Origin: a virus
Taxonomy: Duplodnaviria; Heunggongvirae; Uroviricota; Caudoviricetes
Virus record (IMG/VR): IMGVR_UViG_2724679236_000008
Reading direction: 5' to 3' (one strand)
DNA: 64,000 nt
In this document: piece by piece, positions 1-64,000 of the stretch
How positions within the stretch are numbered: the stretch's first letter is position 1
How the letters are laid out: every line of letters begins with the position of its first letter
The notes under the pieces: model-generated
Database searches by the model: none
Seen by the model: only the letters and a program-made list of their open reading frames with translations
What the model was told of the DNA's origin: nothing
Translations under genes and position numbers: made by a program

Positions 1-10275: not shown

Positions 10276-12530
10276 ACAGCTATAACGTCATGAGCAACAC
10301 CACGAGTGTCCCCCTTACAAGACACAGAACGTCTGGCAAAAAGAGGTTCCACTCTGAAGCCACTGTCCTGATAAAGCTCTCTGATGTTTGGCGCGCCACT
10401 GTTAGTAATGAGAACCTTTGCACCTCGGCGATGGGCATCCGTCAACAGAGACACCAGGCGTTTTTGCTCTTCAAACTTAAAGTCATGACCGGAATAGTTC
10501 GTGAACCCCTCTGTATTGGGGAGCGGTTCATACGGCGGATCGCAAAAGATGACATCTCCTTCTCCGGCACCTTCAATCACCGCTGCAAAATCACCGCATA
10601 CAAACTCAGACCGCCCTTCCGCACCGATGAAGGCTTCCATCTCCTGTAATGGGAAATACGGAGTTTTATACTTCCCATAACCAACATTAAACTCACCGGC
10701 CTGGTTGTAACGCGTCAATCCGTTAAAACAATGTCGGTTCAGGAACAAAAACGCTGCTGCACGATGTAAATCATCATAGGCTTGTTTGTTAAACGCATTC
10801 CGTACTGCCAGGTATCCATCCTGTGTGTTGTAGTCCTGGAAAAACCGATGCGCCAGAGTGATAAGTGAATGTCCCTCACGTTGCAGAGTCCTGTAAAAGT
10901 TAATCAGGTCGGCATTCACATCATTTAGCAGATTTTCTTGATATCCGGCATTTATGAAGACAGCTCCGCCACCAACGAAAGGTTCAATCAGGCGCTTTCC
11001 GTCAGGTAAATGCCTAAAGATTTGTTCCAGAACACCAAATTTTCCACCGACCCATTTAAATATGGGACGGTCAAATTCTGCCGTTAGCTTAACTTTCCGT
11101 TCTGTTGCTTCATGATTTTCTGCCTGCTGATATGCAGCCTTAATAATCCGCTCACCAATCCATCGCATTACTGGTATCGCCATACTATTGCCGATCGCTT
11201 TGTAACGCGGTCCGTCAGCTGAAAGCATCGCGGCCTCTTCTTCGCTTAAATCTGGATAGTGATTGCGCAGATATGCCAGTTCATCTGAATTAACTTTTTT
11301 ACGCTTTTCCGTAGGGATCAACGTATACCCATCAGGAAAACCTTGGAGTCTTTCGCATTCGACAGGGGTAAGGCGGCGGACAGCTACTTCTGCGTTTCTT
11401 ACTTCATAGCAAACGGCTGTTGGATTTTGAGCCATTAGAGATGGTGAAGTATTCTTAGTTGCCGCATGTTGTGTACCACTCATACGCTCAGGAAAAGCCA
11501 ATGCAACAAGATGCTCATGGCTTTCTTGCTCACGCGCCCGCAATGTACCATGTCCTTCTGACCAAAAACCTGCTCCTGTGCTGCTAAAAACGGCAAGATC
11601 AGTAGCATCTTTAAAGTCTCTTGCCTTTACTGTCGATGCAGTTTCATCGTCAATATATTCCCCAAAAGCAGCCATCCTGAAAGCGTTTACGGCTTTCGTT
11701 GATTTCATTCTGGGGTTCCCATCAGCGTGTAGGCATGGATTTATATTTTCACCACTGATTGCAGCGCCATTTGCAATAATGGCGGAAGCGATTTCCTTCT
11801 TTTTTCGGCTCGGCGCAATATTCCGGCGCACGCCTTCGAACTCAAAAAGTACCGTTGCGGGATCGAGGTCTGTTCGAGCACTTGCGACAACAAACACGCG
11901 TCGGCGTCGTTGTGCCACTCCGAAGTATTGGGCATCAAGGATTCTCCAGGCCACCTTTCGCTGCGGTCCATAAATACAACCACACTGCGGCCACTTTGGA
12001 GCATGGCAACCGGTTTTGACATCCCACCGCCAGAACGCGTTACTTTTTCGTGATTCAGGTCGCTCACCTGGTTCGAATGGCGCATCTTCTCCAGCCAATC
12101 CGGCAAGGAAACATCCGAAGGCGTTATCTGCCGATGACAAGACTCCTGGGACATTTTCCCAGACGATAACGGCTGGTTTGAGAAATGACTCAGCCCGTTT
12201 GTCGTCAATTGCATTTGCAAGCTCCACATACTTTAAAGTTAGCGCGCCACGCTCATCATCAAGCCCACCACGTAATCCCGCGATACTGAATGCCTGGCAA
12301 GGTGTTCCCCCGACGAGCACATCGGGGGATTCAATTTCCCCAGCCCGGACTTTTTTGGCAAGTTTTGTCATATCGCCAAGGTTGGCGACATGGGGCCAGC
12401 GGTGCGCAAGAACGGCAGATGGAAAAGGCTCGATTTCAGCAAACCAAGCCGGACGCATACCCAACGGCTCCCAAGCAATGCTCGCGGCTTCAATTCCACT
12501 GCAAACAGATCCATAGCACAGCTCTTTCAC
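10266..12530 (-). CDS. dmt: bifunctional DNA methyltransferase: N-terminal C5-cytosine MTase fused to C-terminal Dam-like N6-adenine MTase (754 aa)
   Basis: N-terminus: [10 protein letters not shown] (motif I), [12 protein letters not shown] (PCQ), ENVPG; C-terminus: [10 protein letters not shown] (FxGxG) and VIFCDPPY (DPPY). Confidence 0.85.
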
Positions 12531-13432
12531 TGCTTAGCCTCTCCACCAAGGGCATTTACCAGAGCATCAACCAGGCTCGAAATTTCACTGGTCAACAGGA
12601 AGAAATCCGCGTCCAGGCGCTGCGCAACATCTTCACTATCAATATCAGAGTTCTGCTCAAGCAATTCATCCGCAAATTTTACGCTGGTAAGGCTGAAGTT
12701 ATGGTCCAGTGTAAATTTAATGCGGTTCTGCCAGTCGAGTGCCAACTTAGTGACGAGCTTGCCAGCTTCCAAGTGTGTGGAAATTTCATCGCTTCCCAAA
12801 TCCTGCTTTTTCACTCGGGCAATACCGCCATCCTCAAGCACTGCCTTAAGTTCTGCCGCATCCCCCATTTGAAATCCCTGTGGAGCACTACCATCACGTA
12901 CCCAGTCGGTCAGAGTTAATTCAATGGGATTTTCAACACTCAGGGGAACAACAGGAAGAGAACCCAGAGACTTACGCATAAGCGCGAGCATATCCTCTGC
13001 CTGCCGCGCGCTGGCATTAATATAGATACGTTTAGTTGAACCGTCGTAGATCGCCTGGATAACAGAAAACTTTGAAAAAGCCCGTGGCAGAAGAGAATGC
13101 AGAACTTCGTCTTTCAGGGAGTCCTTCTCTGTTTTCTTCAGTTTACGCGCTTGTTCTTGCTCAAGTTTTTCAATTTTTTCTTGAATAGCTCGCTGGATAA
13201 CCGGCGGGGGAAGAATTTTTGTTTCGCGCTTTGCTTCAACAAGGATAAAACCATTTCCATGCATAGCGATAACTTCGGAATTATCACCAAATGGCGATAC
13301 AAAACCGAACTTGGCCATATCCTGACTACCGCATGGCGTGAAAAGGATCATTTTCTTTTTATCTTCTAAGTCGGTCAGATCCGCCTCACGAGAAAGTTTA
13401 TAAATAGTAATGTTTTTCCAGTGCTTAAACAT
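12527..13432 (-). CDS. RdgC-like recombination-associated protein (P1 HrdC-like, 301 aa from ATG 13432)
   Basis: [16 protein letters not shown]...[17 protein letters not shown] aligns by eye with E. coli RdgC N-terminus; ORF-track 5' extension overlaps upstream gene so internal ATG preferred. Confidence 0.7.
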
Positions 13433-13781
13433 GTTGTAACCCTTGAATATCAACCACAGAAAGCTCGTCTTTGTAGAAAAAGGCCAGGTTGTGGCACCCC
13501 CTCGTTTGAGCGTATGAGCTGGGACCAATTTCGTTCTTCCAGACAAATGGCTTCAAATCCGTACGGCGAAGCATAAAAACGCGATTTGTTCCGCTCTGAT
13601 TCCCAATGAGGCAAAAGCCTTCTTTCACCTTGATAGCCTGCAAGTTGTCGAGTTCACCGCTGGTTACACGGCTATCGAACTCCTTGCGGCTTATTAGCTC
13701 CATCTGCATCTGACGACTCCAAACAAATGCCCATTGAAGGGCGATGGCTGAATGGTACCGAAAACACTGCATAAAAAACAA
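13425..13781 (-). CDS. hypothetical protein upstream of rdgC-like gene (118 aa)
   Basis: ORF track; 8-nt overlap with downstream gene start; operator 13781-13797 sits at its 5' end. Confidence 0.45.
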
Positions 13782-13797
13782 TATTTATTAGAGCAAT
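13781..13797. promoter_or_regulatory. C1-type operator variant ATATTTATTAGAGCAAT
   Basis: 1 mismatch to AAATTTATTAGAGCAAT; located in divergent intergenic region (13782-13878). Confidence 0.45.
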
Positions 13798-13878
13798 TTT
13801 GTAATAAGAAAACACCATTAAGACCACAAATAACATAAGGTAAAATAACGAAAATTAGAGCAAATAATTGGTGATGAC

Positions 13879-14163
13879 GTGGCAAGTATTGCAACAAAAG
13901 ACAGCATTTGTTCGGGGCACGGAGGATTCCCATCCAGGCCTCCTGTAGAAAGTGAACCACTACTTAAAGTCAACGGAGTCGAAGTGTTAGTTGATGGTAA
14001 GCAATATGCACAGCATACCGATGGAAACAGTACGCACGGTGGGCAAGCTATATCAACCAGGGCATGGTTTACCGTCAATGGTAAAGGGGTCGTATGCGTT
14101 GGTGACCCTGTTTCATGCGGCTCTACCGTAGCGTCAGGAGACGGCCTGGTTCAGGTAAGTTAG
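13879..14163 (+). CDS. PAAR-like spike-tip protein (94 aa, GTG start)
   Basis: Cys/His pattern SICSGHGG...VNGVEVLVDGKQYAQHTDGNSTHGG...VNGKGVVCVGDPVSCGSTVASGDG typical of PAAR domains. Confidence 0.55.
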   Translation: MASIATKDSICSGHGGFPSRPPVESEPLLKVNGVEVLVDGKQYAQHTDGNSTHGGQAISTRAWFTVNGKGVVCVGDPVSCGSTVASGDGLVQVS

Positions 14164-14171
14164 GAGATATC

Positions 14172-14960
14172 ATGCTGGAAAAAGACTACCAGTTATCCGC
14201 ATATAAAAAATTGGCCGCAGCCGGTGGGATGAAAACACCTGGTGCCATAACATCGGCACGAAACAGTGCTAACACGGCAAAACAGCTTGCAGAAGAATTG
14301 ATCGGATTAATTTTGGATACAATTGTCTATCCCGACACTATTACCAGCTATGTTTCAACGATCAGAACAACCACAACCGGCTTAACGAACATTGGAGAAC
14401 TGGCAACTAAGCACGCGGACCTGTTGGCTGGTTATGCAGATCTGTCAATGCTGCTTCAACTCGATATTGGTTGGGATGTTTACTGCCGTGCTAATGAGCG
14501 AGAAGTATCAGAACTGCCGATCTCTATTGCCATTGGTGATGTGACTATTACTAAATCGCTTGAGGATGCTGTAAACGCGCTTAATACATCAAGTTTAGTC
14601 GCTGCTATGGGGGAGATTAACCAGACCCTTAACACTGGCTCAGGAAGCTCGTCAGGCTCTGGTTCAGGCGGCGGCACTGCCACTCCCCCACCAGCACTAA
14701 CAGAAGAGCAAATTGAATCTCTGAAAGTAGCAACTGAACAGTTTGGGGTTGTTTTCAACCAGACAACAGCGCCCACAACTGCGTTACAACAGCAGTATGA
14801 ACGAGCGAATGAAAGCGCCAACGTAGCCATAACTGCTTATAACCATGCTATCGGTACCGCGCTTGCGGAAGCATCAGCAAATAAGGCCAGCACAGCCAGC
14901 GCAGTCGCCGCTTTGGTTCCTGATTCTGTTCTTGATGAATTAAACAAAGCGGCACAGTAA
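14172..14960 (+). CDS. hypothetical protein with Gly/Ser-rich linker (262 aa from ATG 14172)
   Basis: SD TAGGAG 6 nt upstream of ATG 14172; internal GSGSSSGSGSGGG low-complexity linker. Confidence 0.5.
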   Translation: MLEKDYQLSAYKKLAAAGGMKTPGAITSARNSANTAKQLAEELIGLILDTIVYPDTITSYVSTIRTTTTGLTNIGELATKHADLLAGYADLSMLLQLDIGWDVYCRANEREVSELPISIAIGDVTITKSLEDAVNALNTSSLVAAMGEINQTLNTGSGSSSGSGSGGGTATPPPALTEEQIESLKVATEQFGVVFNQTTAPTTALQQQYERANESANVAITAYNHAIGTALAEASANKASTASAVAALVPDSVLDELNKAAQ

Positions 14961-14999
14961 CAAAGGACTTCATTGATAATTTTTCTTCAGGAGGAAGAC

Positions 15000-15422
15000 A
15001 TGTCATTCTTTTCTACGTTAAAAACAGCTTTGTCTTTGAAGGAGAAACTTGCTGCTACTGGTGTTCTTGTTCTGATTTGCGCACTTGTTGGTGCTGGGTT
15101 TGCATGGGAACGTCATCAGCTAAAGCAAGCCTTAGAGAAAGTTAACCGCCTCGATCAGGCTGTTAAGGAACGTGATAAGTCAATCAGCGAGCTTAATCAG
15201 ACCATTGAGACGATGAACAAAGCGGATCAACATTTTCACAGCCAGGAAGTGAAAAATGAATCAGAACAAGCCAAGTATGCTGACAGGCAAATGGAGCGAA
15301 AAGCAGAAGTTCAGAAACAACTGGTTGCGGCGGGTAATGTTCGCCAGCGCATTCCTGCTGACACTCAGCGGTTGCTCCGGGAGTCGATCAGCGAATTTAA
15401 CTCCGACGCCGACAAAGGTTAA
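15000..15422 (+). CDS. Rz-like inner-membrane spanin candidate: N-terminal TM helix plus periplasmic coiled coil (140 aa)
   Basis: SD AGGAGG before ATG 15000; TMD LVLICALVGAGFAW then coiled-coil-like region; embeds a lipoprotein gene in the +1 frame. Confidence 0.5.
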   Translation: MSFFSTLKTALSLKEKLAATGVLVLICALVGAGFAWERHQLKQALEKVNRLDQAVKERDKSISELNQTIETMNKADQHFHSQEVKNESEQAKYADRQMERKAEVQKQLVAAGNVRQRIPADTQRLLRESISEFNSDADKG

Positions 15423-15588
15423 CCACCCTGCCCCCAAAAGTGCGTTTATGTGCAGGATGCCAGAGTTTAGCAGTGAATATTTTGATGATCTGCCAGCGTA
15501 TATCCTCGATACAGAAACGATGCTGATGGGGATTAACAGGAAGAATCGCAACGTCAATGATTACAACCGTGCTATCAGCGGTAACTAA
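15337..15588 (+). CDS. Rz1-like outer-membrane lipoprotein spanin candidate (83 aa), overlapping the preceding gene in another frame
   Basis: Signal peptide MFASAFLLTLSG followed by lipobox Cys (LSGC), proline-rich mature N-terminus (TPTPTKVNHPAP). Confidence 0.5.
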   Translation: MFASAFLLTLSGCSGSRSANLTPTPTKVNHPAPKSAFMCRMPEFSSEYFDDLPAYILDTETMLMGINRKNRNVNDYNRAISGN

Positions 15589-15599
15589 AAGGGATTTTT

Positions 15600-15992
15600 A
15601 TGTCTGATAAAGTAACAGTTAAGCAAACTATCAACAAAGCGACTTCAATCTACAAAATTGAGCAAATCACTGTTGGCAAGCCAGGATCTGAACAATACCG
15701 TCATGCTTTCGAGCTTGCCGATCAGCTTGGTTTAAAACACCCGGATTGCATCGAGCATGTATTTCCTACCTATGCTGATGAGCAATGTACTCATGTTCTT
15801 ACCGAAGAGGATTTTTTCAGCACTGAAGAACGAGAAGGCGTTGATCGCTGCATTGGTGTGATTTGTTCTTCGGTAAGTGATGAGTTATTCCCTAATGTGC
15901 CTGAATATGGTGGTATTGGATACCAATTCCTGTACGAGGGCGATGAGCTTAAATGCTATGAACATGGTCTTCTCATCGAAAGCGTAGAATAA
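15600..15992 (+). CDS. hypothetical protein upstream of repA (P1 UpfA-position, 130 aa)
   Basis: ORF track; position relative to oriR/repA. Confidence 0.5.
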   Translation: MSDKVTVKQTINKATSIYKIEQITVGKPGSEQYRHAFELADQLGLKHPDCIEHVFPTYADEQCTHVLTEEDFFSTEEREGVDRCIGVICSSVSDELFPNVPEYGGIGYQFLYEGDELKCYEHGLLIESVE

Positions 15993-16032
15993 TACCCTTC
16001 CTTCCAACCGGCTATGTTGGCCGGTTTTTCAC

Positions 16033-16110
16033 TTATCCACATTATCCACTGGGTAGATCCAATAATTAGGTCCATACAGATCCCAATTAGATCCATATAG
16101 ATCCCTGATC
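16033..16110. promoter_or_regulatory. plasmid origin core: two tandem DnaA boxes (TTATCCACA, TTATCCACT) and five GATC-containing heptamer repeats
   Basis: DnaA boxes at 16033-16050; GATC at 16056, 16079, 16090, 16100, 16107 in phased agATCC repeats; matches P1 oriR layout. Confidence 0.7.
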
Positions 16111-16149
16111 GTTGCAGGCCGCGCCACGTCTGGTTTAGAAGTGTATCGC

Positions 16150-16252
16150 GATGTGTGCTGGAGGGAAAATGATGTGTGCTGGAGGGATAAAAATGTGTGC
16201 TGACGGGTTGCTAATGTGTGCTGGTGGGATATAGGATGTGTGCTGACGGGAA
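16150..16252. repeat. incC-type iterons: five direct 19-bp repeats (GATGTGTGCTGGAGGGAAA family)
   Basis: Five phased copies of ATGTGTGCTGg/aNGGG directly upstream of repA. Confidence 0.8.
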
Positions 16253-16309
16253 AGCCTGGGTAGTTATCACCACTTATAAAAACTATCCACATAATTCGGA
16301 AAAAGTAAT

Positions 16310-17170
16310 ATGAATCAATCATTTATCTCCGATATTCTTTACGCAGACATTGAAAGTAAGGCAAAAGAACTAACAGTTAATTCAAACAACACTGTGCAGC
16401 CTGTAGCGTTGATGCGCTTGGGGGTATTCGTTCCTAAGCCATCAAAGAGCAAAGGAGAAAGTAAAGAGATTGATGCCACCAAAGCGTTTTCCCAGCTGGA
16501 GATAGCTAAAGCCGAGGGTTACGATGATATTAAAATCACCGGTCCTCGACTCGATATGGATACTGATTTCAAAACGTGGATCGGTGTCATCTACGCGTTC
16601 AGCAAATACGGCTTGTCCTCAAACACCATCCAGTTATCGTTTCAGGAATTCGCTAAAGCCTGTGGTTTCCCCTCAAAACGTCTGGATGCGAAACTGCGTT
16701 TAACCATTCATGAATCACTTGGACGCTTGCGTAACAAGGGTATCGCTTTTAAGCGCGGAAAAGATGCTAAAGGCGGCTATCAGACTGGTCTGCTGAAGGT
16801 CGGGCGTTTTGATGCTGACCTTGATCTGATAGAGCTGGAGGCTGATTCGAAGCTGTGGGAGCTGTTCCAGCTTGATTATCGCGTTCTGTTGCAACACCAC
16901 GCCTTGCGTGCCCTTCCGAAGAAAGAAGCTGCACAAGCTATTTACACTTTCATCGAAAGCCTTCCGCAGAACCCGTTGCCGCTATCGTTCGCGCGAATCC
17001 GTGAGCGCCTGGCTTTGCAGTCAGCTGTTGGCGAGCAAAACCGTATCATTAAGAAAGCGATAGAACAGCTTAAAACAATCGGCTATCTCGACTGTTCAAT
17101 TGAGAAGAAAGGCCGGGAAAGTTTTGTAATCGTCCATTCTCGCAATCCAAAGCTGAAACTCCCCGAATAA
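16310..17170 (+). CDS. repA: plasmid replication initiator RepA (286 aa)
   Basis: Flanked by iteron arrays on both sides and preceded by DnaA boxes; size and context of P1-type RepA. Confidence 0.9.
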   Translation: MNQSFISDILYADIESKAKELTVNSNNTVQPVALMRLGVFVPKPSKSKGESKEIDATKAFSQLEIAKAEGYDDIKITGPRLDMDTDFKTWIGVIYAFSKYGLSSNTIQLSFQEFAKACGFPSKRLDAKLRLTIHESLGRLRNKGIAFKRGKDAKGGYQTGLLKVGRFDADLDLIELEADSKLWELFQLDYRVLLQHHALRALPKKEAAQAIYTFIESLPQNPLPLSFARIRERLALQSAVGEQNRIIKKAIEQLKTIGYLDCSIEKKGRESFVIVHSRNPKLKLPE

Positions 17171-17458
17171 GTGTGTGCTGGAGGGCAGCTGCATTCAAAA
17201 AATGTGTGCTGCCGGGAAGGCTTGTCCAATTTCCCGTTTTTGATGTGCGCTGGAGGGGGACGCCCCGCAGTTTGCCCAGACTTTCCCTCCAGCACACATC
17301 TATCCATCCATTTTTCCCTCCAGCGCACATGTAATTCTCTGCCTTTCCCTCCAGCACACATATTTGATACCTGCGATCCCTCCACAGCACATAATTCAAT
17401 GCGACTTCCCTCTATCGCACATTCTGAGCCTTCACCATCCCTCCAGCACACATCTAAT
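17171..17458. repeat. incA-type copy-control iterons: nine 19-bp repeats in both orientations
   Basis: GTGTGCTGGAGGG and CCCTCCAGCACACA copies spaced through 17171-17458 immediately after repA stop. Confidence 0.8.
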
Positions 17459-17563
17459 AGCCTCATCGCCATTTCATTACGTGCAATAATTGACGGATGA
17501 ATCAAAAAAAGTTGCACGTAGCAGAATCCAACGTACAATTCACTCATACGAAATGATAAGGAG

Positions 17564-18775
17564 ATGATGATGAAACGCGATTATGGCGGTGTCGGCACCA
17601 TAGCTCTTCGTGCAAGCGCATTACTTAAAGCCATGAGTCAGGATATTGAAGATCAGCGCAAAGAGTTCAATCAGACCGAGTATTATCAGACGTTCACTCG
17701 TAACGCTGTGGCAAAGTTGCCGAAGCTGAGCCGCCGCATTGTGGAGCAGGCCATCAAAGAGATGGAAGATGATGGGTACCAGTTCAACAAGAAACAGGTC
17801 GGCAACGTTGAACAGTACGCGCTGACCATCCAGAACGTCATTGATATCTATGCCCACCGTAAGATCCCCAAATATCGCGACATTCACAAATCTCCTTACG
17901 TTATTTTTGTCGTAAACCTGAAGGGTGGTGTATCCAAAACGGTTTCCACAGTCACGCTGGCGCACGCGTTGCGTGTGCATCAGGATTTACTGCGTCACGA
18001 TCTGCGCATTCTGGTTATTGACCTTGACCCGCAGGCATCCAGCACAATGTTCCTCGACCATACTCACAGTATTGGTTCCATTCTGGAAACAGCCGCGCAG
18101 GCGATGCTGAACGACCTGGACGCGGAGACGTTACGCAAAGAGGTGATTCGTCCGACCATCGTTCCTGGCGTAGACGTGATTCCAGCCTCTATCGACGATG
18201 GCTTTGTTGCCAGTCAATGGAAAGAGCTGGTTGAAGAGCATCTTCCTGGACAAAATCAGTACGAAATCCTTCGTCGCAATATCATTGATCGTGTTGCGGA
18301 CGATTATGACTTTATCTTTATCGATACCGGTCCGCACCTGGATCCGTTCCTGCTTAACGGTCTGGCGGCCAGCGATCTGCTGCTTACTCCTACCCCACCA
18401 GCCCAGGTTGACTTCCACTCAACACTGAAATATCTCACCCGTCTGCCAGAAATGCTGGAGCAACTGGAGGAGGAAGGCGTTGAACCGCGTTTAAGCGCCA
18501 GCATCGGTTTTATGTCGAAGATGACCGGCAAGCGCGATCACGAGACATCACACAGCCTTGCGCGTGAGGTTTATGCCAGCAACATTCTGGACTCTTCTTT
18601 GCCTCGTCTGGATGGCTTTGAGCGATGCGGCGAGTCTTTCGACACCGTAATCAGTGCTAACCCGCAATCGTATCCAGGCAGTGCTGAGGCGCTGAAGAAG
18701 GCACGAACTGAGGCCGAGCGTTTCACTAAGGCTGTGTTTGATCGGATTGAGTTTGTTAGGGGTGAGGCGGCATGA
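17564..18775 (+). CDS. parA: partition ATPase ParA (Walker-type, P7-like; start at one of three tandem ATGs 17564/17567/17570)
   Basis: Deviant Walker A NLKGGVSKTVSTVTLAHAL; N-terminal HTH extension as in P1/P7 ParA; SD AAGGAG at 17558. Confidence 0.9.
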   Translation: MMMKRDYGGVGTIALRASALLKAMSQDIEDQRKEFNQTEYYQTFTRNAVAKLPKLSRRIVEQAIKEMEDDGYQFNKKQVGNVEQYALTIQNVIDIYAHRKIPKYRDIHKSPYVIFVVNLKGGVSKTVSTVTLAHALRVHQDLLRHDLRILVIDLDPQASSTMFLDHTHSIGSILETAAQAMLNDLDAETLRKEVIRPTIVPGVDVIPASIDDGFVASQWKELVEEHLPGQNQYEILRRNIIDRVADDYDFIFIDTGPHLDPFLLNGLAASDLLLTPTPPAQVDFHSTLKYLTRLPEMLEQLEEEGVEPRLSASIGFMSKMTGKRDHETSHSLAREVYASNILDSSLPRLDGFERCGESFDTVISANPQSYPGSAEALKKARTEAERFTKAVFDRIEFVRGEAA

Positions 18776-19737
18776 AAAAAATAGTTTCCCGTGGACGAGT
18801 GCTGGGCAAGAATAGCTCCGAGTTTGCTCGCATGCTTGAAGGCAGTGAAGGCACCAAAACCTTTACCCTAAAATCTGGCCGCCAGGCTAAATTTTTGCTT
18901 ACCGTTGTGCTGAGTGGTGAGATTGAGTCGCGCACGTTCGTTGACCCGGCAGTTAACGGCCGCGATCAGTCTCTGCTCACCCCTGAGTCGGTAAGCGATA
19001 TTTCCCGCACCATTAAATTGCAACAGTTCTTCCCGGCTATCGGTCGTATGGTTGGGGGGCGCATAGAGGTATTGGACGGATCACGTCGCCGCGCTGCGTG
19101 TATCTTCAATGAAACGAAGTTTGAGATTCTGGTGACGAAAGATGAGATCAGCCTGGCGGATGCACGCCAGCTGGCCATTGATATCCAGACAGCCCGCGAA
19201 CACACCCTGCGCGAACTGGGTAAACGCTTCGAGGTTATGTATGGTAAGAGCATGACCAAAGAAGAGATCGCCCGCGCTGAGAACATTTCAAAGGCTAAAG
19301 TTACGCGCGCGTTCCAGGCGGCAGCGGTGCCGGATGAGATGATTGCTGTCTTCCCTGTTGCCAGCGATCTCGCCCTGCCAGATTACCAGTTACTGCTCCA
19401 GATCTCCGAGGATGCCAACGCTAAAAGCGTGCCGATTGAAGAGCTGGTTGATACGGTGCGCGAACGAATTGCAGAGACTGAGGGCGCGAAAGAGGATAAA
19501 GCGAAGATACTGGCTATCTTCAAAGCGGAAAGCAAAAGCCTGAAGCCCGCGCCGGTTAAATCTGTGGTGGTTGAGAAGCTGCGAGACTTCTCTGACCGTC
19601 GCCAATATGCCCGAAAGAAGTCCGATCCGAAAAAACGGGTTGTCGCCTACGAGTTCTCCAGACTCCCGTCTGAAGTGCAAACTGAAATTGACGAAGCAAT
19701 AAAAAAAATCATTGGGAAAATGTCTGCTGGGGAATAA
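18772..19737 (+). CDS. parB: centromere-binding partition protein ParB (321 aa)
   Basis: ATGA overlap with parA stop; directly downstream of parA and upstream of centromere-like site. Confidence 0.85.
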   Translation: MKKIVSRGRVLGKNSSEFARMLEGSEGTKTFTLKSGRQAKFLLTVVLSGEIESRTFVDPAVNGRDQSLLTPESVSDISRTIKLQQFFPAIGRMVGGRIEVLDGSRRRAACIFNETKFEILVTKDEISLADARQLAIDIQTAREHTLRELGKRFEVMYGKSMTKEEIARAENISKAKVTRAFQAAAVPDEMIAVFPVASDLALPDYQLLLQISEDANAKSVPIEELVDTVRERIAETEGAKEDKAKILAIFKAESKSLKPAPVKSVVVEKLRDFSDRRQYARKKSDPKKRVVAYEFSRLPSEVQTEIDEAIKKIIGKMSAGE

Positions 19738-19784
19738 TCCCGCTGGTGGGAGGCGGCTTTAGCCCCCTCCCCTGCCTAAAATGT

Positions 19785-19870
19785 CCCGCATCAATTTCAT
19801 GTATAACTATATGATATATATAGATATTCATGAAAAGTTTCAGACTGAAATTCCCACGGTTTCACGCCTG
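19785..19870. promoter_or_regulatory. parS centromere candidate (AT-rich bend region plus TTCCCA hexamer next to GTTTCAC heptamer)
   Basis: AAATTCCCACGGTTTCACGCC at 19838-19858 next to an AT-rich stretch; hexamer TTCCCA rather than TCGCCA suggests P7-type, from memory of P1/P7 parS. Confidence 0.4.
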
Positions 19871-19929
19871 TTTTACTTGCCCCCTCCCCCGCACAAAAAA
19901 TTTAAAAAATTACTTTTAGCGAGAAAGTC

Positions 19930-19952
19930 AACAAGTGACTTTCAATAAAATC
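19930..19952 (+). promoter_or_regulatory. late-promoter-like motif variant CAACAAGTGACtttcaaTAAAAT upstream of capsid gene
   Basis: Shares AACAA(A/G)TGA(C/T) plus downstream TA-rich hexamer with motifs at 697, 32123, 47703, 57948. Confidence 0.3.
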
Positions 19953-20002
19953 TCTTCCGAAAAGGGATTCACACAAGTGCCTTGTGTTTAAGGAAGAGTA
20001 AC

Positions 20003-40881: not shown

Positions 40882-43800
40882 ATGAATGACGTTACAGTTG
40901 TCACATCGGTTACTTACCCATCACCCGAGTCGTTGGCTCTGGTGGCTGATGTGCAATACCACGAACCATATCTGTCAGCCGCGCTAAACCGAAAATTCAG
41001 GGGAATTGTTGACCCGGGATTTTATGCTGGTTTCTTGCCTAAGCCTGGCGGTGGGATGAACCTGTTAATCACCTCAGTGGATGGTGATAAAACCGCTGGC
41101 GCGGCGTCAGTGGATATTGGAGAATTCTACCAAGTAACTATTCAGCACCGTAAGGATATTTCTCTTGCACTTAGCGCAGGTAAGAAATATGCAATTGTGC
41201 TGAAGGGAAGATACCTCCTTGGAGAGGATACCTATCAGGTTAATACCGCGTCACATATTCATGCGGCTGAATTTATTGCCAGAACTTATACCGATTCATA
41301 TCAGTTAGGAGATGGGGAGTTACTTGTTTGTACGGTAAATATCCCTGCTGGCGTATCTGCCATTACCCAGGAGATGATTGATACATCTGAGCGTATCAAC
41401 CGCACGATCGGCATTGAAATATCAGACTCTGTAACCAGCACCAGAAGTGATGTTGCGGCAAGTTCGCTGGCAGTTAAAAAAGCCTACGATCTGGCGAAAA
41501 GTAAGTATACGGCGCAGGATGCAAGCACAACGCAAAAGGGATTAGTTCAGCTCAGTAGCACAATTGACAGCGACAGCGAAACAATGGCGGCCACCCCTAA
41601 AGCCGTTAAGTCTGTAAAAGAACTGGCTGATACCAAAGCGCCAATAGAAAGCCCGAATCTGACAGGGAAACCAGGTGCCCCGACTGCGGCCCCAGGTACA
41701 AACAGTAATCAGATCGCGAATACAGCATTTGTTCATGCAGCTATAAGCGCGCTTATCAACGGCGCCCCGGGAACACTGGATACGCTGAAAGAAATTGCTG
41801 CTGCTATCAACAACGATCCGAAGTTCAGCACGACTATCAATAATGCGCTGAATCTTAAGGCTCCTTTAGCAAGCCCTGCATTCACCGGAATACCTACCGC
41901 GCCTACAGCACCGCAGGGTACAAATAATACACAGATAGCAACGACTGCTTATGTTAGGGCGGCTATTTCCGCATTGGTCGGTTCATCTCCTGAAGCTCTG
42001 GATACTCTGAATGAGTTAGCTGCGGCGCTTGGCAATGACCCGAACTTTGCGACAACCATGACCAATGCACTGGCAGGGAAACAGCCTCTTGATGCAACCT
42101 TAACCGCGCTCGCTGCCCTTGCGACTGGTGCAAATAAACTGCCTTATTTCACCGGTAAGGATACGGTAGCGCAGACTGATTTAACGTCAGTCGGTCGCGA
42201 TATTCTGGCTAAAACAAGCACACTGGCCGTTATCCAATACCTTGGTTTAAGAGAACTTGGCACAAGCGGTGAAAAGATCCCCCTGTTGAGCACGGCTAAC
42301 ACATGGAGTGCACGCCAGACTTTCAACGGTGGGATCACCGGGGCGCTGACAGGGAACGCCGACACCGCGACGAAATTAAAAACAGCACGGAAGATTAATA
42401 ATGCCCCGTTTGACGGTTCAGCTGATATTAATATCAACACTCTGGTGTCGCGTGGTCGCGTAACGGCTCTGGAGGCGAATGCACAGGGAGCATCAGGGAT
42501 TCAACTGTATGAGGCCTACAATAATGGCTATCCTTCTACCTATGGCAATGTGCTTCACCTTAAAGGTGCCACCGCTGCTGGCGAAGGTGAGTTATTCATT
42601 GGCTGGAGTGGCACGAGCGGTGCCCATGCGCCAGTACATATTCGTTCGCGGCGGGATACTGATTCTGCCAGCTGGTCAGAATGGGCACAAATTTATACGT
42701 CAAAAGACTCAGTTCCTGGTGTTAATACCAAAGGCAATCAAGACACGACAGGTAATGCTGCCACCGCCACAAGATTGCAGACGGCGCACACTATCAACGG
42801 CGTCTCGTTTGATGGTTCTGAAGATATTGAACTAACGGCGGAAGATTTAAATCTCGAACAAACAGTAGAGTTAGCTGCTGGAGCATTGCAGAAAAACCAG
42901 AACGGCGCAGATATTCCAAACAAAGATAAATTTACGCAAACAATAGGTGCTTGCCGCTCTTTTCATAGCTCTATCAGCACAGGTGCAGGAAACTGGACGA
43001 CGGCGCAATTTATTGAATGGCTGGAATCTCAGTGGGCCTTCAATCATCCATACTGGCTGTGTAAATGCTCATGGTCATACGGCAATAATAAAATTATTAC
43101 TGACACCGGATGTGGACTTATTCACCTTGCGGGTTGCGTTATTGAAGTTATGGGCAATAAAGGCGCCATGACCATTCGTATAACCACACCGAGTACCTCT
43201 AGCAGTGGTGGCACCACTAATGCGCAATTTATATATATTAACCACGGTTCAGAGTATTTACCTGGCTGGCGACGTGACTACAACACGAAAAATCAGCAGG
43301 CCGCTTTTGCTTTAGGGCAAACAGGAAGCACTGTCGGAAATGATAAAGCTGTTGGCTGGAACTGGAATAGCGGGGTATATAACGCAAATATTGGTGGCGC
43401 ATCGACATTAATCCTCCACTTCAATATGAACGCGGGTAGCTGCCCTGCTGTACAGTTCCGCGTAAATTATAAGAACGGTGGTATTTATTATCGTTCAGCG
43501 CGTGATGGTTATGGCTTCGAGGCTGACTGGTCAGAGTTTTACACCACAACCCGAAAACCTTCAGCGGCAGATGTTGGGGCATATACTAAAGCGGAATGTA
43601 ATACGCGGTTTATTACAGGTATTCGATTAGGTACAAAATCATCAGCGCAAACATGGAATGGTCCTGGCTGGGGCGATAAATCAGGTTACGTTGTTACAGG
43701 TTCCGTTAACTCAAACAAAGATGAACTTATTGATACAACACAGGCAAGGCCAGTGCAATATTGTATCAATGGCACCTGGTATAATGCGGGAAGTATTTAA
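40882..43800 (+). CDS. tail fibre protein S: constant N-terminal part plus currently expressed variable C-terminal cassette (972 aa from ATG 40882)
   Basis: SD AAGGAT before ATG 40882; repeated collagen-like PTAP/GTN modules; C-terminal half shares repeated modules with the inverted cassette at 44779-46683. Confidence 0.8.
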   Translation: MNDVTVVTSVTYPSPESLALVADVQYHEPYLSAALNRKFRGIVDPGFYAGFLPKPGGGMNLLITSVDGDKTAGAASVDIGEFYQVTIQHRKDISLALSAGKKYAIVLKGRYLLGEDTYQVNTASHIHAAEFIARTYTDSYQLGDGELLVCTVNIPAGVSAITQEMIDTSERINRTIGIEISDSVTSTRSDVAASSLAVKKAYDLAKSKYTAQDASTTQKGLVQLSSTIDSDSETMAATPKAVKSVKELADTKAPIESPNLTGKPGAPTAAPGTNSNQIANTAFVHAAISALINGAPGTLDTLKEIAAAINNDPKFSTTINNALNLKAPLASPAFTGIPTAPTAPQGTNNTQIATTAYVRAAISALVGSSPEALDTLNELAAALGNDPNFATTMTNALAGKQPLDATLTALAALATGANKLPYFTGKDTVAQTDLTSVGRDILAKTSTLAVIQYLGLRELGTSGEKIPLLSTANTWSARQTFNGGITGALTGNADTATKLKTARKINNAPFDGSADININTLVSRGRVTALEANAQGASGIQLYEAYNNGYPSTYGNVLHLKGATAAGEGELFIGWSGTSGAHAPVHIRSRRDTDSASWSEWAQIYTSKDSVPGVNTKGNQDTTGNAATATRLQTAHTINGVSFDGSEDIELTAEDLNLEQTVELAAGALQKNQNGADIPNKDKFTQTIGACRSFHSSISTGAGNWTTAQFIEWLESQWAFNHPYWLCKCSWSYGNNKIITDTGCGLIHLAGCVIEVMGNKGAMTIRITTPSTSSSGGTTNAQFIYINHGSEYLPGWRRDYNTKNQQAAFALGQTGSTVGNDKAVGWNWNSGVYNANIGGASTLILHFNMNAGSCPAVQFRVNYKNGGIYYRSARDGYGFEADWSEFYTTTRKPSAADVGAYTKAECNTRFITGIRLGTKSSAQTWNGPGWGDKSGYVVTGSVNSNKDELIDTTQARPVQYCINGTWYNAGSI
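42230..42255. other. cix-type inversion crossover site (left) inside the tail-fibre gene
   Basis: tatccaatacc-TT-GGTTTAAGAGAA; right half is the exact inverted copy of the site at 46714-46739; identity with the inverted right-end sequence begins here. Confidence 0.5.
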
Positions 43801-43802
43801 TT

Positions 43803-44336
43803 ATGATGCATTTAAAAAATATTAAAGCAGGAAACCCCAAAACCGTAGAACAATATGAATTAACACGACAATTTGGCGTTGTCTGGTTGTATTCTGATGA
43901 CGATAGAAACTGGTATGAGGAACAGAAAAACTTTCAGGGAGATACAATAAAAATTGCTTACACTGCCGATGGAATCATTGTGGCTGTAGATAAGGATGTA
44001 TCGACAATTAATCCCGAAGGTTTAAGCGTTGTTGAGGTTCCTGATATTACAGCCAATAGGCGGGCCGATATTTCTGGTAACTGGCTGTTCAAAGATGGGG
44101 CGGTGATAAAGCGAACTTATACCGGAGAAGAACAGAGGCAACAGGCGGAAAATGAGAAGCAAAACCTGTTACAACTCGTCAGGGATAAAACTCAGCTATG
44201 GGATTCTCAGCTACGACTTGGAATTATTTCTGCTGAGAATAAACAAAAATTAACCGAGTGGATGCTCTACGCACAGAAAGTTGAATCCATAGACATCTCT
44301 ATCCTACCAGTAACATTTCCCGAACAACCAGAATGA
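43803..44336 (+). CDS. tail fibre assembly chaperone (U-type, 177 aa)
   Basis: Follows tail-fibre gene; C-terminal ENKQKLTEWMLYAQKV is similar to the C-terminus of the convergent paralog at 44364-44777. Confidence 0.65.
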   Translation: MMHLKNIKAGNPKTVEQYELTRQFGVVWLYSDDDRNWYEEQKNFQGDTIKIAYTADGIIVAVDKDVSTINPEGLSVVEVPDITANRRADISGNWLFKDGAVIKRTYTGEEQRQQAENEKQNLLQLVRDKTQLWDSQLRLGIISAENKQKLTEWMLYAQKVESIDISILPVTFPEQPE

Positions 44337-44340
44337 GAGA

Positions 44341-44366
44341 AGGCCCGCATCGGGCCTTAATTTTTA
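44341..44366. terminator. bidirectional terminator between the convergent chaperone genes
   Basis: AGGCCCG-CATC-GGGCCT followed by TAATTTTT. Confidence 0.55.
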
Positions 44367-44777
44367 CTCTGGTTTTTGTGGCCATTCTGGCTTTGCCGTA
44401 TCCACGCGGCTGAGCAGAACGCTGTAACGTTCCCAGGATTCCAGTTGGCTACGCTCCTCATCCGTCGCCATATTCAGTCTGACAGCTCGTTCCAGTGGCA
44501 ATATGATAGACTCCGCTTCTGTCAGAAGCTTAGATTTTTTCCTCTCCGCTTGCCAGATTAAGTCAGCTTGGGTTGGTGGTTCTGGTTCCATTAAAACTGG
44601 TTGACCGTATTCATTTGAATTGATTTTTTTACCTTCTGATTGTTTATCCAGGAGATAATGATACCAGCGGTCTGATATTTCAATAGCATCATCAGGCCAT
44701 GCACCATTAATATCATAATCGCTTTTTAGATTATCATCATAAAAACCATTTGTTGACGGGCTGTAATAAATTGTCAT
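44364..44777 (-). CDS. alternative tail fibre assembly chaperone (inverted-orientation copy, 137 aa)
   Basis: C-terminal [19 protein letters not shown] parallels the plus-strand chaperone; directly downstream of the inverted fibre cassette. Confidence 0.6.
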
Positions 44778-44778
44778 A

Positions 44779-46683
44779 TTAGTAACCTATAGCTGTCCAG
44801 TACATATTGCCGTTACCCTCACTGTTAAATTTTGTTCCGGTTCTGGATAGTGAGTTAACAGCAATGCTGTAGTCAAAACGACCATGCGCGTTAGTGATTG
44901 TTATGCTTGTACAGGCAGAGGGAAAAGCTATTGGAAATGTTAACCCTGCTCCAGCATTAGAAATATATCCCCACTGCGTAATAATTCCTGTAGAGACATC
45001 TTTATGCCAGCCATTCGCCGCTTTGAACGCGGTATTTTTAGCCTGATAACGGGAGTCAAAATTACCGTAATCTGACGGGTTAACACGCCCACTAATATTC
45101 AGTAGTTTATTACTTTGAATACTTCCACTCGTAAAGCGGAAAACATGGGCATTGTTAGCATAAACATCAAGAACACCATCGCCATTTTGCTTTAAACCAG
45201 TATCACCATCACCCAGAACAATGGAGTTACCTCCTAAAGCGTTTGCCGTTCTTATACCAAGTGCGCCGTTCAACTGGCCGCCAGATAACGGCAATGCCCC
45301 AACTTCAGCGGCAGTAGGTCTAATATGCGAACTGTAAATTACATAAACCGTTCCATCAGTCAGGCCTGTCGGTTTATTCGCTGTATAAGTTGGTGATGTA
45401 TGAATTTGTACAGTGGCATCCTTTGTATAATCCCACTGGATATTAACACCCGTGGCGTAATTACCTATTTCTACATAAATGTCATAGGTATCACCGGATG
45501 TATTCACCCATGCAAAATTAGTAAATCCTGATGATGTCCGCCGCCATAATGCACCAGTGATGCCTTTAGGGTTTCCATTGCCAGCACGTAAAACAAGTTC
45601 AGATATACCCGCCTGCTGCGGGGAACCGACATTATATCCAGCACCACCAATCAGGCTTACATAAACCACGGAACTGGCCTGTGGCATAGTTACAGTCGCC
45701 AGTTTGAACCATCCTGCACCGCCATTAAAGGATATGGTTGTTGAATTTGTTGTCCCGATGTTGCGCAGGAATAATTTTTTATCAGGAATATCTGCACCGT
45801 TCTGGTTTTTCTGCAATGCTCCAGCAGCTAACTCTACTGTTTGTTCGAGATTTAAATCTTCCGCCGTTAGTTCAATGTCTTCAGAACCATCAAACGAGAC
45901 GCCGTTGATAGTACATGCTGTCTGCAACTTGGTCGCTGTCGCTGCATTACCGGTAGTGTCTTGATTACCTTTTGTATTCACACCAGGCAAATCTATATCG
46001 GCTGAACCATCAAAGGATACACCACCTATGTTTATTGAACTTGCTAATTTCGTTGCTGTTGCTGCATTTCCTGAAAGGCTTGAAACAAACTGATGTGAGC
46101 AGTAATAACCACGTCCATTTTTAAAATCCAGAATGGTTTGAGTATTTGTACTTTCTGCTACTGGATCTGTGGCCCCCCACTTATAGGTGGCTTGACCAAC
46201 GGTATAGTCAGTAGTTGGAACAATTACGTTCAAGCCCTCCTCAGCAAATATCTTGATAGGAAATGCTCTGGCTTCAACGTAAAATACACTACACAAATCG
46301 TCATCTTTCACACTTGAAATAATCGAGTGTATAGCTCGCTCAGCAGTAGAATATATTGAGAAAAAACCAGCCGCATATGAACCGCGATCAGACCAACCGC
46401 CAGGCATAACAAACCCATTAAATTCACAATTATTCATGGCGTATCCGCCAGCTGAGGAATAAGTAGTTATCACAACTCGTGAGGCTAATTCATCGGTACT
46501 GCCTCCAGATCGGCGAAAGACTATAGGATACCACTTACCGCTTACTGCATTTGCAGGCGCTGAAAAAGTGTATTTTCGCATCCCTTTTTTATTGTCTATT
46601 TCGCTTTTGCTGTAAACGTCCAGATCTTTAGGAGTCNNNNNNNNNNAAGTCTGGCGTGCACTCCATGTGTTAGCCGTGCTCAA
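44779..46683 (-). CDS. silent alternative tail-fibre C-terminal cassette (no own start; expressed only after inversion); contains an N10 gap
   Basis: Open frame continues upstream to the cix site; N-terminus [11 protein letters not shown] identical to S residues at 42290; shares the [18 protein letters not shown]...[31 protein letters not shown] module with S. Confidence 0.6.
46637..46646. other. assembly gap (10 N)
   Basis: Literal nnnnnnnnnn in sequence, inside the inverted repeat of the invertible segment. Confidence 0.99.
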
Positions 46684-46713
46684 CAGGGGGATCTTTTCAC
46701 CGCTTGTGCCAAG

Positions 46714-46739
46714 TTCTCTTAAACCAAGGTTTAGGATTG
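46714..46739. other. cix-type inversion crossover site (right), overlapping the 3' end of cin
   Basis: TTCTCTTAAACC-AA-GGTTTAGGATTG: two imperfect inverted 12-bp half-sites around a 2-bp core, same architecture as gix/hix sites. Confidence 0.55.
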
Positions 46740-47291
46740 AAATGATGACGCAGGAAACTTTTTATAAAGCGTGGAAACAGCAACATCATAGATGATTGCA
46801 ACCTGCTTACGGGGGATGCCATTCTCCAGCAATCGACGCATTTGCTGCCATGTTTCTTCCGGGTATTTAGGTCTGCGGCCTCCTATTCGACCTTCTGCGC
46901 GAGCTGCATCAAGTCCAGCGCGTGTACGTTCAACGATAAGCTCGCGTTCCATTTCTGCCAGTGCCCCCATTACGTGAAAGAAAAAGCGCCCCATTGGTGT
47001 ACTGGTGTCGATGGAGTCAGTGAGACTCCGGAAGTTAATTCCTCTGTCACGTAGCTCTTCCACCAGCACAACCAAGTGACGCATGCTGCGCCCAAGGCGA
47101 TCTAACTTCCATACGATCAGGGTGTCACCTCTGGAAAGCATACGCAAAACCTTTTTTAGCCCTGGGCGTTCAGCCTTTTTGCCGCTCGCCTTATCCTCAA
47201 AAATTAGCTCACATCCTGCGCTTTCAAGAGCGTTTCGTTGTAAAGCAGTGTTTTGTTCATTTGTTGATACGCGTACATAGCCTATTAGCAT
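46731..47291 (-). CDS. cin: Cin/Gin/Hin-family serine DNA invertase (186 aa)
   Basis: MLIGYVRVSTNEQNTALQ (catalytic Ser), resolvase/invertase catalytic domain and C-terminal HTH; adjacent to invertible tail-fibre segment. Confidence 0.9.
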   Translation of the reverse strand: MLIGYVRVSTNEQNTALQRNALESAGCELIFEDKASGKKAERPGLKKVLRMLSRGDTLIVWKLDRLGRSMRHLVVLVEELRDRGINFRSLTDSIDTSTPMGRFFFHVMGALAEMERELIVERTRAGLDAARAEGRIGGRRPKYPEETWQQMRRLLENGIPRKQVAIIYDVAVSTLYKKFPASSFQS

Positions 47292-47419
47292 ATTTTCTGC
47301 TCACTATCGTTATTTATAGCAAGCTGCGGATTTTAATTAACAAAAAACCAGTATGTGTGGAAATCACAAAGTACATACCGTTTCCCAATGAGATTTAATT
47401 CACTATTGAGGAAATAGTT

Positions 47420-47701
47420 ATGTTTGATTTCACAATAATGCTCCTCTCCATCCTTGGCGGGGTGCATTCGTTTCTGAATGGGGTTCGTGAAAAACGTTAC
47501 GAAGCGTCATGCAGGCAATTGATGGCCGAGTGTATTGCTGCCGTACTTGCAGGCTTTATAGGCATGTATTTCGCGGAATATAAGGGTATGGATGAAAGTC
47601 TTCAGAATTGCGTGACTATTATTTGCAGCATCAATAACAGGCTCATTCTTGAAAAGTTACAAAGGATTATCGATTCGTACCTCAGTAGAAATGCCTCTTA
47701 A
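47420..47701 (+). CDS. small membrane protein, holin-like (93 aa)
   Basis: Two hydrophobic helices and charged C-terminus; precedes holin/antiholin-like pair. Confidence 0.4.
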   Translation: MFDFTIMLLSILGGVHSFLNGVREKRYEASCRQLMAECIAAVLAGFIGMYFAEYKGMDESLQNCVTIICSINNRLILEKLQRIIDSYLSRNAS

Positions 47702-47702
47702 G

Positions 47703-47727
47703 CAACAAATGACCGGTTGAGAAGTTA
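47703..47727 (+). promoter_or_regulatory. late-promoter-like motif CAACAAATGACcggttgAGAAGTTA
   Basis: Same AACAAATGAC core as 697 and 32123; 40 nt upstream of GTG 47769. Confidence 0.35.
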
Positions 47728-47768
47728 CTTTGCATACCATTACCTCCTGACAACGTAGGAGGGAACTT

Positions 47769-48098
47769 GTGCTTGACACACAGGAATTAGCTCCAGTTGC
47801 TATTGCGCTCCTGCTTTCAGTAATTGGTGGGATAGGCACGTTCCTGATGGATGTCCGAGACGGTCGCCAGTCTGGCAATTTGTTGGGATTGGTTACGGAG
47901 ATCTTTGTTGCAGTGACAGCTGGCGCGGTGGCGTACCTATTGGGGCAACACGAGGGCTGGGAGTTATCAATTACGTACTTAATGGTAACGATAGCCAGCA
48001 ATAACGGTCATGAGGTGATTTCAGGGATGAAACGAGTGAATATCGATAGCATTCTGAATGTTCTTACAAGTTTGGTGAAAAAGGGAGGCGGGAAATGA
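47769..48098 (+). CDS. holin candidate (LydA-position, 109 aa, GTG start)
   Basis: SD AGGAGG 8 nt before GTG; three hydrophobic segments; lysine-rich C-terminus KKGGGK. Confidence 0.5.
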   Translation: MLDTQELAPVAIALLLSVIGGIGTFLMDVRDGRQSGNLLGLVTEIFVAVTAGAVAYLLGQHEGWELSITYLMVTIASNNGHEVISGMKRVNIDSILNVLTSLVKKGGGK

Positions 48099-48538
48099 TT
48101 GGCTGGGGTGTATGCGCTCTTGCGGCAGCCTTAGCTGATCGCTATTTGCTAAAACGCAAGGACATCACGAATTTAGAGCTTGGTGATGTGGAAATTAAAC
48201 CGGGATTTATCCGGGTGCCGTTCAAATATCGGTCTAAATTCCCGTTTTTGCGCGGTGCAACGGTCAGATATTGGATCCGTGATGTTCAGAAGCCGACGAC
48301 AGTGATTGAAGGCGAACAACGTTGCCTGACGTCGGCTGAACAGGGCGAAAACAGTGAATGGTTGTACATACCCACTGAATATATGGGTAAAGGAGAACGA
48401 CTGTGGCATTTCAACGTCATGGTTACGCACGGCGACTCGTTCATTAACCCGTTGTATCGGATTTTCCCTGTTACTCAGCAAATCCGCAGAAGTTACGTAA
48501 TAAATCTCGCACAGGATGTGTCAGATGACGAAAAATAA
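48095..48538 (+). CDS. putative antiholin/lysis regulator (LydB-position, 147 aa)
   Basis: ATGA overlap with holin gene; soluble; assignment by position. Confidence 0.4.
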   Translation: MIGWGVCALAAALADRYLLKRKDITNLELGDVEIKPGFIRVPFKYRSKFPFLRGATVRYWIRDVQKPTTVIEGEQRCLTSAEQGENSEWLYIPTEYMGKGERLWHFNVMVTHGDSFINPLYRIFPVTQQIRRSYVINLAQDVSDDEK

Positions 48539-49127
48539 GTATGCAACGGTCGATTTTGACCAGGTTAATGAAAAGGGGCTGAAATCCCTTATCGCGGCGA
48601 TCAATAAAACCGGTGTTACGGTAATTGAGGTTGACTCCAGCAACCGCGCAACAACGAAAGATGGCGTTAAAGTTAAAACCGCAAAGCTGGTTCTTAACGA
48701 CGGACAAATTCTTGCCATACAGGTAAACGATACTGGTGATATATCGGCTGTGAAACTGAATGGAAAATCTATTCCTAACGCACAGTCGCCAGATATCAAG
48801 ACGCTTGGTACCGTCATGGGGCAAGCGGCCCGCAAAAACTCCGCGAAATTCCAGAAATCACTGATCGCCAAAGCGAAGCGTGTTGCCAATCCGGTAGACA
48901 AGAAACCAGCAGTTAAATCCAACTTTCAGCGCCTGCAAGAAGCAAAACAGCGGAATGCTCAGGTGGTTGCCGCTTATAAGTCCGCGCAGAATTCGGTGTC
49001 TTTCAATCAACAGCAGATCACTGATTTGCGGGCGAAGCTGGATAAGGAGACGGGCCGACTCAATAACGAAAAGGCACGGAATGGCGAACTCAAACGCCGT
49101 CTTAAGCAACTGAAAGCAGGAAATTAA
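48516..49127 (+). CDS. lysine-rich coiled-coil protein (Hdf-position, 203 aa)
   Basis: Overlaps upstream gene; precedes the DarA-like reading frame. Confidence 0.45.
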   Translation: MCQMTKNKYATVDFDQVNEKGLKSLIAAINKTGVTVIEVDSSNRATTKDGVKVKTAKLVLNDGQILAIQVNDTGDISAVKLNGKSIPNAQSPDIKTLGTVMGQAARKNSAKFQKSLIAKAKRVANPVDKKPAVKSNFQRLQEAKQRNAQVVAAYKSAQNSVSFNQQQITDLRAKLDKETGRLNNEKARNGELKRRLKQLKAGN

Positions 49128-49128
49128 C

Positions 49129-51047
49129 ATGGAACAGTTCAATATCAATAAAGGGGTGACGATCAAACCTGGGCTTGACGTGCTTCCCCCGCCAGTGACT
49201 GATGATGAATATCGCGCATTAATGGCCGGTGAGGACCGCTATCTGATGACGGAATCCAACACCCTGGAGGAAATCGAGGCTACGTTCTTCTATGACACGC
49301 CGATCCACTGGTGTGCTACGGATTTACTGGAGGCGATTAGTTCTACTCGTTTGCAGTTACACCGGACCATGCAGGCATTTGTCCGGGCATTGAACCAGAA
49401 GCTGAATGGTACCGGAATCTCTGCGGGGAGTGATAAAACGGGGATGTGGCCCAGAGCGGCGCGCGCGCGATCGGCGGCGCTGAAATTGGTCGGGCACGTA
49501 ACGTTAACGGGCTGCCGGTCCTGCCAGCCATTATTCCGCTCAGTGATGGTCAGACTATCAGCATTTTGTTTCATAGCCCGACAGCGGAAAACCGGATCAC
49601 CAATAGCGATACGCTGGTTGCTTTCCAGTTCTTACTGAATAAAAAAGACGTTACTCACACCGTTGCTCCGATGAGTGGACGTGATATGACGCTGGCGCAG
49701 GTCACCATGAAACTTGCCAACCTTGCAGAGAAAAACTCGGCAAAATTCCAGCGTGCGCAGAAGAAGAAAAAAGCCCTGGTTGATGAAATAACCCAACTAC
49801 AGGCTGACAGTGACCAGAAAGAGGATGCCATGAGCGACCTCGCGGATCAGGTGGCAGCGGTAGAAGGCCAGAAGGCAGATCTGGAGCAGAAAATTAACGC
49901 GGTTGCTTCGGAAGCGGATTCTCTTTATCAAGAAAATGAGCGTTTGCAGGCGGAGATTGAGCAGCTCAATCGCACTGGTGGGCGCGATACCATTGCTCCA
50001 ACGGGGATGACTGGTGGGCACTCTCGCGCGCTGACGGATCGCCTTGCCAGTATCAAAAATCGTATGCATATGGACGGGGAAGCGACGCTCAGTAATGGTG
50101 CATCAATGAAGCAATTCATTGGGGACGGCAAAGGGTATGTCCAGTTAACCGATCCGGATGGCAGCGTGTACATGATCAAGGCTAAATCCATACAGGGTGT
50201 GGACATGGCAGATGCGATCGGCAAGCTGTTTAAAGCCTATAAAGCGGGTAATGTATCGGAATATCTGGTCCAACCAGAAGAGCCTAAACCGGAAAACGTC
50301 GAACCTGAACCAGCGGAGGATACCGGTAGCTCTTCGCCTGAACCAGAAGTCTCTGTAGGTGCATATCGATATGCCCTGCAAATGCGTCCGGCGGCCCCAG
50401 GCGCGATACCTGAAGGTAACAAAGCAATTCTGCCGTGCCCTGATGAAGGTGACCCGTATTATGAATATGCGCGCTACGGCATTGTTACTTACGATACCCC
50501 GCTTTCTGATCAGCAAATGAGTGAGTACGACCTGAAGTTATTGCCTCGCGAGGATTCTTTCGACTTCCTGGCGAAGACACTTACTAATGGTCCGTTTGGC
50601 AAATATGCACAAAAAGCTCTGGAGCTGGCCACCAGCTCACCAGACGAGTTCCGCGTAATGCTGAAAACTCAGTTTCAAAAAACTTTCCCCAATATTGCGT
50701 TTCCGGGGGGCGCAGGCACCGAGAAAATGGTGCAGAGCATGATCAATGCATTGCAGGCCGAAGTCGGTGAGATTACTCAACCAGAATCGGCCCCGGAACA
50801 GCATGATGAAAAGGTTAGCGAAGCAGATGCAGAGGCTAATAAAGCCATTGAATATCTCAATAACGTGATGGATATGCAAAGCACTGACATGGCGGAGATC
50901 CGCAACGCCAGGGGCAATGTCAGGGAAGCGATTGCTGCCCTTCAGGCTGCCGGACGTTTTGATGAAAACGAAGAGCTGGTTAACGGCGCAGCTCGCCACC
51001 TGGCTGATCTGCTGGTAGCAATCCAGAAAGCGGGAGTAGCGGCATGA
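49129..51047 (+). pseudogene. DarA-like head/antirestriction protein gene interrupted by a frameshift near 49435-49470 (or sequencing error)
   Basis: Frame 1 ORF 49129-49638 and frame 0 ORF 49446-51047 together span 1919 bp, the size I recall for intact darA; junction lies in aaaacgggg / gcgcgcgcg runs. Confidence 0.5.
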
Positions 51048-51430
51048 CACTATCAGCTATTGAGTTAATGGACCTCAGCGATAAGTTGGATGCTCTGATG
51101 TCCAAAGCTGCTACCGCGAGTGGCATGGAGTTGCTGGATATCAGCGATGAAATTGACCAGATCATGCAACAGATGGGGTACGGCGCGTCCGGCGGCGGTA
51201 GTGGCGAGGAAAAACAACCTTCAGTACATGATGGTGTGCCAAAACTGGTTGCTGATTTCCTGGCTGATAAATTCGTCGATCAGAGCACCGATGCATTTAT
51301 CGGCACCTTGCAGGACTTGAGTCAATATGTTGGCACATACATCGACCTGGACCAGGTTAAACAGCACACGGCGGCATGGATAGCCGCCAACATTAAAGAG
51401 GCTTCAGGTGTTCGCAGCAACTCTACATGA
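51044..51430 (+). CDS. small acidic protein (DdrA-position, 128 aa)
   Basis: ATGA overlap with preceding frame; followed by a strong terminator. Confidence 0.45.
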   Translation: MTLSAIELMDLSDKLDALMSKAATASGMELLDISDEIDQIMQQMGYGASGGGSGEEKQPSVHDGVPKLVADFLADKFVDQSTDAFIGTLQDLSQYVGTYIDLDQVKQHTAAWIAANIKEASGVRSNST

Positions 51431-51491
51431 GCTGTAGTTTTCGAAGATTCTCACAAGTTCATTTCGCGTAGGTATTTATTTAACCATTAAA

Positions 51492-51529
51492 GCCGAATGC
51501 GGCGGGCACACCACATTCGGCAATTTTTT
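51492..51529. terminator. rho-independent terminator between Dar-type operon and convergent gldA
   Basis: GCCGAATG-(14 nt loop)-CATTCGGC followed by AATTTTTTG. Confidence 0.6.
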
Positions 51530-51563
51530 GAAAACTATCAATGAATTAAATAATCAGAGGGGC

Positions 51564-52667
51564 TTATTCCCACTCTTGCAGGAAACGCTGACCGTACTGG
51601 TCGGCTACCAGCAGTGCAGCATAAACCTGATCTGGCGTTGCGCCGCCAGGCATGTTGTGGATGGTTTCACCTTCTGCACATGCCGCTTCTGCGACAATCC
51701 GCATTTTCGCCGGGATATCTTCTTTAATATCCAGTTGTGCCAGGGTAATTGGCAGGCCGACAGCATGGCACAGCGCAGCTACGGTTTCGATTTCTTCAAC
51801 TGGTGCGTTTTCCAGAACCAGTTGCGTCAGCGTACCGAATGCCACTTTCTCACCGTGATAATAGTGATGCGCATCCGGAATGGCCGTCAGGCCATTGTGC
51901 ACCGCGTGCGCCGCCGCCAGGCCGCCGCTTTCAAAGCCCACGCCGCTCAAATAGGTGTTAGCTTCAATCACACGTTCCAGCGCCGGAGTCACCACATGCT
52001 GTTCAGCGGCAAGCATCGCTTTTTCGCCTTCTTCCAGCAGGGTGTTGTAGCACAGTTCAGCCAGAGCCAGTGCTGCCTGAGTACATTTACCGCCCGCCAT
52101 CGTGGTTGCGCCGCTGCGGGAACAGGCACGTGCTTCAAACCAGGTTGCCAACGCATCGCCAATACCCGCCGCTAACAGACGTGCAGGTGCGCCAGCAACA
52201 ATTTTGGTATCCACAATGACGCGTTCCGGGTTGTTTGGCAGCATCAGATAACGTTCAAACTCACCATCATCGGTGTAGATAACGGAAAGGGCGCTGCAAG
52301 GTGCGTCGGTTGAGGCAATGGTTGGGGCAACTGCAACAGGAACGCCCATAAAGTGTGCCAGTGCTTTGGCTGTATCGAGGGTTTTACCTCCGCCGATTCC
52401 CAGAATTGCGCTACACTGAGCATTCTCTGCAATACCCCGCAGACGATCGATTTCATTTTGCGAACATTCACCGCCGAACGGGGCAATTTCTACCTCTATC
52501 CCAGCATCTTTAAAACTTTTCTCAATATTAGTTTGAGCAAAACCTAACACAAATTTGTCACCTACCACCAACCAATGTTCTGCCAGCGGTTTCAGGTATT
52601 CACCCAGGCGATTAATGACATCTGCGCCTTGGATGTATTTACCCGGTGATTGAATGATGCGGTCCAT
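51564..52667 (-). CDS. gldA: glycerol dehydrogenase GldA (iron-containing alcohol dehydrogenase family, 367 aa), host-like
   Basis: Full-length, essentially colinear with E. coli GldA as I recall it ([30 protein letters not shown]...GIGGGKTLD...[11 protein letters not shown]); own SD AAAGGAG. Confidence 0.9.
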
Positions 52668-52738
52668 AATTGCTCCTTTAGAGATGAGTTATGCTAAATG
52701 TTTTGTTATTCCCGGATGACCTTCTGTATATATCTTAA

Positions 52739-52757
52739 GTCAACATTATAAGTTGAC
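52739..52757. promoter_or_regulatory. perfect palindrome GTCAAC-ATTATAA-GTTGAC in the gldA upstream region
   Basis: 19-bp dyad, 70 nt upstream of gldA start. Confidence 0.3.
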
Positions 52758-52969
52758 GCCAATATTCCGTAGAAGAGATGTTACTTCGCGAGCAGTATGA
52801 CTCCATAGGTTTCTGAGACGTTACTTTGCATATGATATTGCTGAGGCAAATACATTCAATGCCGCATTTTGTGAGATTTTAAGCCAATCTACATCACCAT
52901 TAGGTAAGAGTATCTTTTTTTGGTGGTGATGGCGCAATGTATCAGTGGACAGCATAAGGTGTAACAGGG

Positions 52970-54658
52970 ATGTGTTTGAACGATCATACAGTTATGGCCA
53001 CCAGCAGCGGCTACATCGGTGTGGCACCGTATACCCGCTTGCTATTACATCAGGCATCCGGCATCAAAGATATTATTCACCTGATCAGGCTGCTTTCCCG
53101 TACAGATCCCCAGGATGAACAGCTTGTTCAAGTGCTTGCGCATTTTGTCCGAATGCCTGTTGCCGACGTGAAAAAATGGTGCCGATTATTCGGTATCAGC
53201 AATTCGTTACTTCGCGGATTGTTAAATCACGCATCCTCCCTTGGGCGCGACGGATTTGATGAGATAGCGCAGGCGATAAAAAACGGAGATATGCCACCAG
53301 CTATTGACTGGTTTTCCATTCGCCCAACCAGGGTGAAAGCATTCCTTAGTGCGGCGCAATCAGCATCACCATTGGCAGAAATGGTTCAGAGGTTGTCGCT
53401 CATATTCACAGATCATACCGCGTTCGGTGATCTGGCTCTGGACGAGATGAAAGAAGCCTCCATTCAGTGGGCCGATCAACAAAATGAGGTTAACTCAGAC
53501 TTCTTGCCAGCATTCAGGAAGGCCGTTAGTAAAGCGGATGATGCCCGTGGAATTCTGAAGGCATTTAAGGCATTGCAAAGTCGGGTTAATAAACATGTCG
53601 GTGATATCGATGGGGTAACGGCGGAAGGCAGGGATATCCTTAAAGAGCACGGCATAACGCCAGAGTTTATTGATGAGATCAGGACGGATATGCAGCGTGA
53701 GGTCGTATCGTCTCTGCAAATCGTAGCCAGGGCGTTGGCGGATGCTAATCCGAAGAGTGCGGCCATTGTTAACCGGGTTATTGGTGATATTGAAGCATCT
53801 GAGGGCATGGGGGCACTGAAACTCTTCCTTTCGCGAGCGTTTAATCCTAACGGCAATATTCTCCCTGGCATTATTGGTGAGGCTAAAAAGTATGTCAGCG
53901 AAGAAGAACTTGAGCATCTTGACCAACTACTTAAGCGATTCTCATATAACCCGCAGACACGCTGGCAAATGAATCAGCGAAGTATGGGGTCGGTCCACGA
54001 GAAAGTGTTATCTGCCATGAACAGTGCGATCGCCAACTCATCCGTATCTGAAGAAAAAGCTCTTGAGTGGGCCGACTCTTTTATCACGGAAGAAGTGGAA
54101 GAAGCCCGCGCTGGACAGAATGGTGGGATAGACCTGCGCAAGGAACTTGCTGATATTTATCGCCTGACCGGCGGGAAAATATCGACCTTATCAAAGGTAG
54201 TTCACCACCAGGGAAGGGCATATGCAAATCTAAATGGTGTTGTTGCTGTCAATTTGAACGATGAAAATGCAAGTGCACTGTGGCACGAGCTGGGTCATCA
54301 TCTTGAGTACAGTAACCCTGGTTTGTTAGAGAAAGCCCGGTCATTCCTGAAGGCCAATGTTGAAGGGGATAAACCATCTTTCGTTAATATCGGTGGGCGT
54401 GGCAAGCCTGAATGGTGCTTCAGATCTCAATTGAGTAATATTTATATGGCGAAGGTATACCCGCCAGTCTCAGTAAGTAACACCGGGAAAATTCGGCAGA
54501 AATCACCGACTATTTCCAAAACGTCAGCAACGGAAGTATTCTCTATGGCTCTTCAGTTGTATCATGACAAAGAGGCCGCTGCCGCATCACTGATGAATGG
54601 TGACGGATTGCTGGAACTGTTATTAGGTGTGGCAAAGGAGCTAAATAATGCAGATTAA
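52970..54658 (+). CDS. HExxH-motif protein, putative zinc metallopeptidase-like effector (562 aa)
   Basis: WHELGHHLEY at about residue 455; otherwise no recognisable family; occupies the position after the DdrA-like gene. Confidence 0.55.
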   Translation: MCLNDHTVMATSSGYIGVAPYTRLLLHQASGIKDIIHLIRLLSRTDPQDEQLVQVLAHFVRMPVADVKKWCRLFGISNSLLRGLLNHASSLGRDGFDEIAQAIKNGDMPPAIDWFSIRPTRVKAFLSAAQSASPLAEMVQRLSLIFTDHTAFGDLALDEMKEASIQWADQQNEVNSDFLPAFRKAVSKADDARGILKAFKALQSRVNKHVGDIDGVTAEGRDILKEHGITPEFIDEIRTDMQREVVSSLQIVARALADANPKSAAIVNRVIGDIEASEGMGALKLFLSRAFNPNGNILPGIIGEAKKYVSEEELEHLDQLLKRFSYNPQTRWQMNQRSMGSVHEKVLSAMNSAIANSSVSEEKALEWADSFITEEVEEARAGQNGGIDLRKELADIYRLTGGKISTLSKVVHHQGRAYANLNGVVAVNLNDENASALWHELGHHLEYSNPGLLEKARSFLKANVEGDKPSFVNIGGRGKPEWCFRSQLSNIYMAKVYPPVSVSNTGKIRQKSPTISKTSATEVFSMALQLYHDKEAAAASLMNGDGLLELLLGVAKELNNAD

Positions 54659-54968
54659 AATCGCAGCGCCATTAGGCGGAGATGCCATTATCGAATTTGA
54701 TGATAATGAAGAAGTTTCCGGGCGTTTAAGCATTATCTCCGGTGACATTACCGAGGACATGATCGCTGAAGCCATAGCTGGGGCAAATCCCAATAGCTAT
54801 ATGGGATTCGTTAACACCCTTGATGCTCCCGCAAGTGATGTTCTCCGAACGCTGCATCTTTACGCTGGCTGGTTTGTTGATTGGCCAGCAGTAGATGGTG
54901 GCGATGAGGATGATGATGACGATGAAGAGGGTTTTAGTGATGAAGCAGTCAACCAACTCTTGTATTGA
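54648..54968 (+). CDS. hyper-acidic small protein (106 aa), coupled to the HExxH protein
   Basis: 11-nt overlap with upstream gene; C-terminus DGGDEDDDDDEEGFSDEAVNQLLY; about 25 acidic versus 5 basic residues. Confidence 0.5.
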   Translation: MQIKIAAPLGGDAIIEFDDNEEVSGRLSIISGDITEDMIAEAIAGANPNSYMGFVNTLDAPASDVLRTLHLYAGWFVDWPAVDGGDEDDDDDEEGFSDEAVNQLLY

Positions 54969-55171
54969 CAGGAATTGGCATAGAATTGATTGTTCAAATT
55001 TCATCCATCACATAGACGACTTCATGTTATTTGCCTGATAATTATGGCTTTAATAACCCATGTATATCTTTTGGGTTATATTCTTATCTTTAACAAGGTT
55101 ATAAGAGCGACAATGATAAATTTATCACTATCGCTCTTATAACTCTTTGTTAGCTATAGCTTTAAACAAAT

Positions 55172-55459
55172 TTAGTTTTGAGGCAATGCAACAAAAGTCA
55201 GCTCTTGATCTTTGATTAATGCTTTTGTTTGTTTGGATGTAATTCCCACTTTAGTTTTTACATCATTGTGGAGCTTCTTATACGCTTTTATTTCATCTGC
55301 TGTATATCGGAAGCCATTTGCACTGTTACTGGACAGTTGAAGTGCGATTACGTCATCACTGACACCCGCATCGCTTAGCTTAGCTATGCGGGTAATAGTG
55401 TGGCCTGCGCGAGTGTTTGGGGTGGATATTTTGTCTAAGAAATTGTTCAGTTTTGCCAT
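55172..55459 (-). CDS. hypothetical protein (95 aa)
   Basis: ORF track; flanked by AT-rich intergenic DNA. Confidence 0.45.
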   Translation of the reverse strand: MAKLNNFLDKISTPNTRAGHTITRIAKLSDAGVSDDVIALQLSSNSANGFRYTADEIKAYKKLHNDVKTKVGITSKQTKALIKDQELTFVALPQN

Positions 55460-55677
55460 TGTTTACAACCTCTTACTTGAGTTTATTGCAAGTAGAATTG
55501 CTACTATTTTTTTGCCTCAACGAATCACAATGTACTGGAATAAGAAACTATGAGCAATACTTACGCTTTGCGAATACAGAAGATGAATAATCAACTTATT
55601 ACTAAAATGTTAATAATATTATTCTGTTACATAGTGTTCGCTATAACAATCGGGAGTTGAATGCTAATTCAATAAAT

Positions 55678-55707
55678 AAAGAACCCGCCAATTGGCGGGT
55701 TCTTTTT
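55678..55707. terminator. rho-independent terminator (bidirectional) after the 262-aa gene
   Basis: AAAGAACCCGCC-AATT-GGCGGGTTCTTTTT perfect hairpin with flanking A/T runs; overlaps stop codon of 55706-56494. Confidence 0.65.
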
Positions 55708-56494
55708 AATCACTTTCCACTTCTTCCGTGGTGTTTTCTTGCAGTTCTGTTAATGCAGCACGACACAGGTTCCGGGCCTTGGCTATAGCCACACTTTTTA
55801 CCTCATCCGTCATTGTGCAGGTAATGTACTGATCGAGTTCTTCAGCTCGGATGATGCTTTTCCCAATCATAAACTCTATTTGCCAGAGCAGATCGGCATC
55901 CATCGTCAGTATTTCAGCCTGGCCTTCTGGGCCTGCGGGGAAGCAAACATAAGACTGTTTGCCCAGGCCGATAACTCGACAACTTGCTTCAAGAATTGCG
56001 CGCTTGAGATCTGACTTTGTAACGGAAACAGGTTGGTTTTCACCTGTGATTACACCGTTGACATGGACGTGGAAGGGCATGTAGCTTGAAATACGCTCTA
56101 CTTTCCACACGCCAGCAAGCGATCCTTCATGCAGCACAATGGGGGTAACCGCGAGCTTCATCTCACCATATAACTGCTGGCAGATAGCTGGGTTGCTGAA
56201 TACATCCAAAGGCTCACATTCAAACAGCGGCGCAATCTGCATGAGGTCCATCATGGTCATCCCTGGGGTACGAGCAGTAATGAATTTGCGCATGCCAGTA
56301 TCCATTGTTCGCCAGATAGCCACACCATGTTTTTTGCTCACTTCTTCAGTAAAGCCAAGGTGGCACATGATGGTTTTTTCGATAGCCAGATCGGAGATAG
56401 AAACCTTTTCGCCAGGTACACCATCATTATTGATGGTTACTTCGACGTTCTGGCCATTACGCAGGCGGTATTGAATTGCTTTAGTATTTTTCAC
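55706..56494 (-). CDS. hypothetical protein (262 aa)
   Basis: ORF track; 7-nt gap to upstream gene on the same strand. Confidence 0.5.
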   Translation of the reverse strand: MKNTKAIQYRLRNGQNVEVTINNDGVPGEKVSISDLAIEKTIMCHLGFTEEVSKKHGVAIWRTMDTGMRKFITARTPGMTMMDLMQIAPLFECEPLDVFSNPAICQQLYGEMKLAVTPIVLHEGSLAGVWKVERISSYMPFHVHVNGVITGENQPVSVTKSDLKRAILEASCRVIGLGKQSYVCFPAGPEGQAEILTMDADLLWQIEFMIGKSIIRAEELDQYITCTMTDEVKSVAIAKARNLCRAALTELQENTTEEVESD

Positions 56495-56500
56495 GTTAAA

Positions 56501-57202
56501 TTACTCCACTACAAACCAGTCACATGCCAGCAGGTCACCTACAGAAGGCATCCATGGAACAACTACACCTTGTGCATTTTTCAAAACGAAATGCGCACCA
56601 TAAGGAGCAAGAGGAGAGTCGAAATTGATTTCAAGCTCTCCGTTTGCGGCATGTTTTATAGGGGTTAGTCTTGAAGCACCCTGTTTGTCAGGAACCAGCC
56701 AGCAGAATTGGTTTTCGCCGTTCCACCCGCGTCGAGCAACTTTCTTGCCATCCTTCAGCCACATCAGCGCGTCAGAAAAGTCGGCTGCTTCAAGGTCGAT
56801 TTCTTCTTGCTGGGGGGTGATGCCACCAGCAGAAATAGTTACGCTCCCGGTAAGATTAATACTCATTCCTTTGCCATCAGTAATAATGACTGTTGTTTCA
56901 TTTTCGGAGATGTCATTAATTCGACTAAAGCCATCTTTAAATGTTTTTTCTGATAAATAGGACAAATATCCGTCCTCATAAACGACCAAATACCCGCCAC
57001 TTTGTGGTCGGTGTTCTTGTAGAAACATTGCATCTACATGAACCACGTCCTCTTTTGGTTCAACGATTTGAATGATGCCAAAAAGTGGCTCATCAATTAC
57101 TCCGCAAATAGAAACATTTTTTATTTTCGATGCGCTAACGATTTTGTGGGCTTTGTATTTTGGAAGGGTCTTAAAAAGCTCTTTCGTTGCTATGCTAGTC
57201 AT
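56501..57202 (-). CDS. two-domain protein with C-terminal DUF2829 (Tad2-like) domain (233 aa from ATG 57202; ORF-track start 57370)
   Basis: C-terminus FSDALMWLKDGKKVARRGWNGENQFCWLV...VVVPWMPSVGDLLACDWFVVE fits the DUF2829 pattern; SD GAGGAAAG before ATG 57202. Confidence 0.5.
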   Translation of the reverse strand: MTSIATKELFKTLPKYKAHKIVSASKIKNVSICGVIDEPLFGIIQIVEPKEDVVHVDAMFLQEHRPQSGGYLVVYEDGYLSYLSEKTFKDGFSRINDISENETTVIITDGKGMSINLTGSVTISAGGITPQQEEIDLEAADFSDALMWLKDGKKVARRGWNGENQFCWLVPDKQGASRLTPIKHAANGELEINFDSPLAPYGAHFVLKNAQGVVVPWMPSVGDLLACDWFVVE

Positions 57203-57399
57203 AGTCTTTCCTCTGCTTAAAACCTGATGTATTGCGCCTTCAGGTGGGTCAAGAATGTTTTCCCACCAGCGAAAGCAATATCTCGGGGTGTTCTTTTCGT
57301 GAAAAGCGCGTGCCATTGCCAACTTTGGCGTTTGTTTGCGAGTTCGTGCTTTTGTCGGCGTCTGGACCACCGCTTTTCTTTCAGTCGTTTTTTACACAT

Positions 57400-57888
57400 T
57401 CAAAACGGAATATCGTCGTCAAAGTCCATTGGAGGTTCGTTATTGGCGTTGCTCTGAGGTTTACCGCCGCCACTGTATTGCTGGTGGTTTTGAGGTTGGT
57501 TTGATTGCCCCCAGCCATTTGAGGACTGTGAATCGTCACGGCGAGCGCCGATCATTTGCATGGTGCCGCCCTGGCTGACGATAATTTCCGTCGTGTAACG
57601 TTCTACACCGGCGTCATCTGTCCACTTACGGGTTTTAAGTTTCCCTTCGATGTAGACCTGAGAACCTTTTCGTAAATACTCACTCGCAATTTCAGCAAGT
57701 TTTCCGAACAAAACGACTTTATGCCATTCTGTTTGCTCTTTCTGTTGGCCTGTTTGCTTGTCGCGCCATGATTCATTCGTTGCGATGCTGAGTCTTCCGA
57801 CTGCGCCGCCATTTGGTATATACCTGATCTCCGGGTCTTGCCCCAGGGTACCAATCAGGATGACTTTGTTTACACCGCGTTGTGCCAC
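57400..57888 (-). CDS. ssb: single-stranded DNA-binding protein (162 aa)
   Basis: OB-fold N-terminus [23 protein letters not shown], Gly/Gln-rich linker, acidic tail DFDDDIPF. Confidence 0.9.
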
Positions 57889-57907
57889 TTATCTTACCTA
57901 ATAAAAT

Positions 57908-57924
57908 AAATTAATTAGAGCAAT
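57908..57924. promoter_or_regulatory. C1-type operator variant AAATTAATTAGAGCAAT between ssb and lyz
   Basis: 1 mismatch to consensus; in divergent intergenic region. Confidence 0.5.
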
Positions 57925-57947
57925 AATGTATATCTTTGAAACGTAGC

Positions 57948-57969
57948 TAACAAGTGATTTGCATTATCC
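57948..57969 (+). promoter_or_regulatory. late-promoter-like motif variant TAACAAGTGATttgcaTTATCC upstream of lyz
   Basis: AACAAGTGA core shared with the other motif copies. Confidence 0.3.
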
Positions 57970-58057
57970 TGTGCCTTCTAAAGGGATCGAGTCAGTCGGT
58001 ATTGGCTGTGAATGGGTGTTTGTCCTGGAGCGTAAAAAATTCGCTTATGAGGTCTTT

Positions 58058-58615
58058 ATGAAGGGAAAAACAGCCGCAGGAGGCGGTGCAATTTGCGCTA
58101 TCGCGGTGATGATTACCATCGTGATGGGGAATGGCAATGTGCGAACCAACCAGGCGGGGCTTGAGCTTATCGGAAACGCTGAAGGTTGCCGACGTGATCC
58201 ATACATGTGCCCGGCGGGTGTATGGACTGACGGGATTGGTAATACACACGGGGTAACGCCAGGCGTGCGAAAAACCGACCAGCAAATCGCCGCTGATTGG
58301 GAAAAGAATATCCTGTTCGCTGAACGCTGTATTAACCAGCACTTTCGGGGTAAAGACATGCCCGATAATGCCTTCAGCGCAATGACAAGCGCGGCATTCA
58401 ATATGGGATGCAATAGTTTACGGACCTACTACAGCAAAGCGCGAGGCATGCGAGTCGAAACCTCCATCCACAAGTGGGCGCAGAAAGGGGAATGGGTGAA
58501 TATGTGTAACCATCTCCCTGATTTCGTGAACAGTAACGGCGTCCCCCTGCCCGGATTAAAGATTCGCCGTGAAAAAGAACGCCAGCTTTGCCTGACGGGG
58601 CTGGTCAATGAATAA
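58058..58615 (+). CDS. lyz: endolysin (lysozyme), probable SAR-type with N-terminal signal-anchor (185 aa)
   Basis: Weakly hydrophobic Gly/Ala-rich N-terminus AAGGGAICAIAVMITIVMG followed by lysozyme motif ELIGNAEGCRRDPYMCPAGVWTDGIGNTHG; SD GAGG before ATG 58058. Confidence 0.75.
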   Translation: MKGKTAAGGGAICAIAVMITIVMGNGNVRTNQAGLELIGNAEGCRRDPYMCPAGVWTDGIGNTHGVTPGVRKTDQQIAADWEKNILFAERCINQHFRGKDMPDNAFSAMTSAAFNMGCNSLRTYYSKARGMRVETSIHKWAQKGEWVNMCNHLPDFVNSNGVPLPGLKIRREKERQLCLTGLVNE

Positions 58616-58873
58616 ACTCCGGCAGCTCCGCCGACTTTCGACAATGAAGTTATCGCTGGCGGCGATAGTTTTCGACTCGATTTTCATGGCGGTATATGTG
58701 CTCAATGAGACGTGGCCACTGGAACCGCTATTATATGCCGGGCTTCGGCTGTGCCTGACATTTTTGAGCATGGCTGCAAGATTGATGCAGCAGAAAGAAA
58801 CCGCTTCAGATTGCCCACGTCGCGCGGTGCGCAAATATATGGCACGCAGGCGAAGGCGATAATAGTTAACGAG

Positions 58874-58901
58874 AACCCCGGCAGCCGCCGGGGTTATTTT
58901 T
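58874..58901 (+). terminator. rho-independent terminator downstream of lyz
   Basis: AACCCCGGC-AGC-CGCCGGGGTT followed by ATTTTTGG. Confidence 0.55.
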
Positions 58902-58906
58902 GGTGG

Positions 58907-61637
<2,731 letters not shown>

Positions 61638-61703
61638 TTAATTAGAGTAATTCGCATCGTGTTTGAACGGAATTTAACACTAGTCACTTGTTAAGGATTA
61701 CCA

Positions 61704-61904
61704 ATGAAAAAGCTATATGCGGGAGTGTTTCGCTGTTCAAGTGTCAGCGAAATATTGAAATACATTAGGGCAATAACATCTCATAGAGCGCCGATTAGAT
61801 ACGGCGTGGAAAAGGTGGAAGGCAAAAGCTATGACCGGCTGCGTTGGGAGGCGAATCAAAAGGCGATAGATTTGCTGAATTTCTTGGTGTTAATCGTGTA
61901 TTAA
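61704..61904 (+). CDS. small hypothetical protein (66 aa)
   Basis: SD AAGGATT before ATG; lies at the transition from phage genes to the AT-rich fimbrial region. Confidence 0.35.
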   Translation: MKKLYAGVFRCSSVSEILKYIRAITSHRAPIRYGVEKVEGKSYDRLRWEANQKAIDLLNFLVLIVY

Positions 61905-62270
61905 CCGCACAGAGCAGTGCCTTGCGAGAGTAACAGTTCAGCACGAATATGACGCGCAGTTTTTTCACTGTTACTCATAGCTGAACTTGATCCCATCAGA
62001 GCGCCACCGCAGCGCTAGAGGTCTTTTGTTCCGAGAAAAATGTTCAAGAAGTAATGCATTCATTACATTCCATTTTTTCAATTTTATATTGGCCAGAACG
62101 TTATTCCTTGTTTTGGCTGGATAATAGAAAGTCAAAATACCGCAATATGCGTATTTCATAACTTGACCAAATATTAACAGACTAATAATTAATGTTCTAG
62201 TTGTGTGTGGAAAGGGTTAATTACCTCCCTTATTATTTATGATAATAATGAATATTTGTTTAACTTATAT

Positions 62271-62291
62271 GTTTGTGTTTGTGTTTGTGTT
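62271..62291. repeat. hexanucleotide tandem repeat (GTTTGT)x3.5
   Basis: gtttgtgtttgtgtttgtgtt in AT-rich regulatory DNA upstream of the fimbrial regulator gene. Confidence 0.5.
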
Positions 62292-62625
62292 GAAGTGGTC
62301 GCAGATTTAATTATCGATGATAAGGTTTATATGTTTGGGTTTTTTATAAAAAATCTAAACAATATTCTGCGTTTAAAAAAAACGATAAAAGATCGATTTT
62401 ATTGGTTGCTACATCATTTTATCTTGATGATAACCGTATTGTTTGGTGTTTTGTGCTGGTTTTGTTTTATGGATTGGTTTTTTGTTTTGGTTGTTGTCTG
62501 TGTATTGGCGAAAAAGATCGTTAATAAGGTATTGAACAGAATTTGATGCTGAATAAAATAGCGCACAAATTTCATATGACGTATTTCTCTTGGTTTTGAA
62601 AGTAGGAAAACAGTAGGGGAATATA

Positions 62626-62913
62626 ATGTCTAACTATAGTAGTATTGATTCTTCTAACTATCGGTGGGACGGTAACTCTTTTATTATAGGAGGGGGCTCT
62701 CTCTCAAGTGAGCAGTTTGATTTGTTAGTTGAGCTTTCTTCAATTCACAGTAAAAAGGTTATTTTGGCCATGCACGACCATCTTGTTCTGGGAGATTCGC
62801 GTAAGGTTGTGTGCGAAAGGTATGGGGTTAATGCTGGTTATTTGAGTGTATGTATCGGGCGCCTACTTAGAGTTGAAAGAAACGTGTCAAAACTAGTTAG
62901 ATTTTATTGCTGA
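62626..62913 (+). CDS. PapB/FanA-family fimbrial operon transcriptional regulator (95 aa)
   Basis: LVELSSIHSKKVILAMHDHLVLGDSRKVVCERYGVNAGYLSVCIGRLLRVERNV resembles the PapB-family core. Confidence 0.65.
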   Translation: MSNYSSIDSSNYRWDGNSFIIGGGSLSSEQFDLLVELSSIHSKKVILAMHDHLVLGDSRKVVCERYGVNAGYLSVCIGRLLRVERNVSKLVRFYC

Positions 62914-63094
62914 TGACAATGATAAACGTAATCTTAGTATAACGAATTAATGTTGTACGTATATTTCTTGGGTGTATATAGATGGGGTGGCGTTATTTTC
63001 TTTTTTTTAGGGAGAAAGTAGCGACACATCATTATATGTGTCCTGTAATTTCATACTCGATTAATTGAGTTCAGTAATCACGGAGTTTTATAAC

Positions 63095-63604
63095 ATGAAA
63101 AAATTAATGGTTGCTTCTGCAATTGCAATGATCATGGCAGCAGGTTCTGCAATGGCGTCCCAGGGAGATGTTAAGTTCTTTGGTAACGTAACTGAAGTTA
63201 CCTGTGATGTAACTCCGGAAGTTGGTGGTACTGTTACTGATCTGGTTCAGCTGGGTACTGTAGAAAAAGGCGGTACTGGAGATGAAGTTGATCTGGTAAT
63301 TAAAGCAACTAGTGCTGCAGGAGGTTGTGCTCAGCTGACAGGAAAAACAGCATCCATTGCATGGAGTGGCAATTTGACTACGGATGGTATTGGCGCTCAG
63401 GGAGGGCTGGCGCAAGATGCTTATGTTATTCTGAAACCTGCAAATGGTAATGATGATACTGCTATCACTTCTGCTGATTATGTAGCTGATTTTGATGCAA
63501 CAAAAGCTACTACGGATGGTTTTAAATTTACCGCTCAGCTGAAAGGTGGTAATACTCCAGGTGACTTCCAGTCTGCGGCGGCTTACGCAGTTACTTACAA
63601 GTAA
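63095..63604 (+). CDS. chaperone-usher fimbrial major subunit (pilin), 169-aa precursor
   Basis: Signal peptide MKKLMVASAIAMIMAAGSAMA, conserved Cys pair (TCDV...GGCAQ), C-terminal beta-strand ending VTYK; SD ACGGAG. Confidence 0.7.
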   Translation: MKKLMVASAIAMIMAAGSAMASQGDVKFFGNVTEVTCDVTPEVGGTVTDLVQLGTVEKGGTGDEVDLVIKATSAAGGCAQLTGKTASIAWSGNLTTDGIGAQGGLAQDAYVILKPANGNDDTAITSADYVADFDATKATTDGFKFTAQLKGGNTPGDFQSAAAYAVTYK

Positions 63605-63626
63605 TTCCTGAACTTTATCTCCTTTT

Positions 63627-64000: not shown

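Follow-up and report, generated by a model that had tools for sequence, protein, structure and literature searches.

The segment at positions 15000-15588 of the window, the 64,000-nucleotide stretch of DNA analyzed here, carries the ppfA/mlp genes of a P1-like phage-plasmid, and these are predicted with a probability of roughly 0.88 to encode a two-component spanin in the "overlapped" architecture. pEA4_97 (NZ_CP117679.1), a P1-like phage-plasmid of Escherichia albertii, matches the window at 100% identity, and positions 14000-17200 are 96.3% identical to P1 and 97.9% identical to P1 OP279344, with ppfA and mlp annotated beneath the match. Both the pair and its dispersal from the other P1 lysis genes are already published. 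Kongari et al. 2018 list P1 gp064/gp063 as a class 'ovl' two-component spanin in Table S1 (PMC6139136), a listing that follows Summer et al. 2007; P1 ppfA/mlp were identified as Rz/Rz1 equivalents in that year and have an entry in the curated spanin database. Bednarek et al. 2022 describe them as predicted spanin genes in an unlinked operon (PMC9025707). The finding is therefore ordinary, the pair having been catalogued since 2007. Dispersed lysis genes are a stated textbook oddity of P1. The labels i-spanin and o-spanin are interchanged in two papers.

Gene layout

ppfA and mlp are the third and fourth genes of a presumed five-gene unit, upfC-upfB-ppfA-mlp-upfA, that adjoins the plasmid replicon. 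Its features are as follows:

13879..14163, + strand: upfC homologue (PAAR-motif protein), gene 1 of the presumed operon (phrog_281, E=2e-30; P1 annotation)
14115..14960, + strand: upfB homologue (function unassigned), gene 2 of the presumed operon (phrog_1559, E=1e-137; P1 annotation)
14989..14994, + strand: Shine-Dalgarno AGGAGG of ppfA (from the sequence; kept in the related loci L006-L008)
15000..15422, + strand: ppfA homologue, predicted i-spanin (inner-membrane subunit), 140 aa, ATG start (ORF, translation)
15244..15249, + strand: Shine-Dalgarno AGGAAG of mlp, within ppfA (AGGAGG in the divergent clade)
15256..15588, + strand: mlp homologue, predicted o-spanin (outer-membrane lipoprotein subunit), 110-aa precursor, predicted ATG start, +1 frame of ppfA
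15256..15422, + strand: dual-coding overlap of 167 nt, ppfA codons 86-140 and mlp codons 1-56
15600..15992, + strand: upfA homologue (function unassigned), final gene of the presumed operon (phrog_1453, E=4e-61; P1 annotation)
16006..16035, + strand: terminator-like hairpin (9-bp stem with 5 GC pairs) and T-run, directly 3' of upfA and 5' of oriR

mlp starts inside ppfA in the +1 frame and runs 166 nt beyond the ppfA stop, the arrangement that characterizes the overlapped class. The original prediction had called the coordinates, the frame and the extension past the first stop exactly, and its assignment to the overlapped architecture agrees with the structure of both genes and with the published class of the P1 pair; it did not recognize the pair as that of P1. 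This gene call improves on public annotation. In the source record and in most of the ~650 P1-like plasmids with the locus, PpfA is labelled 'hypothetical protein' and the o-spanin is annotated merely as a 46-aa stub.

Features of the two products

The best 19-residue hydrophobic window of PpfA spans residues 17-35 (Kyte-Doolittle 2.35; nt 15048-15104) and is the predicted transmembrane domain (TMD), preceded by a predicted cytoplasmic segment (residues 1-16) with a net charge of +2, which fits the type II inner-membrane protein originally proposed. A cleaved periplasmic PpfA, in keeping with the old description 'possible periplasmic function', was considered and rejected, as a hydrophobic core of 19 residues would be long for the h-region of a Sec signal. 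The periplasmic part comprises ~105 residues, 36% of them charged, and PpfA has no cysteine outside the TMD. AlphaFold2 predicts a helix (13-110), a linker (111-119) and a second helix (120-137) with a pLDDT of 73, and the hydrophobic 3.5-residue periodicity is above that of shuffled sequences (reached by 1.35% of 2000 shuffles, a crude test). The coiled coil that the original prediction placed in the periplasmic domain stays a prediction. PpfA has the build expected of an i-spanin, namely a single N-terminal TMD (type II, N-in/C-out; predicted topology) and a helical periplasmic domain.

PpfA matches phrog_89 'Rz-like spanin' (E=7e-23, profile positions 3-130 of 143) and three more Rz-like spanin PHROGs (1e-5 to 4e-3). 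A Pfam scan gave only sub-threshold matches of coiled-coil type, none reaching the cutoff, the NCBIfam model for P2 LysB (TIGR03495) scored 18.5 bits, below its cutoff of 92.75, and comparison with PDB sequences gave nothing meaningful.

The lipobox of Mlp, LSGC, lies at nt 15364-15375 as had been predicted, with the cysteine at residue 40 (codon 15373-15375), serine rather than aspartate at +2 and glycine at +3. The predicted mature form has 71 residues and one further cysteine, at mature position 27. Mlp thus combines a lipobox with an outer-membrane sorting signal that lacks Asp at +2, as expected of an o-spanin, and the periplasmic cysteine that is common, though not universal, in spanins is present as the invariant mature Cys27. 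The cysteine counts of PpfA and Mlp agree with those that Kongari et al. 2018 tabulate (Table S1). Of the 357 open frames in the six-frame translation that reach 60 aa, only 5 have a lipoprotein-signal pattern like that of Mlp. Mature Mlp is 8.5% proline (6/71), with four prolines in the first 21 residues; the description of the lipoprotein as proline-rich holds modestly and was overstated when measured against the 24% of lambda Rz1.

The signal peptide, counted from the conserved ATG, has 39 residues and falls outside the PROSITE positional window; in a re-implementation of the PROSITE-type lipoprotein rule, Mlp fails on the Cys-position criterion only. Kongari et al. 2018 (PMC6139136) likewise attach the flags 'Too long signal sequence' and 'No hit by Prosite' to the P1 o-spanin. 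LipoP, proposed as a check in the original prediction, has in effect already been applied, since the P1 allele in Table S1, for which LipoP puts the cleavage at position 39, shares the mature part of the Mlp described here (PMC6139136).

Mlp matches phrog_30284 'Rz-like spanin' over its whole length (E=2e-76, positions 1-110 of 110) and phrog_456 at 4e-5. The phrog_89 and phrog_30284 matches are partly circular because P1-like proteins probably belong to those PHROGs. The Pfam scan of Mlp gave no match, and the NCBIfam model for P2 LysC (NF038368) scored 14.3 bits, below its cutoff of 27.

Conservation and dual coding

An overlapped lipoprotein ORF in the +1 frame is also found in three loci (L006-L008) whose i-spanins are 57-61% identical to PpfA, and in a locus (L011) whose i-spanin is just 31% identical; upfC synteny is kept in all of these. 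Common to the window and these loci are the upstream ATG with its Shine-Dalgarno sequence, a lipobox of the form L[S/N][G/A]C, a mature form of 70-71 aa and Cys27. Nucleotide divergence from the 57-61%-identity clade amounts to 0.21-0.25 in the overlap and 0.40-0.42 in the part of ppfA that codes for PpfA only, so that the overlap evolves at about half the rate of the flanking coding sequence. ppfA wobble positions are changed at 30-38% inside the overlap and at 54-58% outside it (Fisher p=0.006-0.025).

These observations bear on the idea that the mlp frame is open by chance and ppfA is the sole gene, which gene callers implicitly assume when they report only a stub of 45-52 aa after ppfA, and whose effect is seen in the source plasmid and several phage records, where PGAP and other callers annotate a fragment of only 46 aa. 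Against it, the wobble positions of ppfA are significantly constrained solely inside the overlap, and in all lineages the mlp frame is open and the h-region and C-terminal motif are kept along with the lipobox and Cys27; the ATG at 15256 and its Shine-Dalgarno sequence form the sole start-codon context retained throughout. Under-calling of overlapped o-spanins is also documented, with 196 o-spanins missed in 528 systems (PMC6139136). We give a chance open frame next to no weight; ppfA and mlp are both real genes under purifying selection.

An exhaustive HMMER search, in which PpfA was queried against 1.84 billion representatives, returned P1-like proteins and one 31%-identical relative only, with no relative inside a conventional lysis cassette. 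That relative has the same PAAR-upfB context in another element of ~94 kb.

The genes might be genuine spanin-type genes and still be redundant or dispensable for P1 lysis, another outer-membrane route or mechanical shear sufficing and the pair being kept only for certain hosts or conditions. All five genes of the unit, upfC, upfB, ppfA, mlp and upfA, scored non-essential when knocked down in a dCas12a CRISPRi screen (EOP 0.24/0.19 for mlp and 1.3/1.2 for ppfA, a result that counts against a spanin), whereas lyz was essential, and the same study scored lambda Rz as essential. Spanins are moreover not essential in shaken laboratory cultures (PMC9025707), and databases hold many 193-195-aa frameshift fusions of PpfA with Mlp, in which neither subunit would be active. 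CRISPRi knock-down is incomplete, however, and plaque assays reveal spanin defects poorly; the majority of the fusions derive from assemblies of raw reads and could be errors of sequencing. Dispensability also sits poorly with purifying selection on both frames in lineages down to 31% identity, and with the place of mlp and ppfA, together with upfC, among the 21 'extremely conserved' genes of 77 P1-like phage-plasmids (PMC9603915). Dispensable genes are, on balance, very unlikely.

Lysis loci, promoter and expression

A position in or beside the holin-endolysin cassette is usual for spanin genes without being defining, and ppfA/mlp do not have it. The other lysis genes of the window lie in two loci:

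47420..47701, + strand: lydC, second lysis locus
47722..47740, + strand: late promoter LPdar, second lysis locus
47769..48098, + strand: holin lydA, second lysis locus
48095..48538, + strand: antiholin lydB, second lysis locus
57952..57970, + strand: late promoter LPlyz, third lysis locus
58058..58615, + strand: SAR-endolysin lyz, third lysis locus
58608..58862, + strand: lydD, third lysis locus
58712..58927, + strand: lydE, third lysis locus

The spanin pair is 31.8-32.2 kb from the holin locus (lydC/lydA/lydB) and 42.5 kb from the endolysin locus (lyz/lydD/lydE), matching the ~32 kb and 43 kb first reported, and both distances are the shorter arcs on the 97,069-bp circular source plasmid. 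Lysis genes are accordingly spread over three loci, as had been claimed.

The late-promoter pattern AAGTnAyTT-N4-TAnnnT, derived from LPlyz and LPdar, has four perfect hits in the window (0.18 expected) and none near the spanin operon, ahead of which no Lpa late promoter was found; the best local candidate matches 6/8 at 13828. Near the operon, the P1 record has predicted sigma-70 promoters only (P1ppfA and P2ppfA), to which little weight is given because they are not kept in the divergent clade. RNA-seq of the operon (2025 preprint) was blank at 10 min and rose weakly by 20 min, a pattern that resembles lyz/lydA (not significant; no adjusted p-values), with late-gene read-outs too faint for dating its expression.

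The spanin operon of P1-like elements could lie outside the Lpa-dependent late regulon, with the subunits made early or under repressor control and pre-positioned in the envelope, and with the long signal peptide modulating the timing of export. Two further points favor this: the intergenic region from which the PAAR gene and the spanin pair would be co-transcribed also holds the C1 operator Odmt, and the unusually long signal peptide of the o-spanin is kept across lineages. We regard it as unlikely; if it holds, lysis genes would here be regulated in an uncoupled manner.

The location beside the plasmid replicon and away from the lysis genes, the upstream region with predicted sigma-70 promoters in place of a canonical late promoter, the original name 'membrane lipoprotein precursor' (beside that of PpfA) and the non-essential CRISPRi scores would also suit a different role, in which Mlp is a lysogenic-conversion or superinfection-exclusion lipoprotein like T5 Llp or lambda Bor, PpfA is unrelated and the overlap reflects genome compaction. 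The strict pairing of a type II helical protein with a +1-frame outer-membrane lipoprotein is, however, a spanin signature, and we know of no counterpart among exclusion lipoproteins. The homology of Mlp to the P2 o-spanin LysC, the several Rz-like PHROG matches of both proteins and the non-significant RNA-seq time course point the same way. From its annotated 31% identity to T4 ORF 5.4, the UpfC PAAR protein is probably part of the virion (tail-spike tip); this would suggest that the operon is expressed in the lytic phase and speak against an exclusion lipoprotein. We consider such a role highly improbable.

Proposed mechanism

For the two-component spanin favored here, we infer topology, lipidation, complex formation, membrane fusion and expression timing by analogy with lambda Rz/Rz1. 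PpfA would be anchored in the inner membrane by its single TMD (17-35) in an N-in/C-out orientation, with the ~105-residue helix-linker-helix domain in the periplasm. Mlp would be exported, lipidated on precursor Cys40 and cut by signal peptidase II; having Ser rather than Asp at +2, it would then be delivered by Lol to the outer membrane's inner leaflet, where it would probably dimerize through its single conserved periplasmic cysteine, mature Cys27. The C-terminal parts of PpfA and Mlp may bind to form a periplasm-spanning bridge restrained by the peptidoglycan mesh. Triggering of the LydA-type holin would release and activate the SAR-endolysin Lyz, murein would be degraded, and the freed bridges could collapse and fuse the inner membrane with the outer one, which would clear the final obstacle to virion release. 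In an AlphaFold2 model of a natural PpfA-Mlp frameshift fusion (P0003), used as a surrogate for the i/o complex, pLDDT is 34-51 over the Mlp part.

Relation to other phage spanins

P1 PpfA (gp064) and Mlp (gp063), a pair that is identical in P7, lie in the same synteny as in the window (upfC-upfB-ppfA-mlp-upfA-oriR-repA). PpfA is 94% identical between the two (8/140 residues differ), and Mlp has an identical mature part and three substitutions in the signal peptide. The differences from P1 are allelic only, and the exact allele is that of E. albertii pEA4_97.

P2 LysB/LysC share the overlapped +1 architecture, with an overlap of 146 nt versus 167 nt here and a LysB of 141 aa versus 140 aa for PpfA. 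LysC and Mlp are 37% identical over 68 aa (pairwise BLASTP E=4e-8), with the signal, lipobox, Pro-rich stretch and C-x-MP motif aligned; Mlp is thus a distant relative of LysC and not an equivalog. LysB and PpfA have no significant similarity (BLASTP E=27; hhalign probability 1%). The signal is 20 residues long in LysC and 39 in Mlp; LysC has four extra cysteines where Mlp has one, and LysB has two periplasmic cysteines where PpfA has none. In P2 the pair directly follows the holin, endolysin and lysA in one cassette, in contrast to the 32-43 kb that separate ppfA/mlp from the other lysis genes.

Lambda Rz/Rz1 are alike in pairing an i-spanin of type II TMD and helix-linker-helix form with a +1-frame outer-membrane lipoprotein, and the combined periplasmic length of PpfA/Mlp (~105 + 71 residues) is comparable to that of Rz/Rz1 (131 + 41). 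Rz and PpfA have a short 'VAAGxxRxxI' stretch in common at the hinge, but their similarity is not significant (BLASTP E=0.22; hhalign probability 2%), and Rz1 and Mlp align in the signal peptide and Pro stretch only (BLASTP E=0.007), with no significant homology. With no spanin-family Pfam hit at E<=1, PpfA and Mlp match neither the lambda Rz nor the Rz1 family model. Rz1 is wholly embedded in Rz, whereas Mlp reaches beyond ppfA and is far less proline-rich, and PpfA lacks a periplasmic cysteine, unlike Rz. The lambda spanin genes are the final genes of the S-R-Rz cassette.

T4, another well-studied myovirus, has its spanin genes PseT.3 and PseT.2 away from those for endolysin and holin, so P1 is not alone in having scattered lysis genes. 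Unlike ppfA and mlp, PseT.3 and PseT.2 do not overlap. T4 exemplifies the 'separated' spanin architecture (PMC6139136).

Identity and layout of the gene pair

The gene pair is ppfA (gp064) and mlp (gp063) of phage P1 and, because it is a spanin pair long catalogued in P1, it is counted here as already known. Megablast of window 14000-17200 revealed 96.3% identity to the P1 reference (NC_005856), 97.9% to P1 OP279344 and 95.7% to P7, with repA, upfB, ppfA and upfA under the P1/P7 match; the minus strand of the P1 reference corresponds to the window's plus strand. The spanin segment and window 40-64 kb are 100% identical to pEA4_97 (NZ_CP117679.1), a circular, 97,069 bp, IncY, P1-like phage-plasmid of Escherichia albertii, in which 95760-96348 corresponds to window 15000-15588.

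14989-14994 (+), AGGAGG, Shine-Dalgarno sequence of ppfA
15000..15422 (+), ppfA, ATG start, 140 aa, i-spanin (inner-membrane subunit)
15244-15249 (+), AGGAAG, Shine-Dalgarno sequence of mlp
15256..15588 (+), mlp, ATG start, 110 aa, o-spanin (outer-membrane lipoprotein)

Both frames lie exactly where the original prediction had placed them, and mlp, which starts 256 nt after ppfA and is thus in the +1 frame, overlaps ppfA by 167 nt and continues beyond its stop, as claimed, by 166 nt. Residues 17-35 of PpfA (LAATGVLVLICALVGAGFA, Kyte-Doolittle 2.35) are its single strongly hydrophobic segment and follow 16 N-terminal residues with a net charge of +2, in agreement with the proposed type II inner-membrane protein. 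Its predicted periplasmic part spans ~105 residues, 36% of them charged, and in an AlphaFold2 model (pLDDT 73) made from a family alignment of 14 sequences residues 13-110 form a long helix, which a linker (111-119) joins to a second helix (120-137). Over the first 75 periplasmic residues, a hydrophobic periodicity of 3.5 residues was above that of shuffles (1.35% of 2000 reached it), which is taken as weak support because the same crude test misses lambda Rz.

Mlp carries a basic n-region, the h-region VMFASAFLLTL and the expected LSGC lipobox, with its Cys at residue 40 (codon 15373-15375) and Ser at +2; a six-frame translation yields 357 open frames of 60 aa or more, only 5 of which have this kind of lipoprotein-signal pattern. 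The mature part of 71 residues contains one further Cys (mature position 27) and six prolines (8.5%, vs 24% in lambda Rz1) clustered in TPTPTKVNHPAP, so the description "proline-rich" holds for this N-terminal stretch and not for the protein overall. Four start codons were considered for mlp:

ATG 15256, 39-aa signal
ATG 15277, 32-aa signal
TTG 15325, 16-aa signal, aligned with the P2 LysC start
ATG 15337, 12-aa signal, without a basic n-region

ATG 15256 is the sole candidate that has a Shine-Dalgarno sequence and is kept in every lineage; three of five lineages have a start codon at the position equivalent to TTG 15325. The choice is immaterial to the interpretation, since the mature lipoprotein is the same for all candidates.

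Conservation and dual coding

The locus was compared with three divergent P1-like loci (L006-L008, PpfA 57-61% identical), from elements of ~90-97 kb in Salmonella, Cronobacter and others, and with the most distant locus (L011, a 94 kb IMG/VR contig), whose 31%-identical i-spanin was the only full-length distant match when 1.84 billion representatives were searched exhaustively with HMMER. The +1 frame is open in all four, and mlp begins in each at the same upstream ATG, preceded by AGGAGG. All share a signal with a basic n-region, the h-region LLASAFLLTL, the lipobox L[S/N][G/A]C and Ser at +2, followed by a mature o-spanin of 70-71 residues with the FMCxMP cysteine and a C-terminal INRKNxNVNxYNR motif. 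Against L006-L008, nucleotide divergence is 0.21-0.25 in the overlap and 0.40-0.42 in the ppfA-only part. The ppfA wobble positions, which coincide in the overlap with second positions of mlp codons, changed in 30-38% of cases inside and 54-58% outside it (Fisher p=0.006, 0.006 and 0.025), and mlp wobble positions in 15-22% inside and 34-50% outside. The overlap is thus judged from substitution patterns to be under dual-coding constraint. That the mlp frame is a chance open reading frame is excluded, because the frame, its start, lipobox and motifs are conserved across these lineages and the overlap wobble positions are constrained. In a survey of 77 P1-like phage-plasmids, mlp, ppfA and upfC were among 21 "extremely conserved" genes (PMC9603915).

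Gene callers report just a 45-52-aa stub after ppfA in the L006-L008 loci, several phage records and the source plasmid; a gene-calling bias against overlapped o-spanins is documented (PMC6139136). Of the 651 PLSDB plasmids with this locus, most have PpfA as a "hypothetical protein" and annotate the o-spanin only as a 46-aa stub (141 nt), as does the source plasmid; MH422554 names the stub "Rz1". Public collections, mostly raw-read (Logan) assemblies and a few NCBI records, also hold PpfA-to-Mlp fusion proteins of 193-195 aa (P0003, P0011, P0026, P0047, P0048) that switch frame at at least four different points of the overlap, one at an A-run just before the mlp ATG; either sequencing errors or true mutations that inactivate the spanin in plasmid prophages could account for them.

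Family assignment

PpfA matches phrog_89, "Rz-like spanin" (7e-23), and three more Rz-like spanin PHROGs (1e-5 to 4e-3), and Mlp matches the Rz-like spanin phrog_30284 (2e-76) and phrog_456 (4e-5). Mlp and the P2 o-spanin LysC are detectable relatives (37% identity over 68 aa, pairwise E=4e-8), with an alignment spanning the signal peptide, lipobox, Pro-rich stretch and Cys-x-Met-Pro motif. Neither BLASTP nor hhalign gave significant similarity of PpfA to lambda Rz or P2 LysB, and no Pfam or NCBIfam model scores above threshold for it. The pair is therefore a spanin by architecture and localisation signals, as first read, with the LysC homology and PHROG matches in support; Mlp is distantly LysC-like and the PpfA family is restricted to P1-like elements. 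Both BLASTP and hhalign match a short "VAAGxxRxxI" stretch of PpfA (residues 108-118, window ~15321-15353), where the hinge between its periplasmic helices is predicted, to lambda Rz ~84-95, within an overall similarity that is not significant; shared ancestry or convergence on a hinge motif could explain the stretch.

P1 is classed "ovl" in Table S1 of Kongari et al. 2018 (PMC6139136), which lists i-spanin gp064 with 140 aa, of which 104 are periplasmic, and with no Cys in the periplasm ("one in TMD"), and an o-spanin with "No hit by Prosite" and one periplasmic Cys, whose mature sequence matches that of the window exactly. Bednarek et al. (PMC9025707) and Table S1 of bioRxiv 10.64898/2025.12.28.696737 name ppfA the o-spanin and mlp the i-spanin; these labels are reversed, because the transmembrane segment belongs to PpfA and the lipobox to Mlp.

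Operon and transcription

13879..14163 (+), upfC, PAAR-motif protein
14115..14960 (+), upfB
15600..15992 (+), upfA

These genes and the spanin pair are close-packed on one strand, and a terminator-like hairpin (16006..16026) and T-run follow just before oriR. Between upfA and repA (~16150-16250) are five tandemly spaced copies of a ATGTGTGCTGgaGGG-type repeat, which correspond to the RepA iterons of P1 incC/oriR. upfC, inferred to be a tail-spike-tip gene, and upfB precede the pair in L006, L007, L008 and L011, including the lineage with the 31%-identical i-spanin. The gene after mlp varies: upfA in P1-type elements, a Gp49-family (PF13876) gene in L006 (4600-4953) and L007 (4600-4959), followed in L007 by an additional 129-aa gene, a 129-aa gene directly in L008, and in L011 (6753-7226) a frame with the same Gp49-like C-terminus. 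In one protein from E. albertii (P0077), Mlp and Gp49 are fused, and upfA is the blaCTX-M-55 insertion site in phage-plasmid JL22 (PMC9603915).

Four sites in the window, against 0.18 expected, fit a late-promoter pattern (AAGTnAnTT-N4-TAnnnT) derived from the annotated P1 promoters LPlyz and LPdar; each is on the plus strand, at 19933, 40387, 47722 (LPdar) and 57952 (LPlyz). The perfect match at 19933-19951 (AAGTGACTT-TCAA-TAAAAT) lies 31 nt upstream of a 575-aa frame (19982..21709), and that at 40387-40405 reads AAGTTACTT-CTCT-TACAAT. None of the four is upstream of the spanin operon, where the best candidate, at 13828, has 6 of 8 box positions. The C1 operator Odmt (13781-13797) and a sigma-70-like TTAAGA-17-TAAAAT (13818-13846) are separated by ~20 nt, and in the divergent lineages too the PAAR gene is preceded by an operator-like site and a -10-like hexamer. 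The P1 record predicts two sigma-70 promoters, P1ppfA and P2ppfA, which are absent from those lineages.

Location and the absence of a late promoter are the only support for reading Mlp as a prophage-expressed exclusion lipoprotein and PpfA as an unrelated membrane protein, against which stand the spanin architecture, the homology of Mlp to LysC and the Rz-like spanin PHROG matches. In RNA-seq from a 2025 preprint, log2FC at 10 min is 0 for ppfA, mlp and upfB, and by 20 min it is +3.1, +1.5 and +4.0, respectively, a course that resembles lyz (0, +3.2) and lydA (0, +1.5), with late values not significant, and is unlike early genes such as ssb (+4.7, +7.7). The five genes from upfC to upfA are probably a single operon that starts upstream of upfC and is expressed in the lytic phase. 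Early or leaky spanin synthesis would in principle be harmless, because the complexes of the lambda model stay inert as long as the murein has not been degraded.

Lysis loci and comparison with known systems

47420..47701, lydC, holin PHROG 1e-39
47769..48098, lydA, PHROG 4e-49
48095..48538, lydB, PHROG 9e-84
58058..58615, lyz, endolysin PHROG 5e-68
58608..58862, lydD, PHROG 9e-59
58712..58927, lydE

With the spanin pair, these holin and endolysin loci make three lysis loci in the window. The predicted dispersal, ~32 kb and ~43 kb apart, is correct (31.8-32.2 kb to the holin locus and 42.5 kb to the endolysin locus, the shorter arcs on the 97-kb circle), and this layout is the known P1 organisation (PMC9025707). 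A 10-N run (46637-46646), masked or left unresolved near the boundary of the C segment, lies within a 634-aa tail-fibre-like frame (44779..46683, -) and a short way upstream of cin, the invertase gene (46731..47291).

The pair might be a dispensable or redundant spanin: CRISPRi knock-downs of mlp (EOP 0.24/0.19) and ppfA (1.3/1.2) were scored non-essential, as were upfA, upfB and upfC, in a study that scored lyz and lambda Rz essential (Piya et al. 2023, PMC10695390). Strong conservation and purifying selection argue against dispensability.

By analogy with lambda Rz/Rz1, PpfA would be anchored in the inner membrane N-in/C-out, and Mlp would be lipidated, cleaved and sorted by Lol to the outer membrane, probably as a disulfide dimer through Cys27. 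Their C-termini would associate into a bridge spanning the periplasm, and after holin triggering and attack of Lyz on the murein the complexes would fuse both membranes. The combined periplasmic length is ~105 + 71 residues for PpfA and Mlp, vs 131 + 41 in lambda.

Follow-up and report, generated by a model that had tools for sequence, protein, structure and literature searches.

A tail-fibre gene followed by two alternative endings raises the question of how a single phage might come to present two different fibres, and of what those fibres are. The case considered here lies in 64 kb of viral DNA (the window, by which is meant the whole stretch analyzed) that, judged by sequence, is a P1-like (IncY) plasmid prophage of Escherichia albertii. 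It is near-identical to plasmid pEA4_97: besides a run of N, one position differs over the 12.8 kb compared. The initial annotation had described a Cin-type invertible tail-fibre segment, and this is borne out, as both cix sites, the recombinase, and the enhancer are almost identical to those of P1. The Cin/cix C-segment of such a P1-like (IncY) E. albertii plasmid prophage is very probably the best explanation for the switch. The mechanism is the known one of P1; what is new is the combination that makes up the second fibre cassette.

Crossover sites, invertase, and enhancer

The two 26-bp crossover sites lie exactly where the initial annotation had placed them, and each matches its P1 counterpart at 26 of 26 bases. 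The left site, cixR (42230–42255), reads TTATCCAATACC, then the core TT at 42242–42243, then GGTTTAAGAGAA, and sits within codons for ...QYLGLRE.... The right site, cixL (46714–46739), reads TTCTCTTAAACC, then the core AA at 46726–46727, then GGTTTAGGATTG, and shares bases of its outer half with the cin stop codon. The TT and AA cores place the two sites in inverted orientation, and both have the layout of the Cin family: 12-bp half-sites around a 2-bp core, inverted, with matching cores. Beyond these two, no credible cix-like 26-mer was found in the whole 64 kb, either by a core-pattern scan or by a scan of half-site distances. The next-best candidate, at 55084, has mismatches at 7 of 24 half-site positions.

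The sites are embedded in a longer inverted repeat, part of which is hidden in the window by a run of 10 N (46637–46646). Comparison with pEA4_97 indicates that the run replaces 112 bp belonging both to the alternative cassette and to the inner right arm of the repeat; the difference in length, 102 nt, amounts to 34 codons and leaves the reading frame undisturbed. The loss of identity between the arms that had been foreseen as a possible outcome of filling the gap was not seen. Rather, the repeat grows, from 91 nt at 98% identity, stopping at the run of N, to 199 nt at 91%. Its left arm (block A, 42232–42430) encodes the first 64 or so amino acids common to both cassettes. Up to 42386 the arms have just four mismatches (42230, 42231, 42236, and 42238), each of them within the outer half-site. 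From 42239 onward they agree at every base for 148 bp, and by about 42430 the similarity is lost. Because the mismatches are confined to those four positions, identity begins 3 bp outside the core and not exactly at it, a minor correction to what had been proposed.

Next to the right site is cin (46731–47291, minus strand), encoding a putative serine DNA invertase of 186 amino acids, 183 of which are the same in P1 Cin (98.4% identity). The protein has a resolvase catalytic domain at its N-terminus (PF00239 Resolvase, E = 5e-51) and a helix-turn-helix domain at its C-terminus (PF02796 HTH_7, E = 2e-17). The putative catalytic serine lies in the N-terminal YVRVST motif (MLIGYVRVSTNEQ in the Cin translation, identical to P1). 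The enhancer of P1 Cin inversion is Fis-dependent. By identity to the P1 annotation, such a recombinational enhancer, which Fis would be expected to bind, is present here in cis: within the 5' part of cin, at 47202–47273 (minus strand), 72 of 72 bases match a P1 feature annotated as 'enhancer of Cin-mediated C-segment inversion'.

The fibre operon and its two cassettes

To the left of the segment lies the beginning of the R-S-U operon. Its predicted late promoter LPs (40387–40405, plus strand; AAGTTACTTCTCTTACAAT) shares 18 of 19 bases with the LPs annotated in P1. The open reading frame that follows (40436–40870, plus strand; 144 amino acids) has the same position as R of P1, a tail-fibre structure or assembly protein. 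After this comes the constant N-terminal portion of fibre gene S, named Sc (40882–42243, plus strand), with 93.6% amino acid identity to P1 Sc over 454 residues. Sc carries Pfam Phage_fiber_2 repeats and terminates within cixR. Two convergent fibre cassettes and two chaperone genes were found as open reading frames between the sites, as the initial annotation had stated, but the segment is about 4.6 kb long rather than the 4.5 kb given there. A scan inside the segment turned up fewer sigma-70 promoter sites than in shuffled sequence, and so gives no guide to promoters there. Between the convergent chaperone genes, a GC-rich hairpin (44340–44358; AAGGCCCGCATCGGGCCTT followed by a T-run), picked out by consensus scan only, is likely a terminator for whichever half of the operon is read.

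According to the model, Cin would bind the two 26-bp cix sites, of which one is embedded in fibre gene S and the second falls at the 3' end of cin. Aided by the enhancer within cin, it would cut both sites at the 2-bp core, rotate the strands, and rejoin them, thereby inverting the 4.6 kb or so that lies between. LPs, upstream of R and postulated to be the sole promoter, would stay in place, as would Sc, so inversion would choose which C-terminal cassette, with its own chaperone, is joined in frame to Sc and expressed. Inversion of the segment in silico leaves an intact fibre gene in each orientation. The orientation sequenced would yield a fibre of 972 amino acids, its tip homologous to those of P1 S' and Mu S', and the inverted orientation a fibre of 1136 amino acids, with an extra domain of about 215 amino acids and a different tip. 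The literature on P1 reports that inversion is Cin-dependent; Cin is presumed to be active in the E. albertii element as well.

The cassette now joined to Sc is Sv (42244–43800, plus strand), a homologue of P1 Sv' and Mu S' that completes an S protein of 972 amino acids. It is collinear with P1 Sv' over its full length, without gaps (88.8% identity over 518 amino acids), and matches Mu S' over the distal 320 amino acids (80.4%). In searches of solved structures, its sole strong match was to a construct of Mu S/S' (PDB 8ju3, E = 6e-180). The chaperone that accompanies it, U (43803–44336, plus strand; 177 amino acids), matches Pfam Caudo_TAP (E = 4e-34) and is a homologue of P1 U' (79.7%) and Mu U' (80.2%). 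The fibre predicted to be expressed is the homologue of P1 S'/U', then, and not that of P1 S/U. Work on P1 host range has found that its S' fibre requires LPS bearing O-antigen, and the two fibres of the E. albertii element would, if they behave as those of P1 do, confer different host ranges.

The silent alternative cassette (44779–46725, minus strand) is a different matter. It encodes 682 amino acids, counted from GLRELG after the gap is filled, and its reading frame is intact in the in-silico inversion. Its tip matches Pfam Gp53-like_C and, weakly, fibres of R-type pyocins in searches of solved structures. Resemblance to P1 is found only at amino acids 1–64 and 280–372. Its chaperone, U' (44364–44777, minus strand), is shorter than usual at 137 amino acids and matches Caudo_TAP (E = 4e-30), but the resemblance to U of P1 or Mu is limited to the C-terminal 62 amino acids (81–82%), and BLASTP of U' against the window's own U gave no match. 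The idea that the second cassette might combine a tip of the P1 S or Mu S type with U was rejected, as only the shared blocks and the last 62 amino acids of the chaperone match. The comparison with fibres of P1 and the Mu G segment that the initial annotation had called for thus succeeded for the present cassette, which matches S'/U' of both phages, and for the alternative cassette only in the shared blocks. By these comparisons, the silent cassette is not P1 Sv but a mosaic.

The extra domain of the longer fibre is encoded by block B' (45988–46636, minus strand; 653 bp, 4 of which fall within the run of N), which takes the place of the 284-bp block B in the other cassette. Block B' is 97.5–99.6% identical in P1-like plasmids of E. 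coli that carry other distal parts, and its protein is 69.6% identical to fibres of P2-like phages. Catalogued phages yielded no match to the whole silent cassette at a coverage of at least 80%, and the complete cassette was found in only 6 plasmids of the plasmid collection, all of them from E. albertii (five directly, the sixth by overlap with their hit lists). Comparisons with the plasmid collection and with phages therefore uphold the earlier description of the cassettes as asymmetric and mosaic.

The cassettes also share an internal module, block C. Its left copy (42715–42924) is the reverse complement of its right copy (45778–45987) at 188 of 210 nucleotides (90%), with a longest perfect run of 80 bp. 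That such a module exists had been noted before, at a length of 60 amino acids; its measured length is 70 amino acids, with 3 differences between the copies, and BLASTP extends the match to 93 amino acids at 81%.

Orientation in relatives and alternative explanations

Both orientations of the segment exist in nature. The E. albertii plasmid p06-3542 has the segment, 96.8% identical, lying the other way round between flanks of 97–98% identity. The outer half-sites are exchanged at junctions that coincide with the core dinucleotide or adjoin it, and the 1136-amino acid fusion is annotated. The sequence of these junctions would fit Cin action and homologous recombination along the perfect 148-bp repeat equally well.

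It might be argued that the segment is a frozen relic that no longer inverts in this lineage, with the silent cassette as decaying cargo and p06-3542 as the record of one old event. The five closest plasmids (96.6–100% identical) all share the orientation of the window, as this view would have it, and the silent cassette of pEA4_97 has a premature stop codon at a position matching 45615 of the window, so selection on the silent cassette may be weak in that lineage. However, an assembly displays only the consensus orientation, even if the population is mixed. Also, measured against P1, there is essentially no sign of decay in Cin, in either site, or in the enhancer, and the silent cassette is intact both in the window and in p06-3542. 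All considered, a frozen segment seems quite improbable.

Perhaps the segment does invert, but chiefly by RecA-type general homologous recombination across the inverted repeats of 148–199 bp, with Cin playing a minor part. A perfect inverted repeat of 148 bp is long enough for RecA, and the product would be indistinguishable in sequence from that of Cin. A dedicated invertase adjoins the segment, however, with sites and enhancer perfectly conserved, and this, together with the Cin dependence of inversion in P1, makes a leading role for RecA very improbable. More elaborate would be a multi-site shufflon like the Min system of p15B, in which extra crossover sites inside the segment would give rise to more than two fibres. 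Block C does give the segment another, internal pair of inverted repeats, but the best 26-mer within it has mismatches at 11 of 24 half-site positions, and no further cix-like site was found in the window. A shufflon was scarcely credible and was rejected: the 64 kb contain only two cix-like sites, neither in the internal module. Inversion by Cin between the two cix sites is left as the preferred reading.

Related elements and the history of the internal module

The locus has the same order as the C-segment of P1 (NC_005856): R, Sc, cixR, cassette, chaperone, chaperone, cassette, cixL, cin. The cix sites and enhancer are identical, and one pair of cassette and chaperone is homologous to P1 Sv'/U'. 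It differs in lacking Sv/U, the K-12-type fibre of P1, in place of which are found the longer mosaic cassette and the 137-amino acid chaperone, and its segment is longer (about 4.6 kb versus 4.26 kb). Also, P1 has a continuous inverted repeat of about 0.6 kb, while here it is broken up into two blocks, one of 199 bp and one of 210 bp, kept apart by inserts (284 bp and 653 bp) that are not homologous. By this comparison, block C is the distal remnant of the 0.6-kb repeat of P1, split by domain replacement.

The resemblance to other systems is less complete. In the G segment of Mu, a serine invertase likewise exchanges S/U and S'/U', and Mu S' and U' show about 80% identity to the present cassette, but the recombinase and sites here are of the P1 type, not Gin and gix, and Sc is of the P1 type and much longer. 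The Min system of p15B has six crossover sites, in contrast to the two of the E. albertii element; notes in the P1 record point to a related invertase and fibre modules. D6, P7, RCS47, and IncY plasmids of E. coli have cix sites in the same place, an adjoining invertase, and variable cassettes. One of the IncY plasmids, pRHB27-C04_2, has cin and blocks A, B', and C in common with the window at 97.5%. The distal parts of the cassettes and the chaperones differ in other P1-like prophages, in a cassette-level comparison that left out D6, P7, and ETEC1722. The literature regards the C-segment as a hot-spot of variation among P1-like prophages.

The mechanistic importance of the locus is small, since the switch is the textbook one of P1, down to unaltered sites and enhancer. 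Its interest lies more in the fibres: this group of P1-like E. albertii prophages has an S'-type fibre and a second fibre in place of the K-12-type S fibre. The fibre content may be of modest practical value in predicting or engineering the host range of P1. The locus also exemplifies exchange of fibre domains at conserved repeat motifs.

A second inversion may be possible at block C, whose two copies form a pair nested within that of block A. By homologous recombination between them, blocks B and B' would each acquire the distal tip of the other, and in combination with Cin, this would permit four types of fibre from one locus, which is an unlikely but not fanciful prospect. Both phases of linkage do exist in nature. 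In the window, B is linked to the S'-like tip and B' to the other tip; in the E. coli plasmid NZ_CP150020.1, B is linked to the other tip and B' to the S'-like tip. When the two junctions expected from inversion at block C were constructed and searched for in the plasmid collection, this one plasmid was found to hold both. It was rejected as a clean reciprocal product of block C inversion, as half of block C is absent from the expressed copy and the centre is 82–85% identical. NZ_CP150020.1 supports a long-term, evolutionary shuffling of modules rather than a flip of recent date.

The window as a P1-like plasmid prophage

The 6.7 kb around the segment match pEA4_97, a circular IncY plasmid of 97 kb from Escherichia albertii BIA_4 (NZ_CP117679.1), at 100%, and a base-by-base comparison over 12.8 kb gives a single base difference besides a run of N. 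A second stretch of the window, 9 kb elsewhere, differs from the plasmid by one mismatch. Two features identify the window as a P1-like plasmid prophage: its genes follow the order of phage P1 (tail tube, R, S, U, U', cassette, cin, lydC, lydA, lydB), and it contains the C4 antisense RNA, a hallmark of P1 ImmI. C4 and its a1/b1 target lie at 30330-30415 and 30483-30535 (minus strand) and mark the ImmI immunity region; downstream, the annotation of pEA4_97 places Icd-like and KilAC antirepressor genes.

At 45615 (position 7916 of locus L001), the one base difference over the 12.8 kb, a G in the window forms part of a minus-strand Gln codon, whereas the A of pEA4_97 creates a stop. In that plasmid the stop breaks the silent cassette, the alternative fibre end, into two ORFs (390 and 242 aa), where no CDS is annotated. 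The window therefore stems from a sibling plasmid rather than from the NZ_CP117679.1 record of pEA4_97.

Elsewhere, Rfam finds a sok antitoxin RNA (26086-26259, minus strand), likely within a hok/sok-type module, and an Ail/Lom family outer-membrane protein gene adjoins it (about 26584-27099, from the pEA4_97 annotation); neither is known to be part of the P1 reference genome. ARAGORN predicts a tRNA-Met (CAT, 8196-8271) and an 87-nt tRNA-Ser (TGA, 9233-9319), both on the minus strand, of which only tRNA-Met is confirmed by Rfam at gathering score.

Crossover sites and the two orientations of the segment

The initial annotation had proposed a Cin-type invertible segment bounded by two 26-bp sites, and both sites are where it put them: cixR on the left (42230-42255, TTATCCAATACC-TT-GGTTTAAGAGAA) and cixL on the right (46714-46739, TTCTCTTAAACC-AA-GGTTTAGGATTG), each identical to its P1 counterpart at 26 of 26 bases. 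A scan of the 64 kb gave no further credible cix-like site; the third-best 26-mer (55084-55109, TTATCTTTAACAAGGTTATAAGAGCG), with 7 mismatches in 24 half-site positions, is probably a chance match. The invertase gene cin (46731-47291, minus strand) encodes Resolvase and HTH_7 domains, and its product shares 183 of 186 residues with P1 Cin. Within its 5' part (47202-47273), 72 bp are unchanged from the P1 genome feature annotated as "enhancer of Cin-mediated C-segment inversion". Ahead of R, at 40387-40405, late promoter LPs keeps 18 of the 19 bases of P1. All features that define the P1 Cin/cix system and that sequence can reveal are present in the window; with two cix-like sites in the 64 kb, a multi-site system of the Min type is excluded. 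LPs is contained in the first copy of a 26-nt direct repeat (40380-40405 and 47715-47740, 77%); the second copy precedes the lydA-like holin gene and takes the place that late promoter LPdar has in P1.

Before gap filling, the inverted repeat of the window runs for 91 nt and then meets 10 N (46637-46646). This run corresponds in pEA4_97 to 112 bp, not to a 10-bp gap; filling it lengthens the sequence by 102 nt (34 codons) and thus leaves the reading frame intact. Loss of inverted-repeat identity on filling, which the initial annotation had named as a result that would refute its proposal, does not occur: the repeat survives at 199 nt and 91%. Its arms differ at four positions, all in the outer half-sites; a perfect stretch of 148 bp (42239-42386) follows, and by about 42430 the arms have diverged. 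This comparison places the start of identity 3 bp outside the core, whereas the initial annotation had put it exactly at the core.

The E. albertii plasmid p06-3542 (NZ_CP034163.1) carries flanks 97-98% identical to those of the window, their orientation unchanged, and matches 42232-46737 at 96.8% on the opposite strand. Its junctions are CAATCCTAAACC-TT-GGTTTAAGAGAA and TTCTCTTAAACC-AA-GGTATTGGATAA; that is, the outer half-sites swap partners at or adjoining the core, the outcome expected of cix × cix exchange. The long cassette is there joined to Sc, the constant N-terminal part of fibre gene S, in an annotated protein of 1136 aa, and the short cassette is silent, adjoining cin. Inverting the segment of the window in silico agrees with this arrangement, as S (972 aa now) and S' (1136 aa when flipped) are both intact. 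Both isomers therefore occur in nature, as seen between plasmids, and the flip in p06-3542 would fit Cin action or homologous recombination within the perfect repeat alike.

The two cassettes and their split repeat

The present cassette, fused to Sc (42244-43800, plus strand), comprises 518 aa from GLRELG and is 88.8% identical to P1 Sv', with no gaps and with differences evenly distributed; P1 Sv is not the counterpart. Over its distal 320 aa it shares 80% identity with Mu S', and this part also matches the structure of a Mu S/S' construct (PDB 8ju3, E = 6e-180). For its chaperone, identity to both P1 U' and Mu U' is about 80%. Since cassette and chaperone are of the P1 Sv'/U' type, the window is, in P1 terms, in a C(-)-like state. 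P1 transduces Shigella flexneri 2a and 5a and E. coli O3 by means of its S' fibre (bioRxiv 10.1101/2022.07.24.501295).

The silent cassette (44779-46725, minus strand; 682 aa) has only aa 1-64 and 280-372 in common with P1. Between these stretches sits a domain of about 215 aa, B', which shares 70% identity with P2-like phage fibres and is found in E. coli P1-like plasmids at 97.5-99.6% identity. Over residues 324-594, identity to Mu-like Yersinia phages is about 90%, and the tip is a Gp53-like_C domain weakly similar to R-type pyocin fibres. The accompanying chaperone has just 137 aa, its likeness to P1/Mu U confined to the last 62. No catalogued phage matched the silent cassette at 80% coverage or more, and in the plasmid collection the whole of it occurs in only 6 plasmids, all of E. 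albertii (five listed, the sixth assigned by overlap with the hit lists).

In P1, both cassettes contain the same inverted repeat, unbroken and nearly perfect over about 600 bp. The present cassette of the window retains this entire stretch (89% identity to either P1 copy over aa 1-217). In the silent cassette, B' (653 bp) replaces block B (284 bp) in mid-repeat, leaving of the P1-type repeat block A (199 bp), which adjoins cix, and block C (210 bp). The copies of block C are identical at 188 of 210 nt, with an 80-bp perfect run, and encode 70 aa with 3 differences; the shared internal module of the initial annotation is thus real, but larger than the 60 aa it was given. Block C contains a fibre repeat motif including FDGSxDI. 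Among P1-like plasmids, the C segment is known from earlier work as a hot-spot of variation (PMC6906374), and novelty is confined to the way the cassettes are combined here and to the splitting of the repeat.

Probable exchange at the shared module

A mosaic breakpoint of pRHB27-C04_2 falls within block C, at about 45835. The junctions expected from an inversion of the centre at block C were constructed and searched for in plasmids, and both were found in one, NZ_CP150020.1 (E. coli, P1-like; locus L011, 27500-37500). There, the S'-like distal part follows B' and the other one follows B, the reverse of the linkage in the window, with a break directly after the FDGSxDI motif. We rejected a clean reciprocal exchange as its origin, since the expressed gene lacks half of block C and identity across the centre is only 82-85%. 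We read its arrangement as module exchange over evolutionary time; recurrent RecA-type inversion at the perfect run of block C is possible but unsupported. Overlapping BLAST alignments between 41676-42074 of the window and NZ_CP150020.1 suggest that the number of repeat units in Sc (the b1/b2 elements of P1) varies among P1-like plasmids.

Follow-up and report, generated by a model that had tools for sequence, protein, structure and literature searches.

The window, that is, the whole 64,000-nucleotide stretch of DNA analysed here, is scaffold BBVS01000021.1 of Escherichia albertii CB9791 (assembly GCA_001514845.1). Its gene order lydC-lydA-lydB-hdf-darA-ddrA is that of phage P1, for which a late operon LPdar-lydA-lydB-hdf-darA-ddrA-ddrB is annotated. 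Positions 47695-47775 of the window are 100% identical to positions 1796-1876 of the P1 locus (L003), where the P1 LPdar promoter is annotated at 1823-1841. As the promoter region is the same as in P1, late transcription of the operon during infection has probably been retained. At the place of darA, the ORF list holds two ORFs on the plus strand lying in different frames, ORF1 (49129-49638, 169 aa) and ORF2 (49446-51047, 533 aa), which overlap at 49446-49638 and jointly span 1919 bp. These coordinates exactly reproduce those of the first-pass annotation, in which the two ORFs were read as a single DarA-like gene split by a frameshift. The 1919 bp were then taken as the size of an intact darA, which is off by one base: P1 darA (P1_gp024, NC_005856.1) counts 1920 bp for 639 aa, and the window copy is thus 1 base short. 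The features considered below are the following, with pEA4_97 (NZ_CP117679.1) and pEA16-1_1 (NZ_CP117651.1) being two P1-like plasmids of E. albertii.

47722-47740, plus strand: LPdar late promoter of the lydA-lydB-hdf-darA-ddrA-ddrB operon, predicted by identity with P1.
48516-49127, plus strand: hdf, intact; 98% to residues 1-203 of P1 Hdf, with a DarA_N match (E = 3.8e-21).
49129-49443, plus strand: 5' part of darA in the original frame, DarA residues 1-105; tblastn 99%, weak DarA_N match.
49440-49443, plus strand: the lesion, GGGG against GGGGG in intact relatives; alignments and a G4-specific 42-bp probe.
49444-49638, plus strand: out-of-frame tail of ORF1, 64 missense codons closed by TGA at 49636-49638; ORF list and translation.
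49446-51047, plus strand: 3' part of darA in the shifted frame; tblastn 96.6% to P1 and 99.8% to pEA16-1_1, Pfam.
51044-51430, plus strand: ddrA, intact; 96.7% to residues 1-121 of P1 DdrA (tblastn).
51564-52667, minus strand: gldA (glycerol dehydrogenase); annotation of pEA4_97 and pEA16-1_1.
52970-54658, plus strand: ddrB remnant, DdrB residues 448-995 only; BLASTP 97% to the 995-aa P1 DdrB.
61704-61889, plus strand: darB stub, residues 1-62 of 2255; tblastn of the pEA16-1_1 DarB against the window and pEA4_97.

The DarA-like nature of the split gene is borne out by similarity, synteny and domain content. Megablast with positions 48900-51300 as query matched 20 phage records, 19 of which (P1, P7, SJ46, RCS47 and similar phages) align over the full query with 97.2-97.5% identity, the features under the match being Hdf, DarA and DdrA. 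The same query matches 478 plasmid records, nearly all of them P1-like, non-mobilizable and from Escherichia and Salmonella. Over darA itself, DNA identity to P1 is 97.3%. By tblastn, residues 1-105 of P1 DarA fall on 49129-49443 with 99% identity, and residues 105-639 on 49440-51044, in another frame, with 96.6% identity. This alignment of both ORF products to P1 DarA, proposed earlier as a check, therefore places the change of frame at residue 105. Both Pfam domains of the family, DarA_N (PF18788) and DarA_C (PF18789), are present, with ORF2 scoring 119.6 bits for the former and 62.3 bits for the latter, above the Pfam gathering score of 27. DarA_N is itself cut by the frameshift, positions 2-32 of the profile being found in ORF1 (19.7 bits, below the cut-off of 27) and positions 30-122 in ORF2. 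The gene thus has the homology, the two domains and the operon position of the DarA family and lacks the single frame of ~639 codons. Judged by sequence, domains and synteny, it is darA, and because the uninterrupted reading frame is missing it is to be called a pseudogene rather than a functional member.

Whole-gene alignments to P1 and to pEA16-1_1 display only one indel. The G run following AAAAC, which reads GGGGG (G5) in P1 and pEA16-1_1, is one base shorter in the window, reading GGGG (G4) at 49440-49443, and G5 is found at this site in all intact relatives examined. The junction in the window reads gataaaacggggatgtggcccagagcggcgcgcgcgcgatc. Putting back one G regains the 639-codon frame, and the two halves in the window match the pEA16-1_1 DarA with 99.0% and 99.8% identity. 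The original frame resumes at 49440 (residues 105-639), the GTG at 49446 being the mechanical start of ORF2. The break at residue 105 is located inside DarA_N, in the hexon-binding region. The frameshift in a homopolymer suggested by the first-pass annotation can therefore be specified as a 1-bp deletion, from G5 to G4, most probably caused by slippage during replication of the short G run. The same annotation had counted the neighbouring GC-repeat run (49458-49468) as part of the junction, which does not hold, as this run is base-for-base that of P1. The GCGCGCGCGCG tract was accordingly rejected as a slippage site, the same sequence being found in the window, P1 and pEA16-1_1.

A single missing base may be either a mutation or an error, and both options had been left side by side at the first reading. 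CB9791 was obtained from a symptomatic human in 2003 (Ooka et al. 2015, supplementary table), and its draft genome was assembled with Platanus from Illumina MiSeq reads only. The best plasmid match of the window is pEA4_97, carried by E. albertii BIA_4, a wild bird isolate collected in 2015-2018 in north-eastern Poland and sequenced by MiSeq and MinION, with Canu assembly followed by Illumina polishing. The darA region of pEA4_97 is 100% identical to that of the window and displays the same G4. The window was considered as a plain rotation of pEA4_97, which was rejected, mapping showing a distinct sister sequence. Indeed, 10 SNPs, one 6-bp TGTTTG unit and a scaffold gap separate the two over 64 kb, which indicates distinct isolates, and no 1-bp indel difference was found across these 64 kb, the assemblies being in agreement at all homopolymers.

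These data bear directly on the view that G4 is a sequencing or assembly artefact and that the true plasmid carries G5 with an intact darA. Homopolymer deletions are known in deposited darA sequences (C5 to C4 in ON470617.2, A6 to A5 in ON470615.2), pEA4_97 was built by Canu from MinION reads before polishing, and it displays a second G5 to G4 frameshift in hsdM. An artefact is nevertheless highly unlikely, as the Illumina-only window, from another strain and another laboratory, carries G4 too, in assemblies showing no other 1-bp disagreement over 64 kb. The presence of the same allele in two isolates differing in host, year, laboratory and chemistry argues that G4 is genuine. A systematic miscall at the site is likewise contradicted by pEA16-1_1, which comes from the same Polish study and pipeline as pEA4_97, has G5 and encodes an intact 639-aa DarA, as well as by the other intact relatives examined, which all read G5. 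In addition, the 533-aa ORF2 product is on record at NCBI and in Logan assemblies of public read sets (3 contigs), and it was by exact look-up of this protein that the window was assigned to BBVS01000021.1. In the PLSDB table of pEA4_97, from which pseudogenes are omitted, the locus tag expected between hdf and ddrA does not appear, consistent with RefSeq already treating this darA as a pseudogene. Thus, of the two options, inactivation is favoured and assembly error disfavoured by the occurrence of G4 in two independent assemblies. On the agreement of these assemblies together with the Logan record, the frameshift is taken as real and inherited.

The G4 allele appears to be rare. Of the 469 plasmid records matched by a 76-bp query over the site, pEA4_97 alone is 100% identical. 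In the 5,426 complete E. coli genomes, 464 records were matched, none of them at 100% identity, and, among the matches listed, all span 77 bp, i.e., G5. A 42-bp probe (49421-49462), on which megablast seeding is possible for the G4 form alone, has pEA4_97 as its sole match among 72,556 plasmid records and no match in the 5,426 complete E. coli genomes. Within these collections, the allele appears private to one small CB9791/BIA_4 lineage and stable there, which argues against a phase-variable tract.

A regulated switch, operating either by slipped-strand phase variation or by programmed -1 frameshifting that yields full-length DarA, could be suspected from the position of the lesion in a homopolymer. 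Moreover, a tRNA-Gly in the P site on GGG 49441-49443 could re-pair perfectly at 49440-49442, restoring the frame. However, phase variation is not efficient in a tract of only 4-5 G, no other carrier of G4 occurs among the ~470 plasmid and 464 E. coli matches, and the allele was unchanged in two isolates whose collection dates lie more than 12 years apart. Variation of tract length among close relatives, by which a phase-variable locus is recognized, is not seen. For programmed frameshifting, the X XXY YYZ slippery heptamer is absent, the site reading GAT AAA ACG GGG ATG, and the conserved two-frame architecture is lacking, DarA being one ORF in all intact relatives examined. A switch is therefore extremely improbable, even if trace read-through could occur by tRNA-Gly slipping back one base on GGGG. 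With regard to the age of the lesion, only 4 SNPs separate darA from its intact counterpart in pEA16-1_1, with ~2 amino-acid changes, which are too few to gauge relaxed selection. So small a number points to a recent frameshift, and hence to the absence of secondary decay, such as further stops, that would confirm a loss of constraint.

Altogether, the darA of this P1-like phage-plasmid has very probably been inactivated by the loss of 1 bp (G5 to G4, 49440-49443), a true mutation passed on by vertical inheritance. The consequences for the protein can be predicted from P1. According to the cryo-EM study of P1 (PMC12810830), the Pro protease cleaves off DarA residues 1-69, residues 102-116 form the hexon-binding loop and the capsid is lined by 55 DarA-Hdf pairs. 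Translation from the darA ATG would exit the DarA frame after residue 105 and stop at 49636-49638. The resulting 169-aa product would hold the cleaved N-terminal propeptide, ~35 mature residues and 64 unrelated residues. As residues 1-69 are removed from DarA, ORF1 encodes little beyond a discarded propeptide. No record of the 169-aa product was found by exact protein look-up.

The remaining 534 darA codons would be left without a convincing translation start of their own. Reading of the sequence revealed no convincing Shine-Dalgarno ahead of any in-frame start codon of ORF2. The GTG at 49446 lies inside the translated ORF1, without a properly spaced Shine-Dalgarno, and the first ATG past the ORF1 stop is at 49671, a start at which drops DarA residues 1-181. 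In an exact look-up, ORF2 is on record only in its GTG-49446 form, the forms from later start codons being absent. The two pieces might still make up a split but functional gene, with an N-terminal piece and an internally initiated or reinitiated C-terminal piece jointly supplying DarA function, since the first ~69 residues of DarA are cleaved anyway, most of DarA_N and all of DarA_C are kept in ORF2, and ORF2 is predicted by a gene caller as a protein of 533 aa. This arrangement is very unlikely in view of the poor GTG start within ORF1, of the loss of residues 1-181, including the hexon-binding domain, from the ATG 49671 start, and of the interruption of the hexon-binding loop by the break. 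Besides, pEA4_97 apart, the G4 probe found the split architecture in no other P1-like element, either among the plasmids or among the E. coli genomes. Low-level spontaneous -1 slippage on GGGG, or internal initiation, could give a little functional protein.

With darA inactivated, the particles formed from the prophage can be expected to differ from those of P1. In the same P1 study (PMC12810830), deletion of darA or hdf keeps DarB, DdrA, DdrB and Ulx out of the virion and lowers the proportion of normal-size heads from ~80% to ~15%. By inference from P1 genetics, any particles formed by the CB9791 prophage would be devoid of DarA and, in consequence, of every other Dar protein. Small heads should predominate among them, and the packaged DNA would have no protection from type I restriction. 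An effect on the next gene is also predicted. The ddrA ATG overlaps the darA stop (ATGA, 51044-47), and ddrA, which is translationally coupled to darA, should drop in expression because of 1.4 kb of untranslated RNA upstream, through lost coupling and Rho-dependent polarity.

The other members of the Dar system have been affected to various degrees. Hdf, which pairs with DarA at the inner face of the capsid, is intact, with a 200-aa form in the RefSeq annotation of pEA4_97, and DdrA carries 7 extra C-terminal amino acids compared to P1 in the junction alignment. Downstream, a gldA segment (51431-53011) that is absent from P1 occupies the place of the first ~447 codons of ddrB. The locus tag of the ddrB remnant is missing from the protein tables of both E. 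albertii records. The first 12 residues of its ORF are weakly similar to the DdrB N-terminus (8/12 identical). The arrangement of ddrA, gldA and truncated ddrB was found in 15 plasmids, all from E. albertii. Beyond the darB stub, the rest of the gene is replaced by a pap/pef-like fimbrial operon encoding a papB-like regulator, a major subunit, a PefC usher and a chaperone. The swapped region runs from 61704 to 64000 and on past the end of the window (45497-51094 in pEA4_97), and the junction joining the portal gene, the darB stub and the fimbrial genes is common to at least 12 E. albertii P1-like plasmids. To judge from this junction, the phage antirestriction gene darB has been exchanged for adhesin cargo. 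Outside the window, ulx has a 2-bp deletion in pEA4_97 (record position 54574). Comparison of pEA4_97 with the pEA16-1_1 ORFs of at least 150 aa revealed darA, ulx and hsdM as the only frameshift-split genes, the other shared phage genes looking intact.

Relatives sharing the ddrB and darB losses keep G5 in darA, which implies that the losses of ddrB and darB came first and became widespread, and that darA was lost later, in the CB9791/BIA_4 sub-lineage only. The maintenance of an intact darA after the loss of ddrB and darB is consistent with a separate role in head size. The darA frameshift might close a step-by-step loss of the six-protein Dar antirestriction system, coming after the exchange of darB for fimbrial genes, the trimming of ddrB beside an acquired gldA and the ulx frameshift, whereby an infectious phage would become either a cargo plasmid or a source of mainly small-headed particles. 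This scenario is put forward tentatively, as a possibility that we consider rather doubtful. If it is true, an eroded E. albertii lineage has persisted for more than 10 years in humans and wild birds in Europe.

Some further differences were noted in the window and its sister plasmid. A hexanucleotide repeat, TGTTTG x 3.7, is found at 62270-62291 upstream of the papB-like regulator, in a region containing GATC sites. The extra unit in the window corresponds to 62270-62275 and is the only length difference from pEA4_97 besides the scaffold gap. This repeat may tune or phase-vary fimbrial expression. The scaffold gap consists of 10 N at 46637-46646 standing for 112 bp of pEA4_97. It sits in the invertible tail-fibre C-segment adjoining cin and is probably due to failure of the short-read assembler at inverted repeats or mixed orientations. 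At 52870, the window and pEA4_97 have T4, compared to T5 in pEA16-1_1 and others. This intergenic site upstream of gldA has no coding effect. As for hsdM, encoding a type I restriction-modification methylase, its G5 to G4 frameshift in pEA4_97 (L007, record position 70404) falls beyond the window; it may be a true mutation or an error left over from the long reads.

The inactivation of a prophage gene by a homopolymer frameshift is a well-known kind of event, and the phenotype expected here is already known from laboratory mutants. The only mildly new aspect is that stepwise Dar decay in an E. albertii phage-plasmid lineage ends in a darA-null allele that is natural and inherited. For annotation, this is a routine pseudogene call: darA should be marked as a frameshifted pseudogene, neither as two hypothetical proteins nor as an assembly error. 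The case is of modest biological interest, as the packaging of every Dar antirestriction protein hinges on DarA, which also helps to determine head size. With their stably inherited natural darA-null allele, CB9791 and BIA_4 are ready-made strains in which to ask whether P1-like phage-plasmids without the antirestriction system stay infectious, and they also bear on how such elements decay into plain plasmids.

Compared to known systems, the darA of the window, flanks included, is ~97% identical to that of P1 in DNA and shares its operon position and Pfam domains, but the loss of one G at codon 105/106 leaves it unable to encode the 639-aa product, and its downstream ddrB and darB are damaged or absent. 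The closest intact allele is that of pEA16-1_1 (WP_059221992.1), with 99.7% identity and 4 SNPs in 1920 bp. This plasmid comes from the same host species and shares the same ddrA, gldA and truncated ddrB arrangement, whereas it has G5, an intact 639-aa ORF and a full-length 2255-aa darB. P1 strains made darA-null in the laboratory (Iida et al. 1987; Piya et al. 2017), whose properties are recounted in PMC12810830, do not package Dar proteins, are sensitive to type I restriction and have mostly small heads. They resemble the CB9791 element in the loss of DarA, and it is from these mutants that the phenotype here is predicted. However, they were engineered or selected in an otherwise complete Dar system, whereas the window carries a natural allele, kept in wild isolates, in a background where darB and ddrB were already defective.

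The phage records ON470617.2 and ON470615.2 (L004 and L005) offer a last parallel. They carry one to three darA homopolymer deletions, and such 1-bp deletions in short homopolymers split darA into several ORFs, annotated as separate hypothetical proteins. They differ from the window in that the deletions lie elsewhere in darA (C5 at window position 49190, A6 at 49645 and at 50677), none being shared between records, and are probably uncorrected long-read errors. The deletion in the window recurs in an independent isolate, whereas the phage deletions come several to one gene, a pattern in keeping with read error.

Follow-up and report, generated by a model that had tools for sequence, protein, structure and literature searches.

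Phage P1 (NC_005856, 21.0–27.5 kb) carries the genes ddrA, ddrB, hxr, isaA, and ssb in this order, with an overlap between ddrB and hxr and an operator of the C1 repressor upstream from ssb. The P1 protein Hxr owes its name to ‘homolog of Xre’ and is a possible repressor. Tad2 is a known sponge for the signal molecules of Thoeris. The Tad2 proteins of solved structure, SPO1 Tad2 (8SME), ModTad2 (9EIB), and HgmTad2/AcrIIA7 (8KBI), share the gcADPR-contacting motifs GWNG and W-P-S-x-x-D. Among phage-plasmids, Tad2 was reported to occur in 56% of the P1 group and 93% of the D6 group (bioRxiv 10.1101/2025.09.12.675607). The Dar antirestriction system of P1 includes DdrB, which is packaged into the capsid (PMC9024508; PMC12810830) and has a published architecture comprising a ParB domain and a metallopeptidase (MPTase) domain (PMC5512222). 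The isaA, ddrB, and hxr genes are non-essential in P1 (PMC10695390).

The stretch of DNA analyzed here (64,000 nucleotides in full, referred to as the window) is 100% identical to pEA4_97, a P1-like phage-plasmid of Escherichia albertii. The window has the same order and orientation of ddrA, ddrB, hxr, isaA, and ssb as P1, the same ddrB/hxr overlap, and the same C1 operator upstream from ssb, the shared blocks displaying 95–99% DNA identity. P1 differs by the presence of isaB and IS1 where the window has orf95, and by the absence of both gldA and the Tad2-family gene. The six open reading frames of the original prediction are present between the stop codons of ddrA (51430) and ssb (57400). The claim that none of them could be placed in the P1 backbone was not upheld since BLAST searches against NC_005856 identified three of the six as P1 backbone genes in their P1 places. 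Positions 53012–54923 correspond to ddrB codons ~447–995 followed by hxr (97.1% identity), and positions 55706–56490 to isaA (95.2% identity), which encodes one of the proteins previously listed as unknown. The same genes are thus found at this location in P1 for half of the set and not for the other half. We consider it highly probable that the region consists mostly of ordinary P1 genes (a shortened ddrB, hxr, and isaA) broken up by three independent insertions.

Table 1. Features of the ddrA–ssb interval and of its borders.
Feature	Position	Strand	Properties
ddrA, 128 aa	51044..51430	+	phrog_1855 DdrA-like, E 1.3e-57
gldA cassette, ~1.55 kb	51403..52949		between ddrA penultimate codons and ddrB ribosome-binding site
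Hairpin in gldA cassette	51492..51521		T-run on + strand; -18.1 (+) and -23.9 (-) kcal/mol, z ~-4.1
gldA, glycerol / L-1,2-propanediol dehydrogenase, 367 aa	51564..52667	-	NCBIfam equivalog NF047954
Short ddrB, 562 aa	52970..54658	+	phrog_2299 positions 445-995 of 995
hxr, 106 aa	54648..54968	+	pI 4.05, acidic disordered tail; phrog_2292
orf95 module, 0.75 kb	54926..55678		35% GC; between hxr and shared terminator
Long near-perfect hairpin, hxr/orf95 interval	55098..55143		-27.4 (+) and -34.4 (-) kcal/mol; z -6.8 and -9.5
orf95, orphan basic protein, 95 aa	55172..55459	-	pI 9.65; AAGAGG ribosome-binding site upstream
Bidirectional terminator hairpin	55678..55705		12-bp stem; -21 and -22 kcal/mol; z -6.9 and -5.6
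isaA, 262 aa, P1 backbone gene	55706..56494	-	95.2% nt identity to P1; phrog_2326, E 1.8e-149
Two-domain Tad2-family gene, 233 aa	56501..57202	-	inserted segment 56491-57192
ssb, first gene of ssb / Tad2-family gene / isaA unit	57400..57888	-	98.8% nt identity to P1
C1 repressor operator (P1 Op21/Ossb), upstream of ssb	57908..57924	-	ATTGCTCTAATTAATTT; 1 mismatch vs consensus

The boundaries of the insertions were set by comparison with sister plasmids lacking them, namely pEA22_2 (L003) for gldA and pE148-2 for orf95 and the Tad2-family gene. The three non-P1 segments occupy separate gene junctions and differ in distribution, being carried by 16 (gldA), 15 (orf95), and at least 229 (Tad2-family gene) plasmids, which is not the pattern of one island or module. 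Phage vB_EcoM-Ro157c2YLVW (NC_050153) resembles the window in the order of hxr, orf95, isaA, the DUF2829 gene, and ssb, and differs from it by a full-length ddrB and the absence of gldA. Plasmid pEA22_2 (NZ_CP117630; 97% identity) shares the short ddrB, hxr, orf95, isaA, DUF2829 gene, and ssb, and differs by the absence of gldA. In both cases, the DUF2829 allele is distinct from that of the window. These plasmid comparisons confirm the idea of a variable hotspot among P1-like plasmids, in agreement with the publication of the isaA-IS1-isaB segment as variable region 2 (PMC9603915).

The explanation that we favor, with good confidence, is that two convergent transcription units of the P1 backbone would meet in the interval. 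The first would comprise the distal part of the late darA operon (ddrA, ddrB, and hxr) and the second, on the opposite strand, would be the C1-repressed ssb-isaA unit; three accessory segments, unrelated to one another, are inserted at the borders of genes. The original prediction proposed instead a single cargo island of foreign origin, made up of the six genes and encoding a new anti-defence or defence module. As it pointed out, counter-defence genes of the Dar system adjoin the interval, and the spacers are AT-rich (35–39% GC versus 47.3% for the window). In addition, profile searches assigned no function to hxr, isaA, and orf95. The strong hairpins at 51492–51521, 55098–55143, and 55678–55705 are also real (z of -4 to -9.5 versus shuffled sequences), but they are internal, at the joints between units, rather than bounding an island. 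A terminator is absent from the right edge, where ssb, the DUF2829 gene, and isaA all run in one direction. The island proposal further conflicts with the P1 identity of three of the genes (95–97% at the nucleotide level), with the unlike distributions of the separately inserted segments, and with the arrangement of the genes, which occupy the two strands and at least four transcription units split by terminators. Searches of PADLOC-DB v2 with the six proteins, DdrA, P1 DdrB, and P1 IsaB returned no match at E ≤0.01, and the sole clear anti-defence domain is that of Tad2. A single new module is therefore very improbable. Nor is the content undescribed, since Tad2 is known in P1-group and D6-group phage-plasmids, DdrB, Hxr, and IsaA are annotated, and the isaA-IS1-isaB segment has been published; the counter-defence flavor of the region is real but was described before. 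The main yield of the analysis is accordingly the correction of the first reading, the ‘island’ being unsuited to pursuit as a new defence or anti-defence system. Minor new points are a ParB-less DdrB that is seemingly under purifying selection and a 1-nt frameshift in darA.

The sequence upstream from the first insertion (51000–51402) is 96.8% identical to P1. The DdrA C-terminus, IKEAA in P1, is replaced by IKEASGVRSNST in the window because of the insertion of the gldA cassette. This cassette is missing from P1 and from the otherwise collinear pEA22_2; in 16 P1-like plasmids of E. albertii, it separates ddrA from ddrB and is present with its flanks. Terminal repeats and a target-site duplication were not found at its edges. 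Related cassettes are present on the IncF plasmid pEA32_1 (88% identity) and on an E. coli IncFIB plasmid (91.5%). The hairpin at 51492–51521 is probably the terminator for ddrA on the + strand and for gldA on the - strand. The identification of a host-like gldA was confirmed by the NF047954 score (749.5 bits for a cut-off of 700) and by a match to the Pfam iron-containing alcohol dehydrogenase family (Fe-ADH, PF00465; E 2.4e-29).

Like the chromosomal gldA of Escherichia, located in the ptsA-fsaB-gldA operon, the window gene is a full-length equivalog, and homology extends from 33 nt upstream of the start codon (the end of fsaB) to the stop codon. The chromosomal gene differs in its context since the window copy belongs to a 1.5-kb cassette that travels on IncF and P1-like plasmids and brings its own flanks and hairpin. 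Identity to the chromosomal genes of E. coli, E. whittamii, and E. albertii is 88–89.5% at the nucleotide level and 95–96% at the amino acid level, with a dN/dS of 0.04–0.05 at a dS of ~0.5–0.6. Since no sampled Escherichia chromosome, including those of E. albertii, exceeds this nucleotide identity, the plasmid gldA was not captured recently from the host. It codes for a conserved enzyme of metabolism, unconnected with defence. As judged from its sequence, the insertion would be metabolic cargo coding for a presumably functional glycerol/propanediol dehydrogenase. This gldA paralogue, common to IncF plasmids and to P1-like phage-plasmids of bird-associated E. albertii, provides a small example of the exchange of metabolic cargo between plasmids and phage-plasmids.

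The open reading frame downstream from the cassette is P1 ddrB lacking codons ~13–445, in frame (97.1% nucleotide identity). The ribosome-binding region and the first 12 codons are retained (52950–53006), and residues 15–562 are 97% identical to residues 448–995 of P1 DdrB. The 995-residue P1 protein has an N-terminal DdrB-ParB domain (PF18763, residues 36–167, E 2.1e-39), which was not found in the 562-residue window protein. In this lineage, an in-frame deletion would have removed the N-terminal DdrB-ParB region from ddrB, so that the predicted protein is reduced to the HExxH metallopeptidase and the helical region of the C-terminal part. The HExxH motif is H439ELGH443, within the C-terminal zincin-like metallopeptidase region. 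As originally noted, the gene encoding the HExxH protein is coupled to that of an acidic small protein, the 562-aa and 106-aa reading frames overlapping by 11 nt. Expression of hxr would still be translationally coupled to that of ddrB.

Automated annotation (PGAP) classifies the short ddrB of a sister plasmid as a pseudogene (“incomplete; missing N-terminus”), and evidently that of this record too. This raised the possibility that the Dar end of the region is decaying, the short ddrB being dead, ddrB-hxr being cut off from its promoter by gldA, and darA being frameshifted, so that only gldA and the ssb-side genes matter. The order of ddrA, ddrB, and hxr is kept, but the 1.55-kb antisense gldA cassette splits ddrA from ddrB, so that a terminator hairpin and a gene in antisense orientation now stand between ddrB-hxr and the late promoter. 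Two sister copies of the short ddrB are broken, one by a frameshift (L088) and the other by an interruption (L092). In this record, darA is one G short in a G5 run; since darA is required for the packaging of DdrB, the Dar part may be inactive here. Decay would also be tolerable in view of the dispensability of ddrB and hxr in P1. Conversely, ddrB retains its start codon, its ribosome-binding site, and the overlap with hxr, and the 1689-nt reading frame is intact in six of the eight copies checked, the window included, from three host species. The dN/dS is 0.13–0.22 at a dS of up to 0.14, although recombination with full-length alleles could bias this estimate towards constraint. As for darA, the missing G falls within a homopolymer and could reflect a sequencing error, and the gene is intact in sister plasmids. 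Decay of the Dar end is possible but, on balance, doubtful. The ParB-less DdrB looks to be under purifying selection, as deduced from sequence comparison, and may be functional. The deletion junction is present in 32 plasmids; the gene, called a pseudogene by PGAP, is yet intact and constrained in most of them. The short DdrB may therefore be regarded as a natural domain-deletion variant for separating the roles of the ParB and metallopeptidase domains in Dar. Two further readings, which we consider improbable even when taken together, concern this protein and the N-terminal domain of the Tad2-family protein discussed below. According to the first, the ParB-less DdrB and the acidic-tailed Hxr would form a self-sufficient protease/partner pair with a counter-defence activity of its own.

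Hxr is 90% identical to P1 Hxr at the amino acid level. The last ~14 codons of hxr are unlike those of P1 because of the downstream insertion. An Xre-type helix-turn-helix domain was sought in Hxr and was not found. The insertion in question, the orf95 module, is missing from P1 and from the minimal backbone of pE148-2, and is present in phage vB_EcoM-Ro157c2YLVW in addition to the 15 plasmids. This AT-rich module and its 95-aa orphan gene occupy the place of isaB and IS1 in P1. Relatives of orf95 were limited to three protein clusters among 5.8 billion, with one metagenomic relative (56% identical), and no match was found in Pfam, PHROG, NCBIfam, or PADLOC. The hairpin at 55678–55705 is common to the convergent units on the hxr and isaA sides, and its position is unchanged in pE148-2. 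IsaA belongs to a narrow family, for which Pfam or PDB relatives were not found.

The last insertion carries a gene encoding an OB-like domain and a Tad2 domain and lies between ssb and isaA; it is missing from P1 and pE148-2. The two domains of the predicted DUF2829 fusion are present, but its 289-aa reading frame was probably over-extended since all 29 homologues and PGAP place the start at the ATG at 57202 (233 aa), which is preceded by a GAGGA ribosome-binding site. The protein comprises an N-terminal OB-like β domain (residues ~1–100), a variable linker, and a Tad2/DUF2829 domain (residues ~137–233). Residues 141–232 match positions 2–73 of the 73 positions of PF11195 (76.3 bits for a cut-off of 25, E 2.6e-21). 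Among the matches listed, the best other plasmid match to the window allele is 85.6% identical. The ligand contacts of SPO1 Tad2 are W25, N26, W73, S76, T78, and D79. In the alignment, W25, N26, W73, S76, and D79 correspond to W160, N161, W217, S220, and D223, which show no variation or at least 90% conservation among 30 homologues, and the T78 position is occupied by G222. The R31 residue of the cyclic-dinucleotide pocket of HgmTad2 aligns with a valine. The window protein has both of the gcADPR-contacting motifs, GWNG and W-P-S-x-x-D. Its loop at residues 174–201 was modeled with a pLDDT <50. The solved Tad2 proteins differ by their single-domain organization (88–104 residues), the window protein possessing an additional OB-like domain and linker of ~135 residues. 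The Tad2-family protein is most likely a sponge that would sequester the TIR-derived ADP-ribose signals of Thoeris. P1-type Tad2 is of interest for this two-domain architecture, and its nearest relative of known structure, ModTad2, acts specifically on type II Thoeris.

We also considered that the DUF2829 protein might not act on Thoeris, being either an AcrIIA7-like anti-CRISPR or a virion or nucleic-acid-binding protein acting via its OB-like domain. DUF2829 was first tied to AcrIIA7, the N-terminal domain weakly resembles the capsid-binding decoration protein Dec (phmmer E 0.0074) and other OB folds, and the Tad2 loop varies widely between alleles. However, the anti-Cas9 activity of AcrIIA7/HgmTad2 was not reproducible and this protein binds gcADPR, whose contact residues are conserved as described above. 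The protein is not a needed structural component because P1 lacks the gene. Such roles are hence unlikely, and a Thoeris sponge remains the preferred assignment. The homologues found in enterobacterial phage-plasmids retain the OB-like domain. The second of the two improbable readings introduced above is that this domain would serve as an additional ligand-binding head, directed at a different immune signal, or as a particle tether; as a tether, it would allow the sponge to arrive pre-made in or on the particle, as do the neighboring Dar proteins. Early expression of the Tad2-family gene would be driven by the ssb promoter. The operator at 57908–57924 matches the annotated P1 operator in position, and the window contains eight C1 operator sites, for 0.34 expected.

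In a megablast search, region 51000-58000 was identical along its entire length (100% identity, 100% query coverage) to a single plasmid, pEA4_97, from Escherichia albertii BIA_4 (NZ_CP117679.1, 97 kb, IncY). Parts of this region were common to 639 plasmids and 24 phage records, and phage P1 (NC_005856) covered 56% of it at 97% identity. These results indicate that the element is a P1-like phage-plasmid, as the original prediction had assumed.

The interval between ddrA and ssb (51431-57399) was compared in blocks with the annotated P1 record. Six open reading frames were confirmed at the predicted coordinates, and three of these genes, which had been described as impossible to place in P1, proved to be P1 genes that have kept their P1 positions. 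On the basis of this alignment, the 562-residue HExxH protein is identified as DdrB, the hyper-acidic 106-residue protein as Hxr, and the 262-residue protein as IsaA. In agreement with these assignments, PHROG profiles matched DdrB (phrog_2299, positions 445-995 of 995), Hxr (phrog_2292), and IsaA (phrog_2326). The proposal of a single cargo island is thus largely refuted by its own test, the presence of the same genes at this place in P1, since three of the six are found there. The interval consists of P1 backbone into which three segments have been inserted independently, each at a gene junction. The idea of a variable hotspot was correct, though not new, the isaA-IS1-isaB segment having already been published as variable among P1-like elements (PMC9603915).

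Blocks of the window matching phage P1 and matches to the C1 operator consensus
Feature	Window position	Match
End of darA and ddrA	51000-51402	P1
ddrA/ddrB junction and first 12 ddrB codons	52950-53006	P1, 81% identity
ddrB codons ~447-995 and hxr	53012-54923	P1, 97.1%
isaA	55706-56490	P1, 95.2%
isaA upstream region and ssb	57193-58000	P1, 98.8%
C1 operator	57908-57924	1 mismatch
C1 operator matches	659, 10248, 10259, 13781, 28937, 30596, 57908, 61758	Consensus, ≤3 mismatches

The limits of each insertion were set by sister plasmids lacking the corresponding segment. Plasmid pEA22_2 is collinear with the window save for 51403-52953, indicating that the gldA cassette was inserted cleanly between the final ddrA codons and the ribosome-binding site of ddrB. 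The minimal backbone was that of the E. coli plasmid pE148-2, in which ddrA, short ddrB, and hxr are convergent with isaA and ssb and there is one common terminator hairpin. In comparison to this backbone, the window additionally contains 54926-55678 (orf95 module) and 56491-57192 (DUF2829 gene). Sixteen P1-like plasmids of E. albertii had the gldA cassette; orf95 was present in 15 plasmids, and the DUF2829 gene in at least 229. Phage vB_EcoM-Ro157c2YLVW already harbors hxr, orf95, isaA, the DUF2829 gene, and ssb. The full gene combination of the window was only found in its own plasmid record, pEA4_97.

The GldA protein scored 749.5 bits against an NCBIfam equivalog cut-off of 700. Comparison with the chromosomal orthologues of E. 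coli, E. whittamii, and E. albertii revealed 95-96% identity for the protein versus only 88-89.5% for the DNA (dS of about 0.5-0.6, dN/dS of 0.04-0.05), identifying gldA as a long-diverged, strongly constrained enzyme gene. Recent capture from the E. albertii chromosome was rejected because nucleotide identity is only 87.9% for E. albertii and does not exceed 89.5% for any Escherichia. Chromosomal homology begins 33 nucleotides upstream from the start codon and extends as far as the stop codon. The complete cassette (1.5 kb) and its flanks were detected on the conjugative IncF plasmid pEA32_1 (88% identity) and on an E. coli IncFIB plasmid (91.5% identity), near toxin-antitoxin genes. The presence of these neighbors on IncF plasmids suggests that the cassette moves within plasmid accessory regions. 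In pEA32_1 (region 4074-7237), the cassette lies between the RelE/ParE-HTH and YacAB toxin-antitoxin pairs; in pZ1323HEC0477-2, it is located a few kb from YacAB. A search for terminal inverted or direct repeats as a transposon signature was negative, and no publication describing gldA on plasmids of E. albertii was found. We read gldA as metabolic cargo that plasmids and phage-plasmids have exchanged; nothing ties it to defence.

Insertion of gldA altered the C-terminus of DdrA, which ends in ...IKEAA in P1 and in ...IKEASGVRSNST in the window. Nine residues (51403-51430) take the place of the final two, resulting in a protein of 128 residues versus 121 in P1. DdrA is an anti-EcoA component. 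Upstream, darA (49129-51047) comprises 1919 nucleotides instead of 1920, one G being absent from the G5 run at about 49441-49446 (P1 ACGGGGGATG, window ACGGGGATG). The missing G splits the gene into open reading frames of 169 and 533 codons. No darA coding sequence is annotated in the window's record, and sister plasmids do have one. The gap reflects a homopolymer sequencing error or else a genuine loss of DarA, the protein required for the packaging of all other Dar proteins.

DdrB of P1 (995 residues) is a polyvalent Dar protein in which a DdrB-ParB domain at the N-terminus is combined with a metallopeptidase at the C-terminus (PMC5512222). It belongs to the head proteins (PMC9024508) and is non-essential (PMC10695390). 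The DdrB-ParB family PF18763 was detected in P1 DdrB (residues 36-167, E = 2e-39), but not in DdrB of the window, in which the HExxH motif is located at residue 439. The deletion is in frame and retains the ribosome-binding site and the start codon. The same junction was present in 32 plasmids of E. albertii, E. coli, and E. fergusonii, of which 15 contain gldA and 17 lack it. PGAP calls a sister copy of short ddrB a pseudogene with a missing N-terminus, a treatment that accounts for the lack of a coding sequence at this position in the window's own record. The 1689-nucleotide open reading frame was intact in five of the seven other copies, frameshifted in sister copy L088, and interrupted in sister copy L092. 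Pairwise comparisons of the short forms (dN/dS of 0.13-0.22, dS up to 0.14) point to purifying selection, with a possible contribution from recombination with full-length alleles. Short DdrB had no match among PDB sequences.

Hxr shares 90% identity with its P1 counterpart, and the 11-nucleotide overlap of its gene with ddrB is retained. The old label of Hxr, 'homolog of Xre', is not borne out, as no HTH family was detected in Pfam, even at E values up to 10, and the AF2 model (pLDDT 72) predicts a small alpha/beta domain and a disordered tail, 12 of the last 24 residues being acidic. One Hxr relative (P0130, 184 residues) contains the Hxr domain in tandem duplicate. Between the late promoter and ddrB-hxr, the gldA cassette introduces an antisense gene as well as a hairpin followed by a T-run (51492-51521, -18 and -24 kcal/mol). 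Scanning for promoters did not support a new one before short ddrB (4 sigma-70-like sites versus 11.3 in shuffled sequences, hence fewer than in the shuffles).

The DUF2829 gene is likely to start at ATG 57202, downstream of a GAGGA site, thereby encoding a protein of 233 rather than 289 residues. This start is used by PGAP and is common to all aligned homologues. Residues 141-232 matched the Pfam Tad2-like family (76 bits versus a cut-off of 25) and the solved Tad2 proteins ModTad2 (1.4e-12), HgmTad2/AcrIIA7 (1.8e-07), and SPO1 Tad2 (3.9e-07). The residues holding gcADPR in SPO1 Tad2 (W25, N26, W73, S76, and D79) align with W160, N161, W217, S220, and D223, all of them invariant or almost invariant in 30 homologues. 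In contrast, T78 of SPO1 Tad2 is replaced by G. The nearest solved relative is ModTad2, an inhibitor of type II (His-ADPR) Thoeris that does not block type I. A cyclic-dinucleotide pocket similar to that of HgmTad2 was also considered but is not supported, since V stands opposite HgmTad2 R31 in the alignment and modelling of the loop was poor.

Phages commonly encode multi-domain Tad2 proteins, and among phage-plasmids DefenseFinder hits to Tad2 have been reported for 56% of the P1 group and 93% of the D6 group (bioRxiv 10.1101/2025.09.12.675607). The Tad2 domain of this family is elsewhere fused to dUTPase (PF00692), a phage tail-fibre repeat (PF03406), or a C-terminal PF21825 domain (proteins P0057, P0013, and P0069-P0075). 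Since the DUF2829 gene is flanked by ssb and isaA, both on its own strand, and a conserved C1 operator is located upstream, it is reasonable to propose that it would be expressed early, under repressor control. Its central part (56688-56904, 217 nucleotides that span the end of the linker and half of the Tad2 domain, the first) shares 94.5% identity with phage D6 and with plasmids of Salmonella and Shigella, versus only 81-86% identity to other alleles for the remainder, showing the gene to be a recombination mosaic around a conserved core.

The anti-defence content of the interval, Dar components and a putative Tad2-family sponge, is of known, previously reported kinds, and a PADLOC scan of all proteins gave no match to defence-system models. 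The ParB-less DdrB and the OB-like/Tad2 architecture are modest leads and do not constitute a new system.

The orf95 module (35% GC) encodes a basic 95-residue protein. Family searches gave no assignment, but a good ribosome-binding site and one metagenomic relative (56% identical) indicate that orf95 is probably a real gene. For IsaA, an exhaustive HMMER search of 1.84 billion proteins retrieved only 30 cluster representatives; no Pfam domain was detected in IsaA or in its distant relatives, and a profile search of the PDB gave no match. In P1, IsaA is annotated (6921-7883 of P1 sequence L001) as a 320-residue protein with a GTG start located 56 codons upstream from the start in other P1-like elements (262-264 residues). 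In the window, the same 56 codons (57193-57370) precede the DUF2829 gene rather than isaA, indicating that the P1 start is probably over-extended and that this stretch is probably a 5' leader.

An Rfam scan of 50500-58500 (E up to 1) only revealed sub-threshold chance matches centred on two hairpins. Between hxr and orf95, 55098-55143 forms a near-perfect 46-nucleotide palindrome (21-bp stem, -34 kcal/mol, z of -9.5), with a stem far longer than that of usual terminators and no clear T-run. Finally, the P1 C1 repressor operator consensus had eight matches in the window versus 0.34 expected by chance, consistent with the P1-type immunity circuit being intact throughout the window.

Follow-up and report, generated by a model that had tools for sequence, protein, structure and literature searches.

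A glycerol dehydrogenase gene inside a late operon

The stretch of DNA analysed here (64,000 nucleotides, hereafter the window) is 100% identical to the E. albertii plasmid pEA4_97, a P1-like IncY phage-plasmid, and the features expected of a Punavirus (RepA, ParAB, IncY typing, cin, tail fibre, lysis and head genes) were all found in it, together with the four annotated P1 late promoters. Around the locus of interest the sequence is ~97% identical to P1 across lydA-ddrA and ddrB, which bears out the phage-plasmid call of the first-pass annotation, a reading made from the letters alone. That annotation had reported a complete gldA frame with its own Shine-Dalgarno sequence on the minus strand between phage operons. 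Frame, Shine-Dalgarno sequence and strand were all confirmed; the gene lies, however, not between operons but within one, at the ddrA/ddrB junction of the anti-restriction darA late operon (lydA-lydB-hdf-darA-ddrA(-ddrB)), to which it is antisense. The features are as follows.

47722..47740, plus strand: LPdar, the late promoter serving lydA-lydB-hdf-darA-ddrA(-ddrB), with the same sequence as LPdar in the P1 annotation
49129..51047, plus strand: darA, frameshifted (split open reading frames; 1-nt deletion in the G5 run at ~49439-49443, mapped against pEA22_2 (L003))
51044..51430, plus strand: ddrA with an altered C-terminus (junction alignment; phrog_1855, DdrA-like, covers residues 1-120)
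51403..52950, no strand: inserted cassette of 1548 bp, in which gldA and the fsaB remnant lie between a terminator flank and an upstream flank (empty site compared base by base)
51403..51563, no strand: downstream flank, without chromosomal homolog, which gives ddrA a 9-codon tail and stop and contains the candidate terminator
51492..51521, no strand: hairpin with a 13-bp stem, candidate bidirectional intrinsic terminator (folding energies on both strands)
51564..52667, minus strand: gldA, NAD-dependent glycerol/L-1,2-propanediol dehydrogenase, 367 aa (open reading frame listing, NF047954, Pfam Fe-ADH)
52668..52700, minus strand: 3'-end remnant of fsaB, 33 bp, carrying the AAGGAG ribosome-binding site of gldA (outer limit of chromosomal homology)
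52701..52950, no strand: upstream flank, ~40% GC, holding the candidate promoters (sequence searches, GC profile)
52739..52757, minus strand: palindrome GTCAAC-ATTATAA-GTTGAC, alternative promoter/operator candidate (read from the sequence)
52818..52836, plus strand: hypothetical P1 late-promoter-like site ACGTTACTT-TGCA-TATGAT facing ddrB (similarity to LPdar)
52832..52859, minus strand: sigma-70-like promoter candidate for gldA, TTGAAT, 16-nt spacer, TATCAT (consensus scan)
52970..54658, plus strand: ddrB, short allele, 562 aa (open reading frame listing; phrog_2299, profile positions 445-995 of 995)

The gldA frame runs from ATG to TAA, with AAGGAG 7 nt 5' of the start. Its product matched NCBIfam NF047954 (bifunctional L-1,2-propanediol/glycerol dehydrogenase) at 749.5 bits over the full profile (positions 1-365 of 365), for which the curated equivalog cutoff is 700 bits, matched Pfam Fe-ADH, and aligned without gaps to the E. 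coli GldA structure 5ZXL over 367/367 residues with 16 substitutions (95.6% identity). Residues 149-299, which include HHYYHGEK and one 15-letter motif, are identical to 5ZXL, as is the GGGKTLD motif; in this family these are the motifs of NAD and Zn binding. The gene thus encodes what is apparently a working glycerol dehydrogenase, as judged from sequence. As a true GldA equivalog, the protein is not the diverged phage-encoded dehydrogenase raised as an alternative at first pass. The description "nearly identical" to E. coli GldA was overstated given 16 amino acid differences and a DNA identity of 87.8-89.1%. In length and in the Shine-Dalgarno sequence with 33 bp of upstream fsaB sequence, the gene resembles E. 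coli chromosomal gldA (ptsA-fsaB-gldA operon; 5ZXL, 8GOA). Unlike the latter, it lies on a phage-plasmid, detached from ptsA-fsaB, is diverged by ~11-12% in DNA, and has an AT-rich upstream region and a terminator that are both foreign.

With pEA22_2 (L003) and P1 as empty-site references, the comparison with P1-like plasmids suggested at first pass fixed the junctions at 51403 and 52950: the empty site reads AAAGAGGC/AGCATAAGG and the window AAAGAGGC/TTCAGG...GTGGAC/AGCATAAGG, with an ambiguity of 1 bp (a C common to both ends). The inserted unit therefore exceeds the gene, contrary to the "precise single-gene boundaries" first described. It lies exactly at the ddrA/ddrB junction, in the last codons of ddrA, so that ddrA encodes 128 aa rather than 121, its last 2 codons and stop having been swapped for 9 cassette-encoded codons (tail ASGVRSNST in the allele group of the window, FSGVINHST in the other group), and ddrB keeps its original Shine-Dalgarno sequence and start codon directly to the right. 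Chromosomal matches in all Escherichia span 51564..52700, beneath which the annotated features are gldA and fsa, and homology to chromosomes is limited to gldA and the 33-bp fsaB remnant; the remark that no chromosomal neighbours accompany the gene was nearly right, this remnant with the Shine-Dalgarno sequence being what is still attached. The cassette core (gldA plus 33 bp of fsaB) descends from an Escherichia-type ptsA-fsaB-gldA operon.

In a distant search of PLSDB, the downstream flank was found only in gldA-bearing P1-like plasmids and, from 51423, in the IncF plasmid pEA32_1. The 250-bp upstream flank matched nothing in phages or in IMG/VR, and among 5,426 E. coli genomes it matched only the plasmid pZ1323HEC0477-2. 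An IMG/VR search by protein and exact 32-mer returned nothing, Rfam families were absent from the cassette, GldA matched no PHROG family, and no phage record carried the cassette. Neither target-site duplication nor terminal inverted repeats nor a transposase was detected in or around 51403..52950, and transposon- or IS-borne cargo was accordingly rejected. The same junction is used by another element: in the P1-like phage-plasmids SJ46 and RCS47, an insert on the minus strand lies 3-4 bp from it, but that insert is an IS605-family transposase gene with no sequence relationship to the gldA cassette, and an IS605 origin was set aside because the SJ46 insert shows no similarity to the flanks of the cassette. 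The cassette may have entered by illegitimate recombination at this recurrently used insertion junction.

Distribution and ancestry of the cassette

Among 477 plasmids with a ddrA/ddrB junction, the cassette occurred only in 15 complete E. albertii plasmids, always with the same junctions. The site was empty in 21 plasmids with short ddrB and uninterrupted in P1 and ~440 P1-type plasmids; for P1-like plasmids with the short ddrB allele, gldA was present in 15/21 from E. albertii versus 0/15 from E. coli and E. fergusonii. The best reading is that the cassette is confined to E. albertii P1-like plasmids with the short ddrB allele. The idea that gldA took the place of 1.3 kb at the 5' end of ddrB was rejected, as short ddrB also occurs with an empty site.

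These data also bear on assembly chimerism, which the first-pass annotation had raised and in which a chromosomal gldA would have been mis-joined into a plasmid assembly. The boundaries of the insert are indeed clean and single-gene-sized, and the window contains a masked stretch of 10 N, although this lies ~4.7 kb off, in the invertible tail-fibre segment. Against it, the same 1548-bp insert with identical junctions recurs in the 15 complete plasmids and in at least 35 contigs from independent projects and sequencing pipelines, and the exact GldA protein was found on 35 contigs, all plasmid-sized and with the same neighbours; the cassette-bearing assemblies include PacBio plus Illumina as well as hybrid plus Sanger-finished ones. 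Moreover, the flanks are non-chromosomal, and a gldA 12% diverged from that of the host species' chromosome cannot be a mis-joined chromosomal read. We regard chimerism as refuted, with a probability close to nil.

The first-pass annotation had also proposed a recent capture, for which the direct donor would be an E. coli chromosome or that of the present host. The Escherichia-type protein (~95-96% identity) and the fsaB remnant do indicate an ultimately chromosomal origin. However, gldA was only 87.8-89.5% identical in DNA to every Escherichia chromosome sampled, the chromosomal gene of E. albertii itself standing at 87.8%, and a donor search with one genome per species (185,579 species) found no chromosome above 89.5% DNA or 96% protein identity. 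No segment of the coding sequence exceeded 96% identity to any chromosome, which argues against recent capture and also against a chromosome having recently converted this gldA. The two phage-plasmid gldA alleles differ at dS 0.10, equal to the backbone (0.06-0.13), a co-divergence that dates the cassette approximately because P1-like plasmids recombine. Finally, relatives of the cassette occur at 88-92% identity on the IncF plasmid pEA32_1 and the E. coli plasmid pZ1323HEC0477-2, that is, on other plasmid types. We therefore give recent capture hardly any credence.

The fsaB truncation point is common to all four plasmid contexts. That the IncF plasmid and the E. coli plasmid both have this truncation joined to the same foreign upstream sequence points to a single ancestral capture followed by movement among plasmids. 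The IncF copy carries ~95 bp of short-type ddrB, from which it follows that this copy came from a phage-plasmid. Plasmid-borne glycerol dehydrogenase genes (gldA/dha) are also known from Citrobacter, Klebsiella, Salmonella and Enterobacter, but these share only 69-82% DNA identity and represent other gldA lineages and contexts. The cassette is best read as old plasmid-borne cargo of the moron type, long established in the plasmid lineage. A literature search found no paper linking gldA to E. albertii phage-plasmids.

Candidate transcription signals

The hairpin lies 42 nt 3' of the gldA stop and 62 nt 3' of the ddrA stop. In the minus-strand RNA it has a predicted folding energy of -24.8 kcal/mol (z -4.3) and is followed by UUUAAUGGUU, and in the plus-strand RNA the values are -18.8 kcal/mol (z -3.9), followed by AAUUUUUUG. 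It is kept in 12/12 phage-plasmid copies, and in the alignment the stem of the IncF copy is preserved by change on both sides, from U.G to A-U. The gldA transcript may end at the hairpin.

For initiation of gldA there are two candidates. The sigma-70-like match ends 165 nt 5' of the ATG, with its -35 element outside the part common with pZ1323HEC0477-2; as a single match against 3.1 expected by chance, it is not significant alone. The palindrome encloses a perfect TATAAT on the gldA strand. All four plasmid contexts retain it, although two of them have CATAAT in place of TATAAT. Transcription in the plasmid-prophage state may start from a promoter of the cassette's own in this AT-rich flank. 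Beside this stand the absence of any C1 operator within 5 kb of gldA and of any Lpa-type late promoter (9-bp inverted repeat at -22 plus -10) on the minus strand of the cassette. Between the two allele groups on phage-plasmids, conservation of the upstream flank is 98-99%, above that of synonymous sites.

Facing the other way, the late-promoter-like site ends 134 nt 5' of the ddrB ATG; with the spacer counted, 18/19 of its positions agree with LPdar (E 0.014). No variation was seen across 12/12 phage-plasmid copies, whereas the copies on non-phage plasmids have it in degraded form. With a position weight matrix built from the four annotated P1 late promoters, it scored 14.3 versus at least 18 in genuine sites, a level that chance would produce ~1.1 times in 64 kb. 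A matrix built without LPdar failed to distinguish the site, so that the score derives from LPdar similarity alone. That the site drives ddrB is therefore a suggestive but statistically weak proposal from sequence. More speculatively, the hairpin might halt the late transcript after ddrA, and the LPdar-like site might re-initiate late transcription of ddrB.

The position of gldA within the late operon, with a late-promoter-like sequence in its upstream flank, could suggest an auxiliary metabolic gene of the lytic cycle, expressed with the late genes and re-tuning redox or glycerol metabolism during virion production. We consider this very improbable, since gldA is antisense to the operon, the late-promoter-like site points away from it and its own strand carries no late-promoter motif within the cassette, while the same cassette is retained on non-phage plasmids and is absent from PHROG families and phage records.

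Selection on gldA and its place among phage cargo

Morons of temperate phages are independent promoter-gene-terminator units between phage genes, as described for lambdoid phages. The gldA cassette resembles them as a discrete insert in opposite orientation, missing at the same site from close relatives (P1 and ~460 P1-like plasmids), with its own Shine-Dalgarno sequence, a predicted hairpin as its own terminator, a GC content unlike its surroundings and no link to the prophage repressor, and in this respect the first-pass description of metabolic cargo with moron-like architecture stands. It departs from them in that its promoter is a candidate, its cargo is a housekeeping-type metabolic enzyme and not a virulence or exclusion factor, and it also circulates on conjugative and other plasmids.

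The gldA gene is free of stops and frameshifts in 12 examined copies and 15 complete plasmids, its dN/dS ranges over 0.04-0.10, and ddrB downstream is likewise intact in 12/12 gldA-bearing copies (dN/dS 0.13). By these sequence comparisons gldA evolves under purifying selection, and its divergence keeps pace with that of the backbone. A neutral passenger, hitch-hiking on a successful phage-plasmid lineage and contributing nothing useful, would nevertheless agree with several observations: the chromosome of E. albertii already provides an intact gldA, insertions are tolerated in the P1 dar region because it is non-essential (PMC10695390), other E. albertii plasmids (IncX1) carry decaying gldA fragments, and darA itself is frameshifted in the window's plasmid, a lesion also present in the independent draft assembly L096, while darA is intact in 9/12 copies. 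The value of dN/dS 0.10 at dS 0.10 between the two allele groups, the uninterrupted frames, a GldA catalytic half 100% identical to that of E. coli and the conservation of the upstream flank beyond synonymous sites all speak against a passenger, and we judge it improbable.

We consider it likely that the locus is a 1.5-kb moron-type cargo cassette encoding a functional GldA, stably carried by a sublineage of E. albertii P1-like phage-plasmids. Lysogens would gain an extra, differently regulated NAD-linked oxidoreductase for glycerol/dihydroxyacetone and acetol/1,2-propanediol. An extension of this, which we hold to be doubtful, is that the cassette insulates itself: the bidirectional terminator (51492-51521) would shield gldA from antisense late transcription, an Lpa-dependent, LPdar-derived promoter (52818-52836) would restore ddrB expression, and gldA would confer a host-specific advantage on E. 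albertii lysogens, which are largely of avian-gut lineages. Such an advantage, if real, would explain the occurrence in 15/21 short-ddrB P1-like plasmids of E. albertii versus 0/15 from E. coli and E. fergusonii, and with the cassette as a marker, gene flow out of phage-plasmids into conjugative plasmids would be traceable.

The gldA cassette is an ordinary kind of phage cargo gene, and it reveals no new kind of system. Phage-plasmids are increasingly seen as vehicles by which phages and plasmids exchange accessory genes, and the gldA locus offers a clean, datable case: a housekeeping-type metabolic gene retained under purifying selection in the P1-like plasmids of one host species, at a junction also targeted by other elements, with a descendant copy on a conjugative IncF virulence plasmid that retains a scrap of phage DNA. 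It is a handy lineage marker for E. albertii P1-like plasmids, and a small test case for cargo lodged within a late operon whose downstream gene survives the insertion.

The gldA gene and its replicon

The first-pass annotation had described a complete gldA in a P1-like phage-plasmid, and this core observation holds: the reading frame was found exactly where it had been placed, running from ATG to TAA, and the SD attributed to it is AAGGAG, 7 nt 5' of the start.

51564..52667, minus strand: gldA, 367 aa, from the ORF listing

The product scored 749.5 bits against the NCBIfam equivalog model for bifunctional L-1,2-propanediol/glycerol dehydrogenase (cutoff 700) and contained the Pfam Fe-ADH domain, with no match among the PHROG phage families. 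It aligned without gaps to the solved E. coli GldA 5ZXL over 367/367 residues, with 16 substitutions (95.6% identity), none of which fell within residues 149-299, and the GGGKTLD and HHYYHGEK motifs, among the conserved GldA motifs that we take to serve NAD and metal binding, were unchanged. Judged from its sequence, the enzyme is a member of the GldA equivalog family.

The supposed P1-like nature of the replicon was borne out by P1 identity, gene content and conserved late promoters. Both flanks of gldA are ~97% identical to phage P1, the record carries RepA, ParAB, antirepressors, tail-fibre genes with the Cin invertase, and lysis and head genes, and four annotated P1 late promoters (LPdar, LPs, LPpro and LPlyz) are conserved in the window. 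E. albertii BIA_4 plasmid pEA4_97 (NZ_CP117679.1; 97,069 bp, IncY) matches the region at 100% identity; the local gene order in P1 is LPdar-lydA-lydB-hdf-darA-ddrA-ddrB-hxr. Several other features were recorded in the window.

26584-27099 (minus) and 56501-57202 (minus): Ail/Lom-family outer-membrane protein gene and DUF2829 gene
46637-46646: 10-N run, masking 112 bp of the public record in the invertible tail-fibre (C) segment
49129-51047: darA, with a frameshift from the loss of 1 nt in a G5 run (indel ~49439-49443)
62626-64000: fimbrial operon, a further cargo module (PapB/FocB-type regulator, fimbrial subunit, PefC/AfrB usher)

The darA frameshift leaves ORFs of 169 and 533 aa in place of a single 639-aa ORF and is probably real, since the identical frameshift is present in an independent draft assembly (GCA_001514845.1); darA is intact in 9 of 12 gldA-bearing copies. 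The 10-N run adjoins cin (46731-47291), and window-to-record coordinates are shifted by 102 bp. The fimbrial operon runs off the window end and is 76.5% similar to one on the IncX1 plasmid pEA89-5_1. At the position matching the DUF2829 gene, sister plasmids encode a 233-aa product (cut at the locus end) that matches Pfam Tad2-like (anti-Thoeris).

Insertion at the ddrA/ddrB junction

The limits of the insert were set by pairwise BLAST and base-level comparison with P1 and with the E. albertii plasmid pEA22_2, whose site is empty.

51403..52950: gldA cassette, a single 1548-bp insert relative to pEA22_2 and P1
52970-54658: short ddrB allele, 562 aa, corresponding to profile positions 445-995 of 995

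At the empty site the sequence is ...AAAGAGGC/AGCATAAGG...ATG(ddrB); in the window the left junction is ...AAAGAGGC/TTCAGG... and the right junction ...GTGGAC/AGCATAAGG..., with the breakpoint ambiguous by 1 base. Through the insertion ddrA loses its last two codons and stop and gains nine cassette codons (121 to 128 aa); residues 1-120 still cover the whole DdrA profile, and the cassette-encoded tail (51401-51430) is ASGVRSNST in the allele group of the window and FSGVINHST in the other (L087 5001-5027). ddrB retains its own SD and ATG (52970). Short DdrB joins 11 N-terminal residues to positions 445-995 of the P1 DdrB family (995 aa), and the absent part includes the region holding iddB in P1. 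Replacement of the 5' 1.3 kb of ddrB by gldA was considered and rejected, because short ddrB pre-exists and also occurs with an empty site.

The precise single-gene boundaries had raised the possibility of assembly chimerism, which is refuted by the presence of the same 1548-bp insert in 15 complete E. albertii P1-like plasmids from independent pipelines, one of them PacBio plus Illumina with manual polishing and another hybrid with Sanger finishing. These plasmids came from birds (Poland, California), human urine and human stool. The exact GldA protein occurs on at least 35 contigs (none longer than ~103 kb), with the order LydB-Hdf-DarA-DdrA(128 aa)-gldA-ddrB in 10/10 contexts listed for it, and each of the 12 copies examined retains the ddrA tail, the hairpin, the upstream flank and the ddrB ORF. 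The 10-N run lies far from the cassette junctions.

No target-site duplication, terminal inverted repeats or transposase was found for the 51403..52950 insert, and the cassette is not IS- or transposon-borne. SJ46 (L091 1309-2643) and RCS47 (L092) carry an IS605-family transposase gene (insQ, minus strand) between ...GCAGC and ATAAGG..., 3-4 bp from the gldA breakpoint. Its sequence is unrelated to the gldA cassette. It occupies the same junction, and the ddrA/ddrB junction is therefore a recurrent insertion site in P1-like elements. CRISPRi mapping of P1 found hdf, darA, ddrA, ddrB and hxr non-essential for plaque formation (PMC10695390), which fits a region tolerant of insertions.

Age, distribution and movement of the cassette

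Chromosomal homology is sharply confined to 51564..52700, comprising gldA and a further 33 bp; in all E. coli genomes these 33 bp belong to the end (3') of fsa (fsaB), the gene upstream. The outer parts, 161 bp downstream and 250 bp upstream of gldA, have no chromosomal counterpart, and save for related plasmids their source was not found in PLSDB, INPHARED phages, 5,426 E. coli genomes or IMG/VR.

The gene had been read as nearly identical to a host gene and recently captured, and neither a recent capture nor an origin from the host is supported. Across gldA and the 33 bp, DNA identity to chromosomes is 87.8-89.5%, with the E. albertii type strain at only 87.8%, and sliding windows found no CDS segment more than 96% identical to any chromosome, thus giving no sign of recent conversion. 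With one genome per species (185,579 species), the nearest chromosomal relatives of GldA are all Escherichia (95-96% protein identity). Neighbour-joining placed the phage-plasmid alleles together with one E. coli plasmid allele on a separate branch inside the Escherichia radiation. Two allele groups can be told apart among the 15 phage-plasmid copies, one ≥99.4% and the other ~96.5% identical to the window. Between representatives of these groups gldA has a dS of 0.10, which cannot be told apart from that of the backbone genes on either side (lydB 0.12, hdf 0.08, ddrA 0.13, ddrB 0.06), and a dN/dS of 0.10; the cassette has therefore co-diverged with the backbone under purifying selection. The downstream flank is the most diverged cassette part between the groups (91%) and the upstream flank the most conserved (98-99%). 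Against chromosomal homologs the dN/dS of gldA is 0.04-0.05, and the host species' own chromosomal gldA is intact.

Among 477 PLSDB plasmids with a ddrA-ddrB junction, ~440 have long P1-type ddrB without the insert and 36 have short ddrB; the latter include 21 empty sites (6 E. albertii, 15 E. coli or E. fergusonii) and 15 with gldA, every one E. albertii. The cassette is absent from INPHARED phage records and IMG/VR contigs, and what few GldA matches the phage collection gave were bacterial contigs or fragments lacking annotation.

A homolog of window 51423..53045 lies between toxin-antitoxin modules on the E. albertii IncF plasmid pEA32_1 (L085 7001-8627), a conjugative virulence plasmid with sslE and astA. 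Homology continues for ~95 bp rightward of the cassette and takes in the SD and initial codons of short-type ddrB; this copy therefore derives from a gldA-bearing P1-like element. Its gldA CDS is of E. coli type, 96.7% identical to a chromosome of that species, between cassette-like flanks (84-91%), which indicates that the gene was replaced through homologous recombination with chromosomal gldA. On E. coli pZ1323HEC0477-2 (59.6 kb), gldA (91.7%) keeps the same 33 bp of fsaB and, of the upstream flank, the first 143 bp; IS fragments lie alongside. That fsaB is cut at the same point and joined to the same foreign sequence speaks for a single ancestral capture, after which the cassette moved among plasmids. 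Unannotated gldA fragments (84-87% identity, two pieces) were also seen on two E. albertii plasmids, IncX1 pEA89-5_1 (L086 5001-5634) and NZ_CP117564.1.

Candidate expression signals and putative role

The following candidate signals were located in the cassette, together with two further late-promoter-scoring sites of the window.

51492-51521, both strands: hairpin, 42 nt past the gldA stop and 62 nt past the new ddrA stop; gldA (minus) strand dG -24.8 kcal/mol, z -4.3, stem then UUUAAUGGUU; plus strand dG -18.8 kcal/mol, z -3.9, stem then AAUUUUUUG
52739-52757, gldA strand: perfect TATAAT inside a conserved palindrome
52859..52832, gldA strand: sigma-70-type candidate TTGAAT-16-TATCAT, the sole match upstream of gldA, within chance expectation
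52818-52836, plus strand: late-promoter-like site ACGTTACTT-TGCA-TATGAT, ending 134 nt upstream of the ddrB ATG
19933-19951, plus strand: AAGTGACTT-TCAA-TAAAAT, PWM 20.4
2405-2423, plus strand: AAGTGACTG-GTGA-TAACCT, PWM 18.1

No Rfam family matched in the cassette. The hairpin could stop the transcript from LPdar, the late promoter of the lydA-ddrA operon, after ddrA, given the better U-tract on the plus strand. The 52818-52836 site matches LPdar at 18/19 positions, non-conserved spacer included, and is invariant in 12/12 phage-plasmid copies; the copies on the IncF and E. coli plasmids have it in degraded form. ddrB downstream is intact (dN/dS 0.13). With a PWM built from the four annotated P1 late promoters, it scored 14.3 vs ≥18 for six clear sites, with ~1.1 such matches per 64 kb by chance; box position 2 is C, against A in all good sites, and a PWM without LPdar did not distinguish it. 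On these sequence comparisons, a late promoter for ddrB supplied by the cassette seems less likely than not. A late-promoter-box-like direct repeat, GAGA(T/C)GTTACTT, occurs at 52775-52789 and 52815-52829, 40 bp apart in the gldA upstream flank, its first copy without a plausible -10 element.

According to a 2025 preprint, P1-like phage-plasmids are widespread in E. albertii, being present in 41% of isolates, with clades that look vertically inherited; gldA is unmentioned there, and no paper in the literature searched mentions gldA on E. albertii phage-plasmids. Neither this cassette and its age, nor its confinement to short-ddrB plasmids of E. albertii, nor the phage-to-IncF transfer appears to have been described before. 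It is already known that P1-like phage-plasmids carry cargo genes and that genes flow between phage-plasmids and plasmids.

Collectively, gldA is an intact, selectively constrained gene standing as its own unit opposite the late operon with a strong hairpin after it; no C1 (P1 repressor) operator lies within ~5 kb, and its strand shows no link to C1 or Lpa (late-promoter activator) signals. The moron reading is supported, with the cassette behaving like a classical moron or phage-plasmid cargo gene. gldA would be expressed from the plasmid prophage as a lysogenic-conversion gene, uncoupled from the ptsA-fsaB operon in which the chromosomal copy lies, and may add to the host a second NAD-linked glycerol/dihydroxyacetone and acetol/1,2-propanediol oxidoreductase.
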